Shown here: piece by piece, positions 1 to 64,000 of the stretch
Position numbering within the stretch: position 1 is the stretch's first letter
Layout of the letters: every line of letters begins with the position of its first letter
DNA from: Candidatus Cloacimonadota bacterium
Lineage (GTDB): Bacteria; Cloacimonadota; Cloacimonadia; JGIOTU-2
Direction of reading: 5' to 3'
NCBI GenBank assembly: GCA_030613025.1
Contig: JAUWMT010000007.1
Location: 4,882 to 68,881, forward strand
Length of the DNA: 64,000 nt
Program-made: the position numbers and the translations under genes
Notes under the pieces: generated by a model
Databases searched by the model: none
The model's input: only the letters and a program-made list of their open reading frames with translations
What the model was told of the DNA's origin: nothing

Positions 1-290
1 TTCTTGTCATAAGTCTGCTTTGGTAAATCATTATTTATCTGATGAAGACTGGATTAAGAGCTTGTGACAAGTAATTTGATTAGTAGCAGTCACTTAAGAC
101 ATGCTCTCCGACTCGCCTTCATCCACGGAACTACGGCGCAGCGGACATGTCTCAAGTGCCCTGAAAACCATTGCGAAGGTCATTCCGCCGGTGGGCGGAT
201 AAATCGATCATTCGCCCTTGTCTGGGCGTATCCGTCCCGACTAGTCGTGAAGAAGACTGAAGGTTCTCAATCAAATTTGTATGTAATAAA

Positions 291-1967
291 TTATCTCAAC
301 AAAACCAGCTTCCGGACGCTTTCGTCATTTCCTGCTCTCATCTTGAGGAAATAAATACCCGTGGGAATATTTTGGCAATCCCATTCAACAGCGTGATCTC
401 CTGCCTGAATGTTTCCTTTGAGTAATGTCTCTACCAATTGCCCTTTGAGATTATAAATTTCTAAACGAACCTCATTTTCTTTTTTAAGAGTATAACTAAT
501 GACTGTATTTGTATTGAAGGGATTTGGATAATTTGAAAGCTCCATTTTTATTGGAATTATTTCGTTTTCAACTGAAGTCTCATTTCCCAGCTTGGCTACA
601 AAAATATCAGGACCTCCACTACCGGAAAGAGAATCGGAACCAAAGGTCGCTGTATCCATAAAACATCCTGTCACATAACTGTTCCCAGCATCATCTATTG
701 CGATTGCATAGCCAATATCATAACTACTTCCACCAGCTTTAGTTGCCCATAACCAATTACCATATGCATCCGTTTTTGCAATAAAAATATCTGAATTGCC
801 ACTGCTATTAATAGAATTGGAACCAAATGTTGCGGAATCCTTGAAATGTCCAGTAACATAACAGCACCCGGTATTGTCTATTGTTATCCCGAGTCCTACA
901 TCCCAACTATCACCACCGGCTTTATTTGCCCACTGCCAATTACCATTTTCATCAATTTTCGCAACAAAAATGTCGTGATCACCATTACCCGTAAGACAAT
1001 AGGAACCAAATGTTGCTAAAAATATAAAGCATCCAGTCAAATAGCAGTTTTCATTATCATCAATTGTGATGCTAAATCCCCTGTCGTATGAAGTTCCACC
1101 AGCCGTTTTTGCCCAACACCAATTTCCATCTGCATTTATCTTTGCTACAAAAATATCAGTGTTTCCGTTGCTGATAATGAAATGGGAACCAAAGGTTGCA
1201 GTACTAGAAAAATTACCGGTTACATAACAGTTACCAAATATATCGTTTGTTATTCCATATCCAACATCATCTTCAAATAAAACCACTTCTGCCCCAGCTT
1301 TTGTTGCCCATTGCCAGTTCCCATCCATATCCGTCTTTGCTACAAATATATCCTGATATCCGTTACTGATGAGAGTATTTGATCCAAAAGATGCATTTCC
1401 TTTAAAATATCCAATCACATAGCTATTCCTTGCACTATCTATTGTGATATCATAACCACAATCATTCCCGGAACCACCAGCACTCGTTGTCCATAACCAA
1501 TTTCCTGTCGAATCCATCTTAGCAACAAAAATATCTGTACCGCCATAACTAGTAATTGAATAAGAACCAAATAATACTGTATCTTTAAAATATCCTGTAA
1601 CATATATATTGCCCAAATCATCAATTTTTATGCCATTACCTCCATCCCTAGCAGTCCCGCCTGCTTTTGTTGCCCATTGCCAGGTTCCATCAACATTCAT
1701 CTTTGCAACAAAAATATCAGCTGACCCACTACTAGTAAGAGAAAATGTACCAAAGGATACCGTATCTTCAAAACATCCTGTCACATAAGTGTTCCCTGCA
1801 TTATCTATTGTGATCGAGCATCCTTCATCCCAACCAATTCCCCCTGCTTGTGTTGCCCATTCCCATTCAGGCGCTTGTGCATAAGAACATACTGCAATAA
1901 GCAGTAATGCCGATAAAATAACAATACTTTTTACCGAAAATTTTCGGCATTTCACTTCTTTCAACAT
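291..1967 (-). CDS. Secreted SBBP beta-propeller repeat protein with T9SS C-terminal sorting domain
   Basis: 558-aa ORF with an N-terminal signal peptide. It has about nine tandem ~47-aa repeats of the form G..D.G..I..D..GN.YVTG.F..T..FGS...S.G..DIFVAK.D..GNWQWA, and a C-terminal Por/T9SS CTD-like tail (NYPNPFN...IYNLKGQLV). Confidence 0.7.
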   Translation of the reverse strand: MLKEVKCRKFSVKSIVILSALLLIAVCSYAQAPEWEWATQAGGIGWDEGCSITIDNAGNTYVTGCFEDTVSFGTFSLTSSGSADIFVAKMNVDGTWQWATKAGGTARDGGNGIKIDDLGNIYVTGYFKDTVLFGSYSITSYGGTDIFVAKMDSTGNWLWTTSAGGSGNDCGYDITIDSARNSYVIGYFKGNASFGSNTLISNGYQDIFVAKTDMDGNWQWATKAGAEVVLFEDDVGYGITNDIFGNCYVTGNFSSTATFGSHFIISNGNTDIFVAKINADGNWCWAKTAGGTSYDRGFSITIDDNENCYLTGCFIFLATFGSYCLTGNGDHDIFVAKIDENGNWQWANKAGGDSWDVGLGITIDNTGCCYVTGHFKDSATFGSNSINSSGNSDIFIAKTDAYGNWLWATKAGGSSYDIGYAIAIDDAGNSYVTGCFMDTATFGSDSLSGSGGPDIFVAKLGNETSVENEIIPIKMELSNYPNPFNTNTVISYTLKKENEVRLEIYNLKGQLVETLLKGNIQAGDHAVEWDCQNIPTGIYFLKMRAGNDESVRKLVLLR

Positions 1968-1980
1968 CTAAACTCCTAAT

Positions 1981-3018
1981 TTAACTCTTCTCAAATAGTT
2001 CGCTTTGCTTCTTTATCTGTTTTCCTGTCGAATCGAGACCAAAATGCTTGTATGCTTTTTCTGTGACTTCTCTGCCGCGAAGGGTTCGTTTCAGAAATCC
2101 TTTTTGCAGTAAATATGGTTCGTATATTTCCTCTATCGTGCCCGGATCTTCACCAATTGCCATGGAAATTGTTTTCAGCCCAACCGGTCCGCCCTGGTAA
2201 AACTCAATGATCGTTTGGATAAGTTTCTTGTCCATCTCATCCAATCCTAACTCATCGACTTCAAGCATTTTCAGTGCAGCATCAGCAATCTCTTTTGTGA
2301 TTACGCCATCCCCTCTTATCTGTGCGTAATCACGAACACGTCGAAGAAGACGGTTTGCAATTCTTGGAGTGCCGCGGGAACGGCATGCAATTTCCTGTGC
2401 CCCATCCTTCTTGATTTCGACACCCAACAATTTTGCAGAACGCAGCACTATCTTAAAAATCTCTTTTGTGTCATAATAATCAAGCCGAAGCACAAGTCCA
2501 AACCTGCTGCGAAGCGGTGAAGTGATCAATCCGGCACGCGTGGTTGAACCTACAAGCGTAAATGGCTCGAGGATCAGACGCAGTGTTCTCGCACTCGGTC
2601 CCTGATCGATGATGATCTCAAGATTGAAATCTTCGATCGCAGGATAGAGGTATTCCTCCACAACATGATTGAGCCGATGTATCTCATCAATAAAAAAGAC
2701 ATCCTTTGCGCTGAGATTTGTCAGAATACCCGCCAGATCGGACGGCTTCTCTATTGCTGGACCTGATGTGGTTTTGAGTTCGGTATTCAGCTCATTTGCA
2801 ATAATAATAGAAAGCGTGGTTTTTCCGAGACCCGGAGGACCGTAAAAAAGTATATGGTCAATCGGCTCATTGCGTTGCTTGCACGCCTGGATCGTGATAG
2901 ATAAGATCTCTTTTATTTTTTCCTGTCCGACAAAATCCTTCAGTGTTTTCGGACGTAGTGTGGTATCATAAGTAACATCGTCATCCATCATTTCAGGATC
3001 TGTTATTCTTTCATCCAT
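1981..3018 (-). CDS. ruvB: Holliday junction branch migration ATPase RuvB
   Basis: 345 aa with Walker [10 protein letters not shown] and RuvB-typical LRP.TL.DF.GQ motif and overall layout. Confidence 0.9.
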
Positions 3019-3028
3019 ACAAACCTCA

Positions 3029-5029
3029 TTACATTTCTTTCAGTTCGAGTATCCTGTCGCGGATCTCGGCAGCTTCTTCGAAGCGCAAATCCCTTGCCAG
3101 ACGGTTCATTTCTCTTGTCAGCAATTCGATAGCGTCTTCTTTGTTATTTATTGTTAGATACTTTTTGAAATCAAGTTTTTTCTGTTCTTCAGCACCGAAA
3201 CCTTTTTTCTGCTCTTTTTTGAATTCGGCAACAGAGGTGGACTGCATGATGCTTTCGATGGTTTTGATGATCGATTCGGGTGTGATATTGTGCTTTTTAT
3301 TATACTCTTTCTGGATCTTTCTGCGGCGGTTCGTTTCACTGATCGCATACTTCATTGCTTCAGATACTTTATCAGCATAAAAAATAACCTTGCCGTCAAT
3401 ATGGCGCGCAGCACGTCCTGCGGTTTGAATGAGCGAGCGAGATGAGCGTAGAAATCCAGCTTTATCAGCATCAAGAATTGCAACTAGTGCAACTTCGGGC
3501 AGATCGAGCCCTTCCCGCAGCAGGTTTACGCCAATAAGCACATCGAACTCTCCCAACCGTAAATCCCTGATGATCTCAATTCTATCCAGCGTATGCACTC
3601 CGCTGTGCAGATACTTTGCCCTCACCCCGATTTGTGACACATAGTTCGTAAGATCTTCTGCCATTTTTTTTGTAAGGGTTGTCACGAGCACGCGCTGCTT
3701 TTTCTCTACGAGCTTTTGGATTTGTTCGAGCAGATCATCAACCTGGAATTCTGATTTTTTAAGCTCGATCTCAGGATCGATAAGACCAGTGGGACGCACT
3801 ATCTGCTCAACGATCACTCCCTGTGATTTATCAAGCTCATAGGCAGCAGGAGTGGCAGACATAAACACAACCTGGCTCATCATTTTCTCAAATTCAGGGA
3901 ATTTCAAAGGACGATTATCATAAGCAGAGGGCAGGCGAAATCCATTATCTACCAACGCTTTTTTTCGTGAGAAGTCTCCTCCAAACATGGCATGAACTTG
4001 TGGGATCGAAGCATGAGATTCATCAATTATCATAAGATAATCATCCGGAAAATAATCCAGCAGGCAGGCAGGACGCTCTCCTTGTTTTCTTCCTGAAAGA
4101 TGCCGTGAATAATTCTCAATGCCGGATACATATCCTACTTCTCGTAGCATTTCGAGGTCAAAACTTGTTCTCTGCTGGATTCGCTGTGCTTCGATCCACA
4201 TATTTTTATCTTTGAAAAACTTCACCCGCTCTTCCATCTCATTTTTGATATTGCCAAGTGCTTTTTCAAGATTTTCCGGAGAGGTAATGAAATGCCTTGC
4301 AGGATACACTGCATACTCGTCAAGCTCTTCCAGAATTTCACCGGTTAGAGGATTGATGCGATATAATTTCGTGATCTCATTGAAATCAAACTCAACTCTG
4401 ATAGAATTTTCGAGATATGCAGGATAAATTTCCACGACATCGCCACGCACACGAAATGTTCCTCGCTGAAATTCAAAATCATTTCGTGCATAATAAATAT
4501 CCACCAGCTTTCGAAGAAGCTCATCCCTTTCCAGCTCCTGTCCGACTTTCAGATCGATGAGCGATTCCCGATATTGCTCGGGCATACCCAATCCATAAAT
4601 ACACGATACACTCGCAACAATAATGACATCCCGACGCTCCATCAAAGACATTGTTGCACGCAGGCGGAGTTTATCTATCTGCTCGTTGATATCCGCATCT
4701 TTTTCAATATAGGTGTCGCTCACAGGCAGGTATGCTTCCGGCTGATAGTAATCATAATAACTCACAAAATATTCGACTGCATTCTTTGGGAAAAGCTGTT
4801 TCATCTCACCAAAGAGCTGTGCTGCGAGGGTTTTATTATGGGAAATGATAAGCACTGGTTTTTCTACATTTTTGATTACATTTGCGATGGTGAAAGTTTT
4901 ACCCGAACCAGTCACGCCGAGAAGTGTCTGGAAGGGAATGTTCCTTTTGATATTTTTTGTAAGTTCCTCAATTGCTTGAGGTTGGTCGCCTCGAGGAGCA
5001 TAATCTGATACTAATTCAAAGTGTTTCAT
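3029..5029 (-). CDS. uvrB: Excinuclease ABC subunit B
   Basis: 666 aa with GVTGSGKT Walker A, helicase motifs and the C-terminal UvrB/UvrC interaction coiled coil (…[24 protein letters not shown]…). Confidence 0.92.
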
Positions 5030-5093
5030 GATTTTGTGTAAAACTTGACAGGTTATCCCTTACATGATGAACAAATACCTTACCATTCTATCA

Positions 5094-5169
5094 GGGCCCA
5101 TAGCTCAGTTGGTAGAGCTCCCGGCTCATAACCGGGCGGTGAGAGGTTCGATCCCTCTTGGGCCCACCA
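5094..5169 (+). tRNA. tRNA-Met (anticodon CAT). An elongator type; tRNA-Ile2 (lysidine) is not excluded.
   Basis: 76-nt cloverleaf GGGCCCATAGCTCAGTTGGTAGAGCTCCCGGCTCATAACCGGGCGGTGAGAGGTTCGATCCCTCTTGGGCCCACCA with a 7-bp acceptor stem, a GTTCGATCC T-loop, and CTCATAA anticodon loop. G1-C72 is paired, so it is not an initiator. Confidence 0.88.
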
Positions 5170-5525
5170 TTTTTTATAAACCACTTTTCGAATCTTTCCA
5201 TTATTCATTTTTTTCTAAACTACTGAGAACATCCGTCTTCATTACATTTTTCCGAGACAAGCAGAGATCACAGAGAGAACCAGACTGTTTCAGTTAACAG
5301 CAGGTTCATCTTTGTAGGCAGAGGTTTGTAATAAAAATTTATCAATTCCATCTTCAATTTCTTTCACTAATCGGAAATCAAAACCTAATAATTTGGAATG
5401 AAACATCTAATAATTTTTCCAGCAAAAAAATCTTTTTCTAATTTCTCTGTGTTCTCTGTGCTCTCTGTGGTTATATATAAATTTTGTTTCGGTTTTCTCG
5501 AACTGAGATAGCACAATTTTATAAT

Positions 5526-6239
5526 TTAACCAACCTGTAATTTGAGAAGATCGAGAATCGTTTTATTGTCAGGAGCTTGTACAATTTTTTCTTTGAGATG
5601 ATCGTCTCTGAAAAGTTGGCTTAAATAGGAAAGTGCGAAAAGGTGCTGCTGCTCAGTCTTCAATAGTAGTAGAAAGAACAGATTGACCGGTGTTCTGTCC
5701 AGAGAGCGGAAATCAAGACCGTCTCTTGAAATGCCGAGAAGAACTGCGGAAAAATTGATTTTATCAGTGTGAACGCTTCGTGGATGCAGAAAAGCAACGC
5801 CGCTTCCAATACCTGTGGAAAGCAAACGTTCACGCTTGCTAAGCATATCAAAGAGCCAGCTTTGCTTGGAGCATACGCTGTTTTCCTTAGCAAATTGTGA
5901 CATTGATGCGAGCACTTCAAAGCGGTGTTTTGCATTCAGGTCTCTAAGAATAAAATCTGAGTTTATGAACGAGAAAAATCTGCTAACCACGTTTTCCAGA
6001 GCGATCTTCTCAACATTTGGTTTATCCTGAGTGTCTTTCCACGCTTCAATATCATCTTTGATAAAACGCCACTGATTACCGACTTTGATCCCTTTGAGTT
6101 GTTTCAAAGAAACTAAGTTCACCAGTGTTTCCGGTGACATATCTAAAAATTTTGCAGCTTCACCCAAGGTTAATATTTCATCTTTTGCCATTTGGTTTGC
6201 CTCCAATAAATAAAGTACAATTGAAGAAATTGTAGTCAA
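5526..6239 (-). CDS. HTH (excisionase/MerR-like) fused to PTS EIIA-2 (PtsN-like) domain regulator
   Basis: The N-terminal region LTLGEAAKFLDMSPETLVNLV is a helix-turn-helix. The C-terminal region GIGSGVAFLHPRSVH matches the PTS EIIA type-2 phosphohistidine motif. Confidence 0.6.
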   Translation of the reverse strand: MTTISSIVLYLLEANQMAKDEILTLGEAAKFLDMSPETLVNLVSLKQLKGIKVGNQWRFIKDDIEAWKDTQDKPNVEKIALENVVSRFFSFINSDFILRDLNAKHRFEVLASMSQFAKENSVCSKQSWLFDMLSKRERLLSTGIGSGVAFLHPRSVHTDKINFSAVLLGISRDGLDFRSLDRTPVNLFFLLLLKTEQQHLFALSYLSQLFRDDHLKEKIVQAPDNKTILDLLKLQVG

Positions 6240-6433
6240 ACTTTTTATTATAAAATTTCCATTTTCAAATTAATAGCTCAAGGATTTTCACGAATAAACG
6301 CGGATCAAAAATGTTATTTCATAATTTTCGCATTCCCATTTTCTTAATTTCTTTTCGTGTTAATTCGTGGTTAAATTTCTTTTTATTTGACACAGAAAAT
6401 GGCGACAGCACTTTCTTATTCAAGAAGGTTCCT

Positions 6434-6955
6434 ATGATGAAAAAATATTTTTTGATCTCAATAATTTTTCTATGCATCCTTGGTTGCGGACATTACTCTT
6501 TTTACACACGCTCAAATCCGCATCTGAAGACGGTTATGATAGCAGAATTTGATAATGATACCGAGCAATACGAGTTGCCCGGGCTTGTCACAGAATATCT
6601 GACCGAAGCTTTCATAGAAGACAACCGCCTCGACGTGCAGGGTGATGATGCTGATATGGATATTCGTGGGACTGTCCGCTCCTATCATAGGATAGTTAAT
6701 GCCTATGACATGCAGGAGAATCCTCTTGAATGGAAGGTTACGATCGTTTTTCAGATCGAAGCAAAGGATATGGTGCGGGATGAGGTGATCTGGCAGAATA
6801 ATAATATGAGTCTCTCTGCACTTTATGGGACAGGTACGGCAGCAGAAGAGGAAGACGGACAGGGGATCGAGCTTTTTTCTGAAGAGGATGCCCAGAAATC
6901 CATCATCTACAAACTCTGTGATGCAATCCTTTCAAACACGATCGAGAAATGGTAG
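6434..6955 (+). CDS. Small lipoprotein, LptE-like (LPS assembly lipoprotein candidate)
   Basis: The start is taken at the internal MMKKYF…ILGCGH signal/lipobox. Size is about 173 aa and the motif order resembles LptE. The upstream 41 codons of the listed ORF lack any signal. Confidence 0.45.
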   Translation: MMKKYFLISIIFLCILGCGHYSFYTRSNPHLKTVMIAEFDNDTEQYELPGLVTEYLTEAFIEDNRLDVQGDDADMDIRGTVRSYHRIVNAYDMQENPLEWKVTIVFQIEAKDMVRDEVIWQNNNMSLSALYGTGTAAEEEDGQGIELFSEEDAQKSIIYKLCDAILSNTIEKW

Positions 6956-6958
6956 GAA

Positions 6959-7678
6959 ATGAGGATCAATAAATTTCTTGCACAGGCAGGACTTGGCTCC
7001 AGGCGCTCCTGCGAACAGCTTGTGCTGGACAGTAAAATACGTGTGAATGGGAAAATTATTAGAGACCTCGCAACTGATATCGATCTGCAGAATGATATAG
7101 TGGAATACAAAAATAAAAAACTTCGTTATTCCTCAAATAAAATATACCTGATCATGAACAAACCCGCAGGCTATCTCGTAACGAGTGGCGATCCTTTTGA
7201 TCGCCAGACCGTATTTGATCTGCTTCCGGATTTTAAGGAACATGTCTTCCCAATCGGTCGTCTTGATAAAAATTCTGAGGGATTATTACTTCTCACTAAT
7301 GACGGAGATTTCGCTCAAAAGATCACACATCCGAGCAAGAAACTTCCCAAAACCTATCTTGTGAAAGCTAAGGGACGGATTTACTTCCGGCAACTAAGAG
7401 ATCTTCGGGAAGGAGTTCAGCTTGATGACGGAAAAACTCTTCCCGCAAAAGTCTTCATAAAAAGTTATAACAAATCTCAAAATATTACAAAACTCCGAAT
7501 GGTGATCTATGAAGGAAGAAATCAGCAGATACGACGAATGCTCAAAGCAGTTGGGAGTTCTGTGCTTGAACTAAAACGTGTGCAGATCGGCGAGGTCAAC
7601 ATTGGAAAACTGCCAAAAGGCGAGTGGCGTCATCTTAAAAATAAAGAAGTCGGGAGCATTCTGAAAACTTCAAAATAA
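6959..7678 (+). CDS. Pseudouridine synthase, RsuA/RluB family, with S4 domain
   Basis: An N-terminal S4 domain (RINKFLAQAGLGSRR) is followed by NKPAGY…IGRLDKNSEGLLLLTNDG, the catalytic Asp motif. Confidence 0.85.
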   Translation: MRINKFLAQAGLGSRRSCEQLVLDSKIRVNGKIIRDLATDIDLQNDIVEYKNKKLRYSSNKIYLIMNKPAGYLVTSGDPFDRQTVFDLLPDFKEHVFPIGRLDKNSEGLLLLTNDGDFAQKITHPSKKLPKTYLVKAKGRIYFRQLRDLREGVQLDDGKTLPAKVFIKSYNKSQNITKLRMVIYEGRNQQIRRMLKAVGSSVLELKRVQIGEVNIGKLPKGEWRHLKNKEVGSILKTSK

Positions 7679-7684
7679 CCATCT

Positions 7685-8626
7685 ATGGATAACCAGAGAA
7701 AAGCATATTCTTTTGCGATCCTTGCAGTAATACTCTGGTCAACTGTTGCATCCGCCTTCAAGATCAGTCTGCGTCATGTTCATTACCTCGAACTGCTTCT
7801 GTACGCCTCATTTTTCTCAACACTTATTATTTTTGTTGTGTTACTTGTTAGAAAAAAACTGCATCTCCTTAGAACCTATTCATCCAAGGATTTTGTTTTT
7901 GCTGCACTTCTCGGATTTCTTAATCCTTTTCTTTATTATGTTGTACTTTTCAAGGCATATTCGATTCTACCAGCCCAGGAAGCAATTACGCTCAATTATA
8001 CATGGCCCCTGATGCTGGTGCTTCTGTCCATTCCTCTGCTTAAGCAAAAGATAAATCTCCTTAGTATTATTGCGATCATTATAAGTTTTTTCGGAGTTAT
8101 TATCATTGCTACTCGAGGAAATTTTGAGAGTTTGAGTTTTTCGAATATCAAAGGTGACATGCTTCCTCTTAGTAGCGCTGTGATCTGGGCATTGTTCTGG
8201 ATTTTTAATCTCAAAGATAGGCATGATGTCGTAGTTAAGCTTTTTATGAGTTTCTGCTTCGGGCTGGTTTTTAGTATTATTCTTATCATTGTCCGTTCAA
8301 CTTTCGTTGGATTTTCTCTGCCAAACATCAAAGGCATTCTCGGTTCTGCTTATGTAGGTTTTTTTGAAATGGGTTTGACTTTTATTGTGTGGCTCAGTGC
8401 GCTCAAGTATGCAAAAACAACTGCCCAAGTAAGTAATTTCATATATATCACACCGTTTCTTTCTCTCTTGGTGGTGAGCGTTGTTGTAGGAGAAAAAATT
8501 CTTTTTTCAACCATTATTGGGCTGGTCTTCATCATCGCGGGTATTATTCTGCAGCGATATACAAATCCCTTTAAACGAAACCTTGCGAAGGATGCCTTCG
8601 GAAACCATTCGCAAGGTTCTTTTTGA
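7685..8626 (+). CDS. EamA/DMT-family transporter
   Basis: 10-TM hydrophobic profile with two EamA-like halves. Confidence 0.7.
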   Translation: MDNQRKAYSFAILAVILWSTVASAFKISLRHVHYLELLLYASFFSTLIIFVVLLVRKKLHLLRTYSSKDFVFAALLGFLNPFLYYVVLFKAYSILPAQEAITLNYTWPLMLVLLSIPLLKQKINLLSIIAIIISFFGVIIIATRGNFESLSFSNIKGDMLPLSSAVIWALFWIFNLKDRHDVVVKLFMSFCFGLVFSIILIIVRSTFVGFSLPNIKGILGSAYVGFFEMGLTFIVWLSALKYAKTTAQVSNFIYITPFLSLLVVSVVVGEKILFSTIIGLVFIIAGIILQRYTNPFKRNLAKDAFGNHSQGSF

Positions 8627-8632
8627 AAGCTC
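8583..8632 (+). terminator. Rho-independent terminator (REP-like palindrome) at the 3' end of the EamA gene
   Basis: AACCTTGCGAAGG…CCATTCGCAAGGTT stem followed by TCTTTTTG. Confidence 0.5.
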
Positions 8633-8916
8633 AAAATATGAAAAGGAATAGCACACTGATCTGCACAGATCGAACCGATTTTTTCCGTTGTCGTTGCGAG
8701 TAAAACCATCTACAGCATCGACCGATTTGTCCAGCCGAAGCTTTAGCATGACATTGTTTTTATTGACATGCAATTACAGATGAAATTCAAAGAAATGTAT
8801 ATAATTACTGCAAAAGAAAGCTATAAGTGAAATGTTATTAGGCGAAGATAAAAGGATATTATACTTCGAACTGCGCAATTGATTTCGATATTAGCCCTTA
8901 AAAGGAAAAATATACA

Positions 8917-9474
8917 GTGAGTGATAGAAATAATCGTGTATGCCCGGTTGAAAAAGCAGATAGTCTTGATAGTAGAATTCGAAGATGGTTGCAAAACCCT
9001 AAGAAAATACTGAGTCCATATATCGAAGTAGGGATGACAGTTTTGGATTTGGGCTGTGGTCCAGGTTTTTTCTCTATTGACATGGCTCAAATGGTTGGCA
9101 ACTCAGGTAGGGTTATTGCTTCTGATCTGCAGGAAGGGATGCTTCAGAAACTAAAAGACAAGATTAAGGGAACTGAACTTGAGAAACGCATCATACTACA
9201 TAGGTGCGAAGAGAATAAAATAGGCGTGTCGGAGAATGTTGATTTTGTGCTATTGTTCTACATGGTTCATGAAATTCCGAATATAGAAACATTTTTTAAT
9301 GAGATAAGAACGATACTAAAACCCAACGGACAAGTTCTCATAGTAGAACCACCATTTCATGTTTCAAAAGCAGCGTTTGAAGATACTGCCAAAAAAGCCC
9401 AGGATGCTGGCCTTACAGCTATTGAGAGACCAAAGGTATTTCTTAACAAGACAGTGCTATTAAAGAAGTGCTAA
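8917..9474 (+). CDS. Class I SAM-dependent methyltransferase
   Basis: VLDLGCGPGFFS motif I. Apparent GTG start preceded by AAAGGA. Confidence 0.7.
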   Translation: MSDRNNRVCPVEKADSLDSRIRRWLQNPKKILSPYIEVGMTVLDLGCGPGFFSIDMAQMVGNSGRVIASDLQEGMLQKLKDKIKGTELEKRIILHRCEENKIGVSENVDFVLLFYMVHEIPNIETFFNEIRTILKPNGQVLIVEPPFHVSKAAFEDTAKKAQDAGLTAIERPKVFLNKTVLLKKC

Positions 9475-9537
9475 TAAAAAATAGGGGGGCAGTAACAGAA
9501 CCTTCTCCCAGTCGTATCAAATCAATCTGATAATACC

Positions 9538-12219
9538 TTATTTGGGTTCGTTGATGATCAGTTCCGCATAAAAGCTGTCTTCAACCTTTATCATGTTGAA
9601 TCCGCGCTCTCTAAACATGTGCAGCATTATATGATTATTAGCTAATATGTTTGCATAGATCTTCTGAATTCCTCTTGCCTTGGCGATCTTACAAATATAA
9701 TCGGTGAACTTATTTCCAAGTCCCTGATTTTGCCATGGATCGGCAATAACAATAGCGAACTCAGCGGTCTCATTGTACTGGTCAGCGATCAATCTGACCA
9801 CTCCAGCCATCATTTGTTTCCCGTTTTCTGTAACCTCTGCAATAATAGCAATTTCGCGGTCATAATCTATTTGTGTATATCGGATAAGTTGCTCGTGTGA
9901 GATGTCCTTAATAAGCTGAAAGAATCGGTATCTCTGAGTTCTCTCGGAAAAATTGGAAAACATCTCTTTCTCCATAAGTTCATCTTCGGGTTTAATCGGT
10001 CTCAAAATGGCTTTCTCACCGTTTTTCATTGTGAATTCAGTAATATATTCCGAAGGATAGGGGGAGATAACGAGATGCTTGTTCGGATATTTTTCTGTAA
10101 ATTGTATGGAATCATCCAGTATAACTTTGGCATCGAGCACAACTCCTCCGCGTTCATCGACCCCAAAGGGATTGATATCTATTTCAGCAATTTGCGGGAA
10201 ATCCATGATCAGGTATGCGAATTTATAAAGCAGGAACTGAATGGAAGTTATGTCTGCACCCGGCATGCCCCTGTATCCTTTTATCAGCTTGTATATTTTT
10301 GTATCTTCAATGATCCTCAAGGCAAGTGCCATATTTAAAGGAGGTAGCCCAACGGTTGTATCCTTGAATACTTCAACTGCCACGCCGCCCATGCCAAAAA
10401 CAATGGTGGGACCGAAGATAGGATCTTTCTTACACCCGATGATCAGCTCATATTTTCTCTTGAGCATCTGCTCGACAAAAACACCACTAATATCGGCATC
10501 GGGCACCTTTGCTATGGAAGATTTCATGATCTTGGTATATGCCTTTCGTGCTTCTTCTATATTCAGAATATTGAGAATAACACCACCTACATCGGTTTTA
10601 TGTAAAATGTCGGGTGATGCGATCTTCATAACAAGGGGATAACCAATTTTATTAGCTAATGTTAATGCTTCTTCCTCTGTTTTTGCCAGTCCATTCTTTA
10701 TTACCGGAATGTCATAATACTTCATCAACTGCTTTGCTTCAAATTCCGTCATAACAGTTCTGTTATCAGCGAGGACTTCATCAATAAGTTTTTTGCTTTT
10801 TGCTTTTTTCGGCTTGAACTCATGTGGTATTTGTGATGGAGTTTCATGAAGGATTTCCAGATTTCGAGAGTAGTCATACATATACATAAAGCATTTTACT
10901 GCATCTTCCGGAATCTGATATACTGGAATTTTGTTTCTTTCCAAAATTTCCTGACCTGATTCGATATCTTCTGCACCCATCCAGGATGCAAGCAAAGTTT
11001 TTCGGTATTTTTTGGCAACGCTTGCAACTTTCTCTGCCACGCGGGTTGGATCTGTCATTGATTGGGGAGTGAGGATCACAAGTATGGCATCGACATTTTT
11101 ATCTTTTGCACATAGTTCGACCGCTTTTTCATATTGTTCGGGTCCAGCGTCTCCAAGTATATCGACAGGATTACTTTTGCTCCAGTTTGGCGAAAGGTGC
11201 TTGTTCAATCCATCTATAGTTTCATCTGATAATTTAGCGATCTTACCACCCTTTGCGATGAGAGTATCTGTTGCAATAACACCGGGACCGCCTGCATTGG
11301 TTATGATAGCGAGCTTATTACCCGCAGGTTTTTCCTGCATAGACAGTGATAGGGCTATATGGAACAGCTCATCAATTGTATTCACTCTTATGATACCTGC
11401 TCTTTTGAAAGCAGCATCAAACACAAAATCATTACCAGCAAGACTTCCGGTGTGTGACATTGCTGCCTGTGCGCCCTCAGAGCTTTTTCCTGCTTTTAGG
11501 ACAATGATCGGTTTGTTGCGTGCAAATGCTCTTGCTGCGCTCATGAAACTTCTGGCATCAGTCAGCGATTCCATATAAATGACAATACTTGTTGTGAACG
11601 GGTCGGCGCCAAAGTAATCGATCAGATCATGAAAGCTGACGTCTATCATCGAGCCGATAGAAACGAAATGGCTGAATCCCACATTCTGATCAACTGACCA
11701 GTCTAGAATTGCAGTACAGAGTGCGCCACTTTGAGAGATGAGTGCAATCTTACCCGGCAAAGCCATCTTATTAGCGAAGCTCGCATTGAGATGTATCGAA
11801 GGTTTGATGAATCCAAGGCAATTCGGTCCGATCAATCTCATGCCGTATTTTCTCAAAGTTGCAGAAATTTGTTTTGTGAGCATTTTGCCTTCTTTGCCGA
11901 TTTCTGAAAAACCCGCAGAGATAAGAAGAATGCCCGAAACACCCGAATATCCGCATGCCTCAACAATTGCAGGGACAGTTTTTGCGGGAGTGGCAATTAT
12001 TGCAAGATCAACTTTATCAGGAACTTCATGTATATTTGCATATGCTTTTACCCCTAAAACATTCGTACGCTTTGGGTTGATAGGATAGACGATGCCGTCA
12101 AATTCTGATCCAATTACATTTTTCATCAGAGAATGACCCACAGTTCCCTTACGAGCAGTCGCACCGATGATAGCGATTACTTTTGGATTAAAAAGTTTGT
12201 CTAATTTCTTAGTACCCAT
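9538..12219 (-). CDS. Pat-like protein lysine acetyltransferase (NDP-forming acyl-CoA synthetase alpha/beta domains fused to C-terminal GNAT)
   Basis: 893 aa with an N-terminal CoA-binding/succinyl-CoA-synthetase-like region, an ATP-grasp middle, and a C-terminal GNAT (…QNQGLGNKF…). Length and order match Pat/YfiQ. Confidence 0.7.
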   Translation of the reverse strand: MGTKKLDKLFNPKVIAIIGATARKGTVGHSLMKNVIGSEFDGIVYPINPKRTNVLGVKAYANIHEVPDKVDLAIIATPAKTVPAIVEACGYSGVSGILLISAGFSEIGKEGKMLTKQISATLRKYGMRLIGPNCLGFIKPSIHLNASFANKMALPGKIALISQSGALCTAILDWSVDQNVGFSHFVSIGSMIDVSFHDLIDYFGADPFTTSIVIYMESLTDARSFMSAARAFARNKPIIVLKAGKSSEGAQAAMSHTGSLAGNDFVFDAAFKRAGIIRVNTIDELFHIALSLSMQEKPAGNKLAIITNAGGPGVIATDTLIAKGGKIAKLSDETIDGLNKHLSPNWSKSNPVDILGDAGPEQYEKAVELCAKDKNVDAILVILTPQSMTDPTRVAEKVASVAKKYRKTLLASWMGAEDIESGQEILERNKIPVYQIPEDAVKCFMYMYDYSRNLEILHETPSQIPHEFKPKKAKSKKLIDEVLADNRTVMTEFEAKQLMKYYDIPVIKNGLAKTEEEALTLANKIGYPLVMKIASPDILHKTDVGGVILNILNIEEARKAYTKIMKSSIAKVPDADISGVFVEQMLKRKYELIIGCKKDPIFGPTIVFGMGGVAVEVFKDTTVGLPPLNMALALRIIEDTKIYKLIKGYRGMPGADITSIQFLLYKFAYLIMDFPQIAEIDINPFGVDERGGVVLDAKVILDDSIQFTEKYPNKHLVISPYPSEYITEFTMKNGEKAILRPIKPEDELMEKEMFSNFSERTQRYRFFQLIKDISHEQLIRYTQIDYDREIAIIAEVTENGKQMMAGVVRLIADQYNETAEFAIVIADPWQNQGLGNKFTDYICKIAKARGIQKIYANILANNHIMLHMFRERGFNMIKVEDSFYAELIINEPK

Positions 12220-12237
12220 TGCTATTTCCTTTATTTA

Positions 12238-13218
12238 TTATATTGATTTCCAATGTTTTGAGAGCGCCTGCAGCGCCAGTGCTTTCCTACCTTCGTATTC
12301 ATAATGAATTTGTATCATTGAGTCTGTTTCACGCTCATGGAACTGCATTTCATCATGATTGATGCCATCCAGAAAACTATAAAGACACTTGGGGAACACC
12401 TCTATATTATAGCCGCCCTCAAGTGTGGCAAATACATTATCGAAGTTGTCAGAAAGTAATTTTCCAATCTTATAATAAGAATTCAAGGTAAAGCGCAAGT
12501 CTAGAAGAAGATCGTACTGATGGGAATCAAAACCTGCTGAGACAGCTACGATATCAGGATTAAATTCCTTGGCGATCGGCAGGAAAGTCTCAACTGCGTC
12601 CATAAAAATTTCATCTCCACTACCCGGAGGTAAGGGAACATTTATTGTGAATCCTTCACCCTTTCCAGCACCGATCTCATTTGCATTTCCGCCACCCGGG
12701 AACGCAGGATATTGATGGAGAGACCAGTATAATACACGATCTGAAGTGTTGAAGAATTTCACAGTTCCATCTCCAAGGTGTCCGTCAAAGTCAAATATCA
12801 GCACGCGCTTACCTTTATTTGCATGATACTGTGCAGCGATTGCGATATTATTGAACAGGCAGAATCCGCTTGATTTATCTATATGGGCATGATGTCCGGG
12901 AGGACGGGTCAAAGAAAAATTGCCTGTTTCGGATGCCATTATCGTAGCGCCAACAGCATAGATCGCAGCTTTATAACTGCCCGGTGATACGATTGTGTCG
13001 TTATCAATATGTCCACCGATCATACATGCCTTTTCGACGTGTTGAATGTATTCGGGAGTATGTACCAGTGTGAGATATTTTTCACCACTCTCGAGTTCTG
13101 TCACCGGCAGGTCGCCTAGCGAAGTCAGCCGCTTTTTATTTTCCGGGTGCATACCCGTATCATGTTCAAGAAATACCGGATTATAGATTAATTGCATTCT
13201 GAACCTTTCTTGTAGCAA
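12238..13218 (-). CDS. Histone deacetylase-family (AcuC/AphA-like) deacetylase
   Basis: 326 aa with HDAC motifs (GFCLFNNIAIAA, DFDGHLGDG, GGGN…). Confidence 0.8.
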   Translation of the reverse strand: MLQERFRMQLIYNPVFLEHDTGMHPENKKRLTSLGDLPVTELESGEKYLTLVHTPEYIQHVEKACMIGGHIDNDTIVSPGSYKAAIYAVGATIMASETGNFSLTRPPGHHAHIDKSSGFCLFNNIAIAAQYHANKGKRVLIFDFDGHLGDGTVKFFNTSDRVLYWSLHQYPAFPGGGNANEIGAGKGEGFTINVPLPPGSGDEIFMDAVETFLPIAKEFNPDIVAVSAGFDSHQYDLLLDLRFTLNSYYKIGKLLSDNFDNVFATLEGGYNIEVFPKCLYSFLDGINHDEMQFHERETDSMIQIHYEYEGRKALALQALSKHWKSI

Positions 13219-13470
13219 GATAAAATATGTATTTTATTATTACTTTCATAATAAGCCGACTAAAATATGCTTCTTTGTTATGGGGTGAAGGCTGTCAAGT
13301 AGTTTGCGCTATACAACATGCATACCCACAAATTTTTTCAGCCACTTAACATTTTGAATGTTAAATCATAGAAGGTTGATAATGTGAATTTAAGAGATAA
13401 GCAATATTATCCCATATAACAATTCTATAAAATTTGGTTCTTTTCAGAATTGAGTGGGCAAATAAAAATA

Positions 13471-14049
13471 ATATCCAATATCCAACCAGCCGTCGCTTAG
13501 GCTATGGCTCGGCAGGCACGGAATATCCATTGAAGAAGGAAAAAGATAGATGAGTGAGTAAGAAAAGAGTGGAGAAAGTAATCAAAAGAAGTTCAATTTG
13601 CGGGAACGTCTTATTGATTTTGCGGTTAGAATTATTCGTGTTTCTGAACAACTACCAGAAATAAAAAATCGGTAAACATATTTCTTCTCAAATACTAAAA
13701 AGCGGTATATCACCCGCTCCCGATTGCGGAGAGGGGCAAAGTGCTGAAACAATCTGAAACCTTGCGAATGGTCTTGACCTTCGCAATGGTTGTGAACGGA
13801 TTACCATTGCGGAGGTTTTCAACCATCCGCAAGGCAATCTAATTGTGGCTGAAAATAATAGTTGGGGTAAAATTAATTCAACCTATAACAAAATTATTCC
13901 CTTTATTACAGGAGACAGACGAGTTGATTTCAATACTTTTGGCGGATATGCCCAGACAAGACGCCTCGATAAATGGATATTGGATATTCCGTGCCTGCCC
14001 CGTGTAATCTTCTTTTTCTTTTATTACACTGTGGTTGGATATTGGATAT
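13471..14049. mobile_element. About 580-bp non-autonomous element or IS remnant bounded by ~70-bp imperfect terminal inverted repeats. It carries a four-helix-bundle-protein gene fragment.
   Basis: Left end is ATATCCAATATCCAACCA…GGCAGGCACGGAATATCCA and right end is TGGATATTCCGTGCCTGCC…GGTTGGATATTGGATAT, the reverse complement. Interior frame encodes …ERLIDFAVRIIRVSEQLPEIKNR*. Confidence 0.5.
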
Positions 14050-14122
14050 TTATATGCATTGGCGTATTCAAATTATAAGTATATCAACCCACTTAAAACT
14101 CAAAAGAGCCTAAAAGAACTAA

Positions 14123-14304
14123 CTTAAGACATGGTCTTCGACTCGCCTTTCGGCGCAGCAGGCATGTCTCAAGGTTCGAAGCTTTCATTAGCGAGCAGAA
14201 GGACACTATTGAACCTTGCGAATGGTCAGATGACCTTCGCAATGGTTCAAATTACAAAAGCATACCATTGTGAAGGTTTACTAAAGTCAACCATTCGCAA
14301 GGCA
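14123..14304. repeat. REP-like structured palindromic repeat (CTTAAGACATG…CATGTCTCAAG plus CCTTGCGAATGGT…ACCATTCGCAAGG)
   Basis: Further copies lie at 93-185, 13760-13836 and 8578-8620, each an inverted-repeat pair. Confidence 0.6.
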
Positions 14305-14636
14305 TCTCAAGTATTTTATATTTTGGGTTAATACCTTTTTTGTGTTGCTAAATTTTTTATAACGAATTGTATATCAGTTAGTTAATAGCGATTTACATTT
14401 TACATTTTGCAAATTTGCACCTCGACTCCTCTTCATTGCAATCCGCCAGCTGGCGGAGTCGAAAAGTGGATATAGATGTAAAATAAATCTTGCCAGAAAA
14501 CACTTCGATTTTCTTCGTGACTTCACATAAAAAGCATTGGTTGAAAATTAAAATTTGTGCAGGATGAACCTGCACCTACCCGTTAGCTGGGGGTAGAGAC
14601 GGGTTTATCCCGTCAATGGTTAAATTATAAAGAAAT

Positions 14637-16295
14637 ATGGAATACACTTTTCTCAAATTATGGTTTCAGGAAAACAAAAAACACCTGACCGGCAGGACTG
14701 TTAGGGATGTGTATTTTAATAATTCTACCTATATTTTTGATCTTTCTTCAATACAATTTGTTGTTTCTATCAATGGGCAAAACCCGTTATGCTTTATTTC
14801 AAAGGAAGTAAAACAGGTCGAAAATAAGGATAATCCTCTTTCGCTTTTGCTCAAGCAGCATCTTATAAAGAGTTCGATCACAAATGCAGAGATAAGAGAA
14901 AACGACAGGGTGCTCATCATCACTTTTGAGAAAGAATCTTTTTATGGCGAAACATCATACTACAAACTTATCATCGAGCTGATCCCGAGATATGAGAACC
15001 TGATCCTCACCCGGCTGGAAAAGGATAGGGATATCATTCTGGACTGCCATAGAAGGATACATATTTCAGATAGTGCGTTTCGGCAATTGTATCCGGGAAT
15101 TCCATACAATTTTCCACCGGCAGTTGTAAAACCTTACATATTTTCTGTGGACAGATCCCAATTCAAAGCTTTATTTCCTGGGGTGCTTCCTGATTCGTGG
15201 AAGGAATTTATCAAAAATTTCAGCAATGCACCGAAATTCTTGAAATATATTTTCAAATCCGGCATGAAAACCAGTGAAATGATGGAATTCATAAACATAA
15301 TCCGTACCACCTGCGAACTTTGGTCAGATAAAAATAATGTATTTTACGATACGAAGAAAAAATATCTTAGCATTTTTAATGCTGATGACTGCCTTGAAAT
15401 GAAAACCGTGAATGATGCCTTTGCCTATATGTATGAGCATGAGATCGTGCAGAATAGGTTCCAGCAAATAAAGGATAGAACTATACATTCTCATATGCGC
15501 AAAAAGAAGAAACTGCTTCGAACTCTCACGCAGCAGAAAAAAGATCTCGATGAATTGAAGGACGCCGAATACTGGCAGAAGATGGGCGAACTCCTGAAAA
15601 TCAATCTTCATAAGATCAAGTGTAGGATGAAAGAAATAGTGGTTACGGATTATTTTGAGGATGGAAATCCTGAAATTTTGATACCTTTAAAAACAGACTG
15701 GACTCCACAGCAAAACATGGCGCACTATTTCAAAAAGTATAAAAAAACACAATCCGGCAAAGAGAAGCTCATCAAGAATATTGCTGCTAATGAAAAGAAG
15801 CTGGAGAAACTTGAAAATCAAATTGCGGAAATCGATGCATGCGAGAATGCAAAAGCCCTTGAGCCAATGCTAAAGGAAAAAGAAACGGGTTCGGGAAAGC
15901 AGAAGAAAGCTGTTCCTTTTAGAAAATTTACCTGCTTCGTTGAAGGCAGGCAATGGGATATTTATGTGGGACGTTCCGGCAAAGAAAATGATGAACTAAG
16001 GCTTCATTTTGCCAAACCCAATGACTGGTTTTTTCATACACGAATATATCACGGATCACATATAATTATAAAAAACCCAACCAAACTCGAACACCTTCCT
16101 GAACGGCTAAGAGAAATCGCAGCGGGTATTGCGGCTTATTACAGCAAAGCAAAGCACTCCACAAAAGTGCCTGTGGATTTTACATTGGTGCGGTATGTAA
16201 CAAAACCCAGGAAAAGTGCTCCCGGGTTTGTTGTGTATAAAATTCACAAGACAGTGTTCGTGGACCCGATCGATCCAAGAACTTTGCAGTTATGA
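14637..16295 (+). CDS. rqcH: RqcH/FbpA-like NFACT-family protein (ribosome quality control)
   Basis: 552 aa with an N-terminal NFACT-N-like region, a coiled-coil middle, and a C-terminal NFACT-R motif GRSGKENDELRLHFAKPNDWFFHTRIYHGSHIII. Confidence 0.65.
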   Translation: MEYTFLKLWFQENKKHLTGRTVRDVYFNNSTYIFDLSSIQFVVSINGQNPLCFISKEVKQVENKDNPLSLLLKQHLIKSSITNAEIRENDRVLIITFEKESFYGETSYYKLIIELIPRYENLILTRLEKDRDIILDCHRRIHISDSAFRQLYPGIPYNFPPAVVKPYIFSVDRSQFKALFPGVLPDSWKEFIKNFSNAPKFLKYIFKSGMKTSEMMEFINIIRTTCELWSDKNNVFYDTKKKYLSIFNADDCLEMKTVNDAFAYMYEHEIVQNRFQQIKDRTIHSHMRKKKKLLRTLTQQKKDLDELKDAEYWQKMGELLKINLHKIKCRMKEIVVTDYFEDGNPEILIPLKTDWTPQQNMAHYFKKYKKTQSGKEKLIKNIAANEKKLEKLENQIAEIDACENAKALEPMLKEKETGSGKQKKAVPFRKFTCFVEGRQWDIYVGRSGKENDELRLHFAKPNDWFFHTRIYHGSHIIIKNPTKLEHLPERLREIAAGIAAYYSKAKHSTKVPVDFTLVRYVTKPRKSAPGFVVYKIHKTVFVDPIDPRTLQL

Positions 16296-16296
16296 T

Positions 16297-17196
16297 CTAA
16301 TTTTCTATTTCGTCATCCGCCAGCTGGCGGATGTCATGAAAGGTGAGGAGGGGTGATGAGGTGTGATAGAAGACTTTTTTCGTAATACTCGGATGGAATA
16401 ATTTGGCGAGCAATCCGCGCTTGTGATGAAGCAGTGCAACCAGATTTATCTCTTTATCTTTGATATATTCCTCGACTGCTTTGAGTACATCCTTATCCTG
16501 AACGATTTCAAAGAACATTGCACCTTTTTTGAATTCTTCTTCAAAATGTTCCTTCAGGTAATTCATAAGCATATTATCAATAAGGTCTTTGTTTGAATGC
16601 TCCACATGCAGGCAGTGGATCTTCACCTTGAAGGGATCGAGCATGTGTACAAGATTTTCAACAGCAGATATATCCGACTCGTCAAAATCAGTGATATAGA
16701 GCACATTTCGGATCTTTGCATATTCTATATTTTCGGGTATTGTGAGCACAGGTATCGGTGCATGTTCCATAATTTTGAGTGCAATACTTCCCAGTATTTT
16801 GTCTGATTTATGTCCCCGCCCCGAAGAACTCATGATGACCATGTCGGGGTGATAGGTATCACAAATATCCAGGATCTCATATTCTGCCATGCCATTCATG
16901 ACTTTTGTTTTGAGGTGTATGTTTTTTATTCCATCATCCTCGAGTATTTTATCAAGTTTATTTTTCAGGCGTTTCATGCCAGCTTTTGCTGCTTTTTCAA
17001 TATTGTCCATTATCTCGGGAGTAATAAGCGTCGAGCTGTCCACCACATCATCGGTCATATCTGCTGATGCAATGGGATACATATATGCATGGAACAGCAT
17101 GATCTCTGTTTCTTCCTTTTCGGCAAAATGAATGGCATAATTACATGCGCATTCTGTGTTTTCTGAAAAATCTACGGGCACAACTAATTTTTTCAT
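16297..17196 (-). CDS. Tandem universal stress protein (UspA) domain protein
   Basis: 299 aa with two Usp-like halves. Confidence 0.7.
   Translation of the reverse strand: MKKLVVPVDFSENTECACNYAIHFAEKEETEIMLFHAYMYPIASADMTDDVVDSSTLITPEIMDNIEKAAKAGMKRLKNKLDKILEDDGIKNIHLKTKVMNGMAEYEILDICDTYHPDMVIMSSSGRGHKSDKILGSIALKIMEHAPIPVLTIPENIEYAKIRNVLYITDFDESDISAVENLVHMLDPFKVKIHCLHVEHSNKDLIDNMLMNYLKEHFEEEFKKGAMFFEIVQDKDVLKAVEEYIKDKEINLVALLHHKRGLLAKLFHPSITKKVFYHTSSPLLTFHDIRQLADDEIEN
16311..16338. terminator. Bidirectional rho-independent terminator between convergent rqcH and usp genes
   Basis: Perfect palindrome CATCCGCCAGCTGGCGGATG flanked by T/A runs. Confidence 0.55.
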
Positions 17197-17214
17197 AAGT
17201 ACCTCTCTGATAGT

Positions 17215-17757
17215 TTATTTCTTAAGGTTTTTAAATGGCAAATAGGTCATAAAATCAGCATGATGAATGATGAGCCCTTCTGTTGTCCGTGTGAAGGAAT
17301 CTCCTTCTTTGGAATGAACTGCGATCACATGGCATACTTCGTCCGGCACATCACATGCCTGGGCAAGAGATACGCCGGTAAAGGCATGACGAAGAAGCTG
17401 ACCGGATTTGCTGAACTTGATCGAATCGCCATCTTTTTCATATTCAAGGAGTTTGCCAACGTCAGCAAGTATCGCACCTGCAACAACGACATCGAGGTTA
17501 ATAGGAAGCTCATCACCAAAGAATTTCTGCATGATCTTAGCTGATTCATAGGCAACATGAACCACTGCGCGTTTATGTGCCATGAAGCTTACTTTGCAGT
17601 CTTCAACAAGAAGGGTGAAAGGAATTCTTTGAAGGTCTTCGGGTGTTAGCACACTTTTATTAAATGCCAATTCCCAGGTTGCTGCGATCTTTTCACGAAG
17701 ATCTTCATTCTCAATCCAATCCAGCTCTGGCCAGAGTACTTTAATTTCTTTTTCCAT
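17215..17757 (-). CDS. HD-domain phosphohydrolase
   Basis: H…HD-like motifs (HKRAVVHVAYE, AGAILADVGK). Confidence 0.5.
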   Translation of the reverse strand: MEKEIKVLWPELDWIENEDLREKIAATWELAFNKSVLTPEDLQRIPFTLLVEDCKVSFMAHKRAVVHVAYESAKIMQKFFGDELPINLDVVVAGAILADVGKLLEYEKDGDSIKFSKSGQLLRHAFTGVSLAQACDVPDEVCHVIAVHSKEGDSFTRTTEGLIIHHADFMTYLPFKNLKK

Positions 17758-18202
17758 GTTTTTTTACCTTTAGTTTGGTTTCTATTAATGTTTTATGTGG
17801 TAATCGAAGAAGGTTTGCGATCTTGTGGGCAAGATAATCCTCATAAGTGTCGAGTATTTCATCTGCATAGATGATTCTCCAGAGATTTTCAAGAACCTTT
17901 ATTTTCTCTTCATCGGAAAAATTTTGATTTATCAGATTGGTGAACTGCCATAGATCAATGCTTTCGTCGAGGGTGTGTTCGGATTTTTCTATAAGTGCAT
18001 GAACTTCTTCTTCAGATAAAGAGAATTCTTTTTTCAGGATATCGATAATGGTTTTTCGTTCCTGATCTGAAAAGTGCTCATCACTATTTGCGATTTCCAG
18101 AAAAAGAGCGCAGGTAGCGATCTGGATTTTCTTTTCCAGAGATTCAGTATCAGTAAGTTCATCATCATACTGTGCCTGAAATAAATTCTTCAAATTAAAC
18201 AT
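17741..18202 (-). CDS. TerB-like (tellurite resistance TerB / DjlA N-terminal-like) domain protein
   Basis: 153 aa acidic helical protein with a TerB-like pattern (ALFLEIANSDEHFSDQERKTI…LWRIIYADEILD). Confidence 0.5.
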   Translation of the reverse strand: MFNLKNLFQAQYDDELTDTESLEKKIQIATCALFLEIANSDEHFSDQERKTIIDILKKEFSLSEEEVHALIEKSEHTLDESIDLWQFTNLINQNFSDEEKIKVLENLWRIIYADEILDTYEDYLAHKIANLLRLPHKTLIETKLKVKKHGKRN

Positions 18203-18203
18203 G

Positions 18204-20090
18204 TCAGTTCTTTAGAGACGCCATTCGTTCTGTAAAGATTTTGTTCGTCGGATCGATCTTACCGGCATTTTCATAAGCTTCTCTTGCCTTCTCAATATTG
18301 TCCTGCTCTTTATTAATATCACCGAGAAGAATGTATTGATCGAAGTTAAATCCATTCAACTTGATCGCCTTATCCAGGGCATCACCAGCTTCAGCATATT
18401 TTTCAAGATGATAGAGCGCTTTTGCTTTGAGAAAATAAAAAAACCAGATAGGATTTGATTCAAGTGCTATATTCGCTTGATCAAGAGCTTGTACATAATT
18501 ACTATCCGCAATATGAAAATCAATAGTATATTTCATCGGAGAAATGTAAGCAGGTGAAATTGCTAATGCTCTATCAAAATAGATTTCTGCTGAATATTTT
18601 TCGTTTTTTTGATGATAGATACGCCCAAGATAGAATTGCGGCGGTGCGTAGTTGCTTGCAAGCATGGAAGCTTTTGTATATTGTTGTTCCGCTTCTGCGA
18701 GGTTTCCTTCTTTTTCGTACATGAGACCCTTGTTGATGGCTTCTATAACGGTATCTGAGATTTCGTCATTTGTAGCAAGACAGGAGAGATATTGGAGTTC
18801 AAGAAGATCGAGCAACTGCTCATCAGTGCATTTTATGAAGGAGTCTGAAATTTTCTGTGAAAAACCCTCTATATCCTTTGAACCAAGTGCATTGAAAGCG
18901 CTGATTATCTCGTAAAAGGGTTGTTTTTCGGCTATGAGCTGGTTTTCAAGATTGATCATTGCACTGTCACCCAGCACGTATTGATCTCTTTCTATTATAA
19001 TGTTGAGCAGGTTGATTGCTGCTAGGAAATCATCGAGCCATTCGAGAAGTGCAAGCCGGTCTCTTTGCTCCGGAAAGAAGTCAATGATGCTGGCATCTAT
19101 CTGGTGAAGACTATCAATAGTGTGAATGCTATCAGTGTAACACAGCATTCTGCTTAGCAGGTCTATATAAAAAGCAAAGCGGTTGTCAGAGTAGTGTCCT
19201 GTTTCAAAAATTGATAGCTTTTGAAGTTTGAATTCATCAGTATATTTTTGCAGAAGATCACCGGATTCGCTCACGATCTGTGATAGTTTTTCTTTGAGAG
19301 TATTGCTTTCGCTGGTCTGTGTATAATTAAAATATATAAGAAAAGTATCCTGCGCAGCGGCTGTCTCTGCATGGAGATCTTCCAGTTGGACAAGATTCTC
19401 CTCACTGAGAGATCTCATGAGTTCGAGTTTCAGCATATTAAATTCGGGTTGCTTTTTATCAATAGTGGTTTTTACATCCTTCTTAAGTATTTGCATAACC
19501 AACCGATGAAAGGAAAGCCCTTCAACTTCCGGCTTATTGCTCAAGAAATACTTGAGCACGGTAAAGGACTCAATATACTTTTTTTCATCTGCAAGTTCAG
19601 CGCCCAGAGTATAACATTGGCTGTAAACATCATAATTAGGCCAGAATATTTCGGGAAGGGTGAGAGATTGAGAGTTTCCAAATTCATTAAAGAACGAAAA
19701 AGTCGTTGCGAGCACAAATTCACTTTTTGGATAAGCTGCAATAACCTCAAAGAGCTTGTTATTCGTATTATATTTCGGGATAATATTCTGCTGATGAATA
19801 ATGTTGCCGTTCTGTTTTATGTGTATGAAGGCAATGTCATCATCAAGGTCTTTTTCTTTGAATACCCAAGTGCCCATCGGTTGATAGCAGAAGTAAAGTG
19901 TATCGACCTTATGAAATTCCTCCACATTAAGTGATTCCAAACCTTCTATATTACACAGATGAATTGATATTATCTTTTCTTTGGAAGGCGGAAAGGTTTT
20001 CTTCTCTTTATACAAGAGATTTGTTTCCTGTGCAAAAAGAGCACATACACAAAAAACGAAAATGAAAAACAAAACTAATATTTTTTTCAT
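18204..20090 (-). CDS. Secreted TPR-repeat protein
   Basis: Signal peptide, with TPR-like repeats in the C-terminal third. Confidence 0.6.
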   Translation of the reverse strand: MKKILVLFFIFVFCVCALFAQETNLLYKEKKTFPPSKEKIISIHLCNIEGLESLNVEEFHKVDTLYFCYQPMGTWVFKEKDLDDDIAFIHIKQNGNIIHQQNIIPKYNTNNKLFEVIAAYPKSEFVLATTFSFFNEFGNSQSLTLPEIFWPNYDVYSQCYTLGAELADEKKYIESFTVLKYFLSNKPEVEGLSFHRLVMQILKKDVKTTIDKKQPEFNMLKLELMRSLSEENLVQLEDLHAETAAAQDTFLIYFNYTQTSESNTLKEKLSQIVSESGDLLQKYTDEFKLQKLSIFETGHYSDNRFAFYIDLLSRMLCYTDSIHTIDSLHQIDASIIDFFPEQRDRLALLEWLDDFLAAINLLNIIIERDQYVLGDSAMINLENQLIAEKQPFYEIISAFNALGSKDIEGFSQKISDSFIKCTDEQLLDLLELQYLSCLATNDEISDTVIEAINKGLMYEKEGNLAEAEQQYTKASMLASNYAPPQFYLGRIYHQKNEKYSAEIYFDRALAISPAYISPMKYTIDFHIADSNYVQALDQANIALESNPIWFFYFLKAKALYHLEKYAEAGDALDKAIKLNGFNFDQYILLGDINKEQDNIEKAREAYENAGKIDPTNKIFTERMASLKN

Positions 20091-20148
20091 AGAACTCCCA
20101 TGTTGGATGTGTATGAAAGCTTTATTTTGCTAAATAAGATGTCAATTT

Positions 20149-21255
20149 TTATTTTTCCTGATCGATTAAATTATCGACATATTCGGCAATTGCCAGGCAG
20201 CAGGTAAGCCCGGGTGATTCAATACCGATCAAATTTATGAAGTTTGGAAATCCTTTATCCTTCTCATTTGCGATTATAAAATCTCTGAAGCCATCACCTT
20301 TTTTCTGAAGTTTAGGACGAATTCCCGAATCATCCTGCCACATTTCATCAAAATCGATATCGAGATACTCGGATACAGATTCGTGGAATTCCTTATGATA
20401 GGTTTCGTCCATTCCATAGTCCAGCTCATCCACATAATAGGCATTCGGACCAAAGGAGAGTTCGCCATTAAGGTTGATGCGGATATGTATTCCCAAAGAA
20501 ATACCAGTCGGATCCGGGACAGGATAAACAAGATGCTCGATGTTCTTATATTTTGTTGTTTTATAATATTCGCCTTTGCAGAGATGGATCGTATAATCAT
20601 GTTCTTCGGCAGGGATTCCAGCCATTTCGGATACTTTATCAGACCATAATCCGGCAGCATTTATGACAATAGGGGATTTCACTTTGAAACCATCACTAAA
20701 GGTAATGATATATCCGTTATCAGTTTTTTCAATGCCAGTAACTTCAGTATTGTAGGATATCATTGCCCCATTTTCTTCAGCCATGAAATCGAGCTTTTTC
20801 ATCACACTGTGTGTATCCATAATGCCTGTTGACGGAACCCAGAGCGCACCCTTTGTTTTAAAAAGCGGTTCAAGTTCTTTAACTTTTTCTTCAGAGAGTA
20901 TTTCCAAACCACTTACGCCATTTTTTGTGCCATTCAAAAGAAGTTCTTCCAGTATTGGGATTTCTTCATCTTTGGTTGCGATAACGAGTTTTCCGCAATT
21001 TCTGTGATCGATCTCATGTTCTTTCAAAAAAGTGTAGAGCATGTCTATGCCCTTAACGCAGAGTTTGGCTTTCAGAGAATCCTGCGGATAGTAAATTCCT
21101 GAGTGCATGACTTCACTGTTCCTGCTTGAAGTATGTCTTCCAAAGGATGGTTCTTTTTCTGCTACAATAATGCAGTCATATTTCTTAGATAAACGCTCTG
21201 CAATTGCCAGTCCTACAATACCTGCTCCAATAATGAGTACTTCAACTTCTTCCAT
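20149..21255 (-). CDS. FAD-dependent oxidoreductase, L-2-hydroxyglutarate oxidase/dehydrogenase-like
   Basis: N-terminal GAGIVGLA Rossmann motif; DAO-family length and motifs. Confidence 0.6.
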   Translation of the reverse strand: MEEVEVLIIGAGIVGLAIAERLSKKYDCIIVAEKEPSFGRHTSSRNSEVMHSGIYYPQDSLKAKLCVKGIDMLYTFLKEHEIDHRNCGKLVIATKDEEIPILEELLLNGTKNGVSGLEILSEEKVKELEPLFKTKGALWVPSTGIMDTHSVMKKLDFMAEENGAMISYNTEVTGIEKTDNGYIITFSDGFKVKSPIVINAAGLWSDKVSEMAGIPAEEHDYTIHLCKGEYYKTTKYKNIEHLVYPVPDPTGISLGIHIRINLNGELSFGPNAYYVDELDYGMDETYHKEFHESVSEYLDIDFDEMWQDDSGIRPKLQKKGDGFRDFIIANEKDKGFPNFINLIGIESPGLTCCLAIAEYVDNLIDQEK

Positions 21256-21377
21256 CTTGCTCCTCAGTCACTTAATTTTACATTCTTTTCATTTTTTTGT
21301 AAATTTCAAACGCTTTCGGGATGAATATCAAATAAACACACCTCCCCCGATAAATCGGGGACTCCTCTCAAGAGGAG

Positions 21378-21460
21378 ATTTTCTCAGTGTTCTCTGCCTG
21401 CCGAGTCGCAGTGAAACGAAGACTGGTGCTCTCTGCATGCCACGGCGTAATGAAATGAAG
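21378..21460. repeat. Two imperfect tandem ~39-bp units downstream of miaB, preceded by a CCCCGATAAATCGGGG hairpin
   Basis: TCTCTGCCTGCCGAGTCGCAGTGAAACGAAGACTGGTGC and TCTCTGCATGCCACGGCGTAATGAAATGAAGACGGGTGG. Confidence 0.5.
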
Positions 21461-21493
21461 ACGGGTGGTGAATTTCTTTTTTGTTTCTGTCTA

Positions 21494-22810
21494 TCAGAGT
21501 TTAGTATGGTGAATTTGTTTTCCTTTGAGTGTCCAACCAGATGCGTCAATAATTTCAATATCGACAAAGGTACCTATAAATTTCCTGTCGCCGGGGAATA
21601 CTGCTATCTTGTTATCTCTCGTTCTGCCTGAAAGTTCTTTATCACTTTTTTTGCTGGTGTGCTCGACATAGACCTGTACGGTTCTACCGATTTGTTCCTG
21701 ATATTTCTCAAAAGTGATTTGCTCTTGCAGCTCTATAAGTTTTTGCAATCTTTCCAGTCTCGTTTTTTCAGGAATTTGTTCTGCATAGGAATCTGCTGCT
21801 GTGCCTTCACGAGGTGAGTACTTGAATGTAAAAGCATAGTCAAATCGGATTTGTTTCATAAGGTTATAGGTTTGGAGGAAATCTTCCTCGGTTTCTTCGG
21901 GGAAGCCGACCATCACATCGGTCGTGATAGCAATATCGGGCATTTCATTTCGTAATTTATGTATGATGCCGAGATATCTTTCTGAGGTATATTTCCGATT
22001 CATTTTTTTTAGGATATTGTTCGAACCGGACTGCATGGGCAGATGAAGATGTTCACAAAGTTTGGGTTCTGCTGCCATAACTTCAATAACCTTATCAGAA
22101 ATATCTTTTGGGTGAGAAGTTACAAATCGCAGGCGTTCAATTGATCGAATGTGTGCAGCTTTCTCCAAAAGCTCAGGGAATGTGTATTCGCCGTCATTAT
22201 AGGAGTTTACATTCTGTCCGAGCAACGTCACATCTTTGAATCCATCATTACCTGCTTTTTCAATCTCCCGGAGAATTTCTTTTTGATCTCGTGAGCGTTC
22301 TCTTCCTCGCACATAAGGGACAATACAATACGAGCAAAAGTTGTTGCAACCCCGCATGATCGTCACAAAGGCATTTACACCCTTATTTCTCACAGGATAA
22401 ATATTTTCGTAATTTTCGATATTATTTTGAACATCAGCAAATAAGTGTTCTTTCCTTTTCATGCAGGAAGAGATTATCTCGGGAAGCTGTCTGTACTGGT
22501 CGGTTCCGACGACGAGATCCAGACTCTTTATCTCATCAAGAAGTTCATCCCCCCTTCGCTGAGCAACACAGCCGATCAAGCCGATGAGCATATTCGGGTT
22601 TTGTTTTTTTCTTTTTGCTTCCGAAGTGATCCTTCCCAGCACTCTATCCTCAGCATGCTGGCGTACAGTGCAGCTATTGAAGATGATAATGTCAGCTTCG
22701 TCTATCGTATCTGCTTTCTGGAATCCGGCATCAGAGAGAATGCCTGCAACAAGCTCGCTGTCTGCCACATTCATCTGGCAGCCGTAGGTTCGGATGTAGA
22801 ATTTATTCAT
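21494..22810 (-). CDS. miaB: tRNA-i6A37 methylthiotransferase MiaB
   Basis: 438 aa with N-terminal MTTase cysteines (YGCQMN…NSC), a radical-SAM CxxxCxxC (CNNFCSYC) and a C-terminal TRAM domain. Confidence 0.88.
   Translation of the reverse strand: MNKFYIRTYGCQMNVADSELVAGILSDAGFQKADTIDEADIIIFNSCTVRQHAEDRVLGRITSEAKRKKQNPNMLIGLIGCVAQRRGDELLDEIKSLDLVVGTDQYRQLPEIISSCMKRKEHLFADVQNNIENYENIYPVRNKGVNAFVTIMRGCNNFCSYCIVPYVRGRERSRDQKEILREIEKAGNDGFKDVTLLGQNVNSYNDGEYTFPELLEKAAHIRSIERLRFVTSHPKDISDKVIEVMAAEPKLCEHLHLPMQSGSNNILKKMNRKYTSERYLGIIHKLRNEMPDIAITTDVMVGFPEETEEDFLQTYNLMKQIRFDYAFTFKYSPREGTAADSYAEQIPEKTRLERLQKLIELQEQITFEKYQEQIGRTVQVYVEHTSKKSDKELSGRTRDNKIAVFPGDRKFIGTFVDIEIIDASGWTLKGKQIHHTKL
22749..22805. 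repeat. 57-bp direct repeat, copy 1 (miaB codons 3-21), identical to 24174-24230
   Basis: Exact 57/57 match AAGCTCGCTGTCTGCCACATTCATCTGGCAGCCGTAGGTTCGGATGTAGAATTTA and flanking bases. Confidence 0.9.
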
Positions 22811-24132
22811 TTTGGTTCAATTATTTCCCAGTGACCATATGTTTTTCCACCTTTTCTTCTGATGAAACCTTCCTTTTTCAGCTTATCAATTTGATATTTT
22901 ACACCATCTTGTGATATATTAAGAAGTTCAGCTAATTTTGTTCTTGTTAGTGATGGGTTCTCTTTGATAAGATCAAGAATTCTTTGGGTAGTTCTTTGGG
23001 TAGTTCTTTGGGTAGTCTTAAGGGGTAAACTTGTATCTCTCTGGAAGATAACCTTGAATCCAGACTTTAAATTTTTAAAATTGACCTCTACTCCTTTAGA
23101 ATTGCATTCATCATACATTCTTTTTAGACCTGATCCCCATTTTTCGATGTCCCGCGAGTAATATAATATCCTGGCAATAAGGGGATTTCGAAGAACAGAT
23201 TCTTCCTCACCTTTGATGTAATCTTCCGGAGTCATTCCTTCGGGGAAATTGCCGGGATTCCATATTTCAACCCGATTCCGGAATATTGAGATCTTGTTTG
23301 CTTCCGGTTTGAAATAATCACGATGGCATAGAGAATTTACCAGTGCTTCTCTTATTGCATCGATTGGTATTTCCGGAATTTCAACTCTTTTAAAATTCTG
23401 GAATTCAACACGCCAATGAATGTTTTTCGAAATATAGGTTTCTGCTTGTGCTAAAATATCAAAAACTGTACCATGATACTCTTTAATGTCTAAAAAAGTT
23501 GTTTTGTCTTTTCCTGCAAAGATAGCAGCTTGAAGCTCGAGAAGATTGTTATCACAGAATAACACCTCAACTGCTTTGAGTGGTTTCTCCTCTTTATACA
23601 ATTTGAGTTTTTTCAATGCCGTTTTGATGTTTGTAAAAGGAAAGTTGATCCTTTTTGCATCTGCACCCTTTTTGATGTATTCTTTTAATTTGGCAGTATT
23701 AATTTCAGACAGACTTTCTCCAGAGAATTGGGTGTCCCAATATATATGTCTTTTCTTTGAGAAAAATCGTTCCAATTCCGCAACGGTCAATTTCTTGTTT
23801 TCATCAGCAACTCTAATATATGCTCGTCCGTATGCAAAGTAAGGCGCTTCATAACCTGAAAATTCTACTTTGATGCATTGCCTTTGATCCAAGATAATTT
23901 CACTGATCTTTGGGTATATTTTGGGTTCTACATTGTCTGATATTACCCGGGAAATTTTTCGTAATGTGTTTTCAGAAACATCTTGTCCCACGATCTCACC
24001 GTTATTTTTAATACCAAAATAGAGTGTTCCCTTTTGGTGTTTGTTTAAGATGCTTACTGTAGAAATTATGGCTTCTTTAAGTTCAGAGGTCGATTTTTTT
24101 AGTTCTAGTGTTTCCGATTCTTTGAATATCAT
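22807..24132 (-). CDS. AlbA_2 (divergent AAA/putative DNA-binding) plus HATPase_c_4 plus C-terminal wHTH protein
   Basis: The likely start is MIFKESETLELK (24132); the longer listed ORF begins inside the repeat. The stop codon overlaps the miaB ATG (ATGA). An internal RTTQRTTQRTTQR is encoded by 3×12-bp tandem repeats at 22981-23016. Confidence 0.65.
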   Translation of the reverse strand: MIFKESETLELKKSTSELKEAIISTVSILNKHQKGTLYFGIKNNGEIVGQDVSENTLRKISRVISDNVEPKIYPKISEIILDQRQCIKVEFSGYEAPYFAYGRAYIRVADENKKLTVAELERFFSKKRHIYWDTQFSGESLSEINTAKLKEYIKKGADAKRINFPFTNIKTALKKLKLYKEEKPLKAVEVLFCDNNLLELQAAIFAGKDKTTFLDIKEYHGTVFDILAQAETYISKNIHWRVEFQNFKRVEIPEIPIDAIREALVNSLCHRDYFKPEANKISIFRNRVEIWNPGNFPEGMTPEDYIKGEEESVLRNPLIARILYYSRDIEKWGSGLKRMYDECNSKGVEVNFKNLKSGFKVIFQRDTSLPLKTTQRTTQRTTQRILDLIKENPSLTRTKLAELLNISQDGVKYQIDKLKKEGFIRRKGGKTYGHWEIIEPK

Positions 24133-24173
24133 TTTTTTACACTTTCTGTTTATCCAGCCCCAGCCGACATACC

Positions 24174-24230
24174 ACAAGCTCGCTGTCTGCCACATTCATC
24201 TGGCAGCCGTAGGTTCGGATGTAGAATTTA
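24174..24230. repeat. 57-bp direct repeat, copy 2 (duplicate of the miaB 5' end)
   Basis: On the minus strand this encodes M-K-L-L-KFYIRTYGCQMNVADSELV then diverges and stops after about 35 codons. Confidence 0.9.
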
Positions 24231-24433
24231 AGGAGTTTCATATGGGTGATTTAATCTACCTTTATCTTCATTTATCTATATTCTTGAACATCTTGTTAAG
24301 CTCTTTATTTTGTGTGTATTATTTTTCACTTTATTTCCTATAAGTGGAAATATTTTAATTCTTATATAACATAATTTCTTGTTCACAATTTCAACTTGCA
24401 ACCGAGCAAATATTCTTATTACATAGAGGATAA

Positions 24434-24922
24434 TTAATTACTTTTTTGAGAGATATTATTTTTTTTGATAATATCTCTGATATTTGTGATATCCTGCTCA
24501 GTAATACGATGTATTATTGATTTGCATTTTACAAAAAATTTTGGTATCTGATTAATAACCTTCAAATAAAATTCATTATTAATTTGCGGATTAGTATAAT
24601 ATTGATTTTCAATTCGTTGTTCCATTGCTTGTTCTAAAAATGTTAACTCTTCATCCGTAAAATAATCGGTGAGATATGACTGTGCAAATAGTATTGTACA
24701 TTTATGAATTTCAGATTTAACACCAATTTTTTGTAAAATTGAATATAGAGAAAAATACATCGCATAATAAGCAGTGGATATTTTCCAACCCTTATTACTG
24801 ATTTCACTCATTGTTTCAATAGCTTCTTCAGATTTTTTTAGATATGCCTCCGCAAGATTTGTATTTGGCTCAATAAGTTTTAATCCTCTTTTTTGATTAA
24901 AACACCAATTTAATATACTCAT
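24434..24922 (-). CDS. HEPN-like helical partner protein of the adjacent nucleotidyltransferase
   Basis: 162-aa helical protein whose start overlaps the stop of the NTase gene (ATGA). No canonical Rx4-6H motif seen. Confidence 0.35.
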   Translation of the reverse strand: MSILNWCFNQKRGLKLIEPNTNLAEAYLKKSEEAIETMSEISNKGWKISTAYYAMYFSLYSILQKIGVKSEIHKCTILFAQSYLTDYFTDEELTFLEQAMEQRIENQYYTNPQINNEFYLKVINQIPKFFVKCKSIIHRITEQDITNIRDIIKKNNISQKSN

Positions 24923-25518
24923 AAAATTCTCATAATGAATTGATCCGGTTGTGTAATTATGATATGATTTTGAATAACTTCCTTTAATAAATGATCTTTC
25001 AATTTATCCTTTTCAAAAAGCTCATATGAATAATGAAATATGTTTGTTGAAATATTATATATGCTCGAAATTTTTTCTATTTCGGATTTATTGCATTCAC
25101 CAATCACGCAGATGTCTAAATCTGAATCTTCATTTGCATTTCCCTTGGCATAACTTCCAAACAGTAAACTTATACCATCTACTAAAGGTGTGATTTTTTC
25201 AACTATTTGCGAAATAAGAGAGTAATTTTGTAAAAACGCAATTTTTTTATATTGCTCAGTTAAAATCAAATAATCTTTTGAATTTTGGTTATCTTGAAGT
25301 GAAAATACTCTTATTTTTCCTTTAATTTTTGAAGTTAAGATTCCTTTTTTCTCAAGATCATCGAGAATTCTTTGAACGGTTTGAAGCCCAATGTCAATTT
25401 TTTTATATACCTCACGAATATAATATTCTGCTTTATAACCATTGGTAAAGAGGGTTAAAACCTTTAAATGATTTTCTGTAATATGTAGTTTCATACTATT
25501 GTCTCCAATTTGAGACAT
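24919..25518 (-). CDS. Nucleotidyltransferase-domain protein with N-terminal wHTH (MntA/AbiEii-like)
   Basis: LLFGSYAKGNANEDSDLDICVIGE is the GS…DxD polymerase-beta NTase motif. N-terminal HTH is IREVYKKIDIGLQTVQRILDDLEKKGIL. Confidence 0.65.
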   Translation of the reverse strand: MSQIGDNSMKLHITENHLKVLTLFTNGYKAEYYIREVYKKIDIGLQTVQRILDDLEKKGILTSKIKGKIRVFSLQDNQNSKDYLILTEQYKKIAFLQNYSLISQIVEKITPLVDGISLLFGSYAKGNANEDSDLDICVIGECNKSEIEKISSIYNISTNIFHYSYELFEKDKLKDHLLKEVIQNHIIITQPDQFIMRIL

Positions 25519-25542
25519 ATGTATTATATATGAGACAACCTG

Positions 25543-27087
25543 TCAATTATTTTTATATTCAATCTTCTTCAGTCCTATCCCCGTGAAATAATGTTTCAAG
25601 ATCTGATCATAGGAGTAGCCCTGCTTTGCCATGTTTATGGCTCCGATCTGGCACATTCCAACGCCATGTCCGCTTCCTCTGCCAATAATCCTGATATACT
25701 CCGAATCCTTTGTAATATAAAAAAGTGATGAGCGCAATCCACCAAGAGTCTGCCTTATGAGAAGTTCGTTATCGAGCAGCAATTCTCCCTGAGTGCTGAG
25801 AAGTTTCATTTTGATGATGCGCCCGGACTCACCCCGTTCGAGCACCTCGTAGCCGGTATAGAAGCCGAAATTTGCCTTATCGTCCATCATACGTTGGAAA
25901 TCGCCTGGAGTATATTTCTTTTCCCATGTATAAGTGTTTCTGACCCATCCTTTATCTTTTTCTGTGTTGCAGAAAACGGGTTGAGGATCCTTGATCCATT
26001 TCTCGGCAGAATGATTTTTTGTCAAATCTGAAGAATTTGAGCCCTTTCCATCATAAATGCTTGTGAGGTATGGTACTTCTATTCCGTTCCAGGCATTAGA
26101 ACTTGTCTCGGTTTTGCCGCCGCAGCTTGTAGAATACACTGCATTGATAATATTTTCTTTATATACCCCGACGATGCCACGTGTGTTCTCGACAGCACTT
26201 TCGGTCACTGCATTTATATCTGTAATTCCCGAGAATACCTGGCAATGCACACTGGCGCAAAGGTCGAAGCCGTCATCTTTATGAGTTCCATTTAGTACTT
26301 TATAAAGCGCCTCAGATCTTGCTGCAATTGCCTGTGCTTTCATTGCTTCCATTGGTGAATCAGTGCCAATTTCATTGGGGATGACACCTGCAACATAATT
26401 TTCAAAATCAGATTGGACGATCAGGTTCATCTTGCCAATTTGATTGATCATAACACGCAGGTCTGATTCATATTCTCGTGTAACGAATTCCGAAGGATTC
26501 CAGAAATTCGATCTTGGCACGTTTTCCACAGTGATAGGTGCAGAGCTTTCGATCCGGATCGGCGCGTGAAGATAGTAGTCCTTCTGCTGCTCAATATCAT
26601 AGATCAGGAAGTCGTAGTATGAATATTCATAATCTTCTTCTATCCAGGAATCGATTTCTGTATTTAATTTTGCTTCTTCATAGGATGAGAAGGTGTTGTT
26701 CAGATATACTGCAAATTCATTTTGAATTGTAAGGTGTTTCCCATCAAAGGATAATGCAGTAATTTCTCTGCTGAAACATTCGGGGAATGTCAGAACAAAT
26801 GAGTCTGCATCTTTTTGAGAGGAAAATTTCTTTACGCCGACTCTCCAGAAAGGGACTATTTCTATCCCATCGGGGATTTGTATGGAGAGGGATGTATTTA
26901 AGAATTCAAGCTGAAAAGGAGATTCCTCTTCGGTTAAGATAAGTGTGCCTGTTGAGGATAGCTCGATCATGTGGGCATTCGGCACTATCTCGACATCAAC
27001 GTACAGCATATCATTTCTGAATTCTGCGGCATGAAGCACCGAGATGAGAAAAATAATGCTAATGATGACTAACCAGAGCTTTTTCAC
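25543..27087 (-). CDS. SpoIID/LytB-domain protein (amidase enhancer-like)
   Basis: Signal peptide; C-terminal SpoIID motifs (HCQVF…, SCGGKTE…, GHGVGMCQ). Confidence 0.7.
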   Translation of the reverse strand: MKKLWLVIISIIFLISVLHAAEFRNDMLYVDVEIVPNAHMIELSSTGTLILTEEESPFQLEFLNTSLSIQIPDGIEIVPFWRVGVKKFSSQKDADSFVLTFPECFSREITALSFDGKHLTIQNEFAVYLNNTFSSYEEAKLNTEIDSWIEEDYEYSYYDFLIYDIEQQKDYYLHAPIRIESSAPITVENVPRSNFWNPSEFVTREYESDLRVMINQIGKMNLIVQSDFENYVAGVIPNEIGTDSPMEAMKAQAIAARSEALYKVLNGTHKDDGFDLCASVHCQVFSGITDINAVTESAVENTRGIVGVYKENIINAVYSTSCGGKTETSSNAWNGIEVPYLTSIYDGKGSNSSDLTKNHSAEKWIKDPQPVFCNTEKDKGWVRNTYTWEKKYTPGDFQRMMDDKANFGFYTGYEVLERGESGRIIKMKLLSTQGELLLDNELLIRQTLGGLRSSLFYITKDSEYIRIIGRGSGHGVGMCQIGAINMAKQGYSYDQILKHYFTGIGLKKIEYKNN

Positions 27088-29102
27088 AGAACTTCGCTTC
27101 CTTCGGGAACGTCTTTTTCGGGCACTATAACCGCGATGCCATCTTTGGAATTTGCAGCAAGGATCATACCCTGAGATTCCAAGCCCATGAGCTTTCTGGG
27201 TTTCAGGTTCATGAGCAGAACGACCTGTTTTCCGATCAGGTCTTCCGGCTTATAATATTGAGATATACCTGCGATAACCTGACGGATCTCGCCTGCACAA
27301 TCAATTTTTAGTTTAAGGAGTTTTTTGGCTTTTGGTATTGTCTCTGCTGCGATAACCTTCACGACCCGCAGCTCAATTTTGGTAAAATCATCGTACTCGA
27401 TTTCAGGTTTATGTTCGAATGCAGGAGCAAAACAGGATTGTTTATCCAAAAGGTCATTCTGTTCTTTCACTTCCTTATCTGTGATCTTCCTGAAAAGCGG
27501 CTCAATTGTACCAAGCGCGGTTTTTTGTAATGGATTATTAAGCTCATTCCAGGCAAGAGGAGTAGTCAGATTCATCATAGCACGAAGTTTTTTCATTGCT
27601 TTCGGAAGCACTGGAGAGAACACAATTGATATTATCCGAAGCAATTTTGCACATACATACAGAGTTTCCGAAGCTGCTGCTTTGTCGGTCTTTACAGCAA
27701 ACCACGGTTTTGTTTCATCAAAATATTTATTACCCGAACGAGCAATATCCATAATGAGTTTCACTGCTTTACGAACCCGATAGTTTTCATAACATTCTTT
27801 GACTTCATTCACCAGTTTATGGGCTTCATCAAGAGTATTTTCCGAGAGTTGAGAGAGTTTTTGAGGTTTTTCAATCACTCCATCGAAATATTTATTCACA
27901 AAAGTAAAAACGCGGTTTGCGAGATTTCCAAGGATATTCGCCAGTTCATTATTTATTTTGCTCTGAAAATCCTCCCATGAGAAGTCGCTGTCCTTTGTCT
28001 CGGGTGCAATTGCTGCGAGGTAGTAGCGCAAAAATTCCGGTTTAAAGTACTTCACAAAATCTCGCACCCAGATTGCATAGTTTCTGCTTGTTGAGGTTTG
28101 CTTTCCTTTAATATTGAGATATTCATTTGCAGGCACATCATGGGGAAGCACGTATTCTTCATCCTGTTCCATGAGCATTGACGGCCAGATTATCGTGTGG
28201 AAAGGAATGTTGTCCTTACCAAGAAAATGGATGAGTTTTGTGTTCGGATCGAGCCAGTAATCCTTCCAGCGGTCGGGAGTTCCAAGATCTTTTGCCCATT
28301 CTACAGTTGAAGAAAGATATCCGATCGGGGCATCGAACCACACATAGAGAACTTTTCCTTCCGCATCATCGAGTGGCACGGGTATTCCCCAATTGAGGTC
28401 TCGCGTTATGGAGCGTTCGATAAGCCCTTCATTCAGCCAACTCATAATGAAATTGAGCACATTCTCTTTCCAGTAAATTTTGGTTTTCAGCCATTCACGC
28501 AGTGGTTTTTCAAATTTCGGCAATTCGATATACCAGTTAGTTGTTTCTTTCACAATAGGTGTATTACCGCAAATTTTACATTTTGGATCGATCAATTTCA
28601 TTGCATCGATGAGTTTCCCGCAGGCATCGCACTGATCGCCACGGGCTCCTTCTGCGCCGCAGTAGGGACAAGTTCCTTCAATATATCTATCTGCGAGAAA
28701 ACGTTTGTCATGCTCACAATAGAGCTGCTGAGTTGTTTTTTGAATTATGTAACCTGCCTTGAGAAGATTCAGGAAAAATTTCTGTGAAATTTTTGTATGC
28801 TCAGGACGTGCGGTGCCGGAGAAATTATCAAAATCTATTTCCAGCTCCTGAAAACTTTTTACTATACTGTCATGATAATGATCAACGATCTCGCGGGGAG
28901 TTTTGCCCTCAGCTTCTGCTTTGATAGATATGGGAGCTCCATTCTCGTCTGTTCCGCAGATGTATATCACATCATTACCGAGCAGCTTTTGAAAGCGTAC
29001 AAAGATGTCTGCCGGAAGATATGCTCCGGCTACGTGTCCGATATGGAGATGTCCGTTCGCATAGGGTAATGCACTGGTTACAAGGTATTTTTCTCGTTTC
29101 AT
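27084..29102 (-). CDS. metG: Methionine--tRNA ligase with C-terminal tRNA-binding domain
   Basis: HIGH motif PYANGHLHIGH, Zn knuckle CPYCG/CDACG, and a C-terminal EMAP/Trbp111-like domain. Confidence 0.9.
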   Translation of the reverse strand: MKREKYLVTSALPYANGHLHIGHVAGAYLPADIFVRFQKLLGNDVIYICGTDENGAPISIKAEAEGKTPREIVDHYHDSIVKSFQELEIDFDNFSGTARPEHTKISQKFFLNLLKAGYIIQKTTQQLYCEHDKRFLADRYIEGTCPYCGAEGARGDQCDACGKLIDAMKLIDPKCKICGNTPIVKETTNWYIELPKFEKPLREWLKTKIYWKENVLNFIMSWLNEGLIERSITRDLNWGIPVPLDDAEGKVLYVWFDAPIGYLSSTVEWAKDLGTPDRWKDYWLDPNTKLIHFLGKDNIPFHTIIWPSMLMEQDEEYVLPHDVPANEYLNIKGKQTSTSRNYAIWVRDFVKYFKPEFLRYYLAAIAPETKDSDFSWEDFQSKINNELANILGNLANRVFTFVNKYFDGVIEKPQKLSQLSENTLDEAHKLVNEVKECYENYRVRKAVKLIMDIARSGNKYFDETKPWFAVKTDKAAASETLYVCAKLLRIISIVFSPVLPKAMKKLRAMMNLTTPLAWNELNNPLQKTALGTIEPLFRKITDKEVKEQNDLLDKQSCFAPAFEHKPEIEYDDFTKIELRVVKVIAAETIPKAKKLLKLKIDCAGEIRQVIAGISQYYKPEDLIGKQVVLLMNLKPRKLMGLESQGMILAANSKDGIAVIVPEKDVPEGSEVL

Positions 29103-29104
29103 TT

Positions 29105-29890
29105 CTATTTCCTAATTTGATTTTTTACAGAGTCAATTGCCTGCTGCACTTTTTCCTGATCACCAAGATAATAATGTGTAATGGCTTTCAGATTTTTATC
29201 CAATTCATAAATAAGCGGAATGCCGGTTGGAATATTGAGACCAACGATTTTTTCATCGGAAATATTGTCCAAATATTTTACAAGGGCGCGCAAACTATTT
29301 CCATGAGCAACAATAATGACCTTTTTATTCCGTTTGATCGCAGGAATGATGGATTCCTTCCAATAGGGGATGAATCGGGCAACAGTATCTTTCAGGCATT
29401 CAGTCAAGGGCAGGTATTTTTCGGGCACATTTGCATACATTGGATCATTTCCCGGGTAGCGTGGATCATCTTTTGTGAGCGCTGGAGGACGGGTATCATA
29501 ACTTCTGCGCCAGACAAGGACTTGTTTTTCACCAAATTCATCAGCTGTCTCTTTTTTATTCAATCCCTGAAGTGCCCCGTAATGCCTCTCGTTCAGTCGC
29601 CATGACCGTTCCACAGGCAGCCACATCATATCCATATCATCCATCACGATCCACAATGTTCTGATCGCCCGTTTGAGCACAGAAGTGAAAGCAATGTCAA
29701 AAGTGAATCCTTCTTTCTGAAGTAATTCTGCGGACTCTTTTGCTTCCCGAATTCCTTTTTCGGAAAGGTCGACATCTGTCCATCCGGTGAATATATTTTC
29801 TTTATTCCAGATGCTCTCTCCATGTCGGAACAGTACGAGTTTATACATAACTGAATTTTCGTGGGAGTGGAAATTACTTAAATAAATCAT
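29105..29890 (-). CDS. gpmA: 2,3-bisphosphoglycerate-dependent phosphoglycerate mutase
   Basis: [12 protein letters not shown] catalytic His motif; 261 aa. Confidence 0.88.
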
Positions 29891-29905
29891 ATTTTAACCT
29901 TTATA

Positions 29906-30587
29906 TATATTCTTCAAATTACAAGTTAGACTTAAATTAAGTTCTAAACCCTAATTTCTAATGACAAATAAAATGTCAAAATTTAAATGTCAAAGTAATT
30001 TTTTCTTCCTTGATTTAATTACAATTGATGAGAAAATTAGATTTACCTCGTTAGATAATTTCATATATATCAGAAAGAATATCTAATAGCATAAATATCT
30101 AACAGGGTTAAGTTCATTAGCTTCTTTCCAATAAATTTTTGCTTCATCTTTTAACTTTGGAACTGCTTTTGAAATCATCCTCAACCAATGTTTTGATTCT
30201 TTAGACTCCTTTTTACAAATACCTATTTTATGTTCGAAATCTCTTTTTGATTCTGCACAATCTGTTTTTTACCCCGTTAGATAATTTTTTACAGATATAT
30301 AACCGATATAATACTTTCTATCGTTAAACCTTTTCCACACTTAAATAAAGCATACATATCTAACGGGGCAGGTAATTAGCACCAACACTTGTACCCGCTT
30401 TAACTAATTGAGTAATTAGAGGTAGAGTTATCGGATTTGGAGGGATTTTTTTTGCAAATTCGATAATATCCTCACCAAATTTTGCAGTTCTCTCCTCTAA
30501 ATCGAATCTCTTTTTATTTGCCATTTGTCATTTGAAATTTCATTAGAAATTAAATATTTGGAATTAGTAATTTAAATTTCTCAGGAT
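29906..30587. mobile_element. About 0.7-kb non-coding insertion upstream of gpmA, flanked by a ~37-bp direct duplication of the gpmA start and containing two MITE-like units
   Basis: The direct repeats GGAAATTACTTAAATAAATCATATTT(T)AACCTTT(T)ATA lie at 29869-29905 and 30588-30624. The two internal units carry CCCCGTTAGATA…TATCTAACGGGG IRs (30045-30106, 30272-30368). The interior is roughly palindromic (AATTTCTAATGACAAATAAAATGTCAAAA). Confidence 0.55.
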
Positions 30588-30628
30588 GGAAATTACTTAA
30601 ATAAATCATATTTAACCTTTTATAATAT

Positions 30629-31555
30629 CTACTGCAAAACTTGAGATACATAATTATTTCTTTTGTAGATACTGAGAGTTTCTTCGGGCGGTCTGCCTTC
30701 TACAGTTATCGCATATATTGCTTTGCACAGGCGAACAGCATCCTGAAGGGTTTTCTGATGAATATTTCTTCCAGTTGCATTTCCTGCAGCGCCTGCCTGG
30801 ATCTGGTCATAAATTCGTTTGAGGAATTCGTCCACATCTACCGAAGATCCGCCTGCACAGATCACGCCTGTTCTCCCTGCTGCTTTTATCGCTTCTTTGA
30901 AATCTTCTTTGGCATGATAAGTATCCGGGTAATTTACTTTTACAAAATCAGCACCGAGACATGAGGCAACACCTGTGGCACCAGCAATAAGATGAGGATC
31001 TTTCTCATTGGTTACCGCCTTTCCGCGCGGATAGATCCAGAGAATTGCGATAAGCCCGTTCTGATGTGCCTGCCTGACGAGATGTGCTGCCTGGCGCAGC
31101 ATTTTGTGTTCATATTCACTGCCAAGATATAATGTGTAGCCAACACCTAAAATTTTCAGGTCACTGATATTTTTAAAGTGGATTACTTCCTGAACTGAAG
31201 TAAGCAGCGCACTATAAGGGTCCTGCTGCGAGGTTTTGATCAGATTGGTTTTTGAGTTGAGCTTCACCACATAGGGAATATTCCTATAGTTATCCCCATA
31301 TCTGGCGATCAAACCAAGCTGAGCAGCGAATGCGCCGATAGGTGATTGGGCAGCAATTTTGAACAGATGTTCCGGATTGGCATCCTCATCGGAAATTCCC
31401 TCACCATAGAAATCATCATTTAGATGTTCGATCTTCTGGTCTCCTGCAAAAAGCATTAATCTTCCGCTTTTACGGGTGATCTCCTGATAATTAAAGATAT
31501 ATGTACCCTTAACATCCTGAGGAACATCTAAAGGGACGCTAGTTCTGTCTTTCAT
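30629..31555 (-). CDS. Class I fructose-bisphosphate aldolase (DhnA/FbaB-type)
   Basis: 308 aa, aldolase-type TIM barrel. Lies next to gpmA. Confidence 0.6.
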   Translation of the reverse strand: MKDRTSVPLDVPQDVKGTYIFNYQEITRKSGRLMLFAGDQKIEHLNDDFYGEGISDEDANPEHLFKIAAQSPIGAFAAQLGLIARYGDNYRNIPYVVKLNSKTNLIKTSQQDPYSALLTSVQEVIHFKNISDLKILGVGYTLYLGSEYEHKMLRQAAHLVRQAHQNGLIAILWIYPRGKAVTNEKDPHLIAGATGVASCLGADFVKVNYPDTYHAKEDFKEAIKAAGRTGVICAGGSSVDVDEFLKRIYDQIQAGAAGNATGRNIHQKTLQDAVRLCKAIYAITVEGRPPEETLSIYKRNNYVSQVLQ

Positions 31556-31627
31556 AGATTATTTCCTAAATGATTTTTGTACAAAGGAGTGCCCCGACAA
31601 GTCAAGAACACTCCTTAAAAGAATGTG

Positions 31628-32374
31628 TTATTTGGTTACTTTTTCAAGGAAACCTTTAATAAGGTCGATTGGTAATGGGAATACAATAGTTGAGTTCTTT
31701 TCCGCAGCGATATCGTTCAGTGTTTGCAGGTATCTGAGCTGGATTGAAGCTGGATTTTGGGATAGTATTTTTGCTGCTTCTGCGAGCTTCTCGGAAGCTT
31801 GAAGTTCACCTTCCGCATGGATGATCTTGGCACGGCGTTCACGTTCTGCTTCTGCCTGACGAGCCATTGCCCTCTGCATTGTGGAAGGAAGCTCCACATC
31901 TTTGACCTCGACAACGCTCACTTTGATCCCCCAGGGATCCGTTTGTTTATCGATCACTCGCTGGAGTTCCATGCTGATCTTATCTCTTTCGGAAAGGAGT
32001 TCATCGAGTTCTGATTTCCCGAGAATATTTCGCAGTGTGGTTTGAGCGATCTGCGATGTTGCCTGTACATAGTTCTCAATTTTGACCACTGCATCTTCCG
32101 GGTTAACAACTCGGAAGTACACCACAGCATTAACTTTTACAGGCACATTATCACGTGTGATGATATCCTGCGGCGGGACGTCCATGGTTACGGTACGAAG
32201 TTCGACCTTTACCATATTATCAATAAATGGAATGAGCAGAAATATTCCAGGACCCTTTGCACGAAGAAGTCTTCCCAAACGGAAAACGACACCACGTTCA
32301 TATTCGCGAACGACACGTATCGCTTTGAACAATATAATAAGCCCGAGAACAACTATTATTACAATAGTTTGCAT
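31628..32374 (-). CDS. SPFH/band-7 (stomatin/prohibitin-like) membrane protein
   Basis: N-terminal TM followed by SPFH domain and coiled coil. Confidence 0.8.
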
Positions 32375-32561
32375 GTAAACCTCCTGTTTTGAGTTTTAAA
32401 ATGAAATACTTATTTGTAGAATGTGCTGTCAATTTATTTGAGAAAAATTGTGATGTTATGCCGCGAAGAATGTAGATAAAATGGTTATGTTTTACTTTCT
32501 CAACGACTAGTTAGACCAGTATGATATAAAACAAATGTGAATACTGAATTTGTGATGAGCA

Positions 32562-34982
32562 TTACTTCTTCCAATCGTAGGTCAACTTGCCGCACCCGCA
32601 CCTGATTTTGCTTTCCACATTGTCAAAATATTTGATAGAAATAAACTTCCTACACCCGTCGCAGTAAAAGATATGAATGGTCTTTTCAATATCTTCCCAT
32701 ATTGCTGCTAAGTCCTCAATACTTTCTGTAAACTCATTGTCATGAGACGTGACATTACCAATGAACATTGGCATTCCTTTCAGTTTTTGAATGTTGGCCT
32801 TATCCTTTAATCCATTTCCCTTCTTTGAAATTCGACCATGCACAACATCCAATAGTTCAGCAGCCATTCTCTTTTCATTTATTTCATTATATCTAAAAGC
32901 AACTTGGGCCTCTATGTTGTAGGCTATTTCCTTCATTACCTTTTCAGTATAAATCCTTATATAATTACCTAGTCCTTCTTTGTCTTTGGCCTCAAATTTC
33001 TTGAGAATACGTTCCTTGATGTCAGTTATGCCTTCTACAATTCCTACCCCGTTCTCTTTTGACCACTTAAAATCTTGAAGTAGCCAACCTTTACTTTTCA
33101 CATCACTGGCCACTAATTCAAAGAATCCCTGCTCATGTGTAAGTAACAGAATTTGGTAGTTGCTGAACTTATCAGTTAGCAGTTTTGCGAACCTTGATCT
33201 GTGTGGCCTGTCAAAACTTGAAATAACATCGTCAAGGATAAAAAACTCGTTCTGCTTATTGAATGCTTTAACAGAAGCTAAAAAGAAAGATAGGCCAAGA
33301 CAGTTAATGTGACTTTCACTCAAATAGGCGATTGGTGGCGTTTTGGTCTCATCAAAGAAGCTATACTCGATTGTTATTCCGACTAGGTCATCGTTTTTGT
33401 CCTTGATTGGCACTAACTTAATATCCTCAATTTTCTCATTGGGGTTCATAGTAGTGTAATATTCATCAATGTTTGCGGAGAACATTTCAAGAAATACATT
33501 TAAAGCTTCTTCTTGCCTTTTAATAAAATCGGCAAAAAGCAGTTGGAATGTAACTTGTTGTTTTGTTAGTATTTCTTGTTGTCTTTTAATGCTTTGATAT
33601 TGATTGTAAGCGGTGACCGCGTGAAATAGCTTGGTGTATATTTGGAATTTTATATTTGATCTCTTACTTTCTGTGAGCGTCTTTGCCGTGCCTTGTGCTT
33701 GCTTGGCAAGCTCAGATATATCTTTCTTATCAATCTGTATTTTGCTCGGCTCCTGAATTAGGTCTTTAGCTATCAATTCCTTTTTAAGTTCATCAGAAAA
33801 GGCATTCAAGGAGGTTTTAATTTGCTGAACCTTCTCAAGAAGTTTGGCTTGCGTTTCCTCTTTGAAAAGCCTCTCTTTGAGTAACCCATCAATCGTATTG
33901 ATATTGACTCGCAAAATATCTTTTAATTTTTGTCCCTGTTCTCCTAACTTATCCTTCTCTATTTCTAGTTCCTCTAATTCTTTAATCCTTTCATTTAATT
34001 CTATAATCAATTCTATTCTGCTCTTTTCTTGTAGGCAGAGTGGACAGTAATCATCCAGCACAACATCGTTTTTCAAAACACTCTGCCCTTCTTTCAGTAA
34101 AGCGAGAAGTTGTAGTTTTTGAATATTCTCAGGGTCTTTTTGCAGTTCGTTGTAGGTTGTGTGATAAATATTATATCTTGAGTGTATGCTATCAATGTTC
34201 CCGATAATTTCCGTTAAGTTTTCTCCAACCTTCGTATAGAAACTAATTTGCTCTAAAAGAGCTGTTTCTTCTTTGGTTTCAATTGCTTTTAGAACATCTT
34301 GAATATCTTTATGCAGTTTAATATCCTTTTCAATTTGTAATGGTTTTATCAACTGATTTGCTCCCGCAAAAAGTTGGTCATCAGTATAGGCATTTTGTCC
34401 GAGATTTTCGAGAACAACAGCTTGTTGGGCATTTTTCTGATTATCATAGTTGGCTGCTCTGATATTGCGAGCAATTCTTCCAGCTGACTTCTTGAGAAGA
34501 CCGCGGATATCAGTAACAGCAGAAAAGCCAATAATGTTTTGAAGTTTCTCTAGCTTCTCGCCCGGGCGGGCGACAATGAAGCCTACCAGATCTCTGTAGC
34601 GTAGAATTAAATTCTCAGATTGAGAAGCATGCAAATAATCTTTGAAATAATCTGTTGTATTGGATGTAGTTACCTCTAATGAACTGTCAATAGTTTTTGT
34701 TGCATTCAATTTGTTATTGGAATACTGAATGTTAACGAATGCATCTTCATTATTAGGGATAAACAGACTGCGCAATGACCCTCTTCCTTTGGTCACCCCA
34801 GTTTCTTTACTAATCAAATGCTCAACACCATCTGAATAGTACCACTCAACGGCATCAGTCAAAGAGCTTTTCCCCGATCCATTCTCACCAAATATCAGAA
34901 TTGAATTTTTATTTAAGTTTAGTGATAAAGGGATTTTAATGCCCCGTATTCCACTAATTTCGATTGATTTAATCTTTGCCAT
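32562..34982 (-). CDS. Rad50/SMC-like ABC ATPase with CxxC zinc-hook and C-terminal Zn-ribbon extension (RloC-like anticodon-nuclease candidate)
   Basis: Walker A GENGSGKSS; long coiled coil with CPLC near residue 305; signature-like LSESH; Walker B FFILDDV; H-loop LLTHEQ. The ~140-aa C-terminal extension has KRMAAE…H and CDGC…CGCG. Confidence 0.6.
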   Translation of the reverse strand: MAKIKSIEISGIRGIKIPLSLNLNKNSILIFGENGSGKSSLTDAVEWYYSDGVEHLISKETGVTKGRGSLRSLFIPNNEDAFVNIQYSNNKLNATKTIDSSLEVTTSNTTDYFKDYLHASQSENLILRYRDLVGFIVARPGEKLEKLQNIIGFSAVTDIRGLLKKSAGRIARNIRAANYDNQKNAQQAVVLENLGQNAYTDDQLFAGANQLIKPLQIEKDIKLHKDIQDVLKAIETKEETALLEQISFYTKVGENLTEIIGNIDSIHSRYNIYHTTYNELQKDPENIQKLQLLALLKEGQSVLKNDVVLDDYCPLCLQEKSRIELIIELNERIKELEELEIEKDKLGEQGQKLKDILRVNINTIDGLLKERLFKEETQAKLLEKVQQIKTSLNAFSDELKKELIAKDLIQEPSKIQIDKKDISELAKQAQGTAKTLTESKRSNIKFQIYTKLFHAVTAYNQYQSIKRQQEILTKQQVTFQLLFADFIKRQEEALNVFLEMFSANIDEYYTTMNPNEKIEDIKLVPIKDKNDDLVGITIEYSFFDETKTPPIAYLSESHINCLGLSFFLASVKAFNKQNEFFILDDVISSFDRPHRSRFAKLLTDKFSNYQILLLTHEQGFFELVASDVKSKGWLLQDFKWSKENGVGIVEGITDIKERILKKFEAKDKEGLGNYIRIYTEKVMKEIAYNIEAQVAFRYNEINEKRMAAELLDVVHGRISKKGNGLKDKANIQKLKGMPMFIGNVTSHDNEFTESIEDLAAIWEDIEKTIHIFYCDGCRKFISIKYFDNVESKIRCGCGKLTYDWKK

Positions 34983-34983
34983 A

Positions 34984-35178
34984 TTATTCCTCTTTTGTTA
35001 CGAGGTCTTGTTGAAATAGTTGCCCCATTGCATTCTGGATGTTAGTATCAGTTAATTTTCCTTCACGGTATAAGGAAGTAAGTATTTCAACAGTTTTTTT
35101 GTCTGCCCCTTCTATTTTCTTAATCTCAGCGAAGAACTCTTCAATTATTTGTTTTCCACTTTTAATCTTGTTACTCAT
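34984..35178 (-). CDS. 64-aa hypothetical protein, translationally coupled to the ABC ATPase
   Basis: Its stop TAA lies 1 nt before the ATPase ATG. Confidence 0.45.
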   Translation of the reverse strand: MSNKIKSGKQIIEEFFAEIKKIEGADKKTVEILTSLYREGKLTDTNIQNAMGQLFQQDLVTKEE

Positions 35179-35202
35179 GATATAATACTCCTATCATATG
35201 CT

Positions 35203-35673
35203 TTATTCAAAATATGGCCAGTCAATTATAAATTTGGCTTTTAATTTTTTATCTAATATCTCATAACTGGATTTATTGTTGCATATAGGATACACTCCAT
35301 ATTTTTTAACAAAGTCTAGGATGAAATAACTTTCTAGGTCTTCAATCCTGTTATTCCAGAATTTGCGAAGCATTTCGAAGTTAATATAAGTAAAATAAAG
35401 TTGTCCTACCTTGCTGTAGTTGATAAGTCCCCAGTTCTTACTTTTCCCTTCTAGGTGTTCTGCCAGTCGACTACCAATGCTGTTTGTTTTTTTTTCGCTC
35501 ATTCCAATGTAGAGCAATCGAGATTGTTTGAAAGGGTATTGAATTTTTGTCTTATTATTAAATATGAAATATAGTCCCGTTAATCCTATGAGTGGCTTTA
35601 TGTTAAGTATTTCAAATGTCTTTGGACTGTCAAAAAATATTTTTAGCTCTGTTATTTCATTAATCATACTCAT
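35203..35673 (-). CDS. GIY-YIG nuclease-family protein
   Basis: GLYFIF…(11 aa)…LLYIGMS…RLAEHLEG matches GIY-(x9-11)-YIG…R…H. Confidence 0.55.
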   Translation of the reverse strand: MSMINEITELKIFFDSPKTFEILNIKPLIGLTGLYFIFNNKTKIQYPFKQSRLLYIGMSEKKTNSIGSRLAEHLEGKSKNWGLINYSKVGQLYFTYINFEMLRKFWNNRIEDLESYFILDFVKKYGVYPICNNKSSYEILDKKLKAKFIIDWPYFE

Positions 35674-35790
35674 GTATCTCCACTTGTATATTGACCAAGT
35701 TGATTCCTTCGTGTTGATTCTAAAATTATAACGCTATCTAAGCTAGGAGCGAAGGTTTGATTATTACAATTCTATTTCTTGAAATATATT

Positions 35791-36018
35791 TTATATGAGT
35801 TTTGATTCGTAACCTTTTCTAACTTTTGTGTTGATAAAACTATTTAATCCTTTCCCTGCAAAAGCAAGCAATTTCATTTTTTCAATGTTTGTATTACCGG
35901 CACTTCTGTAAGTATAAATATAAACTGCGCCAGTACTGAATTGAACAGTTATTGAGTCATCACCAATCTCGTAGGCTGCGACTCCCGAATTTTTCCCTAA
36001 GTTCTTATAACGTTCCAT
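35791..36018 (-). CDS. KTSC-domain protein
   Basis: 75 aa; ITVQF.TGAVYIYTY…FINTKVRKGY pattern. Confidence 0.45.
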   Translation of the reverse strand: MERYKNLGKNSGVAAYEIGDDSITVQFSTGAVYIYTYRSAGNTNIEKMKLLAFAGKGLNSFINTKVRKGYESKLI

Positions 36019-36616
36019 AATGAATCTCCTTTATGGTTTATGGTTAAATTACTTAAACAAATAACATATGTTTTCTACTAATTATTTATCAATCATTACT
36101 CACACCAGCCATATAATCTATTTAGTCATTAATTGATTATTGGTTCCTAAGGTATTTATGACAAATTTCCCGTGTGCTCCATTTAGATTTTTCATAATTG
36201 CTAACAATATTCCGGCTCTTTAAAATAAATACAAATTTTCATTATTTTTTTCACCTCAGTTTTCATAATCATAACATTTGTTGGCTTTTTTATTAAATCA
36301 AATCGCATACGTCAAGAAAATATTTATATAGGAAATATTATTGGGCTGAGCAGGGAGAAAATGAAAATTTGAAATTCGAAATTGGAAAGTAGATAAATGT
36401 GTGAATATTACCAGTTCATTCTTATTTCAATAGGTCATCCAATTCAAAAGAAAGGGGGGCTGATTTTTCTGTATTTCATAATTATGACGATTTTGTATCA
36501 AAAGTGAAATGACCTGCCAATAAAAAAAACAGGAAAAGCACATTGTGATTAAAGCAAAATTTCCCGGGAGCTTCATTTAGATCTTTCATAATTATTAACA
36601 AATTTTCACCCAAACT

Positions 36617-36818
36617 AATACAAAAAATTTATAAACCTTGCCTATATTTTAAGCATTTTATAAACCTATTCATCATTATACGAGATGAGGTTTTCATGAA
36701 ATATACTGTTTTAGGATCCAGTTCCTGCGTTCCTGATTCGCAGAAAAATTCATCCGGTGGATTGTTAGAGATTAACGGCATTTTGATGCTTGTGGACTGC
36801 GGAACAGGTGCGCTTCAT
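36617..36818. repeat. 202-bp direct repeat copy A: promoter region plus first 41 codons of the MBL-fold gene (~93% identical to 38339-38540)
   Basis: ATG at 36696 opens MKYTVLGSSSCVPDSQKNSSGGLLEINGILMLVDCGTGALH then diverges and stops. Confidence 0.9.
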
Positions 36819-37551
36819 CCAAAAGAATGTACCACTTCCCGCTATTGTCGTAATTTCTAAAATCAACGATCTTTTCTTTATGTTCATCAGAAATTAAGTC
36901 CGAGCGGTAATAAAAAACAGTTATCTCATTTTTAGCAAACGGCAGGGCATTTTCCCGTTTCAAACTCTTAATCTTTTTATACTGGCTCGGCGTTACGCCA
37001 AAAGTCGCCTTGGAAATTTCTGCGGTTAAGATTTCGTAGTCTTTTTGTTCCCGAGCGCCTCGTTCTTTCCATTCGTCGGTCAATTCCTCGCGGATGGCAA
37101 TGCCCCGCATTCGCTTTTCTATCCAATCGTCACTATAACCCTTGAGTTTATAAAGTGTTCTTGTCCGCTTTGTCGCCAATTCCGGATTTTCTATTTCCTG
37201 TACTCGTTCATACCCGACTTTTGCCAGCCAACGCTTAAATGGTTCGACTTTGGGAGAAGGGATAGTTTGAATAATGCGAAAAATTGTCTCTGTATTAGCA
37301 CAATCGGTTTCACGCATTTTTCCGTCTGATGCTTCTAATTTCAACTGTCCGATTTTTTCGGACAGTTCAGAATACCCCTCGTTTATAAGTTTCTTTTTTA
37401 GGTCATTCCAATATTTTCTCGGTCTTTCGGTGCCTGTTAGCACCTCAATAATATCAATAACCGAAAACCACCATTCGTTATCATGGATGGTTTTTCTGAC
37501 TTTTTTGCCCTTAAAAATGGCGATTTTAGTTGTGGTAATTTCTTTTTTCAT
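36772..37551 (-). CDS. Bro-N / DinD-like (DNA-damage-inducible protein D family) protein
   Basis: NEWWFSVIDIIEVLTG…RKYWNDLKKKL resembles the DinD/Bro-N N-terminus. Its last ~15 codons read through repeat copy A on the opposite strand. Confidence 0.5.
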   Translation of the reverse strand: MKKEITTTKIAIFKGKKVRKTIHDNEWWFSVIDIIEVLTGTERPRKYWNDLKKKLINEGYSELSEKIGQLKLEASDGKMRETDCANTETIFRIIQTIPSPKVEPFKRWLAKVGYERVQEIENPELATKRTRTLYKLKGYSDDWIEKRMRGIAIREELTDEWKERGAREQKDYEILTAEISKATFGVTPSQYKKIKSLKRENALPFAKNEITVFYYRSDLISDEHKEKIVDFRNYDNSGKWYILLDEAHLFRSPQASKCR

Positions 37552-37566
37552 AATTTGTCTCCGGGG

Positions 37567-38013
37567 TCAGTCCCACCAGATTAATGGCTTAATAAGTTTA
37601 TAATCCAATTCTTTGGTGTTTATTTTGGTCCCGTCGCTGAATTCCACCTCATCTTTTCGGATAGCTTTTATCCATTTACCGGTCAGGTTTGATAATGTTT
37701 CGGCAATATCAATGCTTGTCCCGAGCGGAGCCGAGGGATCGGGGTAAAGTTTTGCCATATCTACAGTTACCCTATTATTCTCATAATCAATTTCCAATGC
37801 CTTTAGCATTTTCTCGTCTTTCATAAAGACATATTCTTGATACGGAGACCTGCCGGGGACATTAAATAAATCACCATCCTTATATTTGCAGTTTGCCAGT
37901 GCTTCTTCATATTGTTCAAGTTCGTAATATTTGATAAAACCGCCCTCGCCTTCAATTTTTGCGCCAATAAAAATATCCTGAAGCGCTTTGAAAAATTTTT
38001 GTTCTTTAGTCAT
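37567..38013 (-). CDS. Hypothetical 148-aa protein, co-oriented partner of the DinD-like gene
   Basis: 15-nt intergenic gap to the DinD-like gene; no recognisable motif. Confidence 0.4.
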   Translation of the reverse strand: MTKEQKFFKALQDIFIGAKIEGEGGFIKYYELEQYEEALANCKYKDGDLFNVPGRSPYQEYVFMKDEKMLKALEIDYENNRVTVDMAKLYPDPSAPLGTSIDIAETLSNLTGKWIKAIRKDEVEFSDGTKINTKELDYKLIKPLIWWD

Positions 38014-38338
38014 ATTATCCTCTATTAGATAATTTAATAGTTAATTCCATTATAAATATTTTTATTTTCAAAACCATATTAGAATCAGCGCCTTTTTTGT
38101 TTTTCGCAATTGTATCTAACTATTATATAAATTCATTGTTATTATTATCCCAATATTGGCAGATTAAATATGCAAATTTCCATTATTTTTTCACCTCAGT
38201 TTTTCTAATCTTCGCATATGGCTATTTTCTATAAAATCATATATTATCCGTCAATAAATTTTTAAATATATCGAATGGGTAGTTAAGGATTTATAATTTA
38301 TATATTCTGCAAGACATATGCAAACTTCCAACTGATCC

Positions 38339-38540
38339 AATACAAAAAATTTATAAATCTTGCCTATGTTTTACACATTTTATAAAGCTATGCATCAGTA
38401 AGCACGAAGAGGTTTTCATGAAATATACTGTTTTAGGATCCGGCTCCTGCGTTCCTGATCCGCAGAAAAATTCATCAGGTGGATTGTTAGAGATTAACGG
38501 CATTTTGATGCTTGTGGACTGCGGAACAGGTGTGCTTCAT
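38339..38540. repeat. 202-bp direct repeat copy B (native promoter plus start of the MBL-fold gene)
   Basis: Aligned by eye to 36617-36818. Confidence 0.9.
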
Positions 38541-39167
38541 GCAATTCCAAGATCGGGCTATGACTATAAAAATATAGATGTAGTATGCCTGACACACCTT
38601 CATCTCGACCATGTAAATGATTTCGGAGCACTGCTTTTTGCATTGAGTCATGATCCTGAATGCAAGAGAAAAAAAGAACTGCTAATTATTGCATCAAAGG
38701 GATTTTCGCAATTCTATGACAACCTGAAACGATTATATGGTGATACGCTCGAGAACTCTTTTGATGTCGTGGTCAGGGAAATGGGAAATGAAGATTTCGA
38801 TTATGGAGATATAAACATACAGACGCTTCAGACGTTTCATACAGAAAACAGTATTGGATTCCGGTTTACGTATAAAGAGAAAGTGGTATGTATCTCCGGT
38901 GATACGGGTTATAATGATAATATAATCACTTTATGCAAGGATGCTGACCTTGCTGTGCTGGAGTGTTCATTTCCGCAAAAGGTGCATGAGGGAATCCATC
39001 TGAACCCCCTGCTTATTTCGAAGATCTTGGCAAAAGCTGATGTAAAAAAAGTGCTGCTTACCCACCTTTATCCTCATACTGAGGACTATCCCATTATTGA
39101 GTATATTACCCGAGAATACGATGGCGATATTACGATCGCTCAGGTTGGGAAATCTTATACTATATAA
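38418..39167 (+). CDS. MBL-fold metallo-hydrolase (RNase Z/ElaC-like beta-lactamase superfamily)
   Basis: HLHLDHVND is the HxHxDH motif; 249 aa. Confidence 0.75.
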   Translation: MKYTVLGSGSCVPDPQKNSSGGLLEINGILMLVDCGTGVLHAIPRSGYDYKNIDVVCLTHLHLDHVNDFGALLFALSHDPECKRKKELLIIASKGFSQFYDNLKRLYGDTLENSFDVVVREMGNEDFDYGDINIQTLQTFHTENSIGFRFTYKEKVVCISGDTGYNDNIITLCKDADLAVLECSFPQKVHEGIHLNPLLISKILAKADVKKVLLTHLYPHTEDYPIIEYITREYDGDITIAQVGKSYTI

Positions 39168-39377
39168 AACAATTTTCGTTTTTCGTTAATAGCATCAAAA
39201 AAATATGGAGTCGGCGAGTCTGTCGCTGTATTATTGGGAGTCGTTTGGACTTGACTTCATCCGCAAGCTGGCGGAGAGTTCAGAACAAAGAGCGGAAGTT
39301 CGAGTTAAAAATACGTTAGATTCGGGTTTTTCTGCATTCTGAACTCCATCCAACTGCTGATGTATGAAGTCCAGTCT

Positions 39378-39480
39378 GCTACTCCCCCAAATCGGTAAAA
39401 TATATTTGCGGATGGATAGTGGTATCCGTCCCTACAAATTAAATTTCATATGTATAGATATTTCCCTTTCCCCCAATGAC
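39378..39480. repeat. About 100-bp repeat, copy 1, flanking the HEPN/MNT cassette
   Basis: AAGTCCAGTCTGCTA…ATATTTGCGGATGGATAGTGGTATCCGTCCCTACAAATTAAATTTC…AATGACC. It contains a 9-bp-stem hairpin GGATGGATA-GTGG-TATCCGTCC. Confidence 0.75.
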
Positions 39481-39593
39481 CGGATTTTGATGATGTGCCA
39501 AACAGGAATGTTAAGTTACAAGTGAAAATATTGACAGAGGAAAATAAATATTTAATAAATCAACTGAAAATAAATAAAATTTAAAGTGTTAGT

Positions 39594-39995
39594 ATGAAAT
39601 CGAAAGACCTTGATATCGAAAAGATCGTTAATTATTGGATTGGATCGTCAGAGAGTAATTATTCGACGATGCACAATCTGTATAGATCAAAGGATTATGA
39701 TTGGGCGCTTTTTGTTGGGCATCTGGTTTTAGAAAAATTGATGAAAGCGCTGTATGTAAAATTGTTGAAAATGCATCCTCCATATATACATGACCTTTTA
39801 AGATTGGCTGATAAGATGAGTTTGGAAGTAACTCCCGAGCAAGAAGAATGGCTGGACACGATCACAACTTTTAATATTAATGCAAGATATGATAATTATA
39901 AACTCAATTTTACCAAACTATGCACAAAGGAATTTGCAGATATTTGGATGCCAAGGATTGAGAGTGTACGAGAATGGATAAAAAAGCAGCTATAA
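39594..39995 (+). CDS. HEPN-domain protein (toxin-like partner of the MNT)
   Basis: 133-aa helical protein; overlaps the downstream NTase gene by 22 nt; typical HEPN/MNT pair layout. Confidence 0.6.
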   Translation: MKSKDLDIEKIVNYWIGSSESNYSTMHNLYRSKDYDWALFVGHLVLEKLMKALYVKLLKMHPPYIHDLLRLADKMSLEVTPEQEEWLDTITTFNINARYDNYKLNFTKLCTKEFADIWMPRIESVREWIKKQL

Positions 39996-40282
39996 ATATT
40001 ACAAAAAGGTTCATAAGAGAGCTGCCCAAAGACCTGTCAGTAAAAAAAGTTTATCTTTTTGGATCATATATAAAAGGTGTCTACAACGAAGATAGCGATA
40101 TCGATATCGCAGTTGTTTTTGAAGATATCAAAGATTATTTTTCCGTTCAATTACTATTAATGAGAATTAGAAGAAACATTGATCTGCGCATTGAACCGCA
40201 TCCTTTTACCGAACGAGATTTCAATGAAAGTGATTCTCTGGCGCATGAAATTTTACAAACGGGTGTTGAATTCAATGTGTAG
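39974..40282 (+). CDS. Minimal nucleotidyltransferase (MNT) antitoxin-like
   Basis: LFGSYIKGVYNEDSDIDIAVVF is the GS…DxD motif; 102 aa. Confidence 0.75.
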   Translation: MDKKAAINITKRFIRELPKDLSVKKVYLFGSYIKGVYNEDSDIDIAVVFEDIKDYFSVQLLLMRIRRNIDLRIEPHPFTERDFNESDSLAHEILQTGVEFNV

Positions 40283-40304
40283 TCTTGATGGCTCTACATC
40301 AACC

Positions 40305-40410
40305 GGTATAAAGTCCAGCCTGCTAAGTCGGTTACTTAATAAAATTGGTAAACATATTTGCGGACGGATAGTGGTATCCGTCCTTACAAATTAAATTTCT
40401 ATGAAGTATG
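40305..40410. repeat. About 100-bp repeat, copy 2, flanking the HEPN/MNT cassette
   Basis: AAGTCCAGCCTGCTA…ATATTTGCGGACGGATAGTGGTATCCGTCCTTACAAATTAAATTTC…AATGACC. Confidence 0.75.
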
Positions 40411-40487
40411 GGCATTTCTCCGAAATGACCTTTTGTTATGATTCCAAATTTTTCCATCCTTTTAGTTACTTTTAAAAAATAAAAAAA

Positions 40488-40517
40488 GGGACTCTTCACT
40501 TTTCGTGAAGAATCCCT
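40488..40517. terminator. Rho-independent terminator of the STAS/kinase/phosphatase operon
   Basis: GGGACTCTTCAC-TTTT-CGTGAAGAATCCC. On the minus strand it is followed by a T-run (AAAAAATAAAAAAA on plus). Confidence 0.55.
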
Positions 40518-40541
40518 GAAAATCAACAAATATTTTTACGC

Positions 40542-40877
40542 TTATTCTAATTCTTTCAGCGCATTTTCCTTTGTATCAACAATTTTGAAGATAGGTGTAA
40601 ATCCGGATATCTCAAAGATCTCTTTGATGAAATCTTTCATACTGCAGAGAACGATTTTTCCTTTATTGTTGCGTAATTTTTTTGCAGCAAGGAGAAGCAG
40701 TCGCAATCCGGCACTGCTGATATATTCCAGTGCAGAAAAATCAAGAACGATCTTTTTCTCTCCCCCGTCGATCAAAGGGATAAGGATGCTTTCAAGTTCG
40801 CCCGAAGTATTCGCATCAAGACGTCCTATAAGATTGAGAACAGCGACATCTCCATGTTTATCTTGCTTTATTTCCAT
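40542..40877 (-). CDS. STAS-domain anti-sigma-factor antagonist (SpoIIAA/RsbV-like)
   Basis: 111 aa; conserved phospho-Ser region DFSALEYISSAGLR. Confidence 0.8.
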   Translation of the reverse strand: MEIKQDKHGDVAVLNLIGRLDANTSGELESILIPLIDGGEKKIVLDFSALEYISSAGLRLLLLAAKKLRNNKGKIVLCSMKDFIKEIFEISGFTPIFKIVDTKENALKELE

Positions 40878-40917
40878 GTAATCCTCCGATAATGGATAAG
40901 AAATTATTCAATTTCCT

Positions 40918-41343
40918 TTAGTTCGATTTTTTCAAGAATTTTGTCAATGTTAAGATATTTTTATCTTCAACTCTTTGATATTTTATGATATCCATAAGCT
41001 TCTTCACGAGATAGATACCAAGCCCTCCTATGGGTCTTTCTTCCACCGAATGTTTCAGGTGAAACGGGTCCTCTTTTTGCTCGGGATCAAATTCAATCCC
41101 GTAATCGATAAAAACAAGTTTGATCTCTTTTTCAGTGAGGTGAAATTGTATTTCTATGATATATTCAGCTTCATCATCAAAGCCATAGGTTACAATATTG
41201 GTTATGATCTCATCGAGACATAGAGAAATATCATAGATAATTCGTTGTGACAGTTTGTTTTCTTGGGCAAAAATTTCGAATTTCCCTGTCACGCGTGCAA
41301 TTTCTGGAAGCGAATTTTTTATGTGAACTATTAATGATTTCAT
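40918..41343 (-). CDS. Anti-sigma regulatory factor Ser/Thr kinase (RsbW/SpoIIAB-like HATPase_c)
   Basis: 141 aa with N-box E…N and G-box GGLGIYLV. Confidence 0.75.
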   Translation of the reverse strand: MKSLIVHIKNSLPEIARVTGKFEIFAQENKLSQRIIYDISLCLDEIITNIVTYGFDDEAEYIIEIQFHLTEKEIKLVFIDYGIEFDPEQKEDPFHLKHSVEERPIGGLGIYLVKKLMDIIKYQRVEDKNILTLTKFLKKSN

Positions 41344-41350
41344 GAGAACC

Positions 41351-42697
41351 TCACGCTCTATAATGAAGGACGAGAATGGCTATATCGTCAAATTGGACAG
41401 CGTCGCCCTGAAATTCATAGACTTCATCGATGATGCGCATACTTGTCGCCTTTGGAGTAAACTTACTGCATTCGGACAAGATATTTTCCAGACGCGGAAG
41501 TGTGAATATCTCATCTCTTACATTTGTCGCTTCATTCACACCATCAGTGAAGATGAACATTTGTTCATCCTTTACCAGGAATAAAGATTTTGTTTCAAAC
41601 TGAAAATCCTCAAGAACGCCAAGTGCAATTCCCTTTGTGTTTGGAATTTTAGTAATCGAGCCATCGTTATGGATGATATATGGAATATTATGTCCGGCAT
41701 TTGAATAGATAACCTCACCTGTTTCGATATCCAAAATGCCCAGAAAAACCGTTACGAACATACTCGATTCATTTTCTTCGCAGAGCATGTTATTTACTTG
41801 ATAAAGAATATCTGAAGAAGACATACCGGATTGTGCATGGGCTTTTATAAGGGTTTTGCTGACAGCCATAAAAAGAGAAGCAGGCACTCCTTTGCCTGAT
41901 ACATCTCCCACGCCAAAACACATGTGGTTGTCATCAAGAAAGAAGAAATCATAAAGGTCACCACCAACTTCCTTTGCAGGTTCGATGACAGCAAAGAGAT
42001 CGAATTCAGAACGGTCGGGGAAGGGAGGAAATATTTTTGGTATGATCCCCATCTGAATATCATGTGCAATGCGCAATTCATGCTCGATCTTTGCTTTCTC
42101 AGTTTCGGTACTGCGCTCTTTTACGAGGTTTCGGGCTATAAAAATAAAGATAGCAATGCCTACACCGTTTGCAATTATCATAGGAATTATTGCTTTCTTT
42201 ATTATTTCGAAGGTCTGGCTTATTTTTCCTGTGTGAAGACTCCAGAAATATGCTAGTTCCATGTGAAAGAGTTCGAGGAGAATTGCAAAGATGATCGCGC
42301 CTGGAATTGTTATGATTTTTTTCTTTCTTATAAGAAATATAATGCCGCCAAATAGACCGGCAAAGAGCGTTGCCACAGAACAAGGAATGCAGGTTACTCC
42401 ACCCTGAAAGAAACGATGAACAGCGCCGATGAGACCCGCACCAATACCAACAAGAGGACCTGCGATCAGTCCTGCAATTGCCGGACCAAGATCCCGGATG
42501 TTCGCAGTCGCATCAAAGATCCTGATGCCGCTCATGGTTCCATAAATTGAGAAAAGTCCAAATATAAGCGAGAGAACTATCCCATTTTTCAGCGTGATTT
42601 TCTTCTCAATAATAACTTCGGAATAGAGCTTCGTCCGCGTGAGCACGTAGGCAACAACTATAAGTACTGCCATGTGGTTGATAAGTGAAATGCCCAT
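41351..42697 (-). CDS. Membrane 5TMR-LYT sensor fused to PP2C (SpoIIE/RsbU-type) phosphatase
   Basis: N-terminal 5-TM region with NIRDLGP…GPLVG…HRFF…CS; C-terminal GGDLYDFF…GDVSGKG…SNAGH…DGVNEA PP2C motifs. Confidence 0.75.
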   Translation of the reverse strand: MGISLINHMAVLIVVAYVLTRTKLYSEVIIEKKITLKNGIVLSLIFGLFSIYGTMSGIRIFDATANIRDLGPAIAGLIAGPLVGIGAGLIGAVHRFFQGGVTCIPCSVATLFAGLFGGIIFLIRKKKIITIPGAIIFAILLELFHMELAYFWSLHTGKISQTFEIIKKAIIPMIIANGVGIAIFIFIARNLVKERSTETEKAKIEHELRIAHDIQMGIIPKIFPPFPDRSEFDLFAVIEPAKEVGGDLYDFFFLDDNHMCFGVGDVSGKGVPASLFMAVSKTLIKAHAQSGMSSSDILYQVNNMLCEENESSMFVTVFLGILDIETGEVIYSNAGHNIPYIIHNDGSITKIPNTKGIALGVLEDFQFETKSLFLVKDEQMFIFTDGVNEATNVRDEIFTLPRLENILSECSKFTPKATSMRIIDEVYEFQGDAVQFDDIAILVLHYRA

Positions 42698-42698
42698 G

Positions 42699-43112
42699 TT
42701 AATCCTTTATTTTTGGACTGTAATGCAGCGCCAGCCACACTGTTTTTGTATTCGGATCTGTCCACTCTACTCTGTGATACGTACCTGCTGGAATAGTAAG
42801 ATAATCACCAGCTTGGAGTTCAACAGTAGAATTATCATTTTTAAAAGATAATTTTGCAGAACCGCTCAATAAAATCACCCACTCATCAGTATTCTCACAA
42901 AGCCATATGCCAAAAGGAGTTATATTACCTTCCGAGACAATTCTCTCAAGAAATAAATGCTCATTCTTGAGAAGCTTCTCGAAATATTCTTTCTCAAGAT
43001 TTTCCGGAATAAGTGTGAAAAGATTATTTACCGCAGGGATGCTGGCAGGGTTTTCCGCACCCCGGCTCTTCTTTTTGTTCATGTTTTCCGAACCATTTTT
43101 TATGGATCTCAT
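42699..43112 (-). CDS. Cupin-domain protein
   Basis: AGDYLTIPAGTYHRVEWTD cupin_2 motif. The N-terminus overlaps the upstream SBP gene, so the true start may be an internal Met. Confidence 0.55.
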   Translation of the reverse strand: MRSIKNGSENMNKKKSRGAENPASIPAVNNLFTLIPENLEKEYFEKLLKNEHLFLERIVSEGNITPFGIWLCENTDEWVILLSGSAKLSFKNDNSTVELQAGDYLTIPAGTYHRVEWTDPNTKTVWLALHYSPKIKD

Positions 43113-43815
43113 TATAAGTGCCGTTATCTTTCAGATGCTGCATTCCTTCATTAATGAATTCCAGCAGCTCGCCATCACCTTTGTCCACAGCGAAATACAT
43201 ATAGCTGGTTTGTAGCGGTTCATCTGCTGAGATAATATCATCATAGCTGTTTTTCTTGATGATGTATTTGGCAACACTTGTCGGTCCGACAAAGGCATCC
43301 ACAATATTATTGTCAAGTGCATCGAGGGCATCGATCTCGGATTCCGTAGGTAGAATGGTGATCTGCTCATTCTCTTTGAGAATCTCTTCGTAATAACTTC
43401 CCTTTTGCACTGCGACTTTTTTCATAACAAGGTCATCAATCGTACTGATGGTACTATCTTTTGAAAAAATTCTGATCTCATCAATTAAATATGGCTCATT
43501 CGAGAAATCATAGATATCTTCTCTTTCGGGAGTTTTGTCCATCTGGGACATAATATCTACTTTTACGCCTTTACGCAATGATACCAATGCATCGCTCCAT
43601 TTGAATTCAGTGGGTACAAAACCAAATTTTGATCCTTCAAATATTGGATTGAGCAGGTCAATATCAAAACCAGCCGGGTCGCCATTTTCAATGAAGGAAA
43701 AGGGTGCATGGTCTTTGTCAAATGCAAAAACGATGCCTCTTGCTTTGGCTGATGCAGTTGATGTAATTGTTAAAAGAACAACGATCAGTATTAACAGAAA
43801 TGATGTCCTCTTCAT
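43024..43815 (-). CDS. Periplasmic substrate-binding protein, family 3 (amino-acid type), with Cys-rich C-terminal tail
   Basis: Signal peptide; SBP_bac_3-like length. Tail is EEPGCGKPCQHPCGK. Confidence 0.5.
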   Translation of the reverse strand: MKRTSFLLILIVVLLTITSTASAKARGIVFAFDKDHAPFSFIENGDPAGFDIDLLNPIFEGSKFGFVPTEFKWSDALVSLRKGVKVDIMSQMDKTPEREDIYDFSNEPYLIDEIRIFSKDSTISTIDDLVMKKVAVQKGSYYEEILKENEQITILPTESEIDALDALDNNIVDAFVGPTSVAKYIIKKNSYDDIISADEPLQTSYMYFAVDKGDGELLEFINEGMQHLKDNGTYNEIHKKWFGKHEQKEEPGCGKPCQHPCGK

Positions 43816-43830
43816 TATGAATCTCCTATA

Positions 43831-45762
43831 TTATTTTTCTCTTTTTAAAAGAAGGATAGTAATATCGTCAAATTGATTATCCTTCTGGAATCCTTCGAGG
43901 TTTTCTGTAACGACATCGAGAATTTCGACTAAAGTTTTACCGGCATTTTTGCTGAGTATTTTTATGAATCGCTCTTCTCCATATAATTCTTTTTCCGGCG
44001 ATGTAGCTTCTATCACACCATCAGTATAGAGAACCATCACTTCGCCGACTTCCAATTGTGCTTCCCCTTCATGATATTCGCGGGTTTCATCGATGCCAAG
44101 CGCTATGTCTTTGAAAGTTTTCAATATCCTGTGAGAGCCGTCCTTAGAGAGGATGATGGGTTCGTCATGACCGGCGTTCGTCCATTTCATTTTTCCGGTT
44201 CTAATATTGTAAATCGCAAGGAAAAGCGTGGTGAACATGCAGGCATCATTATCCTGACAAAGCACAATATTCGCCTTTTCCATAGCTTCTACGGGTGGAA
44301 CATCCTTCACACAAACTGTTTTCATGAGTGTTCTTGTAACAGCCATGAACAGTCCGGCAGAAATACCTTTGCCAGAGACGTCAGCAATTATCACAGCAAT
44401 ATTTTCATTATCTAGCATAAAGAAATCAAAGAAGTCACCGGCAACTTCTTTTGCAGGAATATTCCTTGCATAGAGGTCGAATTCTTCAGCGTCAGGAAAT
44501 GGAGGGAAAATTCGGGGAAGAAGGGATTCCTGGATTTGCCGTGCGATACGAAACTCGCTTTCCACAGACTCTTTTGCTTTTGTTGCAGCGGTCAGGTCAG
44601 AGATGTAATGTTTCAGATCATAGGTCATTTTGTTGAATGCTTTAACAAGCTCATGAATTTCATCATGCCCCCGAATGCCTGTGATCTTCTCATCAAGATT
44701 ACCTTTGGAGATTCTATTGGCAAAGCCGAGCAATCTTTTTATCGGTTTTGTGATGCCAATTGCAGCCCAAAGAATAACAAGCAGGATTATAAGCAGCCCG
44801 ATGACCATAATAGTGATCTGTCTGATCACCATCGAATTGACGGTTTTCATGATCTCTTTGTCGGGGATCACTGCTGCAAAACTCCAATGACAGTCTGGAA
44901 TCGGTGAATAGACCAACCAACTTTTTTCACCTGTATTCACATCCCTGAAAGTTGTGATGCCCTGCTCACCCGCGATCATTTTTTTGCCGATCTCACGCAA
45001 TTCAGGTTGCCCGTCTTCCTCGGCAAGACTGAAGATGCTCTCGTTCATCATATATTCTTTGGTCGGATGATAGATGAATGTTCCGGTACGGGTAATGATA
45101 TAAGTATATCCAGCCATAATGCGGATATTACTCATTTCCAGCTCGAGATCGTCGAGTGAAATATCCGCAGTAGAGACGCCAATAAATTTTCCGTTTTTGT
45201 GCATCGGTTGTGAATAGGTTGCCATCAGGATGTTGCCGCCGCCTTCATCAAAATATGGCTCTCCCCAGTAAGAAGTTCCCAGCAGTTTAGGTATCATGAA
45301 CCAATCTTGAAGTGTATAATCATAACTTTTTGCAAGATCAATATCTGCAATATCCTTATCGGTACGATATACATAAGGAGAGAAAAGCTTGAGCTTATTA
45401 TTATAATCAAAGGGGTCAAAAGCAATTGCCATGCCGTAAATATCACTGTTCTCACTTAATTTCTTCTTCATTAGAGAGTAGAGCTCATTCTTTGTTGGAG
45501 TTGAGAATTCATCGATCGCATCGGCAATGCCAATCGATGCCCCGGAAACTTTCATAAATTTTCCGTCAAGCATACTGGCATGGTGAGAGGTGAGTTCAAA
45601 AAGATATTCTTTCATCTGTTTTAGAGCATTATCTCCGCTCCAGAAATAGGTGAAAAGGATTACAATAATATAGACCAGCAGCAGCGGAAGACCGATCCAG
45701 AGAAGCAGTTTGCGAGCCAAAGGATGTTTAACTTTTACTTTTTCATCTTTCATGAACAACAT
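43831..45762 (-). CDS. dCache-HAMP-PP2C sensor phosphatase (RsbU-like)
   Basis: N-terminal TM, periplasmic Cache-like region, second TM, HAMP, then PP2C (GDFFDFF…DVSGKG…TNAGH…DGVIEA). Confidence 0.75.
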   Translation of the reverse strand: MLFMKDEKVKVKHPLARKLLLWIGLPLLLVYIIVILFTYFWSGDNALKQMKEYLFELTSHHASMLDGKFMKVSGASIGIADAIDEFSTPTKNELYSLMKKKLSENSDIYGMAIAFDPFDYNNKLKLFSPYVYRTDKDIADIDLAKSYDYTLQDWFMIPKLLGTSYWGEPYFDEGGGNILMATYSQPMHKNGKFIGVSTADISLDDLELEMSNIRIMAGYTYIITRTGTFIYHPTKEYMMNESIFSLAEEDGQPELREIGKKMIAGEQGITTFRDVNTGEKSWLVYSPIPDCHWSFAAVIPDKEIMKTVNSMVIRQITIMVIGLLIILLVILWAAIGITKPIKRLLGFANRISKGNLDEKITGIRGHDEIHELVKAFNKMTYDLKHYISDLTAATKAKESVESEFRIARQIQESLLPRIFPPFPDAEEFDLYARNIPAKEVAGDFFDFFMLDNENIAVIIADVSGKGISAGLFMAVTRTLMKTVCVKDVPPVEAMEKANIVLCQDNDACMFTTLFLAIYNIRTGKMKWTNAGHDEPIILSKDGSHRILKTFKDIALGIDETREYHEGEAQLEVGEVMVLYTDGVIEATSPEKELYGEERFIKILSKNAGKTLVEILDVVTENLEGFQKDNQFDDITILLLKREK

Positions 45763-46738
45763 CCTTGTAGAAATCCTTGTAAGAAGGAATGGTTATGATC
45801 AATTTCTGATTGAGCAGTTCCTCGGCAACAGTATAATAGTCCTCTTTTTTAAGCGTGCCCCATTTGTTAGGATCATCTCCAACCTGGTAGGTCATGGCAG
45901 TTTCGATGGCACCGAGCATCCATCTCTGGTGGGAGCGGTTGGTCTGCATGTGATATTCCCTGCAGTATTTCATGACAAGATCGAGGGCTTCTTCTTTATT
46001 TTGAAATGCATAATTCCAGCCCTTTATTGTTGCATCAATGAAATTTCTGCAAATTTCTGGATCCCTTTGGAGGGTTTCTTCTCTGCAGTATATGCCATCT
46101 TCCGGGAAATTGAGATCATAATCTGTGAAGAAGAATGTTACAAGCTCATCTTCGTCAATACCTGCCTGAAGTATCTTATGATATTCATTATAATACATCG
46201 CAGATGTTACATCGATAGCCCCGACAAGGAAGCCGTCAATTCTGAAAGATTGAGGTATCACATCCGGCTGAATGTTCTGTTTCTGGAAAAATGCAATGGG
46301 CTGGATCGAGAAATCTCCTCCCCAGTTGCTGACTACCTTATCTTCGAAATCCTGTGCAGTCTCAATACCACTTTCTTTTTTCGCCACGAGCATCAAAGAT
46401 GATTTTTGTAATAGCTGGCAGATGTTGAGGATCGGCTCATTCTCCGAACGTAGCATGATCGCCTGGGAAAGCCAGCCCGTACAGAATTCAATCCGGTTAT
46501 CCAGCACTTCCTGAAAGGGACTGTCCGTTCCGTCGGAAAAAAGTATAGTTGCGTCAATACCAGCTTCATTATAGAATCCCTTTTCGTGAGCAACGATATA
46601 TCCGGCAAATTGTGCTTGCGGAAACCACTGCACCATCAGGGAAATCTCTTGCCTTTCTTCTCCCAAGAGGAAGTTGGGAAAGAGAAGCACAAGACAAAAC
46701 AATAATATTACAGGTATTTTTCTTTTCATATAATCCAT
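45743..46738 (-). CDS. NMT1/SsuA/TauA-like ABC substrate-binding protein
   Basis: Signal peptide; QWFPQAQFAGY motif typical of the NitT/TauT SBP family. Confidence 0.6.
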   Translation of the reverse strand: MDYMKRKIPVILLFCLVLLFPNFLLGEERQEISLMVQWFPQAQFAGYIVAHEKGFYNEAGIDATILFSDGTDSPFQEVLDNRIEFCTGWLSQAIMLRSENEPILNICQLLQKSSLMLVAKKESGIETAQDFEDKVVSNWGGDFSIQPIAFFQKQNIQPDVIPQSFRIDGFLVGAIDVTSAMYYNEYHKILQAGIDEDELVTFFFTDYDLNFPEDGIYCREETLQRDPEICRNFIDATIKGWNYAFQNKEEALDLVMKYCREYHMQTNRSHQRWMLGAIETAMTYQVGDDPNKWGTLKKEDYYTVAEELLNQKLIITIPSYKDFYKDVVHER

Positions 46739-46840
46739 AACCTGGACAAGCCAGAACCAAACAGGAAATATTAATCAATAATAAAGCTAATAATTTCTAA
46801 ATCCAAATTCCTAATGTCAAATAAAATGACAAAACCTTCA

Positions 46841-46938
46841 CCCCGTTAGATAAAAGATTTATATTTTCTAATTTAGGCACTAACACCTTTCTACTCCAAT
46901 AAAGTTACAATTCCTACCATCTTTACTATCTAACAGGG
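46841..46938. repeat. MITE-like element with CCCCGTTAGATA…TATCTAACAGGG terminal inverted repeats
   Basis: Same IR family as 30045-30106 and 30272-30368. The adjacent sequence CTAATGTCAAATAAAATGACAAAA also recurs at 29960. Confidence 0.6.
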
Positions 46939-47142
46939 CAAGAATGTCAAATCATGCTACAACAAAATCTCCGAAGACTAATCCTGTTATATTTGGTATT
47001 TGATATTTGTAATTAGTCATTTAACCTCTTCTATAAAAGGATTTCCAAGCATAATAATCCCTATATATCGGGATGCCAAAAATCACATAAATTTTATTGA
47101 TAAGATACTAATATTTTTTGTTTATTTATTAACAAGTGTTAT

Positions 47143-48228
47143 TTATTTTTTGTCTGAATCGTCAGCGGTTGTATCTTCTGCCACTTCTTCCAGACGGGAT
47201 TTCTGTCGATTGGTATATTGCTTGAGCGCTTTGGAAATATCGAGTACATTGAAAATTTCAGTCTGATTTGCAAGTTCCTGAAGTTCCTCTGAAAGTTTTG
47301 CAACAGCATCACGTTGGAAGCGGAGAGCTTTTGTGAAATCGTCTTTACTTTCCATACGCTTGTCATCACGGATACGGAATTTGTGAACCTCGTCAATGGC
47401 TTCACGTTTTATGGAAACATCGAGGAATTTCTGCGCATTTTCCATGAATGGATCTACGCGGTACATATAAAATGAAACATTTGCTTTATCGCGCATCTCG
47501 TGAATAAGCTCGGGGCGGGGTCCGATTAATTCGCCTTTGAATTTCAGCCACCAGTCGTCAGTCTTCTCATCAGTCAACATGATCACCAGCTTGTATGTTG
47601 CTTTTGCATGTTCAATTGTCTGAAGCCAGATTATAAGATCACGATATTTGTCGATATCTTTTTTGGCTTTTTCATCATGAAATCCCGGAGGTGTCTCATC
47701 TTCATAGCGCACCTTGCCTTCTTTAAAAATCTCTTCAAGGCGTTCCTTTGAGAAATTATTACCGACTTTTCTTTCCAGAAGATTTGAAATTGCATCCTGA
47801 AGTTTGTCATTTTCAAAGAGAGAAAGATACTCTTCTTTTCTTTCGTGCAGCTTTACTTCGAGGTCTTTAAAAATTTTAACAACTTTGTCTATAAGCTGGT
47901 CCGCAAGAAAGGAATGATCATCAGATAGCAATCTATTTTTCAGCTCATCCTGTATCTCTTTTAAAAATTTCTGCAGGTCAAGATAGGAATCTTCCTGATG
48001 CTCGATAACCTGTAAACGGCGCTTATGATATTCCAGTGCGGCTTGATAGGGGATCCAGATGCGGTCTCCCAACTGTTGAAAGGTGTTAAGGACTTCTGTG
48101 TTGGTCTCTGCGGAGTAACGATATAAATTGAGCAGTACATTTGCATCAAGAACAAATACACTGTTTTCCCACATCCGGGTAAGTTCGGTTTCTGTGGGCT
48201 TATAATAACCAACAAATGCATTTCTCAT
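47143..48228 (-). CDS. PIN-like domain protein (putative abortive-infection/defense)
   Basis: N-terminal SVFVLDANVLLNLYRY…IWIPYQAALEY is a PIN-like acidic motif. Long C-terminal coiled coil; 361 aa. Confidence 0.45.
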   Translation of the reverse strand: MRNAFVGYYKPTETELTRMWENSVFVLDANVLLNLYRYSAETNTEVLNTFQQLGDRIWIPYQAALEYHKRRLQVIEHQEDSYLDLQKFLKEIQDELKNRLLSDDHSFLADQLIDKVVKIFKDLEVKLHERKEEYLSLFENDKLQDAISNLLERKVGNNFSKERLEEIFKEGKVRYEDETPPGFHDEKAKKDIDKYRDLIIWLQTIEHAKATYKLVIMLTDEKTDDWWLKFKGELIGPRPELIHEMRDKANVSFYMYRVDPFMENAQKFLDVSIKREAIDEVHKFRIRDDKRMESKDDFTKALRFQRDAVAKLSEELQELANQTEIFNVLDISKALKQYTNRQKSRLEEVAEDTTADDSDKK

Positions 48229-48347
48229 GAATATGCTCCAGCAAAATATTGCTTACTTAAAAAAGTTTATTGCTACAAATCCTAAAGGAGTGTTTTTTCT
48301 CGTCAATGTTATTCGTGTGGTACAAGAAAATTAGCAAATAGGTTTCA

Positions 48348-49130
48348 TTATTCATTTTCAGTATCTTTGAAACTAAATCCTCTTTTTTCAAGTTGTTCTA
48401 ATAATCTTTTTGTTGATGGTTCCCATTGCCCCAATTTTCTACTAATGTGCTCTGTCCAACTATAGGAATCATAATCAAAAGTTTCTTCCCTGTCTCCGAT
48501 AAGACCGAGCTTGGCGTTCAGATTTCTATAATAGTTTTGTGATAAGTATCCATCATCCATTTCTTTCTTTGCACGATTGACCGCATTTTTATCGAGTTCT
48601 GGATATTCATTTTCAAAGAGCACAAATTCCAAGGGATAACGCGGTCGCGTGGGAGGATTTTCTGCGGGATAGCCAACTGTCAAACCAACTAATGGAAATA
48701 CTTTTTGAGGTAGTTTTAGCCGTTCTGCAATCTTGTCTGCATAATATGGAACTGAGCCAATGTAGCAGGTTCCCAAGCCGAGACTTTCAGCAGCTATGAC
48801 CATATTTTGAGCCATGTAAGCCGCATCCTGCATACCCAGCAGCATGCAGGACAGGTCATTCATAATGACTTTCCAATTTTTTGTTTCCATGATCTTACCG
48901 ATCTTATGGAAATCAATACAAATGACAAAGTATAGAGGGGCATGAAAGGGGTGTTTCTCTTTTTCCCTTGAAAGAAGAACGCTATATGCCTGGTATGCAA
49001 ATGCTGCTTGCTGCCCTGACTGAACAATGTTCTCGATTATTTCATCAGGCACGGTTTTGTCTTGATATTTGCGGATCGATCTATGCTGCAAAAGCAGATT
49101 GATCGCTGAATTATAGGTTTTATCTTGCAT
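48348..49130 (-). CDS. Nitroreductase-family protein
   Basis: LLQHRSIRKY… nitroreductase N-terminus; 260 aa. Confidence 0.6.
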   Translation of the reverse strand: MQDKTYNSAINLLLQHRSIRKYQDKTVPDEIIENIVQSGQQAAFAYQAYSVLLSREKEKHPFHAPLYFVICIDFHKIGKIMETKNWKVIMNDLSCMLLGMQDAAYMAQNMVIAAESLGLGTCYIGSVPYYADKIAERLKLPQKVFPLVGLTVGYPAENPPTRPRYPLEFVLFENEYPELDKNAVNRAKKEMDDGYLSQNYYRNLNAKLGLIGDREETFDYDSYSWTEHISRKLGQWEPSTKRLLEQLEKRGFSFKDTENE

Positions 49131-49139
49131 AATTTTTTT

Positions 49140-50201
49140 CTACCATACTTCTTGAATTATTGGGTCAACAAAATATACGTTATTTTCATCAGTTATGATG
49201 GCGGGGACAGGAAATACAGCCCAATGAAATAAGCAGTAAATCGATTTTCTTGCAGTTTCTCCGGTTCGGTTTACAACCAACTCCTCAGCTTCCCCCAAAT
49301 TTATATAAGGAAATTTTTTAATATGAAGCGTCCTTTTTTCTTCGAAGATAAGACTTGTTATACTTGGACAGGAACTCAAACGTGCTCCAAAGTATGGTTT
49401 AAAATCAAGAAAGGCAACAACCTCATCGTCATACAAAAGAGGTATAACTACCTGTGTTCCAAGTGGGAGTCCATTATAACTCCATAATACTAAGGGAAAC
49501 ATAATTACTGGAGGACCATAACTCCAATGTTCCAAAATTTCATCTACAGGGACTATCAGATCATCTCTCATCCTGCCACCCGAATAGACATTAATAAATT
49601 TAACCCATTCTTCACCGTCTTTTTCAATTATTATACTTGGATATGTTTGTCTAAATTCATCATACGCTCTTTCCTTGGCTTCCTCGGAATCAATATCTAA
49701 CCAGCGGAAAGGCTCGACAGTTAACGAATCGATATAATGTTCTACAGGCACTATGGGTAATAAAGTTGCCTGTCGATTTTTGACATCATCGCTTTCATTT
49801 TGTATAGAATTTCTAATCCCTTCAGCAGTAAAAAATTGCCTTGCAATAGTTTTTAAAACTGCCATTTGTTCTTCGAATGCCGGAATATCGAATTGGTCAT
49901 CAAAATAATGCTTAAATCTTTCAGGAAAAGTGGGAACTCTATAATATCCATGTGAGTAATTTAATACATCTCCCATCTGCACATTTATTGCTTGAGCAAT
50001 TAGTTGGCATGTTTGGGATTTTCTGGGATTAGAATATTCCATGATAAGTGAATCCCGTCCTTCATAATTTGTTGTTTCAAGATCATTAGGATGTATGCCC
50101 GGGAAATCATCAGGTATTATAATTTTTATATCTTTCTCGTCTGCTTCCATAATAGCACAAAGAAGAAGTATTGCGATGAATATTACCGATATTTTTCTCA
50201 C
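49140..50201 (-). CDS. Secreted hypothetical protein
   Basis: Signal peptide; no confident domain. Confidence 0.4.
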   Translation of the reverse strand: MRKISVIFIAILLLCAIMEADEKDIKIIIPDDFPGIHPNDLETTNYEGRDSLIMEYSNPRKSQTCQLIAQAINVQMGDVLNYSHGYYRVPTFPERFKHYFDDQFDIPAFEEQMAVLKTIARQFFTAEGIRNSIQNESDDVKNRQATLLPIVPVEHYIDSLTVEPFRWLDIDSEEAKERAYDEFRQTYPSIIIEKDGEEWVKFINVYSGGRMRDDLIVPVDEILEHWSYGPPVIMFPLVLWSYNGLPLGTQVVIPLLYDDEVVAFLDFKPYFGARLSSCPSITSLIFEEKRTLHIKKFPYINLGEAEELVVNRTGETARKSIYCLFHWAVFPVPAIITDENNVYFVDPIIQEVW

Positions 50202-50252
50202 TATAATTCCTATTTTGTAGAATCTTATACTAACATTAAGTATTCTTGTAGT

Positions 50253-51233
50253 TTACTCCTGCCACAAACCGCAATCTTTATAATACTGTTCAGCGCCGGG
50301 GTGGAGAGGAAATCCGGTTTCTTCAAACGCATTCTTTGCCTCTATCTGCTCGATTGCTTTTTCGTTGGTTGAAAGAGATTTTGTGTTTGAGAAAAGTGTT
50401 TTTGTGAGTGCGGTCACAGCTTCTGTAGAAAGTGAGTTACGCACAAGGAGAACGGTATAGTCACCTATTACATGAGTATCATGGAAAAGAGATTTGTAAG
50501 TATTTTTTTTCAGTTCATGACTGGTTGTGCCCAATATGTGACGCATATTATCTCGAAGCTCTTTTGAACACGGAAGGATGGATATCCGGATTTGATTTTC
50601 AAGATCGCCCACAATATCGGCAGGTGAAGAAGCCATGAAAATAAAAACGTCAATGGCGTTTTCTACGAGATGAATAGCACCTGTTGTATAGTTGTCGAAT
50701 TCGACTTTTCCACCTAAGGTGGCAATGTCCTCGTAGGAAGTGCCAAGCTGCATCAGAATATTTCTTGTAATATATTCGCTGACAGTGCCCTGCTTCAGAA
50801 CACCGAGTCTGACCGGCAATTTATTTGTGAAGATGTCATCCAGCGAAAGTAGTTCATGATTTTGCGCAAACCCGGTACGAACGATGCAATAGAGATACTG
50901 CTTATACAGATTACCGATGCAAGACAGATTGGTTTGTGCAACTTCAAAAGGAGGGTTTCCATCTATAGCCGCTTTACCCAATACTGCTGCAGAAAATCCC
51001 AGATCAATATTATTTTCATTCAGATCAATGACATTTTTTACTCCTCCGCCGGGAACAGACACTGTTTTTGTGAGTTTTTCTGAGTATAATTTTTCGAGCA
51101 GCTTTCCAAATGTAAACCAAGTTCCTCCGGAAGGACCGGAACCGATTACCAATTCTTTCGGGAAATCAATTTTGGATTGCGTACAACTGATAATGAGAAC
51201 AATAACGGAAAGTGCTAAGATAATTCTTTTCAT
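50253..51233 (-). CDS. TRAP transporter solute receptor, TAXI family
   Basis: Lipoprotein-type signal ending in Cys; GSGPSGGTWFTFG motif. Confidence 0.6.
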   Translation of the reverse strand: MKRIILALSVIVLIISCTQSKIDFPKELVIGSGPSGGTWFTFGKLLEKLYSEKLTKTVSVPGGGVKNVIDLNENNIDLGFSAAVLGKAAIDGNPPFEVAQTNLSCIGNLYKQYLYCIVRTGFAQNHELLSLDDIFTNKLPVRLGVLKQGTVSEYITRNILMQLGTSYEDIATLGGKVEFDNYTTGAIHLVENAIDVFIFMASSPADIVGDLENQIRISILPCSKELRDNMRHILGTTSHELKKNTYKSLFHDTHVIGDYTVLLVRNSLSTEAVTALTKTLFSNTKSLSTNEKAIEQIEAKNAFEETGFPLHPGAEQYYKDCGLWQE

Positions 51234-51303
51234 TTTTCTCGCTGTAATTTTATGGATTCTATAACCCTTATTTAAAGCTAATGCAACACTTTGTACAATT
51301 TCA

Positions 51304-55411
<4,108 letters not shown>

Positions 55412-55412
<1 letters not shown>

Positions 55413-56704
55413 TATTCACCTCCCTTAGTTCCAAGTGCCATTGAAACAATTTTTGTCATATGTGTTTCAGGACCATAAACTTCAATTGGAATACCAATTC
55501 TTTTACCCACATCTTTCATATTTTTCAGACCTTCTTTATAATTTGGTCCACCTCTTCGCACATAGATTTTTACATTTGTATTTTTGAGTTTTTCTTCATA
55601 TTCTTCAATTGCTTGAATAATTCCCGTGAATGTTTTTGCAATGTCGGTAAAGTTTGCAATTCCTCCACCAATAAGTAAAAACTTAGGACGTCCCTGCGGA
55701 TCTTTCTTTCGAGTCATCAGATCGAGTACTGTTTTTGTATATCCATAAGTTAGTTCTGTTGATGGATTTCCACTATATTCCCCATAATTTGCAAGTTCCT
55801 TTGTGAATCCAAGATCTACAACAGTATCAGCATAAATTACGGAGGCTCCGCCGCCGGCAACGAGATTCCAAATTCTTCCTTCAGGATTTAAAACTGTGAG
55901 TTTGAGTGATGCTCCTGTTCTTTCGTCGAGTTCATCTATTTTTTCTTCTTCGATCGTTTTTTCAAGACCAAATGGACTTGGGAATTTCAAATCTCCCCAC
56001 ATTTCTGCACATTGAAATGATGCATAATCATCTACTTTCGCTACAGCATCAAGCGCAACTGGAGCTCCATCAACAAATGTAAATGGATTCAATTCCAGAT
56101 ATACAAAATGGTATTTCACTAACATTTTATAAAGTGCCTTTATGAATTCAGCAATGATTTCTCTTTTGTCACCAAGTTCTTTTGGTAGGAATCCCTTCAC
56201 ATCGAGGTCATCAATTTCTGTTGATAATGGGACATCAAGCGTTACCACTGAATCCCAAACTTCTTCGATATTAACGCCGCCTTTTGTAGAAAAATGAATA
56301 GTATCATTATCTCTGTGAGTCGTGATAGCTATATAATATTCATCATCATGCGGAACGAATTTTTCCACGAGGAAATAGGTAAGTTCTCCGGTTGTTTCAC
56401 CTGTGGTTTGTTTGATGGTAACGGTTTTGTTCATGCGTTCATTAATCCAGGCTTGTACTTCTTTCCAGGATTTATTTACGTATAAAAGATTATTCAATCC
56501 TCTTTTACCGAAAAGTTGATCCGGTTTTGCTACAAGCTTTTCTGTTTTCAGCCATGGATTTTCCTGCTCAAGTTTTGTTAGATCTGTGTTAGCTCCGATC
56601 AAAACCTGGTTGGCTTCAAATTTGACCTTTCCATTGGAAAAATCAGGTAGCGCTTTTGACATCATTCTTTTGGCGTCAAATTCCCTGATACCTTTTTGTG
56701 CCAT
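55412..56704 (-). CDS. aclB: ATP-citrate lyase small subunit AclB (ATP-grasp)
   Basis: 430 aa; MAQKGIREFDAKRMM start typical of AclB, and an ATP-grasp fold. Its stop overlaps the aclA start. Confidence 0.75.
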
Positions 56705-56708
56705 TTTA

Positions 56709-58667
56709 TTATTCTCCCTTATTATTTTTTTTCTTTATAAAGGAAAGCGTTCCGCCTGCAAGCAGAATTTCCTTTTGTCTATCAGATAGATCGTAAGTGG
56801 CTTCAAATTCGGTTCCTTTTGTTATGTTCTTAACAATTAAGTTCTTACCTGTTTTTAAAGTTTCTTTAATTTCAGTTATTTCCAGTTCATCTGCTTGATC
56901 TATTCCATCATAGTCTAATTCATTTTTAAAATTAAGCGGAAGTATTCCGAAGTTGATGAGATTGGCATTATGAATTCTTTCCATAGATTTTGCCAGAACT
57001 GCTTTCACTCCCATATACATCGGGCAAAGTGCAGCATGTTCACGGCTGCTTCCCTGACCATAAGAAAGTCCTGCAACGATGATGTTGTACTTTCCGCTTT
57101 CTTTGATCTCTTTTGCCCGGTCATGGAATGTCGGATCAACTATTTCAAATAAGAATTCAGAATATTTTGGAACATTGGATCTATATTTCATTTTTGACCC
57201 GGCAGGGATTATGTGATCTGTTGTGATCTGATCTTCTACTTTTAGTGTTACGCAACCGGATATTTTGTCTTTAAGTGGTTCTGCCGCTGGAGGATCACCA
57301 ATATTTGGGCCACGATAGATCTCGCCATTTCCTTTTGCGTCTTCAGGGAAGATAAACATTGAATCGTCAATATAGAATTTGGCAGGCATTTTTACATTTG
57401 GATATTCGATACCCATTTTTTCAAGATCTCTTGGATCGGTAAATTTACCTGTAATTACTGCTGCGGCTGCTGTTTCCGGGCTTACGAGATATGCATTGGC
57501 AGATTTTGTTCCAGACCTTCCATAAAAGTTTCTATTGCTGGTTCTTAGAGATACAGCTTCTGTTTTGGGAGATTGACTGTTTCCAATACAAAATCCACAA
57601 GCAGATTCTGCAATTCGGGCTCCGGCAGAAACGATGCTTTCAAATCCGCCATCTTTGATGATGTTTTCAATTACTTGTTTTGATCCTGGAGCAACTACAA
57701 AGCTGGTATTGGGATGAAGTTTTTGCCCTTTCAGAATATGAGCTACGCTCATCATATCTTTGTAAGATGAATTTGTGCAACTGCCGATGCAAACCTGGTC
57801 AACATTGATTTCACCCAGATCTTTTACTGCGCTTATATTTCCCGGGCTGTGTGGTGTTGCTGCCATTGGAACAAGTTCGGATAGATTAATATCTACTACT
57901 TGGTCATATTCTGCATCAACATCAGCAATCAGTTCCACCCAGTCACTTTCACGATCTTGAGCTTTCAAGAATTCTTTTGTAATTTTATCGCTTGGGAAAA
58001 TTGAAGTTGTTACACCACATTCTGCTCCCATGTTAGTAATTGTTGCTCTTTCGGGGACAGATAATGTATCAATTCCAGAACCGCCGTATTCAAAGACGCA
58101 TCCCACATTTCCTTTCGTTGTAAATATTTCAAGAACTTTAAGTATCACATCTTTTGCTGCAACCCATGGTTTTAGTTTTCCTGTTAAGTTGATTTTAATT
58201 ACTTTTGGATATGTTAAGTAAAATGCTCCGCCAGCCATTGCAACCGCTACATCAAGACCTCCGGCACCAATTGCCATCATTCCAATCCCCCCTCCTGTTG
58301 GAGTGTGAGAATCCGATCCGAGAAGTGTTTTTCCGGGTTTCCCAAATCTTTCAAGTTGTACCTGATGACAAATTCCGTTGCCAGCTCTTGAATACACAAT
58401 TCCATACTTTGCTGCAACCGATTGTAAATATTTGTGGTCATCAGCATTTTCAAAACCGATTTGAACAGTATTGTGATCAACGTAACTTACTGAGAGTTCC
58501 GTTTTTACCTTTGGAACACCCATTGCCTCAAATTGTAAATATGCCATTGTCCCTGTTGCATCTTGAGTAAGCGTTTGATCAATTTTAATTCCTACTTCTG
58601 TACCTTTTCCAGACTTCCCTTTAATAATATGATCTGAAAGAATCTTTTCAACAATGTTTTTTTTCAT
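56709..58667 (-). CDS. Aconitate hydratase (short, about 650-aa Aquificae/archaeal-type aconitase)
   Basis: 652 aa with Fe-S ligand cysteines and swivel-domain motifs. Confidence 0.75.
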   Translation of the reverse strand: MKKNIVEKILSDHIIKGKSGKGTEVGIKIDQTLTQDATGTMAYLQFEAMGVPKVKTELSVSYVDHNTVQIGFENADDHKYLQSVAAKYGIVYSRAGNGICHQVQLERFGKPGKTLLGSDSHTPTGGGIGMMAIGAGGLDVAVAMAGGAFYLTYPKVIKINLTGKLKPWVAAKDVILKVLEIFTTKGNVGCVFEYGGSGIDTLSVPERATITNMGAECGVTTSIFPSDKITKEFLKAQDRESDWVELIADVDAEYDQVVDINLSELVPMAATPHSPGNISAVKDLGEINVDQVCIGSCTNSSYKDMMSVAHILKGQKLHPNTSFVVAPGSKQVIENIIKDGGFESIVSAGARIAESACGFCIGNSQSPKTEAVSLRTSNRNFYGRSGTKSANAYLVSPETAAAAVITGKFTDPRDLEKMGIEYPNVKMPAKFYIDDSMFIFPEDAKGNGEIYRGPNIGDPPAAEPLKDKISGCVTLKVEDQITTDHIIPAGSKMKYRSNVPKYSEFLFEIVDPTFHDRAKEIKESGKYNIIVAGLSYGQGSSREHAALCPMYMGVKAVLAKSMERIHNANLINFGILPLNFKNELDYDGIDQADELEITEIKETLKTGKNLIVKNITKGTEFEATYDLSDRQKEILLAGGTLSFIKKKNNKGE

Positions 58668-58708
58668 ATATAAAATCCTTTTTTGGATATTATTTTATTT
58701 GTTGTTTT

Positions 58709-58864
58709 CTAAAAGCTCCCTTTATTGTAATAGTTAAATTGAATGTAGTTTAGTTTATCGTCCAATATCTTGAAGGTCATAAATAGTCGGTTTTCAATAT
58801 TTCCCATAGCTTTGCCAGTTGATGTTGAATCAACAACTATAGTTAATAATTCGGTTTCTTTCAT
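58709..58864 (-). CDS. Possible 51-aa upstream small ORF preceding the acn-aclBA-icd operon
   Basis: Read manually as MKETELLTIVVDSTSTGKAMGNIENRLFMTFKILDDKLNYIQFNYYNKGSF, with GAGGAG 7 nt upstream of the ATG. Not in the ORF track because it is under 60 aa. Confidence 0.3.
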   Translation of the reverse strand: MKETELLTIVVDSTSTGKAMGNIENRLFMTFKILDDKLNYIQFNYYNKGSF

Positions 58865-59052
58865 TTACATCTCCTCAATATTAATTGAGGACTAAAACTT
58901 ACCCCCAAAATTTAGTGTCAATAATTATTCAATTTATATTTTTTAGGGGGCAATATTCTTATATTTAAATTTCAAATATTGGACATAAAACAGCTCATAA
59001 TGAGGACAATTATAGAAAGAGCTATGATAATTTCTTTTCAGATTGATTTCCT

Positions 59053-59721
59053 TTATTGTTCTTTTTTTACAACATTTCGTAGAATATACACAAATATAAA
59101 AATCCCGATCGCATTACCCAGAACCATTGGGAGCATGATCTCTTTTACCAGTTCGATGGATTGTGAATAGGGTTTGGAAAGCAAAAGGATCAGTATCATG
59201 TGGAAGAGCTCGAGGCAAACAGCAACTGTTATTGCCAGCCAGTAGGACTGTGATTTTTTGAATGAACGAGAAGCAATACCTGCGATCACACCTGCGAGAA
59301 GGGTAGCAAGAGAGCAGGGAAACTGAGTAAATCCGCCCAAGAGAAAACGGTGCAATCCAGCCAGCAATCCTGTAATGATACCGACGACGGGTCCACCGAT
59401 AAAACCTGCTACAAAGGGAGCTGTGTCACGAATGTTGGATATTGCTCCGACCACAGGGATTCCAAGAGTAGTACCATAGATCCCAATAATTGTGAATAGG
59501 ATTATTGTTTTTACATAGTCCAATGGCGTTGCGTTATCTCCAAACACGTTTTGAAAAGTTTTACTTTTACTGAACAGGAAGAAAACGAACATCATTAGCA
59601 GACTTTCCTGGAGAAGACTGAACACGGATTTTAGAATTACAACGCTTTTCACGGGTGCTGCATTAAGTGTTGCAGTGAACATAATAAGTAGGAGGATTAA
59701 TAGAAATAGTGATTTTTTCAT
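59053..59721 (-). CDS. Stand-alone 5TMR-LYT membrane sensor-domain protein
   Basis: NIRDTAPFVAGFIGGPVVG…HRFLLGG…CS is the same 5TMR-LYT signature as 41351-42697. Confidence 0.65.
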   Translation of the reverse strand: MKKSLFLLILLLIMFTATLNAAPVKSVVILKSVFSLLQESLLMMFVFFLFSKSKTFQNVFGDNATPLDYVKTIILFTIIGIYGTTLGIPVVGAISNIRDTAPFVAGFIGGPVVGIITGLLAGLHRFLLGGFTQFPCSLATLLAGVIAGIASRSFKKSQSYWLAITVAVCLELFHMILILLLSKPYSQSIELVKEIMLPMVLGNAIGIFIFVYILRNVVKKEQ

Positions 59722-59777
59722 TGTTAGTTCCTTTCTATTGTTGATTGTTTTGTAGAATTCTTAATATTTATTTCATT

Positions 59778-60107
59778 TCAAATTTGATTTAATGCCTCAT
59801 CAATTGTATTAAAGATCGGGAAATCAGAATGGAAGTCAACAAGTTCAAGAATATGAAGGATATTATCATTCGCAGAACAGAGTGCGATAATACCGTTGCT
59901 GTTGAGTTCCCGAAGAGCAAAATAAAAGGCACGAATGCCTGAACTGCTGATATAATCAAGTTTTGAGCAATCTATGAGGATTTTATCCTCTCCATCAAGG
60001 ATGTATTTTATAAGATTGTCTTGAAAGTCCTTTGAGGTGAAGGAATCGATCTTCCCATCAACGCTGATAATACGTATGCCCTGTTCCATATTTGTCGTGA
60101 TATGCAT
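59778..60107 (-). CDS. STAS-domain anti-sigma-factor antagonist
   Basis: 109 aa; DCSKLDYISSSGIRAF. Confidence 0.75.
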   Translation of the reverse strand: MHITTNMEQGIRIISVDGKIDSFTSKDFQDNLIKYILDGEDKILIDCSKLDYISSSGIRAFYFALRELNSNGIIALCSANDNILHILELVDFHSDFPIFNTIDEALNQI

Positions 60108-60109
60108 AA

Positions 60110-62174
60110 TTATTCCTCTGCTTTTTTGCCGAAATACTGGATAGCAAGCATTGTGATATCATCGGACTGTGCTGTCCCATCGGCAAATTGGTGAACCTCT
60201 TTTATTATCATTTTTATAACTGTAAATGGACTTGAACTTGATATCGTTCGTAAAGTTTTTTCTAATTTTTTTTCTCCGAGAAGTTTATCCTTTTCATTTG
60301 TGGCTTCAGTAATGCCGTCTGTGTAGAGGAATATACTTTGGTAGTCTGCTAATATTAGTTCTTCTGAGGTGTATTGGACATTCTCCCGCAGTCCGAGTGG
60401 AGTCTTATAAGGAAGTTGGATCAGTTCTATTTGATCTTCTTTGAGAAGATAGGGTGGATTGTGTCCAGCATTCGTGAGAGAAATGTGTCCAGTCCTAACA
60501 TTAAGAATTCCTAGCATGAGCGTCAGGAACATGCAGTGCTCATTATCCTGATAGAGTTCGGTATTTACTTCAGAAATGATTTCAGATGGGGAGGGAATAC
60601 CGGGATGTTCCTTTCTAAGCAGCATGCTGGTAGCGCGTATCAAACTTTTACTTCGAGCCATGAACAGAGCAGCTGGAACCCCCTCATAAAACAGAGATGG
60701 TCATCATCGATAAAGAAGAAATCATAGAGATCACCGCCAACTTCTTTTGCAGGTTCGAGCAGTGCATAAATATCAATCTCTTTTCTGTCCGGGAAAGCGG
60801 GAAATGTTTGAGGTAGCATACTTATCTGTATATCGTGCGCAATTCGGAGCTCACTTCTTATTTTCTCATTAGCAGCGGTAGTCAGCTTGAGATCTTGAAT
60901 ATATTTTTGCAGTGTTTTTTCCATGTTTATGAAAGTCTGGGCAAGATTACCCATTTCATCACGGGAGCTTTTAGTAAGGTTTGTTAACTCAGTTGAATCT
61001 GTAAATCCAAAATTGTTTTCTGTAAGCTGCCGGGCATGAACAGTAAGTATTTTTACAGGTTTTGTGAAACGGTGGATGAGAAAAAAGGTGACCACACAGG
61101 CAATAAGCAATGCAGCGAGTGCAATGAGAAATTCTCTATGAAAGATACGCTTCGCAGGTTCTTTCATTTCATCAACGTAAAATGCTGATACTATATACCA
61201 TTCAAGTGGTTCAAAGAAATCTACATATGCAATTTTTTTGTATTGGAAGTTTCCCTCTTGCCCGGGTTTATCCCAGAAATAGGTGTATGGTTCATCGGGA
61301 TTTTTGATGCTTCGACAAGATGCATCCAATGATTCATTCCCATTTCAGGAATATCCACTTCGGCAAAATCAACCCCCTCCATTGTGGGGTGTACAAGCAA
61401 GATGTGATTGGTATTAAAAATAAAAAAATAGCCGTTTTTGCCGATGCGGATCTTTGAAAAGGTTTCGCGAAATTCGCTGAGAATCTCTTCAAGCTTGCTT
61501 TCGATATCTTTATCAATATCGTCTATATATACGCCTGTTCCGACTATCCAATCCCATTGCTTGAAATAGTAATTGTATGTGAGCTTCTCAACCGGTTTTG
61601 TTTCGTCGAGATGGATATGCCAGAATGACTCAAATCCACTTCCGTTTTCAAACACTTTTCTTTTAATCATTTTCAGTGGATAATTGCCTTTTACATCCTG
61701 ATAATCTGACATATTTATGCCTTTGATGTTTGGGTCAGGGTGTGAGATCGCTACAAGATCCGTATCATAGATGTAGAAATAATCATTATTACCATATCGG
61801 AAATCTTCAACACCTCCGAGGGCAAATGCCCTTGCATCCGGCTCAGAAAGAATGCCTTTTTCATAAAGTGAGTGATAATACTCTATGTTTGAAATAACGA
61901 TTCCTGTAACATTCTTGAGCTGCTGTTTGTACCTGTTCAGAGCATATTCTTTATGAAAGAGCAGGCTGCGATATTCGTTATCAACATATAACGAGATAAG
62001 TTTCCTCATATCATGAACCGAAGCAGTTACAGTATCCCACATGATCTTCTCAACTTCATTCTGTGTGAGCAGCATAAATGACACAGTCGTACATATCAGT
62101 ATAATAAGAATGAGAAGGAGTATCCGGGTGGTGAAAGATAGTGAACGTAATGTTATTTTCATCGTATTCTGCAA
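60110..62174 (-). pseudogene. Frameshifted Cache-HAMP-PP2C sensor phosphatase (paralog of 43831-45762) split into three ORFs
   Basis: The ORFs 61221-62174 (Cache), 60640-61329 (TM+HAMP) and 60110-60661 (PP2C C-terminus) are co-linear with the intact paralog. One frame break falls at a G5 run near 60677, and an in-frame loss of about 18 nt removes the GVGDVSGK metal-binding motif. Confidence 0.6.
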
Positions 62175-62665
62175 TCCTCAAACTTTGGTTGGATTAATTG
62201 CTTACATTTATAACTTTCTTGTCTTCAGGATGTTATGGTGTCAAGAATATTATTTGTTGACCTTGCTTGCATACCCCCAAAAATTTTTAGAGACACGACA
62301 CTTCCGGATTAAATCACAGAATATTACTTATGCGAATAGTAAGAAATAGGATGTAGACATAATAGCTAAAAGTACTGTCACACTGAGGTTCTCGAAGTGT
62401 GACAACCCATTCAATAGACCCTTCGACAAGCTCAGGGTGACAATAGGGTAGTTGGATAAAATTCAACAATTTTCCAAAGGTAATTTTCTGCGACTGATTC
62501 TCCGCAAATTCTTTATTCATGCACTATCCAGAGAATCTTCATCGAATTTTTGAGGGTATGCCTGAAAATTATTTCAGGAGAATGCGAAATTCAAAAAATT
62601 CATAGACATTGCGATTCCAGCTAATGGAAGAATGAGCATGGAAGCTAAAAACTTAATAATTTGTT

Positions 62666-64000
62666 TTAAATATCCTCCTCTTCAGGTATCTGTAAATTCT
62701 CGGCTTCACAAATTTCTTCTAAACGAGATAACGACCATTCAGCTTGATAGTTAAAGAAATAACCATAAGGTTTTTTGAGCATTTCGATCAATTCGATAGT
62801 ATCGCTATCTGTATTTTTCGGATTGGACATTTTGATTTTTTCCAGATCTTTACCGGAGAGTTTCAGCGTGATAAAAGTCATTGCATTGCCCAATTTCAAG
62901 CTGATATGTCCTAAACCATCTTTGAGTATTTTTTTCCGAGCCCGGTTTACTTCTCGTTCACCAACTTTATTCAGAACATTCGTATATTTTTCGAAAAGTA
63001 CATATTCGTTCAACATAGCAGAAATCAAATCTTCAGAAAACGCTTTCCAAAAAGCAACAGGATGCTGCTGGCAAAGAAACCTTCCGAGCATAAACGATCC
63101 GGCTGTGTAACCCTGCAAATTCTTCTTTTTGCAAACTGGAATGATCTTTGTGAATAGCGCTATCTTTCTCTCCAGTGAAAGAAGCTGGTAGAGCTTATGC
63201 TGATCCTGATGACTTCCCAGTTCGCTCTGTAATAATTGGTCAATGTAAATACTGGTATTGGAATCAAACCAGGAGTTCATGAAATTTTTTGCTTTTTCTG
63301 GATCTTTCTGCAGGTTATTTCGCACTAATTTTATTAATTCATCCAATCTCACAATTCGATCGACCTGCATATTTTCGATGAGTAGATCATACACCTTGAA
63401 CGCCTTCGACATATTGACAAATACCCTTTTTTCCTTTGCCTTCATTTCCAGTTTTTCGCCGTTTAAATATCTCTGAAAGCGAGCCGGTTTATAGTCTGCA
63501 CAACCACAGAAAATTTTCTGTCTTTTGCTGGAGATCGTGACCCAGTCCCCTTCTGAGATCGACATTCCATTTTCATTGATAAGGTGATTTTCTTTTAGAG
63601 TAACTCCAAACTTTTCCAGATTGAGAAAAGCCGGAACACCATAACTGCGGCAGGCGGTAACGACATGTATTGCAGCGGGTGTCAAACTTAATATTGCATC
63701 GACCTCTGCCATTACCAAAGTGTCGGATGGAACGAAACTCTCTCTGCATATGCATACTTTTTCACCTCGTTTTTTGGCTTCTAGGGCTGTTGATGAAGAG
63801 AAATATGCTTTTGCCGAGACTGCGGTTCTTGGTAAAATTGATACACCATCACAGAAGAACCTTAACGTTTTGAGAGACTTCTCGTCAATTCTATCTGAAA
63901 ATATTTGCGTAAGATGGTATGGTTTGATCAATTCTATAACTCGTTTAGCATCGATGACCCCATGTTTGTAGAGATCTATTGCAGAAAGAAGAGTGGATCT
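62666..64000 (-). CDS. PPDK/PEP-utilising-enzyme-like protein with degenerate phospho-His motif (5' partial; continues beyond the window)
   Basis: The in-frame region upstream of the listed Met reads …LSAIDLYKHGVIDAKRVIELIKPYHL, like the PPDK ATP-grasp/linker. The mobile-domain-like segment LTPAAIHVVTACRSYGVPA replaces the canonical TSHAAVVAR…GIPAVVG. There is no C-terminal PEP/pyruvate TIM barrel. Confidence 0.45.
   Translation of the reverse strand, partial: RSTLLSAIDLYKHGVIDAKRVIELIKPYHLTQIFSDRIDEKSLKTLRFFCDGVSILPRTAVSAKAYFSSSTALEAKKRGEKVCICRESFVPSDTLVMAEVDAILSLTPAAIHVVTACRSYGVPAFLNLEKFGVTLKENHLINENGMSISEGDWVTISSKRQKIFCGCADYKPARFQRYLNGEKLEMKAKEKRVFVNMSKAFKVYDLLIENMQVDRIVRLDELIKLVRNNLQKDPEKAKNFMNSWFDSNTSIYIDQLLQSELGSHQDQHKLYQLLSLERKIALFTKIIPVCKKKNLQGYTAGSFMLGRFLCQQHPVAFWKAFSEDLISAMLNEYVLFEKYTNVLNKVGEREVNRARKKILKDGLGHISLKLGNAMTFITLKLSGKDLEKIKMSNPKNTDSDTIELIEMLKKPYGYFFNYQAEWSLSRLEEICEAENLQIPEEEDI

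Follow-up and report, generated by a model that had tools for sequence, protein, structure and literature searches.

The 0.8-kb block upstream of gpmA in the window, by which we mean the whole 64,000-nt stretch of DNA analyzed here, is very probably the decayed remains of a non-autonomous transposable cassette, ∼627 bp long, of the Cloacimonadota. The passenger of this cassette is a four-helix-bundle gene of the '23S rRNA intervening-sequence' type. On the minus strand the cassette consists, from 5′ to 3′, of an outer module (L), a heptamer-repeat arm (L), a 122-codon ORF for an S23p/Avd-like protein, a second arm (R) and a second outer module (R). This layout is akin to that of rRNA intervening sequences (IVSs).

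Occupied and empty sites

The complete inserted element spans positions 29851–30643 on the minus strand, with limits set by a comparison of five sites. Its 793 bp comprise a 626-bp cassette and two nested inserts of 101 and 66 nt, and it runs from 5′ CAAGTTTTGCAG at 30643 to a 3′ end of ...CGAAAATTCAG at 29851. The insert is thus larger than the interval 29869–30624 given in the first-pass annotation, which was made from the sequence alone. It is flanked by an 8–10-bp target duplication (TTATGTAT..) whose register is fixed to ± ∼1 nt, with 9 bp giving the best fit. The left copy, at 30644–30653, reads TTATGTATCT on the minus strand and matches 8/10 positions of the right copy (TTATGTATAA, 29841–29850, minus strand), which includes the gpmA start codon at 29848–29846.

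A related Cloacimonas genome (L003) has the corresponding empty site. The aldolase and gpmA genes overlap there (ATGTATAA) with zero intervening DNA: the site reads ...AATTATTATGTATAAACTCG, the aldolase stop is overlapped by the gpmA ATG, and the junction holds a single TTATGTATAA, equivalent to the occupied flanks minus one copy of the duplication. In the window and in two relatives (L012 and L004), the insert lies at the identical point between the two genes. The cassette landed exactly on the overlapping aldolase-stop/gpmA-start junction, duplicating 8–10 bp of target. The empty site confirms the earlier proposal that this region holds an insertion with repeat-bounded, palindromic, MITE-like content. 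An ordinary conserved leader was not seen when gpmA upstream regions were compared among relatives, and that explanation of the region fails because a relative has the empty site.

The aldolase of L003, the sole empty-site genome found, is 93% identical to that of the window, versus 91% for the occupied L004. L003 is therefore no more distant than L004, and either precise loss of the element or a noisy phylogeny must be assumed. A second empty/occupied pair, L018 and L020 respectively, was found in a TerB–YbaB interval, but is less clean. Nearly all of the comparators are MAG or metagenome contigs.

The insertion has altered the annotated ends of both neighboring genes. The alignment of gpmA (2,3-bisphosphoglycerate-dependent phosphoglycerate mutase) to NF010713 (E = 6.7e-128) begins at residue 15 of the 261-aa ORF, indicating that the true start is the ATG at 29848 and that the true coding sequence is 247 aa (29105–29848, minus strand). 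The gpmA genes of L003 and L012 are likewise 247-aa ORFs, and that of L003 begins at the same start. On the other side, the last 5–6 codons of the DhnA-type aldolase gene (PRK06852; 30629–31555, minus strand), encoding SQVLQ, and its TAG stop at 30631–30629 are located within the element, since the original stop was lost on insertion; the protein ends ...NYYV in L003 versus ...NNYVSQVLQ in the window. The element thus leads gene callers to lengthen gpmA by 14 codons and the aldolase gene by five. It also causes short-read assemblies to break at this locus. Exact-protein look-ups of the aldolase and gpmA gave only two Logan contigs, which belong to the same organism and are both interrupted at the element.

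The ∼627-bp unit, with both of the repeat copies described below, is also present at four other junctions: rplW/rplB, tpiA/serS, AI-2E transporter/TerB and PRK/DinG. Copies at the five loci are 89–94% identical over ∼625 nt, the window copy being 89–93% identical to the other four. They share the same ends, and each has its own flanking duplication. Those outside the window match at 10/10 positions in L016 (TTATTTAATT), 9/10 in L018, 8/10 in L104 and 8/8 in L105 (TCAGTAAC). Across the five sites the duplication is 8–10 bp long, constant in register within ∼1 nt, and imperfect in three. The cassette moves as a unit to other intercistronic junctions. No transposase gene was seen in it, its only ORF being the 122-codon four-helix-bundle gene, and we infer that it is mobilized in trans by a DDE-type transposase making staggered cuts of ∼9 bp. 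No transposase or parent IS with the terminal inverted repeat TCAAGTTTCGCAGGAG was found in the 464 kb of sequence examined.

The passenger gene and the hairpins that broke it

The first-pass annotation saw no ORF in the interior of the insert. The minus strand at 29990–30524 nevertheless holds a disrupted gene of the TIGR02436/PF05635 (23S rRNA IVS protein) family, consisting of 369 nt plus inserts of 101 and 66 nt minus a single nucleotide. The reconstituted protein matches TIGR02436 with E = 2.5e-13 (50.2 bits against a cut-off of 24; positions 3–106 of 109) and PF05635 with E = 5.7e-8 (33.4 bits, slightly below the 33.8 cut-off), and tblastn against an intact homologue gives E = 3e-36 and 2e-30. 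Because the reading frame is split into three frames by the two inserts and the 1-nt deletion, the window copy is a pseudogene rather than an intact ORF. Intact homologues (P0001 and others) are 119–122 aa long and end in ...EANELNLIFSSIVIKSRKKKLL, which is exactly the tail displaced in the window copy; all of them carry a precomputed PF05635 assignment. The match in the PDB is 2RLD (E = 1e-11), a solved homologue deposited with five chains.

Intact copies of the cassette ORF are under purifying selection, with a dN/dS of 0.09–0.25 between copies at different loci. The ORF may be expressed by read-through from the host operon. No match was found in PADLOC or PHROGs, and viral collections contain no close relative of the protein. 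The phage and plasmid databases gave only homologues of 32–40% identity, mostly on cyanobacterial plasmids, and exact-protein look-ups of P0006 and P0009 had no match.

The two inserts are the inverted-repeat-bounded units previously described as MITE-like. That they are real and bounded by inverted repeats is borne out; they are, however, secondary insertions that broke the four-helix-bundle gene. Mini-element A (101 nt; 30268–30368, minus strand) has the form 5′-CCCCGTTAGATA...TATCTAACGGGG-TAAA-3′ and interrupts codon ∼52 with no target duplication. It has perfect 12-nt arms, bounding 30272–30368, and folds as a hairpin of −29.5 kcal/mol. The otherwise orthologous L012 copy does not contain it (GANYSEADCAESK is intact). 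The 1-nt deletion is separate, lying ∼4 nt upstream at ∼30372. Mini-element B (66 nt; 30042–30107, minus strand) has the same termini and lies between codons N106 and L107, again with no target duplication; its arms, at 30046–30107, contain one mismatch each. Excising B in silico restores the frame exactly (...ELN|LIFSS...), and intact copies do not have it, while L012, L004 and L020 carry it at the same position. The ORF of this copy was destroyed later, when mini-elements A and B inserted and one nucleotide was lost.

The CCCCGTTAGATA/TATCTAACGGGG pattern occurs seven times in the window versus 2.7 expected, a number that none of 100 shuffles reached. The hairpins range from −17 to −33 kcal/mol and have exact junctions with no duplication and a 3′ TRAA in 8/8 copies. 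Their left flanks (CTG, TAA, TCA, TCA, AAA and TTG) are not conserved, and their interiors are unrelated between copies. The motif occurs in only two contigs of the viral collections. A further one, mini-element C (46837–46938), is enclosed within a gene-less second remnant of the cassette family at 46780–47030 (minus strand), which retains an arm L fragment (ACTAATTACAAATATC) and an arm R at 46791–46835. Further gene-less deletion derivatives are found in L020 (2640–3040) and L053 (738–845).

The closest likeness of the mini-elements is to REPINs and IS200/IS605-type elements, which have palindromic hairpin ends, a conserved cleavage tetranucleotide, a cognate HUH-Y1 transposase and no target duplication. 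The two groups share hairpins of ∼60–100 nt with two conserved inverted ends and a variable spacer, a lack of target duplication, a tetranucleotide (here TRAA) at the hairpin foot and nested insertion. The mini-elements differ in that their ends are not palindromic REPs, no RAYT/TnpA was found in the sequence examined, and the left target tetranucleotide is not conserved. Integron attC sites were also considered; ATCTAAC/GTTAGAT fit the consensus (5′-RYYYAAC ... GTTRRRY-3′), but in reversed order (GTTAGAT ... ATCTAAC), and there is neither an integron array nor an integrase near the mini-elements.

Inner arms and outer modules

The ORF is enclosed by inner arms that are inverted repeats of one another. 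Arm L (30522–30570, minus strand) is heptamer-periodic (..TTTCTAATGAAATTTCAAATGACAAATGG) and abuts and overlaps the start codon; arm R (29926–29989, minus strand; CATTTAAATTTTGACATTTTATTTGTCATTAGAAATTAGGGTTTAGAAC...) begins just past the stop codon. Tandem Repeats Finder (TRF) reports a period of 7/14 at 30516–30583. The inverted end segments reported earlier are indeed present, at 29952–29980 and 30524–30552 (29 nt, 83% complementary). Arm L is conserved in most of ∼100 related loci, and in 45/45 sites examined the arms form inverted repeats, the duplex energy being −31 kcal/mol on average.

This constant inversion would also be expected of an IVS-like RNA element, in which the arms pair in the polycistronic transcript to form a long stem around the ORF. 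Cleavage of this stem by RNase III, as in 23S rRNA IVSs and Neisseria Correia elements, would split the aldolase mRNA from that of gpmA and control expression of the four-helix-bundle protein. The minimum-free-energy and centroid folds of the L016 core do join the two arms in a stem that contains the AUG, where this reading places it. The strict sense orientation within operons fits as well, and both the protein family and the heptamer repeats at the start codon parallel the Coxiella IVS (PMC4990558). The stem is, however, equally stable on both strands (−31.0 kcal/mol sense versus −30.7 kcal/mol antisense; Wilcoxon p = 0.83), and RNAalifold on 21 arm pairs yields zero consensus pairs, the arm variants TAAC, TTTCATT and TAATG being uncompensated. 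The fold z-score is only −1.7, there is no Rfam match, and tandem heptamer arms are more typical of protein-binding arrays. Given the lack of strand asymmetry and of consensus pairs, we make no claim of an RNA stem function, which we consider possible but doubtful; because it concerns the function of the arms, it is compatible with transposition of the cassette as DNA. The heptamer arms may instead be arrays of protein-binding sites. A search of 29700–30800 against Rfam at a permissive threshold gave no match, and a promoter/terminator scan gave no signal above shuffles.

Outside the arms lie two direct copies of a ∼73-nt unit, each with its own inverted ends of 12–16 bp. Module L (∼73–75 nt; 30571–30643, minus strand) has the ends CAAGTTTTGCAG ... 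CTGAGAAATTT and contains an SD-like AAAGG, an ATG and a 19-codon mini-ORF. Module R (∼75 nt; 29851–29925, minus strand) has an SD-like AAAGG and an ATG at 29890–29888, from which a mini-ORF is open to the end of the element and in frame with gpmA in the window. The modules of L104 are ∼93% identical to each other by eye, and each has a perfect 16-bp inverted repeat (TCAAGTTTCGCAGGAG/CTCCTGCGAAACTTGA). Because each module has its own inverted ends, the outermost module ends form the terminal inverted repeat of the cassette, seen as 5′ CAAGTTTCGCAG versus the reverse complement of the 3′ end, GAAGTTTCGCAG.

The cores of these modules are the repeat that had been described as a ∼37-bp duplication of the gpmA start. 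The repeat itself is real: the copies at 29868–29905 (module R) and 30587–30624 (module L) are 92% identical over 38 nt, ungapped, with a 27-nt exact core (blastn E = 2.8e-9), and both fall within the 29851–30643 insertion. As had been noted, both read MIYLSNFH... on the minus strand, and the distal copy terminates after 19 codons (ORF 30550–30651). MIYLSNFH is not the gpmA N-terminus, since gpmA starts at 29848 and that of L003 has no 38-nt repeat upstream.

In L016, L018 and L105 the mini-ORF of module R terminates at a TAA within the duplication. That of L012 overlaps the ATG of gpmA, and those of the window and L025 share the reading frame of the gene that follows. These arrangements suggest that module R, through its AAAGG, ATG and open mini-ORF, could again provide the host gene behind it with a start of translation or with translational coupling, and that in the window copy the mini-ORF would be fused in frame to gpmA. 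They come from six copies of shared ancestry, and L104 keeps neither the frame nor the SD. SD use is common in the host genome (27/39 long ORFs).

How the modules came to flank the core bears on the origin of the cassette. The arm–ORF–arm core may have entered a pre-existing 73-nt MITE and duplicated a long target, the MITE transposase later moving the whole; the 38-nt repeat would then go back to an old, long duplication of target sequence that belonged to the MITE and not to gpmA. The inverted ends of each module and the near-identity of the L104 modules fit such an origin, as does a distant copy on a Nostoc flagelliforme plasmid, where a perfect 31-nt heptamer inverted repeat is accompanied by a flanking direct repeat (TGGAGTTGGGT). 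We nonetheless think it unlikely. No solo 73-nt module was found in the 464 kb examined, 30 sites of the wider family (arms only, without outer modules) have no long direct repeat at their flanks that exceeds the null's 95th percentile, and two independent MITE insertions around the core, as in a composite transposon, would fit the structure equally well.

By comparison, the first-pass model of an unrelated non-coding insert in the 5′ end of gpmA, bounded by a ∼37-bp target-site duplication of the gene start, can be set aside: the repeat does flank most of the insert and its proximal copy is in frame with gpmA, but the pair accompanies the cassette to rplW/rplB, tpiA/serS, AI-2E/TerB and PRK/DinG, neither copy is present at the empty site, gpmA homology begins 14 codons downstream, and the target duplication is 8–10 bp. 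The repeat belongs to the cassette, not to gpmA.

Distribution and relation to known elements

The four-helix-bundle protein has 5758 homologues, the best 120 of which are 76–96% identical and come from sources named as Cloacimonadota, TA06, Deltaproteobacteria, Nitrospirae and Wolfebacteria MAGs. Among relatives at 71–100% protein identity, host flanks have a GC content of 0.30–0.50 versus 0.30–0.42 for the ORF. The family is widespread and settles between operon genes, in the sense orientation relative to transcription: at 56 distinct sites, both neighbors were on the same strand as the element in 27 cases, both on the opposite strand in none and mixed in seven. The distance from the element to the downstream ATG is 0–14 nt in ∼17/27 sites. 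In the wide family, target duplication at the arm boundary does not rise above the null (mean best match 4.58/8 versus 4.44 ± 0.14), so the core may move differently from the complete cassette.

The passenger belongs to the same four-helix-bundle superfamily as Avd, the accessory protein of diversity-generating retroelements (DGRs), and PF05635 proteins are Avd-like; of all Pfam families found beside DGR reverse transcriptases, theirs is the most frequent (PMC10053308). That the window gene is an Avd gene left over from a DGR is nevertheless highly improbable, as its neighbors are aldolase, gpmA, metG, SpoIID, band-7 and SMC_N ATPase genes, and no reverse transcriptase or template/variable repeat lies within 5 kb here or at other sites. 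DGR membership was rejected, with housekeeping neighbors at six sites and no PADLOC or PHROG match. The gene also differs from DGR avd in lying within its own inverted-repeat/TIR cassette.

The 23S rRNA IVSs that carry an S23p ORF (Leptospira, Coxiella, Xanthomonas and Brucella) offer a closer parallel. They too have an ORF of this family within inverted repeats, with heptamer repeats at the start codon, sense orientation in the host transcript, a decay-prone ORF and a sporadic distribution suggestive of horizontal transfer (PMC4990558). In Coxiella the heptamer repeats adjoin the start codon and the IVS is excised by RNase III, and the same paper still mentions earlier suggestions that such sequences are a 'transposition remnant' or a mobile element that needs its ORF for mobility (PMC4990558). 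The cassette is unlike them in occupying mRNA intercistronic junctions rather than rRNA helices 25/45, and in having outer TIR modules and 8–10-bp target duplications. No rRNA was found beside the element in 20 related loci at the Rfam gathering threshold, which returned only one tRNA, and protein genes flank it at the other sites. IVS excision is by RNase III; for the cassette, the arm tests do not favor an RNA-stem constraint.

MICs (e.g. MIC231 of Bacillus cereus) and MITEs are transposase-free elements bounded by IS ends. The cassette shares with them terminal inverted repeats, target-site duplication, a small passenger ORF, dispersed copies and gene-less derivatives. It differs in that a 73-nt module present in two direct copies supplies its ends in a composite-like manner, no parent IS was found, the bias toward sense orientation and gene junctions is strong, and every copy with a passenger has the one conserved four-helix-bundle gene, which is under purifying selection. 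Correia/NEMIS and ERIC elements are MITEs that are co-transcribed with operons and processed as RNA hairpins, with experimentally shown RNase III/RNase E effects; they have no ORF and a TA duplication. Like the cassette, they lie between operon genes and have inverted repeats able to form long mRNA hairpins. The cassette, in contrast, has an ORF and an 8–10-bp duplication. A literature search of limited coverage turned up no account of these genes as cassettes bounded by TIRs and target duplications.

The function and mobility of the 23S rRNA IVS protein family, a relative of DGR Avd with thousands of paralogues, are questions dating from the early 1990s. A far-reaching reading, which we regard as quite improbable, is that an inverted-repeat-flanked S23p/Avd-like ORF forms the core of a phylum-crossing class of selfish elements that includes the classical 23S rRNA IVSs. 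Such elements would colonize transcribed junctions, whether intercistronic or in rRNA helices, in the sense orientation; the protein, by binding the arm heptamers, would be the factor behind mobility or maintenance, perhaps through recruitment of a reverse transcriptase or recombinase of the host, and the outer module would repair downstream translation. The CCCCGTTAG hairpins would then be a second, unrecognized class that makes no target duplication and homes on the cassettes. This locus and its relatives provide concrete evidence of discrete mobile units around the four-helix-bundle ORF outside rRNA. The empty site, the duplications at five sites, copies of 89–94% identity, purifying selection on the ORF and the 27:0 sense orientation together make the question of mobility experimentally approachable.

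An insertion between the aldolase gene and gpmA

The block at 29851-30643 (minus strand) is very probably a copy of a non-autonomous transposable cassette carrying a four-helix-bundle gene. In L003 (Ca. Cloacimonas sp. 4484_140), the stop codon of the DhnA-type aldolase gene overlaps the gpmA start, ...AATTATTATGTATAAACTCG, with no sequence between the two genes. The window has 793 bp at the exact point of this junction, flanked by TTATGTATCT (left) and TTATGTATAA (right), with a GC content of 0.21-0.35 compared with about 0.38-0.49 in the adjoining genes. The aldolase is 91-95% identical to those of Cloacimonas MAGs, which assigns the window to Cloacimonadota. Two further MAGs (L012 and L004) are occupied at the same site, the L004 copy having an internal deletion in its ORF. 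Because the insertion removed the original aldolase stop codon, the aldolase reading frame continues for five or six codons inside the element (SQVLQ*), and the 5-residue tail (SQVLQ, 30629-30646) is encoded by the terminal repeat of the element.

The first-pass annotation described a duplication of about 37 bp of the gpmA start flanking a non-coding, palindromic insert of 0.7 kb. This observation is borne out for the most part. Its interpretation holds as regards an insertion with MITE-like parts, but fails on two points, since the repeat is no part of gpmA and the interior derives from coding sequence. The direct repeat (38 nt, 29868-29905 and 30587-30624) includes an exact core of 27 nt (blastn E=2.8e-9), and both copies lie within the inserted block. 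The NF010713 profile alignment begins at residue 15 of the 261-aa ORF, which places the gpmA start at ATG 29848 and the repeat upstream of the gene. Gene callers lengthen gpmA by 14 codons here (29848-29890), and the public record lists a 261-aa rather than a 247-aa product.

In two Logan contigs (L001 and L002, SRR12623518), which appear to come from the same organism and match the window over the compared stretches, the short-read assembly is broken on both sides inside the element, at window positions ~29988 and ~30608. Breaks of this kind fit an element that is repeated within the genome in multiple copies.

Two other minus-strand regions of the window were noted. Downstream of SpoIID, at 24434-25518, a nucleotidyltransferase gene (PF01909/PF18765, 199 aa) overlaps the next ORF, which is 162 aa long and has no Pfam match, a layout that looks like an MNT/HEPN-type toxin-antitoxin pair. 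At 32562-34982, next to a band-7 gene, an ORF of 806 aa encodes an SMC_N/AAA-type ATPase that is Cys-rich at its C-terminus (CDGCRKF...CGCGKLTYDW); its GC is low (about 0.31-0.37), and it may be a defence-type or otherwise acquired gene.

A four-helix-bundle gene and its nested hairpins

Three minus-strand frames of the interior jointly spell a four-helix-bundle protein. Once rejoined, they match TIGR02436 (E=2.5e-13, 50.2 bits, cut-off 24) and PF05635, '23S rRNA-intervening sequence protein' (E=5.7e-8); judged by its sequence, the product is a bona fide member of this family, and a homologue has been solved (2RLD). There are 5758 homologues of the intact L012 ORF, the best 120 of which are 76-96% identical, with Cloacimonadota, TA06, Deltaproteobacteria, Nitrospirae and Wolfebacteria MAGs named among their sources. 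Intact proteins are 119-122 residues long and end in ...EANELNLIFSSIVIKSRKKKLL, which is the out-of-register tail of the window copy. The ORF stays at 30-42% GC as host flanks span 30 to 50%. Between copies at different loci dN/dS is 0.09-0.25, and the cassette ORF is under purifying selection between loci.

The copy upstream of gpmA is a dead one. Where it carries insert A (30268-30368, 101 nt), L012 has GANYSEADCAESK uninterrupted. Insert B (30042-30107, 66 nt), also present in L012, L004 and a second degenerate copy (L020), lies where all intact homologues read ELN-LIFSS. Deleting B exactly restores frame and sequence. Once A is removed, a 1-nt deletion remains four bases upstream of it, so that the pseudogene comprises 369 + 101 + 66 - 1 = 535 nt (29990-30524). 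Both inserts have the form 5'-CCCCGTTAGATA...TATCTAACGGGG-TAAA-3' and fold into hairpins of -20 to -30 kcal/mol; target duplications are absent at A and B. They contain the two small units with CCCCGTTAGATA/TATCTAACGGGG ends recognized in the first pass (30272-30368 and 30046-30107), and this pattern occurs 7 times in the window versus 2.7 expected, a count reached by no shuffle.

A third hairpin element in the window (46837-46938) lies within a remnant of the cassette family that lacks the gene. The remnant (46780-47030) retains a fragment of arm L together with arm R, and is situated between, and co-oriented with, two minus-strand genes. Further hairpin elements are nested inside insert B of L004 and in arm R of L104. 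The hairpin elements have conserved termini and interiors that are unrelated between copies; the interior in L040 is GC-rich, on a more GC-rich contig (flank GC 0.49). One viral contig (L111, IMGVR_UViG_3300038429_000794) has two or three CCCCGTTAGAAAT...ATTTCTAACGGGGTGAA hairpins (~3244-3324, ~3961-3990 and ~3440-3470), one of which has a 3-nt loop and is in frame inside an ORF (..PVRNWISNGVN..), while another provides the start (MISNGVN..) of a 265-aa ORF.

In MAG GCA_030611765, the source of L012, an extra degenerate cassette lies between TerB and YbaB (L020, 2640-3040); L018, L019 and L022 lack it. Nearly all of its ORF is deleted, yet it keeps an insert B nearly identical to that of the window, and cassettes already carrying B, with a truncated protein, therefore still spread.

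Cassette copies at other gene junctions

The genomic contexts of near-identical proteins led to copies between an ATP-cone/PRK gene and a DinG-like helicase gene (L016), an AI-2E transporter gene and TerB (L018), rplW and rplB (L104), and tpiA and serS (L105). Every copy has both repeat modules, and the common 5' end, (T)CAAGTTTCGCAG, and common 3' end, CTGCGAAACTTCAG, are mutual inverted repeats. The flanking duplications are TTATTTAATT in L016 (10/10), TTATATAACA / TTATTTAACA in L018 (9/10), TAAATTGACT / TTAATTGATT in L104 (8/10) and TCAGTAAC in L105 (8/8), and 8/10 positions agree in the window. Without its nested inserts, the window copy measures 626 bp and is 89-93% identical to the others (627-629 bp). 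The outer modules, which are confined to the Cloacimonadota-type subfamily, are ~93% identical to each other in L104, where each contains a perfect 16-bp inverted repeat, TCAAGTTTCGCAGGAG / CTCCTGCGAAACTTGA. What was described as a 37-bp duplication is therefore formed by the cores of two direct ~73-nt module copies, and the outermost module ends serve as terminal inverted repeats of the composite cassette.

These comparisons show that the cassette is a discrete unit bounded by inverted ends, that it enters junctions between cistrons and duplicates 8-10 bp there, and that, with no transposase of its own, it has spread between loci and hosts. A DDE-type enzyme acting in trans would probably mobilize the cassette; several IS families typically leave duplications of ~9 bp.

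Orientation was compared at 56 distinct sites. The neighbours both share the strand of the element at 27 of them, both lie on the opposite strand at 0 and are mixed at 7, so that co-directional pairs are 27:0 sense (binomial P of about 7e-9). The element usually occupies the entire intergenic spacer, and in about 17/27 cases 0-14 nt separate its end from the ATG downstream. Because the element is sense-oriented, its ORF would be expressed through read-through.

Module R could in turn restore translation of the downstream gene. It has AAAGG 8 nt ahead of an ATG, an SD pattern common in this genome (27/39 long ORFs), and the mini-ORF stays open to the last base of the element. In L016, L018 and L105 this mini-ORF ends at a TAA inside the duplication, and the L105 stop lies 1 nt ahead of the serS ATG. 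The mini-ORF of L012 overlaps the gpmA ATG, that of the window is in frame with gpmA, and that of L025 shares its frame with a lipoprotein gene. We regard such a rescue role as tentative because the copies share ancestry and the frame is not kept in L104.

Inner arms and related systems

The inverted end segments seen in the first pass (29952-29980 / 30524-30552, 83% over 29 nt) belong to inner arms that are conserved at most of the ~100 recovered loci and consist of tandem heptamers (TRF: period 7, 4-10 copies in L053; period 7/14 in the window). On Nostoc flagelliforme plasmid pNFSY05 (L113, NZ_CP024790.1 33785-34920), a 35%-identical homologue annotated as 'four helix bundle protein' lies between the halves of a perfect 31-nt inverted repeat built from tandem heptamers, (AATTCAA)n / (TTTGAAT)n. 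Outside these lies a direct repeat, TGGAGTTGGGT, with one copy where the upstream ORF ends and the other where an unannotated downstream ORF begins.

The arms may be protein-binding heptamer arrays, the reading that we favour, or may act as RNA, forming a stem that RNase III cleaves, as happens in rRNA IVSs. The MFE fold does pair both arms, with the AUG within the stem, but sense and antisense arm duplexes are equally stable (p=0.83) and no covariation was found in the arms. RNase III processing is accordingly rather unlikely, and these two results favour protein-binding arrays.

In the L012/L004 lineage, a GC-rich palindrome, TCCCGACNTGTCGGGA, replaces AT-rich arm sequence at mirror-image positions in both arms (L012 560-600 and 1075-1095; L004 3400-3425), and different GC-rich palindromes lie within the arms of L051, L056, L081 and L085. 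The arms seem either to attract small palindromic inserts or to evolve in concert.

The cassette resembles two known systems. As a mobile element it is comparable to a mobile insertion cassette, or to a MITE carrying a passenger gene, but has no known parent IS. The S23p-containing IVSs of 23S rRNA have a similar architecture, including heptamer repeats beside the start codon in Coxiella, but are defined by their rRNA location, and rRNA flanks 0/20 of the cassette loci scanned. Avd of DGRs is related to the four-helix-bundle family; a DGR is ruled out by the absence of a reverse transcriptase nearby. A literature search of limited coverage returned no description of four-helix-bundle genes as TIR/TSD-bounded cassettes. 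The family revealed by the window locus bears on the nature of IVS/S23p elements.

Follow-up and report, generated by a model that had tools for sequence, protein, structure and literature searches.

A widespread and so far unnamed three-gene cassette of a zinc-hook ABC ATPase with a predicted HEPN-fold domain, a small coupled protein, and a GIY-YIG nuclease

The locus described here is a three-gene cassette, widely distributed and as yet without a name, which encodes a stand-alone GIY-YIG nuclease, a small acidic protein, and an SMC/Rad50-like ABC ATPase whose coiled coil bears a zinc hook and which has a predicted HEPN-fold domain near its C-terminus. It is most likely an anti-phage system that senses DNA damage and then destroys nucleic acids. 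The cassette lies in a 64,000-nucleotide stretch of DNA from a Candidatus Cloacimonadota bacterium, the whole of which was analyzed and is referred to below as the window. The initial annotation had proposed either an undescribed system or a new variant of RloC. The first part stands, in that this is an undescribed defense-type hook-ATPase cluster, and no description of the cassette was found in the literature; the second is improbable, as the ATPase falls outside the RloC/PrrC family by sequence. We infer a defense function and regard the cassette as an uncharacterized variant of the SMC-like-ATPase/nuclease defense systems.

Results

All four minus-strand open reading frames reported for this locus are present and encode proteins of 806, 64, 156, and 75 aa (Table 1). 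The cassette genes are genuine, with many homologues of each that are under purifying selection. The description of their setting had to be revised. The cluster had been called repeat-bounded, but the only sizeable repeats (36599-36822 with 38321-38544, 89% identical, and 36234-36280 with 38174-38220) bracket a neighboring segment that carries a Bro-N gene and a methylase fragment. It is AT-rich, as had been stated, but modestly so, the GC content of the cassette being 0.350 against 0.384 for the window, at the 8.6th percentile of equal-sized windows. The neighbors in the window are the Bro-N/PDC-S13 gene, the fragment of a type III methylase, and a HEPN-MNT pair.

Table 1. Coordinates of the cassette genes and of the main ATPase features, counted from the first nucleotide of the window.
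Feature	Position	Strand	Remarks
806-aa SMC/Rad50-like ABC ATPase gene	32562-34982	-	stop included; zinc hook, C-terminal HEPN-fold domain (modeled), zinc ribbon
Zinc hook C313-P-L-C316 of the ATPase	34035..34046	-	conserved cysteines
Linker and HEPN-fold domain (modeled), residues 626-770 of the ATPase	32673..33107	-	putative RNase site R676, E680, K684, S746, H747
C-terminal C4 zinc ribbon, residues 771-806 of the ATPase	32565..32672	-	C774, C777, C795, C797
Small partner protein gene, 64 aa	34984-35178	-	middle gene of the trio
Stand-alone GIY-YIG nuclease gene, 156 aa	35203-35673	-	first gene of the conserved trio
Facultative fourth gene, 75-aa basic protein	35791-36018	-	fold unassigned; outside the conserved core

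The ABC motifs ascribed to the ATPase are all present and are kept in 65 divergent representatives. They comprise the Walker A motif (GxxGxGKS 32-39, from G32 to GKS39), the signature LSESH 554-558, the Walker B motif FFILDD 580-585, the D-loop SSFD, and the linchpin T615-H616. Pfam SMC_N matches residues 4-624 (6e-17), the best PDB matches of the family profile are the SMC and Rad50 heads, and a PHROG SbcC-like family is matched at 2e-05. The CPLC sequence that interrupts the coiled coil behaves as expected of a hook: C313 is found in 66/66 and C316 in 65/66 representatives (21-53% identical), P314 is invariant as well, and the flanking segments are rich in E, K, Q, L, and A and scarce in P and G. 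Homologues of 803-808 aa number more than 340, from many phyla; some of them are named 'SbcCD ATPase subunit' by some sources.

The ABC part is followed by a C-terminal extension of about 180 aa. The R676-x3-E680...S746-H747 and C774-x2-C777...C795-x-C797 arrangements noted there at the outset are indeed in place; they are invariant or nearly so down to 21% identity, with the ribbon cysteines kept in 61-66 of 66 representatives. Structure prediction of the extension gave a HEPN RNase fold and then a C4 zinc ribbon. The modeled domain forms the four-helix up-down bundle of the HEPN superfamily, with the S746-H747 loop modeled at low confidence, and beta-strands of the ribbon are predicted at model residues 157-178. 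The canonical HEPN Rx4-6H motif is absent: the histidine lies within G-N-V-T-S-H, and no arginine occurs 5-7 residues upstream. The conserved R676 is on a different helix, an arrangement described for RloC and PrrC. At 50% identity, the C-terminal domain alone falls into at least 239 clusters.

The small gene and the ATPase gene had been proposed to be translationally coupled, and the TAA stop of the former is separated from the ATG of the latter by a single base. Elsewhere, the two overlap by 8-14 nt in 14 of the 17 loci examined, and even the most divergent members of the cassette retain a small overlapping ORF. The small protein, with called lengths of 59-85 aa in other genomes, is detected by HMM in 88/90 loci. 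It is acidic (pI 4.2-5.4) and, by eye, is predicted to be mostly helical. Searches of Pfam, PADLOC, PHROG, and the PDB, the last also with the profile of the protein, returned no match to the 64-aa protein.

Assignment of the 156-aa protein to the GIY-YIG nucleases is supported by its modeled fold and by its catalytic residues, six of six of which (Tyr, Tyr, Arg, His, Glu, and Asn) are invariant in 89/89 GIY-YIG sequences; its Pfam GIY-YIG score is under the threshold (18 vs 22.4 bits). According to the model, the protein is approximately the GIY-YIG core with short extensions. The true start of the gene is likely M3 at 35667, for a length of 154 aa, as called in NCBI and in most homologues. 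These homologues exceed 1500, and such extreme conservation of the protein points to an interface or a substrate under constraint, which merits study.

These genes do co-occur across genomes. The GIY-YIG gene, the 59-85-aa ORF, and the ATPase gene keep this order in 86/90 loci from many phyla, at ATPase identities of 35-100%. The linkage persists on alphaproteobacterial plasmids of Brucella and Aliiroseovarius, where the GIY-YIG gene is inverted and the ATPases are about 30% identical to that of the window. In the deepest clades only the pair of small ORF and ATPase is found; the GIY-YIG gene is absent there and so may have been added to the core instead of being integral to it. The core is thus of three genes and, at the deepest level, of two. 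Copies 52-95% identical are distributed among Cloacimonetes, Planctomycetota, Chloroflexota, Bacteroidota, Desulfobacterota, Omnitrophota, and one Heimdallarchaeota MAG.

The surroundings of the cassette vary. It comes after GmrSD and type III restriction–modification (R-M) genes in Dehalococcoides and precedes type III R-M genes at other loci; it is flanked by DarT, RES, and TIR genes in Roseibium and adjoins Tn7-like tniQ/tniB genes in Aliiroseovarius. Two Scalindua genomes carry a decayed GIY-YIG gene, as would be expected if the genes are accessory. Among the 149 nearest neighbors only a handful encode R-M, integrase, HEPN, or Schlafen proteins, most flanking genes being heterogeneous or housekeeping, so that enrichment in defense islands appears modest. 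No phage copies of the cassette were found.

The 75-aa gene is a facultative module outside the core. About 10 of the 90 loci, distant clades included, have it immediately upstream of the GIY-YIG gene, and it is also found upstream of an Old-like ATPase gene and of an RloC-like ATPase gene. Its product had been labeled a KTSC protein, a label that finds no support: the 75-aa protein has no Pfam match at E<=10, no Pfam family, KTSC (PF13619) included, is recorded for any of 80 homologues or matched by the divergent members of the family or the phage homologue, and the solved KTSC protein 7x8c is matched only at E=1.3. The protein does match PHROG 17428 (6e-22), and a domain of a phiKZ-like virion protein is 47% identical to it.

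Discussion

We think it probable that the locus is a self-contained, horizontally mobile, defense-type cassette, presumably acting by abortive infection, with a Rad50/SbcC-like, hook-dimerizing ABC ATPase as its sensor. A mechanism can be modeled on Rad50, RloC, and Lamassu. The ATPase heads would engage aberrant DNA, for example an invader's ends or replication intermediates. ATP-driven engagement of the heads would then join two C-terminal HEPN domains into an active RNase that cuts tRNA or other RNA. The GIY-YIG protein, held by the complex or released from it, would serve as a second effector and cut DNA, and the small acidic protein may be an adaptor or inhibitor that holds the nucleases inactive in the absence of the trigger. 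Translational coupling would fix the ratio of small protein to ATPase, and the small gene occupies the position of LmuC or of the SbcD C-terminus. With more doubt than conviction, we further suggest an unnamed dual-nuclease immune family, in which a zinc-hook SMC-like ATPase with its own HEPN RNase and a tiny coupled controller has recruited an exceptionally conserved GIY-YIG DNase in most lineages; in this proposal the 75-aa module, seen with the cassette, with P2-Old-like and RloC-like genes, and in phiKZ-type virion proteins, could be a regulatory or phage-sensing adaptor common to ABC-ATPase nucleases, or else a mimic of such an adaptor made by phages.

If it functions in immunity, the cassette extends the known repertoire by a widespread member that current defense finders leave unnamed and that occurs in many uncultured anaerobe and marine phyla. 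RloC-type tRNases and Lamassu-type SMC sensors, as a rule treated as separate lines of work, would be connected through it. With an RNase in cis and a DNase in trans, both on a single hook-ATPase, it would offer a compact system in which to ask how different nucleases are licensed by SMC-like sensors.

In Lamassu, which has the gene order LmuA-LmuC-LmuB, an SMC-like protein senses DNA ends and releases a nuclease, and the long LmuB proteins are marked by a single CxxC hook and an hhhhDD Walker B motif (PMC12663957). The cassette shares the order of nuclease, small protein, and SMC-like ATPase, the abutment of the small gene on the ATPase gene, the single CxxC (one CPLC), the hhhhDD Walker B (FFILDD), an SbcC-like ancestry, and the modular gain and loss of effectors. 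Lamassu had initially been set aside as different, too quickly so as an analogue in view of these matches, even though LmuA and LmuC are undetected. The cassette could be a divergent long Lamassu, whose LmuA was reduced to a bare GIY-YIG domain and LmuC to the 64-aa protein while LmuB gained a HEPN domain; clades devoid of LmuC or of the effector are known, and the best PADLOC hits of the ATPase are LmuB models (PDLC03865, 4e-21; PDLC03859, 2e-19, model positions 4-597 of 611). The LmuB match is nevertheless generic, since a genuine RloC-type control matches the same LmuB model at 7.5e-14, and the only solved LmuB-type chain (DUF3732, 9hqu) is hit at E=0.003 through the coiled coil only, SMC and Rad50 heads scoring far better. 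No PADLOC LmuA model matches the 156-aa protein and no LmuC model the 64-aa protein, for which gene position alone is analogous. LmuA joins its effector to a conserved C-terminal domain, by which it docks on LmuB/LmuC; the cassette nuclease is without this domain, and, being nearly all GIY-YIG core, it lacks room for the defining 5-6 helices. Furthermore, neither GIY-YIG nor HEPN is among the listed Lamassu effectors, and the cassette ATPase bears a HEPN domain and a zinc ribbon of its own. Membership in Lamassu is thus unlikely.

RloC combines a hook-bearing ABC ATPase with a C-terminal R-x3-E...(S)H nuclease under the control of DNA and zinc (PMC2610378, PMC3458546). Its triad is Arg-X3-Glu-X36-52-His, often with a serine before the histidine (PMC2610378), and a HEPN fold has been assigned to RloC and PrrC (PMC3710099). 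The cassette ATPase resembles RloC in its size of about 800 aa, in a coiled coil that divides the ABC head and bears a CxxC hook near residue 300 (the insert that separates RloC from PrrC), in a C-terminal domain of modeled HEPN fold with the invariant or nearly invariant R-x3-E...(S)H, and in being linked at times to type I/III R-M genes; the 75-aa accessory gene may precede a genuine RloC-type gene as it may the cassette. The R-x3-E helices are locally similar (IRIYTEKVMKE in the cassette ATPase, FRILVERAIEN in the RloC-type protein). On these grounds the protein might be a true, highly diverged RloC anticodon nuclease with two accessory genes, which excises or cleaves the tRNA anticodon after DNA damage. 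We find this distinctly improbable. Pfam AAA_13 was hit neither by the window ATPase at E<=0.1 nor by 10 divergent members at E<=0.01; PDC-S06, the RloC-type PADLOC family, gave 26.9 bits over the hook-to-ABC part only (residues 310-630), vs 1091.7 bits for a genuine AAA_13/RloC-type control; and hhalign of the C-terminal-domain profile with one RloC-type protein, the sole comparator, returned a probability of 0.6%. BLASTP against the RloC-type protein aligned only the ABC motifs. The E-to-H spacing of 66 residues exceeds the 36-52 given for RloC, a C4 ribbon is added, and the near-obligate small coupled protein and GIY-YIG partners have no counterpart reported for RloC.

The small acidic protein, encoded immediately upstream of a toxin-type enzyme and coupled to it, could instead be the labile antitoxin of a HEPN/GIY-YIG toxin, in what would be primarily a selfish addiction module that stabilizes plasmids and islands instead of sensing phage. 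HEPN domains are common toxins of toxin–antitoxin (TA) systems (PMC3710099), and plasmid loci of the cassette lie near partition, transposon, and other TA genes. An ATP-driven, hook-dimerized sensor of about 800 aa exceeds the needs of such a module, however, and all the ATPase motifs are strongly constrained. TA and abortive-infection roles are compatible, so this explanation overlaps the main one; as a separate account we judge it very unlikely.

Least probable of all is a DNA-repair or genome-maintenance module, not immune, in which GIY-YIG has replaced SbcD/Mre11: the head is closest to SMC/Rad50/SbcC in sequence and among PDB structures, as the names of some homologues reflect, zinc-hook dimerization and an upstream nuclease gene are shared with SbcCD/Rad50-Mre11, some repair enzymes are GIY-YIG nucleases (UvrC, SLX1), and many loci sit amid housekeeping genes, but the patchy cross-phylum spread with up to 95% identity argues that the cassette is accessory and transferred, whereas SbcCD and Rad50-Mre11 are core, and plasmid carriage, transposition and toxin gene neighbors, and gene decay in some genomes point the same way. 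Those systems have an Mre11/SbcD calcineurin-like phosphoesterase as partner; the conserved upstream genes of the cassette ATPase are the GIY-YIG gene and the small ORF in 86/90 loci, and no Metallophos family occurs among the recurrent neighbors. The coiled coil is much shorter than in SbcCD/Rad50, and a zinc ribbon and a conserved HEPN RNase-type domain are added, the latter without a role in SbcCD-type repair. The conservation of this C-terminal domain and the 86/90 linkage are at odds with a housekeeping ATPase that has no nuclease-like C-terminal domain and unconserved neighbors.

[quoted passage not shown] Unlike the cassette, they have neither a long coiled coil with a hook nor a fused HEPN domain, and their nucleases are HNH or TOPRIM rather than GIY-YIG. 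The P2 Old type has the 75-aa upstream gene in common with the cassette, and this module, common to Old-like and RloC-like genes and to jumbo-phage virion proteins, merits study.

Gene organization and linkage of the cassette

The four minus-strand ORFs lie where the initial annotation had placed them (see the table), and three of them, encoding a GIY-YIG protein, a small protein and an ATPase with a CPLC zinc hook, constitute a cassette that is real and beyond chance. The stop codon of the 64-aa gene is separated by one base from the ATG of the ATPase gene in the window, with a purine-rich tract immediately 5' of it. Promoter and terminator scans gave nothing better than shuffles, so the transcription unit is assigned from spacing only, and an Rfam search over 30-41 kb of the window returned no RNA family. 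The sole tRNA of the window found by the tRNA scan is at 5.1 kb, hence there is no tRNA-linked island boundary. The initial annotation had described the stretch as AT-rich and repeat-bounded. The former holds to a modest degree (the cassette has a GC content of 0.350, which places it at the 8.6th percentile of stretches of equal size, and the window as a whole has 0.384), whereas the latter does not apply to the cassette: the repeats exist, but they enclose the adjoining segment with the Bro-N gene and the methylase fragment.

Positions of the ORFs, of related genes at comparison loci (own coordinates of each locus) and of conserved residues in the C-terminal extension of the ATPase
Feature	Sequence	Position	Strand	Divergent representatives with residue
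ATPase ORF, 806 aa	window	32562-34982	-	
Small-protein ORF, 64 aa	window	34984-35178	-	
GIY-YIG ORF, 156 aa	window	35203-35673	-	
75-aa ORF	window	35791-36018	-	
75-aa family member	L108	6001-6228		
75-aa family member	L109	6001-6228		
75-aa family member	L112	3001-3216		
GIY-YIG remnant, Candidatus Scalindua	L003	7687-7778		
GIY-YIG remnant, Candidatus Scalindua	L022	7623-7775		
Extension residues	ATPase	E680, H747		66/66
Extension residue	ATPase	R676		61/66
Extension residue	ATPase	K684		62/66
Extension residue	ATPase	S746		63/66
Extension residues	ATPase	C774, C777, C795, C797		61-66/66

We compared 16 genome loci and 80 metagenome loci, the latter obtained with the family alignment, together with the surroundings of exact proteins and three plasmid loci. 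Gene order was counted with component HMMs at those loci that had at least 750 bp upstream (n = 90). The order GIY-YIG, small ORF, ATPase was present in 86 of the 90, at ATPase identities of 35-100%, and the co-occurrence across genomes that the initial annotation had proposed as a check is borne out by this count. Of 17 loci checked, 14 have the small ORF overlapping the start of the ATPase gene by 8-14 nt. Within the set, the GIY-YIG gene is the best conserved: the mean identity of its product to the window copy is 65%, compared to 38% for the ATPase at the same loci, and the identity of the GIY-YIG protein exceeded that of the ATPase in 84/85 loci.

Plasmids of Aliiroseovarius and Brucella anthropi, at about 30% ATPase identity, keep the GIY-YIG gene in divergent orientation. 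The association thus survives rearrangement, which argues for functional coupling of the GIY-YIG protein to the small-ORF/ATPase pair. On Brucella anthropi plasmid 1 (NZ_CP008817.1, locus L105) the GIY-YIG ORF, 3731-4174 (-), HMM E = 3e-42, is not listed among the annotated genes of the plasmid and is divergent from the small-ORF/ATPase pair, both members of which are annotated as 'hypothetical' only. Two Candidatus Scalindua genomes have the small ORF and ATPase intact but retain no more than a C-terminal remnant of the GIY-YIG gene, evidence from nature that the pair can be maintained when its GIY-YIG partner is lost. The two most divergent members, at locus L024 (21% identity) and on a Roseibium plasmid (818-aa ATPase), are devoid of the GIY-YIG gene, yet keep the small overlapping ORF. 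From these exceptions it follows that the ancestral core is the pair of small ORF and ATPase-HEPN, and that the GIY-YIG gene was recruited early and then retained. A bulk scan of the 149 nearest flanking proteins revealed no additional conserved partner gene.

The hook ATPase and its partner proteins

The Pfam assignment of the ATPase is SMC_N (6e-17, residues 4-624), with weaker matches to AAA_23 and AAA_29, and the top PDB matches of its family profile are SMC and Rad50 heads. Conservation was evaluated in an alignment of 114 close homologues and in a second one of 65 cluster representatives at 21-53% identity. Walker A, the LSESH signature, Walker B (FFILDD), the D-loop, T615-H616 and the CPLC hook are kept in both; the hook cysteines, held within an insert of about 350 residues that is rich in E/K/Q/L and poor in Pro/Gly, are present in 66/66 (C313) and 65/66 (C316) of the divergent set.

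Residues 626-806 had no sequence match in Pfam or PDB; the isolated C-terminal domain yielded nothing useful in Pfam, NCBIfam, PADLOC and PHROG scans, and no significant match in sequence and profile searches of the PDB. The AlphaFold2 model of this segment (pLDDT 76, pTM 0.74) shows helices packed in a bundle, after which comes a small beta ribbon. The R-x3-E...H and CxxC...CxC arrangements read from the sequence by the initial annotation are correct, their residues being conserved in 61-66 of 66 representatives. The extension consists of a HEPN-fold module and, after it, a C4 zinc ribbon. When 1.84 billion representatives were searched exhaustively with its profile, the domain came up in no more than 239 clusters, and essentially all of these are proteins of about 800 aa with the same architecture, or their fragments; as judged from sequence profiles, the domain is therefore specific to the hook-ATPase family.

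The GIY-YIG protein scarcely exceeds the catalytic core, and neither its sequence nor its profile had a significant match in the PDB. The same was the case for the small protein, for which scans of the 64-aa sequence against Pfam, NCBIfam, PADLOC and PHROG gave nothing useful. Small proteins of the family are acidic (pI 4.2-5.4), with the N-terminal two-thirds conserved and the acidic tail variable.

Comparison with known systems

The cassette is uncatalogued in the defence libraries searched. We found no description of it in the published literature, where an earlier computational mention in a 2020 ABC-ATPase classification is possible. It is unlikely to be a divergent Lamassu. The best PADLOC matches of the ATPase are LmuB models (4e-21 and 2e-19), and gene order, single CxxC and hhhhDD Walker B resemble those of the 'long' Lamassu (PMC12663957). 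However, an RloC-type protein found by chance at locus L109 (AAA_13, CVLC hook, FRILVE...EH) matches the same LmuB model at 7.5e-14. This positive control makes the LmuB match generic, and we dropped it as a sign of Lamassu membership. Furthermore, neither LmuA nor LmuC was detected for the cassette proteins, the GIY-YIG protein is without the LmuA-type C-terminal domain, and the known Lamassu effectors do not include GIY-YIG or HEPN.

A true relationship to RloC is less likely still. RloC is defined as an ABC ATPase whose coiled-coil/CxxC insert is Rad50-like and whose C-terminal part carries an Arg-X3-Glu-X36-52-His triad, in which Ser often precedes the His (PMC2610378); its nuclease domain was later assigned to HEPN (PMC3710099). 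Size, domain order, hook and the R-x3-E...S-H constellation are common to RloC and the hook-ATPase family. In contrast, the E-to-H spacing is 66 residues in the family; AAA_13, the Pfam family of RloC, does not match even its most divergent members; PDC-S06, the RloC-type family of PADLOC, scores 1092 bits with the L109 protein and 27 bits with the window ATPase; and hhalign of the C-terminal-domain profile with the L109 protein gave 0.6% probability. Given these misfits, the hook ATPase would appear to be RloC-like in its working 'on paper', and on present alignments it is not a demonstrable RloC member.

Distribution and proposed mechanism

Copies 52-95% identical, of near-constant protein length, are found in Cloacimonetes, Planctomycetota (Scalindua), Aminicenantes, Chloroflexota (including Dehalococcoides mccartyi), Desulfobacterota, Omnitrophota, Bacteroidota and one Heimdallarchaeota MAG, a cross-phylum pattern that indicates horizontal transfer. 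The ATPase had no relative in IMG/VR or among GenBank phages, and a phage-borne origin of the cassette is accordingly unsupported by these searches. GmrSD and type III R-M genes are upstream of the Dehalococcoides copy, and type III R-M genes are downstream of the cassette on Cloacimonetes-type contigs; the Roseibium copy is surrounded by DarT, RES and TIR genes, the Aliiroseovarius copy adjoins Tn7-like tniQ/tniB and a Mu-type transposase, and an IS3 transposase is close to the cassette at locus L023. The neighbours in the window are the Bro-N/PDC-S13 gene, the C-terminal fragment of a type III methylase and a HEPN-MNT pair. Among the 149 flanking proteins, R-M, integrase, HEPN and Schlafen recur only modestly and many neighbours are housekeeping, which renders the argument for a defence-island location suggestive, not strong.

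The cassette is of the kind that combines an SMC-like or ABC-ATPase sensor with nuclease effectors, a function that we infer. The general model that we consider rather likely, in which folds, conserved residues and linkage are shown whereas trigger, substrates, complex and phenotype are all inferred, is as follows. ATPase dimers, joined through the hook, would survey DNA, and engagement of DNA ends or aberrant structures would lead to ATP-dependent closure of the heads. Closure would juxtapose two HEPN domains to give an active RNase; HEPN RNases generally require dimerisation. The GIY-YIG DNase may be released or positioned by the same closure, with the coupled small acidic protein as a putative adaptor or brake. 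That the cassette is an addiction module is highly improbable, and that it is a repair module even more so. The cassette well merits experimental testing.

The facultative fourth gene and other features of the window

The label 'KTSC', given to the 75-aa protein by the initial annotation, was unsupported in every test run: its profile had no significant match in the PDB, and the family corresponds to no Pfam family. With about 10 of 90 loci carrying it, the gene is not core. It turns up again in distant clades, at times overlapping the start of the GIY-YIG gene there, and it is found directly upstream of a P2-Old-like ATPase-TOPRIM gene (locus L108) and of the RloC-type gene (AAA_13/PDC-S06) that lies within a type I R-M locus (L109). 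The protein seems to be a portable accessory to nucleases of the ABC-ATPase type. It matches PHROG families at 6e-22 and 4e-15 and, at 47% identity, an internal stretch of a virion structural protein (630 aa) from phiKZ-like jumbo phages.

The repeat pairs next to the cassette, 36599-36822 with 38321-38544 (89% identical) and 36234-36280 with 38174-38220, represent a duplication of about 370-590 bp that takes in the 5' end of a metallo-beta-lactamase-fold gene, 38418-39167 (+), together with its upstream region. Between the copies are the Bro-N/PDC-S13 gene (36772-37551), whose match is limited to positions 4-200 of a model of 286 positions, and the C-terminal fragment of the type III methyltransferase (37567-38013). 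The segment 36234-38544 looks like a scar left when insertion or recombination disrupted a type III R-M system. The match of the metallo-beta-lactamase-fold protein to the anti-Pycsar Apyc1 family is weak, sub-threshold (27 bits, with the cut-off at 50) and confined to the N-terminal 77 residues; the protein is probably an MBL hydrolase of the ordinary kind, though in an accessory stretch.

A HEPN gene (39594-39995) and a nucleotidyltransferase gene (39974-40282) form a toxin-antitoxin-type pair with 50-nt direct repeats on either side (39398-39447 and 40350-40399, 94% identical). These repeats contain a hairpin-forming core, and the arrangement is cassette-like, possibly of the attC or MITE kind. 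A 54-aa ORF, 30360-30524 (-), adjoins 29-nt direct repeats (30042-30070 and 30268-30296); it may resemble the N-terminal part of the four-helix-bundle '23S rRNA intervening-sequence' proteins. The kilobase of lowest GC in the window, 24001-25000 (0.284 against the mean of 0.384), could be a further piece of foreign or intergenic DNA.

Follow-up and report, generated by a model that had tools for sequence, protein, structure and literature searches.

The window is the whole stretch of 64,000 nucleotides analysed here, from a contig of a Candidatus Cloacimonadota bacterium. The locus of interest lies in a slot between a Band7/SPFH gene and a gene for an MBL-fold protein, and the start of the MBL gene occurs twice, as copies A and B:

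31628–32374, minus strand: Band7/SPFH gene, the conserved left flank (Pfam Band_7, 2.7e-41)
32497–36065, minus strand: the cassette now in the slot, four genes (an 806-aa SMC/LmuB-like ATPase and proteins of 64, 156 and 75 aa)
36153–36598: upstream-region allele of copy A (segments X, 36153–36207; Y, 36226–36379; middle, 36380–36529; X', 36530–36601)
36599–36822, plus strand: copy A, truncated (near-upstream region and MBL codons 1–41, ATG at 36696)
36772–37551, minus strand: chimeric ORF of 259 aa (DinD-like residues 1–201, then Res residues 196–242, then 11 residues antisense to the MBL gene)
36819–36948, minus strand: Res fragment (residues 196–242 of the 988 in a type III Res) that stops at helicase motif II (DEAH)
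36949–37551, minus strand: dinD-like (Bro-N/PDC-S13) gene, residues 1–201 only, from homologue alignments and PADLOC
37567–38013, minus strand: mod', 148 aa, Mod residues 1–27 fused in frame to the C-terminal 121 residues
38014–38090: remnant upstream of mod, the edge of the restriction-modification element, by homology to the mod upstream regions of loci L001 and L008
38091–38320: upstream-region allele of copy B (W, 38091–38151; Y', 38165–38268; segment X deleted)
38321–38544, plus strand: copy B (near-upstream region and the first 42 codons of the intact gene)
38418–39167, plus strand: intact MBL-fold gene (RNase Z/Apyc1-like), 249 aa (Pfam Lactamase_B_2, 3.5e-16)

The direct repeat formed by copies A and B was recovered by blastn as an ungapped match of 224 nt with 89% identity at a spacing of 1722 nt (E = 3.5e-80). 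A preliminary description of this DNA had reported a 202-bp duplication of the upstream region and 41 codons of the MBL gene, and the blastn result confirms it with a repeat of 224 nt. The description had also assigned copy B to the intact gene, and copy B does continue into the 249-aa gene; copy A, as had been stated, keeps the ATG and diverges after ...GTGALH. The intact MBL protein matches the NCBIfam cyclic-nucleotide phosphodiesterase family at 1.9e-35, under the curated cut-off, and its gene is the conserved right flank of the slot, syntenic in all relatives examined.

The identity between the two copies forms a gradient, with 96% over the 123 coding nucleotides (118/123), 80% over the next 97 nt and no identity further upstream. 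The 3' 63 nt of the copies are identical except for one junction-proximal base and have common states found in none of the sampled relatives. A second repeat pair (36226–36330 and 38165–38268; 76%, E = 2.5e-12) and an internal pair (36163–36207 and 36557–36601; 87%) are part of the same duplicated upstream region, the duplication being larger than the direct repeat and mosaic. Positions 36298–36818 are collinear with the native MBL upstream region of the relative L021 (4363–4948), and the far-upstream 69 nt of the copy-A allele share 87% identity with L021 and bear no relation to copy B. The copy-B upstream allele is collinear with L009 (9923–9673) and L002 (8657–8884), apart from a gap of about 100 nt. 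A sigma-70 consensus scan of 36000–38600, run together with a terminator scan, found 11 sites against 11.4 expected from shuffled sequence, which neither supports nor contradicts the promoter proposed in the preliminary description; the phylum may use other promoter types. No structured RNA was found by an Rfam scan of 35900–40600 at E ≤ 1.

The 259-aa protein had been taken to be Bro-N-like, and Pfam agrees: residues 18–111 match PF02498 at 2.8e-12, with 47.5 bits against a gathering cut-off of 25.6. The DinD assignment stood only in part. Some homologues are annotated DinD (JGI), but at E ≤ 0.001 NCBIfam returned no family, DinD included, for the window protein or for the intact homologue P0002, and DinD is therefore an annotation label of homologues and not a tested membership. 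In PADLOC, residues 7–202 match PDC-S13 (3e-88) on profile positions 4–200 of 286, short of the full-length profile, of which the intact L008 protein covers positions 1–276. The family is very widespread, and the listed homologues, mostly about 270–290 aa long, are 80–97% identical to the window copy, with 97% amino acid identity to the intact protein in L007. In all of the 120 DinD-like homologues listed, the alignment breaks off near residue 201 (about 75–87% of the query aligned), and the window copy is without the C-terminal ~80 residues of the family. The three helices lost past residue 201 (202–258) include the most confident part of the AlphaFold model of the intact homologue.

Window positions 36808–36960 match L008 positions 4844–4692 at 88% and L005 at 82%, and the encoded residues match the L008 Res protein (ALPFAKNEITVFYYRSDLISD...KWYILLDEAH); NCBIfam returned no family for Res. 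The preliminary description was right that the C-terminus was reshaped at the junction and that the tail runs through copy A, but not about the extent. Since the Bro-N protein is truncated at residue 201 and 47 Res residues are fused to it, the reshaping starts 58 residues before the stop and not within the last 15 codons. The 259-aa product returned no record when looked up as an exact sequence, and the chimeric protein is a singleton.

The 148-aa ORF is not an unknown partner protein, as had been proposed, but what an in-frame deletion has left of a type III Mod methyltransferase. Its residues 24–147 match PADLOC MTase_III (2.4e-24) on profile positions 704–816 of 816, and the alignment with P0137 covers just Mod residues 1–27 and the last 121 residues. 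Positions 37931–38015 are 95% identical to codons 1–28 of the L008 mod gene. The Pfam scan found no domain in this ORF and the NCBIfam search no family; the methyltransferase motifs are all absent, and the FxGxG region present in P0137 is deleted. Homology to the mod upstream regions of L001 and L008 extends to position 38038, and homology to the MBL upstream module starts at 38091. Many short Mod C-terminal ORFs had prompted the idea that the Mod C-terminus and dinD form a self-contained mobile cassette. This idea was rejected because nearly all relatives on contigs with flanks are full-length Mods of 750–950 aa and few have a dinD-like gene.

The three genes are intact in L008, where Mod (881 aa), the Bro-N protein (284 aa) and Res (988 aa) are typed by PADLOC as MTase_III (3.4e-219), PDC-S13 (2.1e-113) and REase_III (2.7e-27), respectively. 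The types MTase_III and REase_III were assigned to the intact relatives, L008 and >50 metagenomic loci. An intact PDC-S13 member lies between mod and res in L008, L036, L065, L066, L092 and L099, whereas the window copy is fused to Res-derived and antisense-derived sequence. The window fragments keep the order and orientation of L008 (mod, dinD-like, res, all on the minus strand), with identities of 95% for mod codons 1–28, 81% for the Mod C-terminus with dinD 1–201 and 88% for res residues 191–242. The window thus shares the mod-then-res gene order of type III restriction-modification systems (Mod + Res, EcoP15I type) and keeps a recognisable Mod N-terminus, the Mod C-terminal domain and the Res helicase residues up to DEAH. 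In contrast to these systems, it retains 148 of about 881 Mod residues and 47 of about 988 Res residues and is without the catalytic methyltransferase motif, the helicase core and the nuclease; it is a relic and not a system.

We consider it very probable that the 1.5 kb between the repeat copies are the relic of a type III restriction-modification operon and not a new system. A functional Mod would have an N6/N4 methyltransferase catalytic domain, and the 148-aa ORF has no Pfam domain; of the complete helicase motifs and nuclease of a Res, motif I (GSGKT, L008 residue 123) and everything past residue 242 are absent. The preliminary description had suggested a mobile cargo with a possible toxin-antitoxin or anti-phage pair, and this suggestion has to be abandoned: the two ORFs are remains of a mod/dinD-like/res operon. 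Neither Pfam nor PADLOC found a toxin-antitoxin domain, and both ORFs are gene fragments. The fragments meet at three junctions:

J1, 36808–36818: microhomology GTGNGCTTCAT; sense MBL codons 37–41 meet antisense Res DEAH codons
J2, 36949–36960: microhomology (A)TTTTCCCGYTT; KREN codons common to the dinD-like gene (198–201) and res (192–195)
J3, 37931–37938: microhomology TTGATAAA; GGFI/N versus SHFI/K, about 733 Mod residues deleted

The position of J1 comes from a three-way alignment in which the window was compared with copy B and with res of L008 and L005. In nucleotide and amino acid alignments, the homologies overlap by 11 nt at J1, 12 nt at J2 and 8 nt at J3, each with at most one mismatch. 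The three joints are, on this alignment evidence, scars of illegitimate recombination, in which the parental homologies overlap by a few nucleotides. J1 and J2 were seen in one contig only and in no other record; J3 and the neighbouring layout were found again in independent samples. The original operon, with mod first, then dinD-like and res, all read from the minus strand, would have adjoined the MBL gene directly upstream and divergently. Three illegitimate-recombination events at microhomologies of 8–12 nt reduced about 6.5 kb to about 1.2 kb. The J3 event removed Mod residues 28–760 in frame, giving the 148-aa ORF. The J2 event joined DinD-like residue 201 to Res residue 196 via the common KREN motif, and at J1 the DEAH codons of Res became linked to MBL codons 37–41 read antisense. 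The methyltransferase and the restriction enzyme are predicted to be dead, and the predicted DinD-like protein is left without its C-terminal helices and with a foreign tail.

The Band7-side synteny with L002, L009, L021 and L023 extends to window positions ~32446–32474. The SMC-like ATPase of the present cassette matches PADLOC LmuB at 4.4e-21, and its module shares 90.6% nucleotide identity over 3.2 kb with L019, where the gene context is unrelated. Defence genes nearby are this SMC/LmuB-like module and a HEPN-MNT pair. In L002 and L003, an 879-aa HSDR_N protein lies between Band7 and MBL without a duplication. The slot of L009–L018 and L025–L027 contains AbiE, three unnamed genes, a catalase, dinD'' and the same mod'. 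The dinD'' gene is frameshifted in the L009 lineage, with 72 codons, and is broken also in L027. Since mod' is kept but dinD'' is broken in this sister lineage, the two-ORF "pair" is not conserved. A catalase directly adjoins MBL in L021, and in L104, from a second sample, a near-upstream allele of the copy-A type lies beside mod'.

Flank duplications were also found in these relatives. In L009, a 252-nt MBL upstream module is present on both sides of mod'-dinD''-catalase with 92% identity, and duplicated stretches of about 80 nt of the Band7 flank occur in L009 (77 nt, bracketing DUF6088-AbiEii) and L021 (81 nt). None of the sampled relatives has an intact operon beside MBL or the SMC module beside an intact MBL gene, and a genome scan with MBL returned five loci, none with copy A or J1. 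Synteny showed that the arrangement is not fixed in the relatives; a fixed arrangement would have spoken against the preliminary description. The slot between Band7 and MBL appears as a fast-changing defence-gene hotspot, in which the relatives (Candidatus Cloacimonadota) carry other cassettes.

We infer that illegitimate and homologous recombination left copy A behind as a second allele, mosaic in structure, of the upstream region and first 41 codons of MBL. It would be the end of a second slot haplotype, consisting of Band7, the SMC-like module, its own MBL upstream allele and MBL codons 1–41, and this haplotype would have been joined to the relic at J1 by homologous exchange in the conserved flank and one illegitimate joint. 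The route may have been a homology-facilitated, one-sided illegitimate recombination of incoming foreign DNA; alternatively, a tandem duplication at a microhomology may have had its left part replaced later by homologous recombination, or a circle closed at J1 may have integrated. Campbell-type integration of a circle by a single crossover leaves a truncated copy of the promoter and 5' end, followed by the inserted DNA and the intact gene. The window has the same topology, but the circle is hypothetical here and would need closure by the J1 joint. The present data are compatible with all three routes. The near-identical 3' 63 nt are more easily reconciled with a duplication in situ or with gene conversion than with import from a divergent donor. 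A single donor for copy A was rejected: its far-upstream part is L021-like, its near-upstream part L104/L009-like and its coding part copy-B-like. New cassettes would displace and truncate older ones, and partial flank copies would stay as scars; neither a dedicated recombinase nor a selected function of the two ORFs need be invoked.

Similar "sequential displacement" arrays are those of orphan T6SS immunity genes in Vibrio cholerae, in which an incoming cassette displaces an older one (PMC5361080). In these arrays and in displaced Rhs C-terminal tips, as in the window, a conserved flank anchors the exchange and the other joint is illegitimate; the older cassette is truncated and pushed aside, and orphan fragments and partial flank repeats are left. 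The window differs in that the element displaced in the Cloacimonadota Band7/MBL slot is a restriction-modification operon, the joint could be narrowed to 11 nt of microhomology, and the anchor side is either Band7 or MBL.

That the slot is an integrase-free cassette array, in which each insertion duplicates 80–670 nt of flank, is conceivable but rather unlikely. The duplicated flank may be the MBL upstream module with small ORFs or a Band7-proximal segment, and cassettes bracketed by direct repeats may loop out as circles by homologous recombination and re-insert in other strains via flank homology. Copies A and B, the L009 pairs (252 nt and 77 nt) and the L021 pair (81 nt) may be instances of such insertions. 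A variant in which the in-frame mini-Mod is itself a selected product is weaker.

It is unlikely that the relic was retained for a function. In such a case the mini-Mod (the N-terminal 27 and C-terminal 121 residues), with or without the truncated DinD-like protein, might bind or titrate the Res or Mod subunits of type III systems, whether incoming or resident. The window, L104 and >20 contigs of the L009 group all have the same in-frame mod' ORF intact. Between the window and L009 it has 31 synonymous and 14 non-synonymous differences (omega 0.08), on its face purifying selection, and its first 69 nt are 100% identical between the two lineages, compared with ~89% in the flanks. However, the ORF of L027 is frameshifted at the junction, and that of L009 carries D102Y and a C-to-F substitution (residue 42 of the 148-aa ORF) at sites invariant in functional Mods. 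Moreover, the L009 relic differs by a pS of 0.29 from the non-deleted L007 mod and by one of 0.43 from the window, and so is nearer to the former. Since the relics are not monophyletic and the changes on the window branch number 18 synonymous and 3 non-synonymous, the low omega can have been inherited from functional alleles through recombination. For these reasons, namely non-monophyly, the frameshift and the invariant-site substitutions, low omega was rejected as proof of selection on the mini-Mod.

Site-specific integration at the 5' end of the MBL gene, with the copies as attL and attR, a replacement 5' end carried by the element and an integrase lost later, is very unlikely. The direct repeats take in the gene start, like islands inserting into gene ends, their identity of 89% and not 100% is expected if the element brought its own copy, and flank-derived repeats recur at cassette borders of relatives. 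On the other hand, Pfam found no recombinase family in the slot ORFs scanned (806, 64, 156 and 75 aa), and copy A ends in a stretch of 11 nt that overlaps the DEAH codons of res, which is the mark of illegitimate recombination and not of a conserved core site. Repeat extents vary by lineage, with 41 codons in the window and an outer L009 copy that stops ~300 nt upstream of the ATG. An integrase island would have a recombinase gene and identical core repeats, and the repeats here have 89% identity with a gradient.

It is highly improbable that J1, and with it the duplication, arose as a chimera of two strain haplotypes during assembly or amplification, although the window is one metagenome- or single-cell-derived contig and J1 and J2 are in no other record. 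Whole-genome amplification chimeras form at microhomologies too. The 11-nt imperfect overlap, however, is too short for a k-mer assembler to bridge, and copy A is distinct, with its own upstream architecture, and is not re-used copy B. J3 and the neighbouring layout were confirmed in independent samples, and comparable flank duplications occur in independent genomes.

Scarcely credible is the insertion of a small mobile 1.5-kb toxin-antitoxin or anti-phage pair at the MBL gene start, bringing or making the 202-bp duplication: a Bro-N domain is present in a family that is a PADLOC defence candidate (PDC-S13), both ORFs are open and defence genes (the SMC/LmuB-like module and the HEPN-MNT pair) surround the locus, but the partner is Mod(1–27) fused to the C-terminal 121 aa of Mod, the Bro-N protein has lost its C-terminus and gained a Res fragment by fusion, the dinD-like gene sits within a three-gene type III operon in intact loci, the sister lineage has mod' with a frameshifted 72-codon dinD remnant, and copy A ends on the right at a microhomology joint within res, not at a transposon or att end.

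The locus is a clean example of defence-island turnover by ordinary genome decay, resolved to the base pair in an uncultured phylum, Cloacimonadota. Older systems were not cleanly removed; they were trimmed at microhomologies and displaced by incoming cassettes, and partial flank duplications persist. The "Bro-N domain-containing protein" and "hypothetical protein" found here are products of chimeric pseudogenes and do not belong in a tally of defence or toxin-antitoxin modules.

In this widespread type III family, the place between mod and res is a variable slot for accessory genes, and the DinD-like occupant of this slot has a DdrC-like predicted fold. This likeness belongs to the intact DinD-like family and not to the truncated window copy. 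The AlphaFold model of intact P0002 was matched by Foldseek to DdrC, a DNA-break-binding protein of Deinococcus radiodurans, with an E value of 7e-6 and a probability of 1.0. The TM score of the match was 0.4–0.5 (target-length normalised) at 11–12% sequence identity, and the rmsd was high, suggesting a different domain arrangement.

The start of the MBL-fold gene and its upstream region occur twice in the window, as the preliminary description reported, in a direct, ungapped repeat of 224 nt with 89% identity (blastn E 3.5e-80). The weaker repeat pairs 36226-36330/38165-38268 (76%) and 36163-36207/36557-36601 (87%) are part of the same duplicated upstream region. The main features are as follows:

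36599-36822, forward strand: copy A, with an ATG at 36696 and 41 MBL codons, divergent thereafter
36772-37551, reverse strand: 259-aa ORF, between the repeat copies
37567-38013, reverse strand: 148-aa ORF, between the repeat copies
38321-38544, forward strand: copy B, which runs on into the intact 249-aa MBL gene (38418-39167)

The Bro-N similarity of the 259-aa protein was confirmed by a Pfam match (PF02498, 2.8e-12, residues 18-111). The match to the PADLOC candidate PDC-S13 (3e-88) covers profile positions 4-200 of 286 only and is not full length. A search returned 8000 homologues, and the 120 listed span many phyla, are mostly about 270-290 aa long and 73-97% identical, and cover about 75-87% of the query. 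The homology ends exactly past ...KSLKREN at residue 201, and the last 58 residues are foreign to the family; the suspected alteration of the C-terminus at a junction is therefore real. In the AlphaFold model of an intact family member (mean pLDDT 80.6), the Bro-N domain is followed by helices at 123-258, and a cut at residue 201 takes away the last three (202-258), including the most confident part of the model.

The 148-aa ORF contains no Pfam domain, but over residues 24-147 it matches the final 113 positions of the type III methyltransferase profile of PADLOC (2.4e-24) and also aligns to the C-terminus of P0137, a longer N6_N4_Mtase protein of the same 90% cluster. An intact operon was found on the contig of a homologue, L008, encoding Mod (881 aa), a Bro-N protein (284 aa) and Res (988 aa), typed by PADLOC as MTase_III (3.4e-219), full-length PDC-S13 (2.1e-113) and REase_III (2.7e-27). 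In a blastn comparison, the window matched this operon in three pieces:

37931-38015 (L008 703-619, 95%): mod codons 1-28
36949-37938 (L008 3855-2919, 81%): Mod C-terminus and DinD-like residues 1-201
36808-36960 (L008 4844-4692, 88%): Res residues ~191-242

At each of the three junctions, the homologies to the two parental sequences overlap by a few nucleotides in the alignments:

J3, 37931-37938, TTGATAAA: ...GEGGFI/NLMRIK joined to ...SHFI/KYYELEQ, an in-frame deletion of ~733 Mod residues
J2, 36949-36960, TTTTCCCGYTT: DinD-like ...SLKREN joined to Res ...VKREN/ALPFAKNE, at a KREN motif common to both proteins
J1, 36808-36818, GTGNGCTTCAT: Res ...KWYILLDEAH, whose DEAH is helicase motif II (residues 239-242), joined to the antisense strand of MBL codons 37-41

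These alignments show that the 148-aa ORF, formerly listed as an unknown partner, is an in-frame fusion of Mod residues 1-27 to the last 121 residues of Mod (mini-Mod, gene mod'), and that the 259-aa ORF is a chimera of DinD-like residues 1-201, Res residues 196-242 and 11 antisense residues. About 1.2 kb is left of the ~6.5-kb operon, with no methyltransferase, helicase-core or nuclease motif, and both the catalytic Mod and the complete Res that define type III systems are missing. The genes here are remnants of a type III restriction-modification operon in which a Bro-N/PDC-S13 accessory gene was embedded, and the locus belongs to no working system. Since the ORFs are operon fragments and the DinD-like protein is cut at residue 201, the proposed toxin-antitoxin or two-gene defence pair is unsupported; no toxin-antitoxin hallmarks were found at the locus. 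J1 and J2 were found in no record beyond this contig, either among the 120 listed homologues or by exact lookup of the 259-aa product. An assembly artefact is unlikely, as the J1 overlap of 11 nt is imperfect and copy A is a distinct sequence.

The AlphaFold model of P0002, the intact homologue of 36949-37551, matches DdrC, a DNA-break-binding protein of Deinococcus radiodurans (Foldseek E 7e-6, probability 1.0, 11-12% identity). This fold match concerns the intact DinD-like/PDC-S13 protein and hints that the accessory gene may encode a DNA-lesion binder.

The coding parts of the two copies are identical at 118 of 123 positions (96%), have derived states in common and are each at most 90% identical to any sampled relative. 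Identity falls to 80% in the next 97 nt upstream and is absent farther upstream, which rules out copy A as a simple recent duplicate of copy B. In this farther stretch, copy A corresponds to the native upstream region of MBL in a relative, L021 (87% identity), and window 36298-36818 is collinear with L021 4363-4948. In a second sample, L104 has the window-type copy-B-side architecture adjoining mod', but its near-upstream allele is closer to copy A (92%) than to copy B. On its left side, the locus therefore has the look of a second, complete haplotype (Band7, the SMC module, an upstream allele of its own and MBL codons 1-41) that was joined to the relic at J1, the alleles being mosaic in the population.

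The members of the MBL protein cluster are annotated Candidatus Cloacimonadota. The relatives share their flanks (left, MetRS, His_Phos, DeoC and Band7; right, MBL, HEPN, NTase, STAS and further genes) and differ in the slot between Band7 and MBL:

L002, L003: one 879-aa HSDR_N protein; upstream region single
L021: 261-aa and 306-aa ORFs, then catalase adjoining MBL
L009-L018, L025-L027: AbiEii, DUF6088, three unnamed genes, catalase, a dinD remnant (72 codons, frameshifted past codon 55) and mod' with the same J3
Window: four-gene SMC/LmuB-like module (32497-36065, reverse strand), then the relic

The arrangement seen in the window is thus not fixed in its relatives. The SMC module is 90.6% identical in nucleotides to that of L019, which has an unrelated gene context. 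Together with the differing slot contents, this indicates that the slot is a hotspot with rapid cassette turnover. It encodes 75-aa, 156-aa (weak GIY-YIG) and 64-aa proteins together with the SMC/LmuB-like ATPase of 806 aa; the module thus resembles a Lamassu-like candidate for defence that has moved recently and whose set of small genes is unusual.

The locus combines three illegitimate joints at microhomology, conserved flanks, variable slot content and mosaic repeat copies. J1 would have arisen from homologous exchange in the conserved flank plus one illegitimate joint. On a rough weighting, homology-facilitated illegitimate recombination of incoming DNA has a little under an even chance of being the route; the same process has been put forward to explain the orphan-gene arrays of T6SS and Rhs loci (PMC5361080). 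Rather unlikely is a tandem duplication, mediated by microhomology, that would have run from the DEAH codons of res to MBL codon 41; the SMC haplotype would then have replaced the left copy homologously, the right crossover falling close to where the coding region starts. Very unlikely, by the same rough weighting, is a circle closed at J1 whose integration would have taken one crossover in the upstream/5' region. All three routes yield the same product. That the copies are nearly identical over their 3' 63 nt speaks for tandem duplication, a conspecific donor or later gene conversion, whereas the flank duplications that recur in relatives speak for incoming DNA or the circle. In L009, 252 nt of the MBL upstream module lie on either side of mod', the dinD remnant and catalase (92%), and ~80 nt of the Band7-proximal flank form direct repeats around the DUF6088-AbiEii pair (15843-15919/17788-17863); the latter repeats also occur in L021 (455-535/722-802), with only 267 nt between them. 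No recombinase families were found among the scanned slot ORFs (Pfam, PADLOC), and the junction alignment showed no att-like core at the end of copy A. It is quite unlikely that the slot works as a cassette array that lacks an integrase and is mobilised via its duplicated flanks. The process resembles published scenarios of sequential displacement and homology-facilitated illegitimate recombination, and the locus adds a new, well-resolved case to a known class of events.

An intact mini-Mod ORF is present in the window, L104 and the L009 group, and between the window and L009 this ORF differs by 31 synonymous and 14 non-synonymous changes (omega 0.08; neighbouring MBL gene, 0.12), which would suggest selection for a retained function. 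However, it is frameshifted at the junction in L027, L009 carries D102Y and a C-to-F change at ORF residue 42, both at sites invariant in functional Mods, and the relics are not monophyletic, L009 being nearer the non-deleted L007 allele (pS 0.29) than the window (pS 0.43). Retained function is consequently most improbable. Among the changes unique to the window branch, 18 are synonymous and 3 non-synonymous. Most simply, the divergence would have built up in functional mod alleles that recombination then brought in, or the same microhomology would have produced the deletion more than once. The first ~70-85 nt of mod (window 37945-38013; L008 621-703) are 100% identical between the window and L009 and 94-95% identical to the distant L008, compared with ~80-89% elsewhere, and may be a regulatory or recombination segment.

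The conserved MBL upstream module (window 36153-36379 and 38091-38268; L009 9673-9924 and 12342-12593; L002 8657-8884) recurs at cassette borders in relatives. As read from the sequence, its minus strand carries a Shine-Dalgarno-like CTGAGGTGA, a 13-aa ORF (MEICMYLNELEYC/MKICIYFKEPEYC) and a 31-33-aa ORF (MKNLNGVPVKFAYNHNVLILIIRNDNNNEFI); in the MBL-adjoining module of the window, the small ORF is destroyed by a ~100-nt deletion. The best NCBIfam match of the conserved MBL gene (38418-39167, forward strand) is full length and below the cut-off ('cyclic nucleotide-degrading phosphodiesterase', NF041851, 1.9e-35), and the Pfam match to Anti-Pycsar Apyc1 is weak; its product is predicted to be a chromosomal Apyc1-like enzyme at the edge of a defence hotspot. 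Direct repeats of 50 nt (39398-39447 and 40350-40399, 94%), forming strong hairpins (-14.8 and -16.6 kcal/mol, z -3.3 and -4.6), bracket a HEPN (39594-39995) and nucleotidyltransferase (39974-40282) pair. Relatives retain these repeats and differ in the pair, L002 having a 60-aa HEPN fragment.

Across the widespread type III family (L008, L005 and L028-L103, which are relatives of the window's mod'), the Mod stop and the Res start lie between ~5 nt and ~3.9 kb apart, in size classes of ~5-25, ~145, ~440-515, ~600, ~760-1100, ~1180-1655 and 2269-3861 nt, indicating that the mod-res junction is a variable accessory-gene slot. Only a minority of loci carry a dinD-like gene there (L008, L036, L065, L066, L092, L099, L007 and L001). 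An independent relic of the same operon type adjoins dnaX in an unrelated genome (L001 5956-7503) and comprises a 191-aa Mod fragment, an intact 285-aa DinD-like gene and a 38-aa Res stub; in this relic the accessory gene survived longer than the restriction-modification genes.
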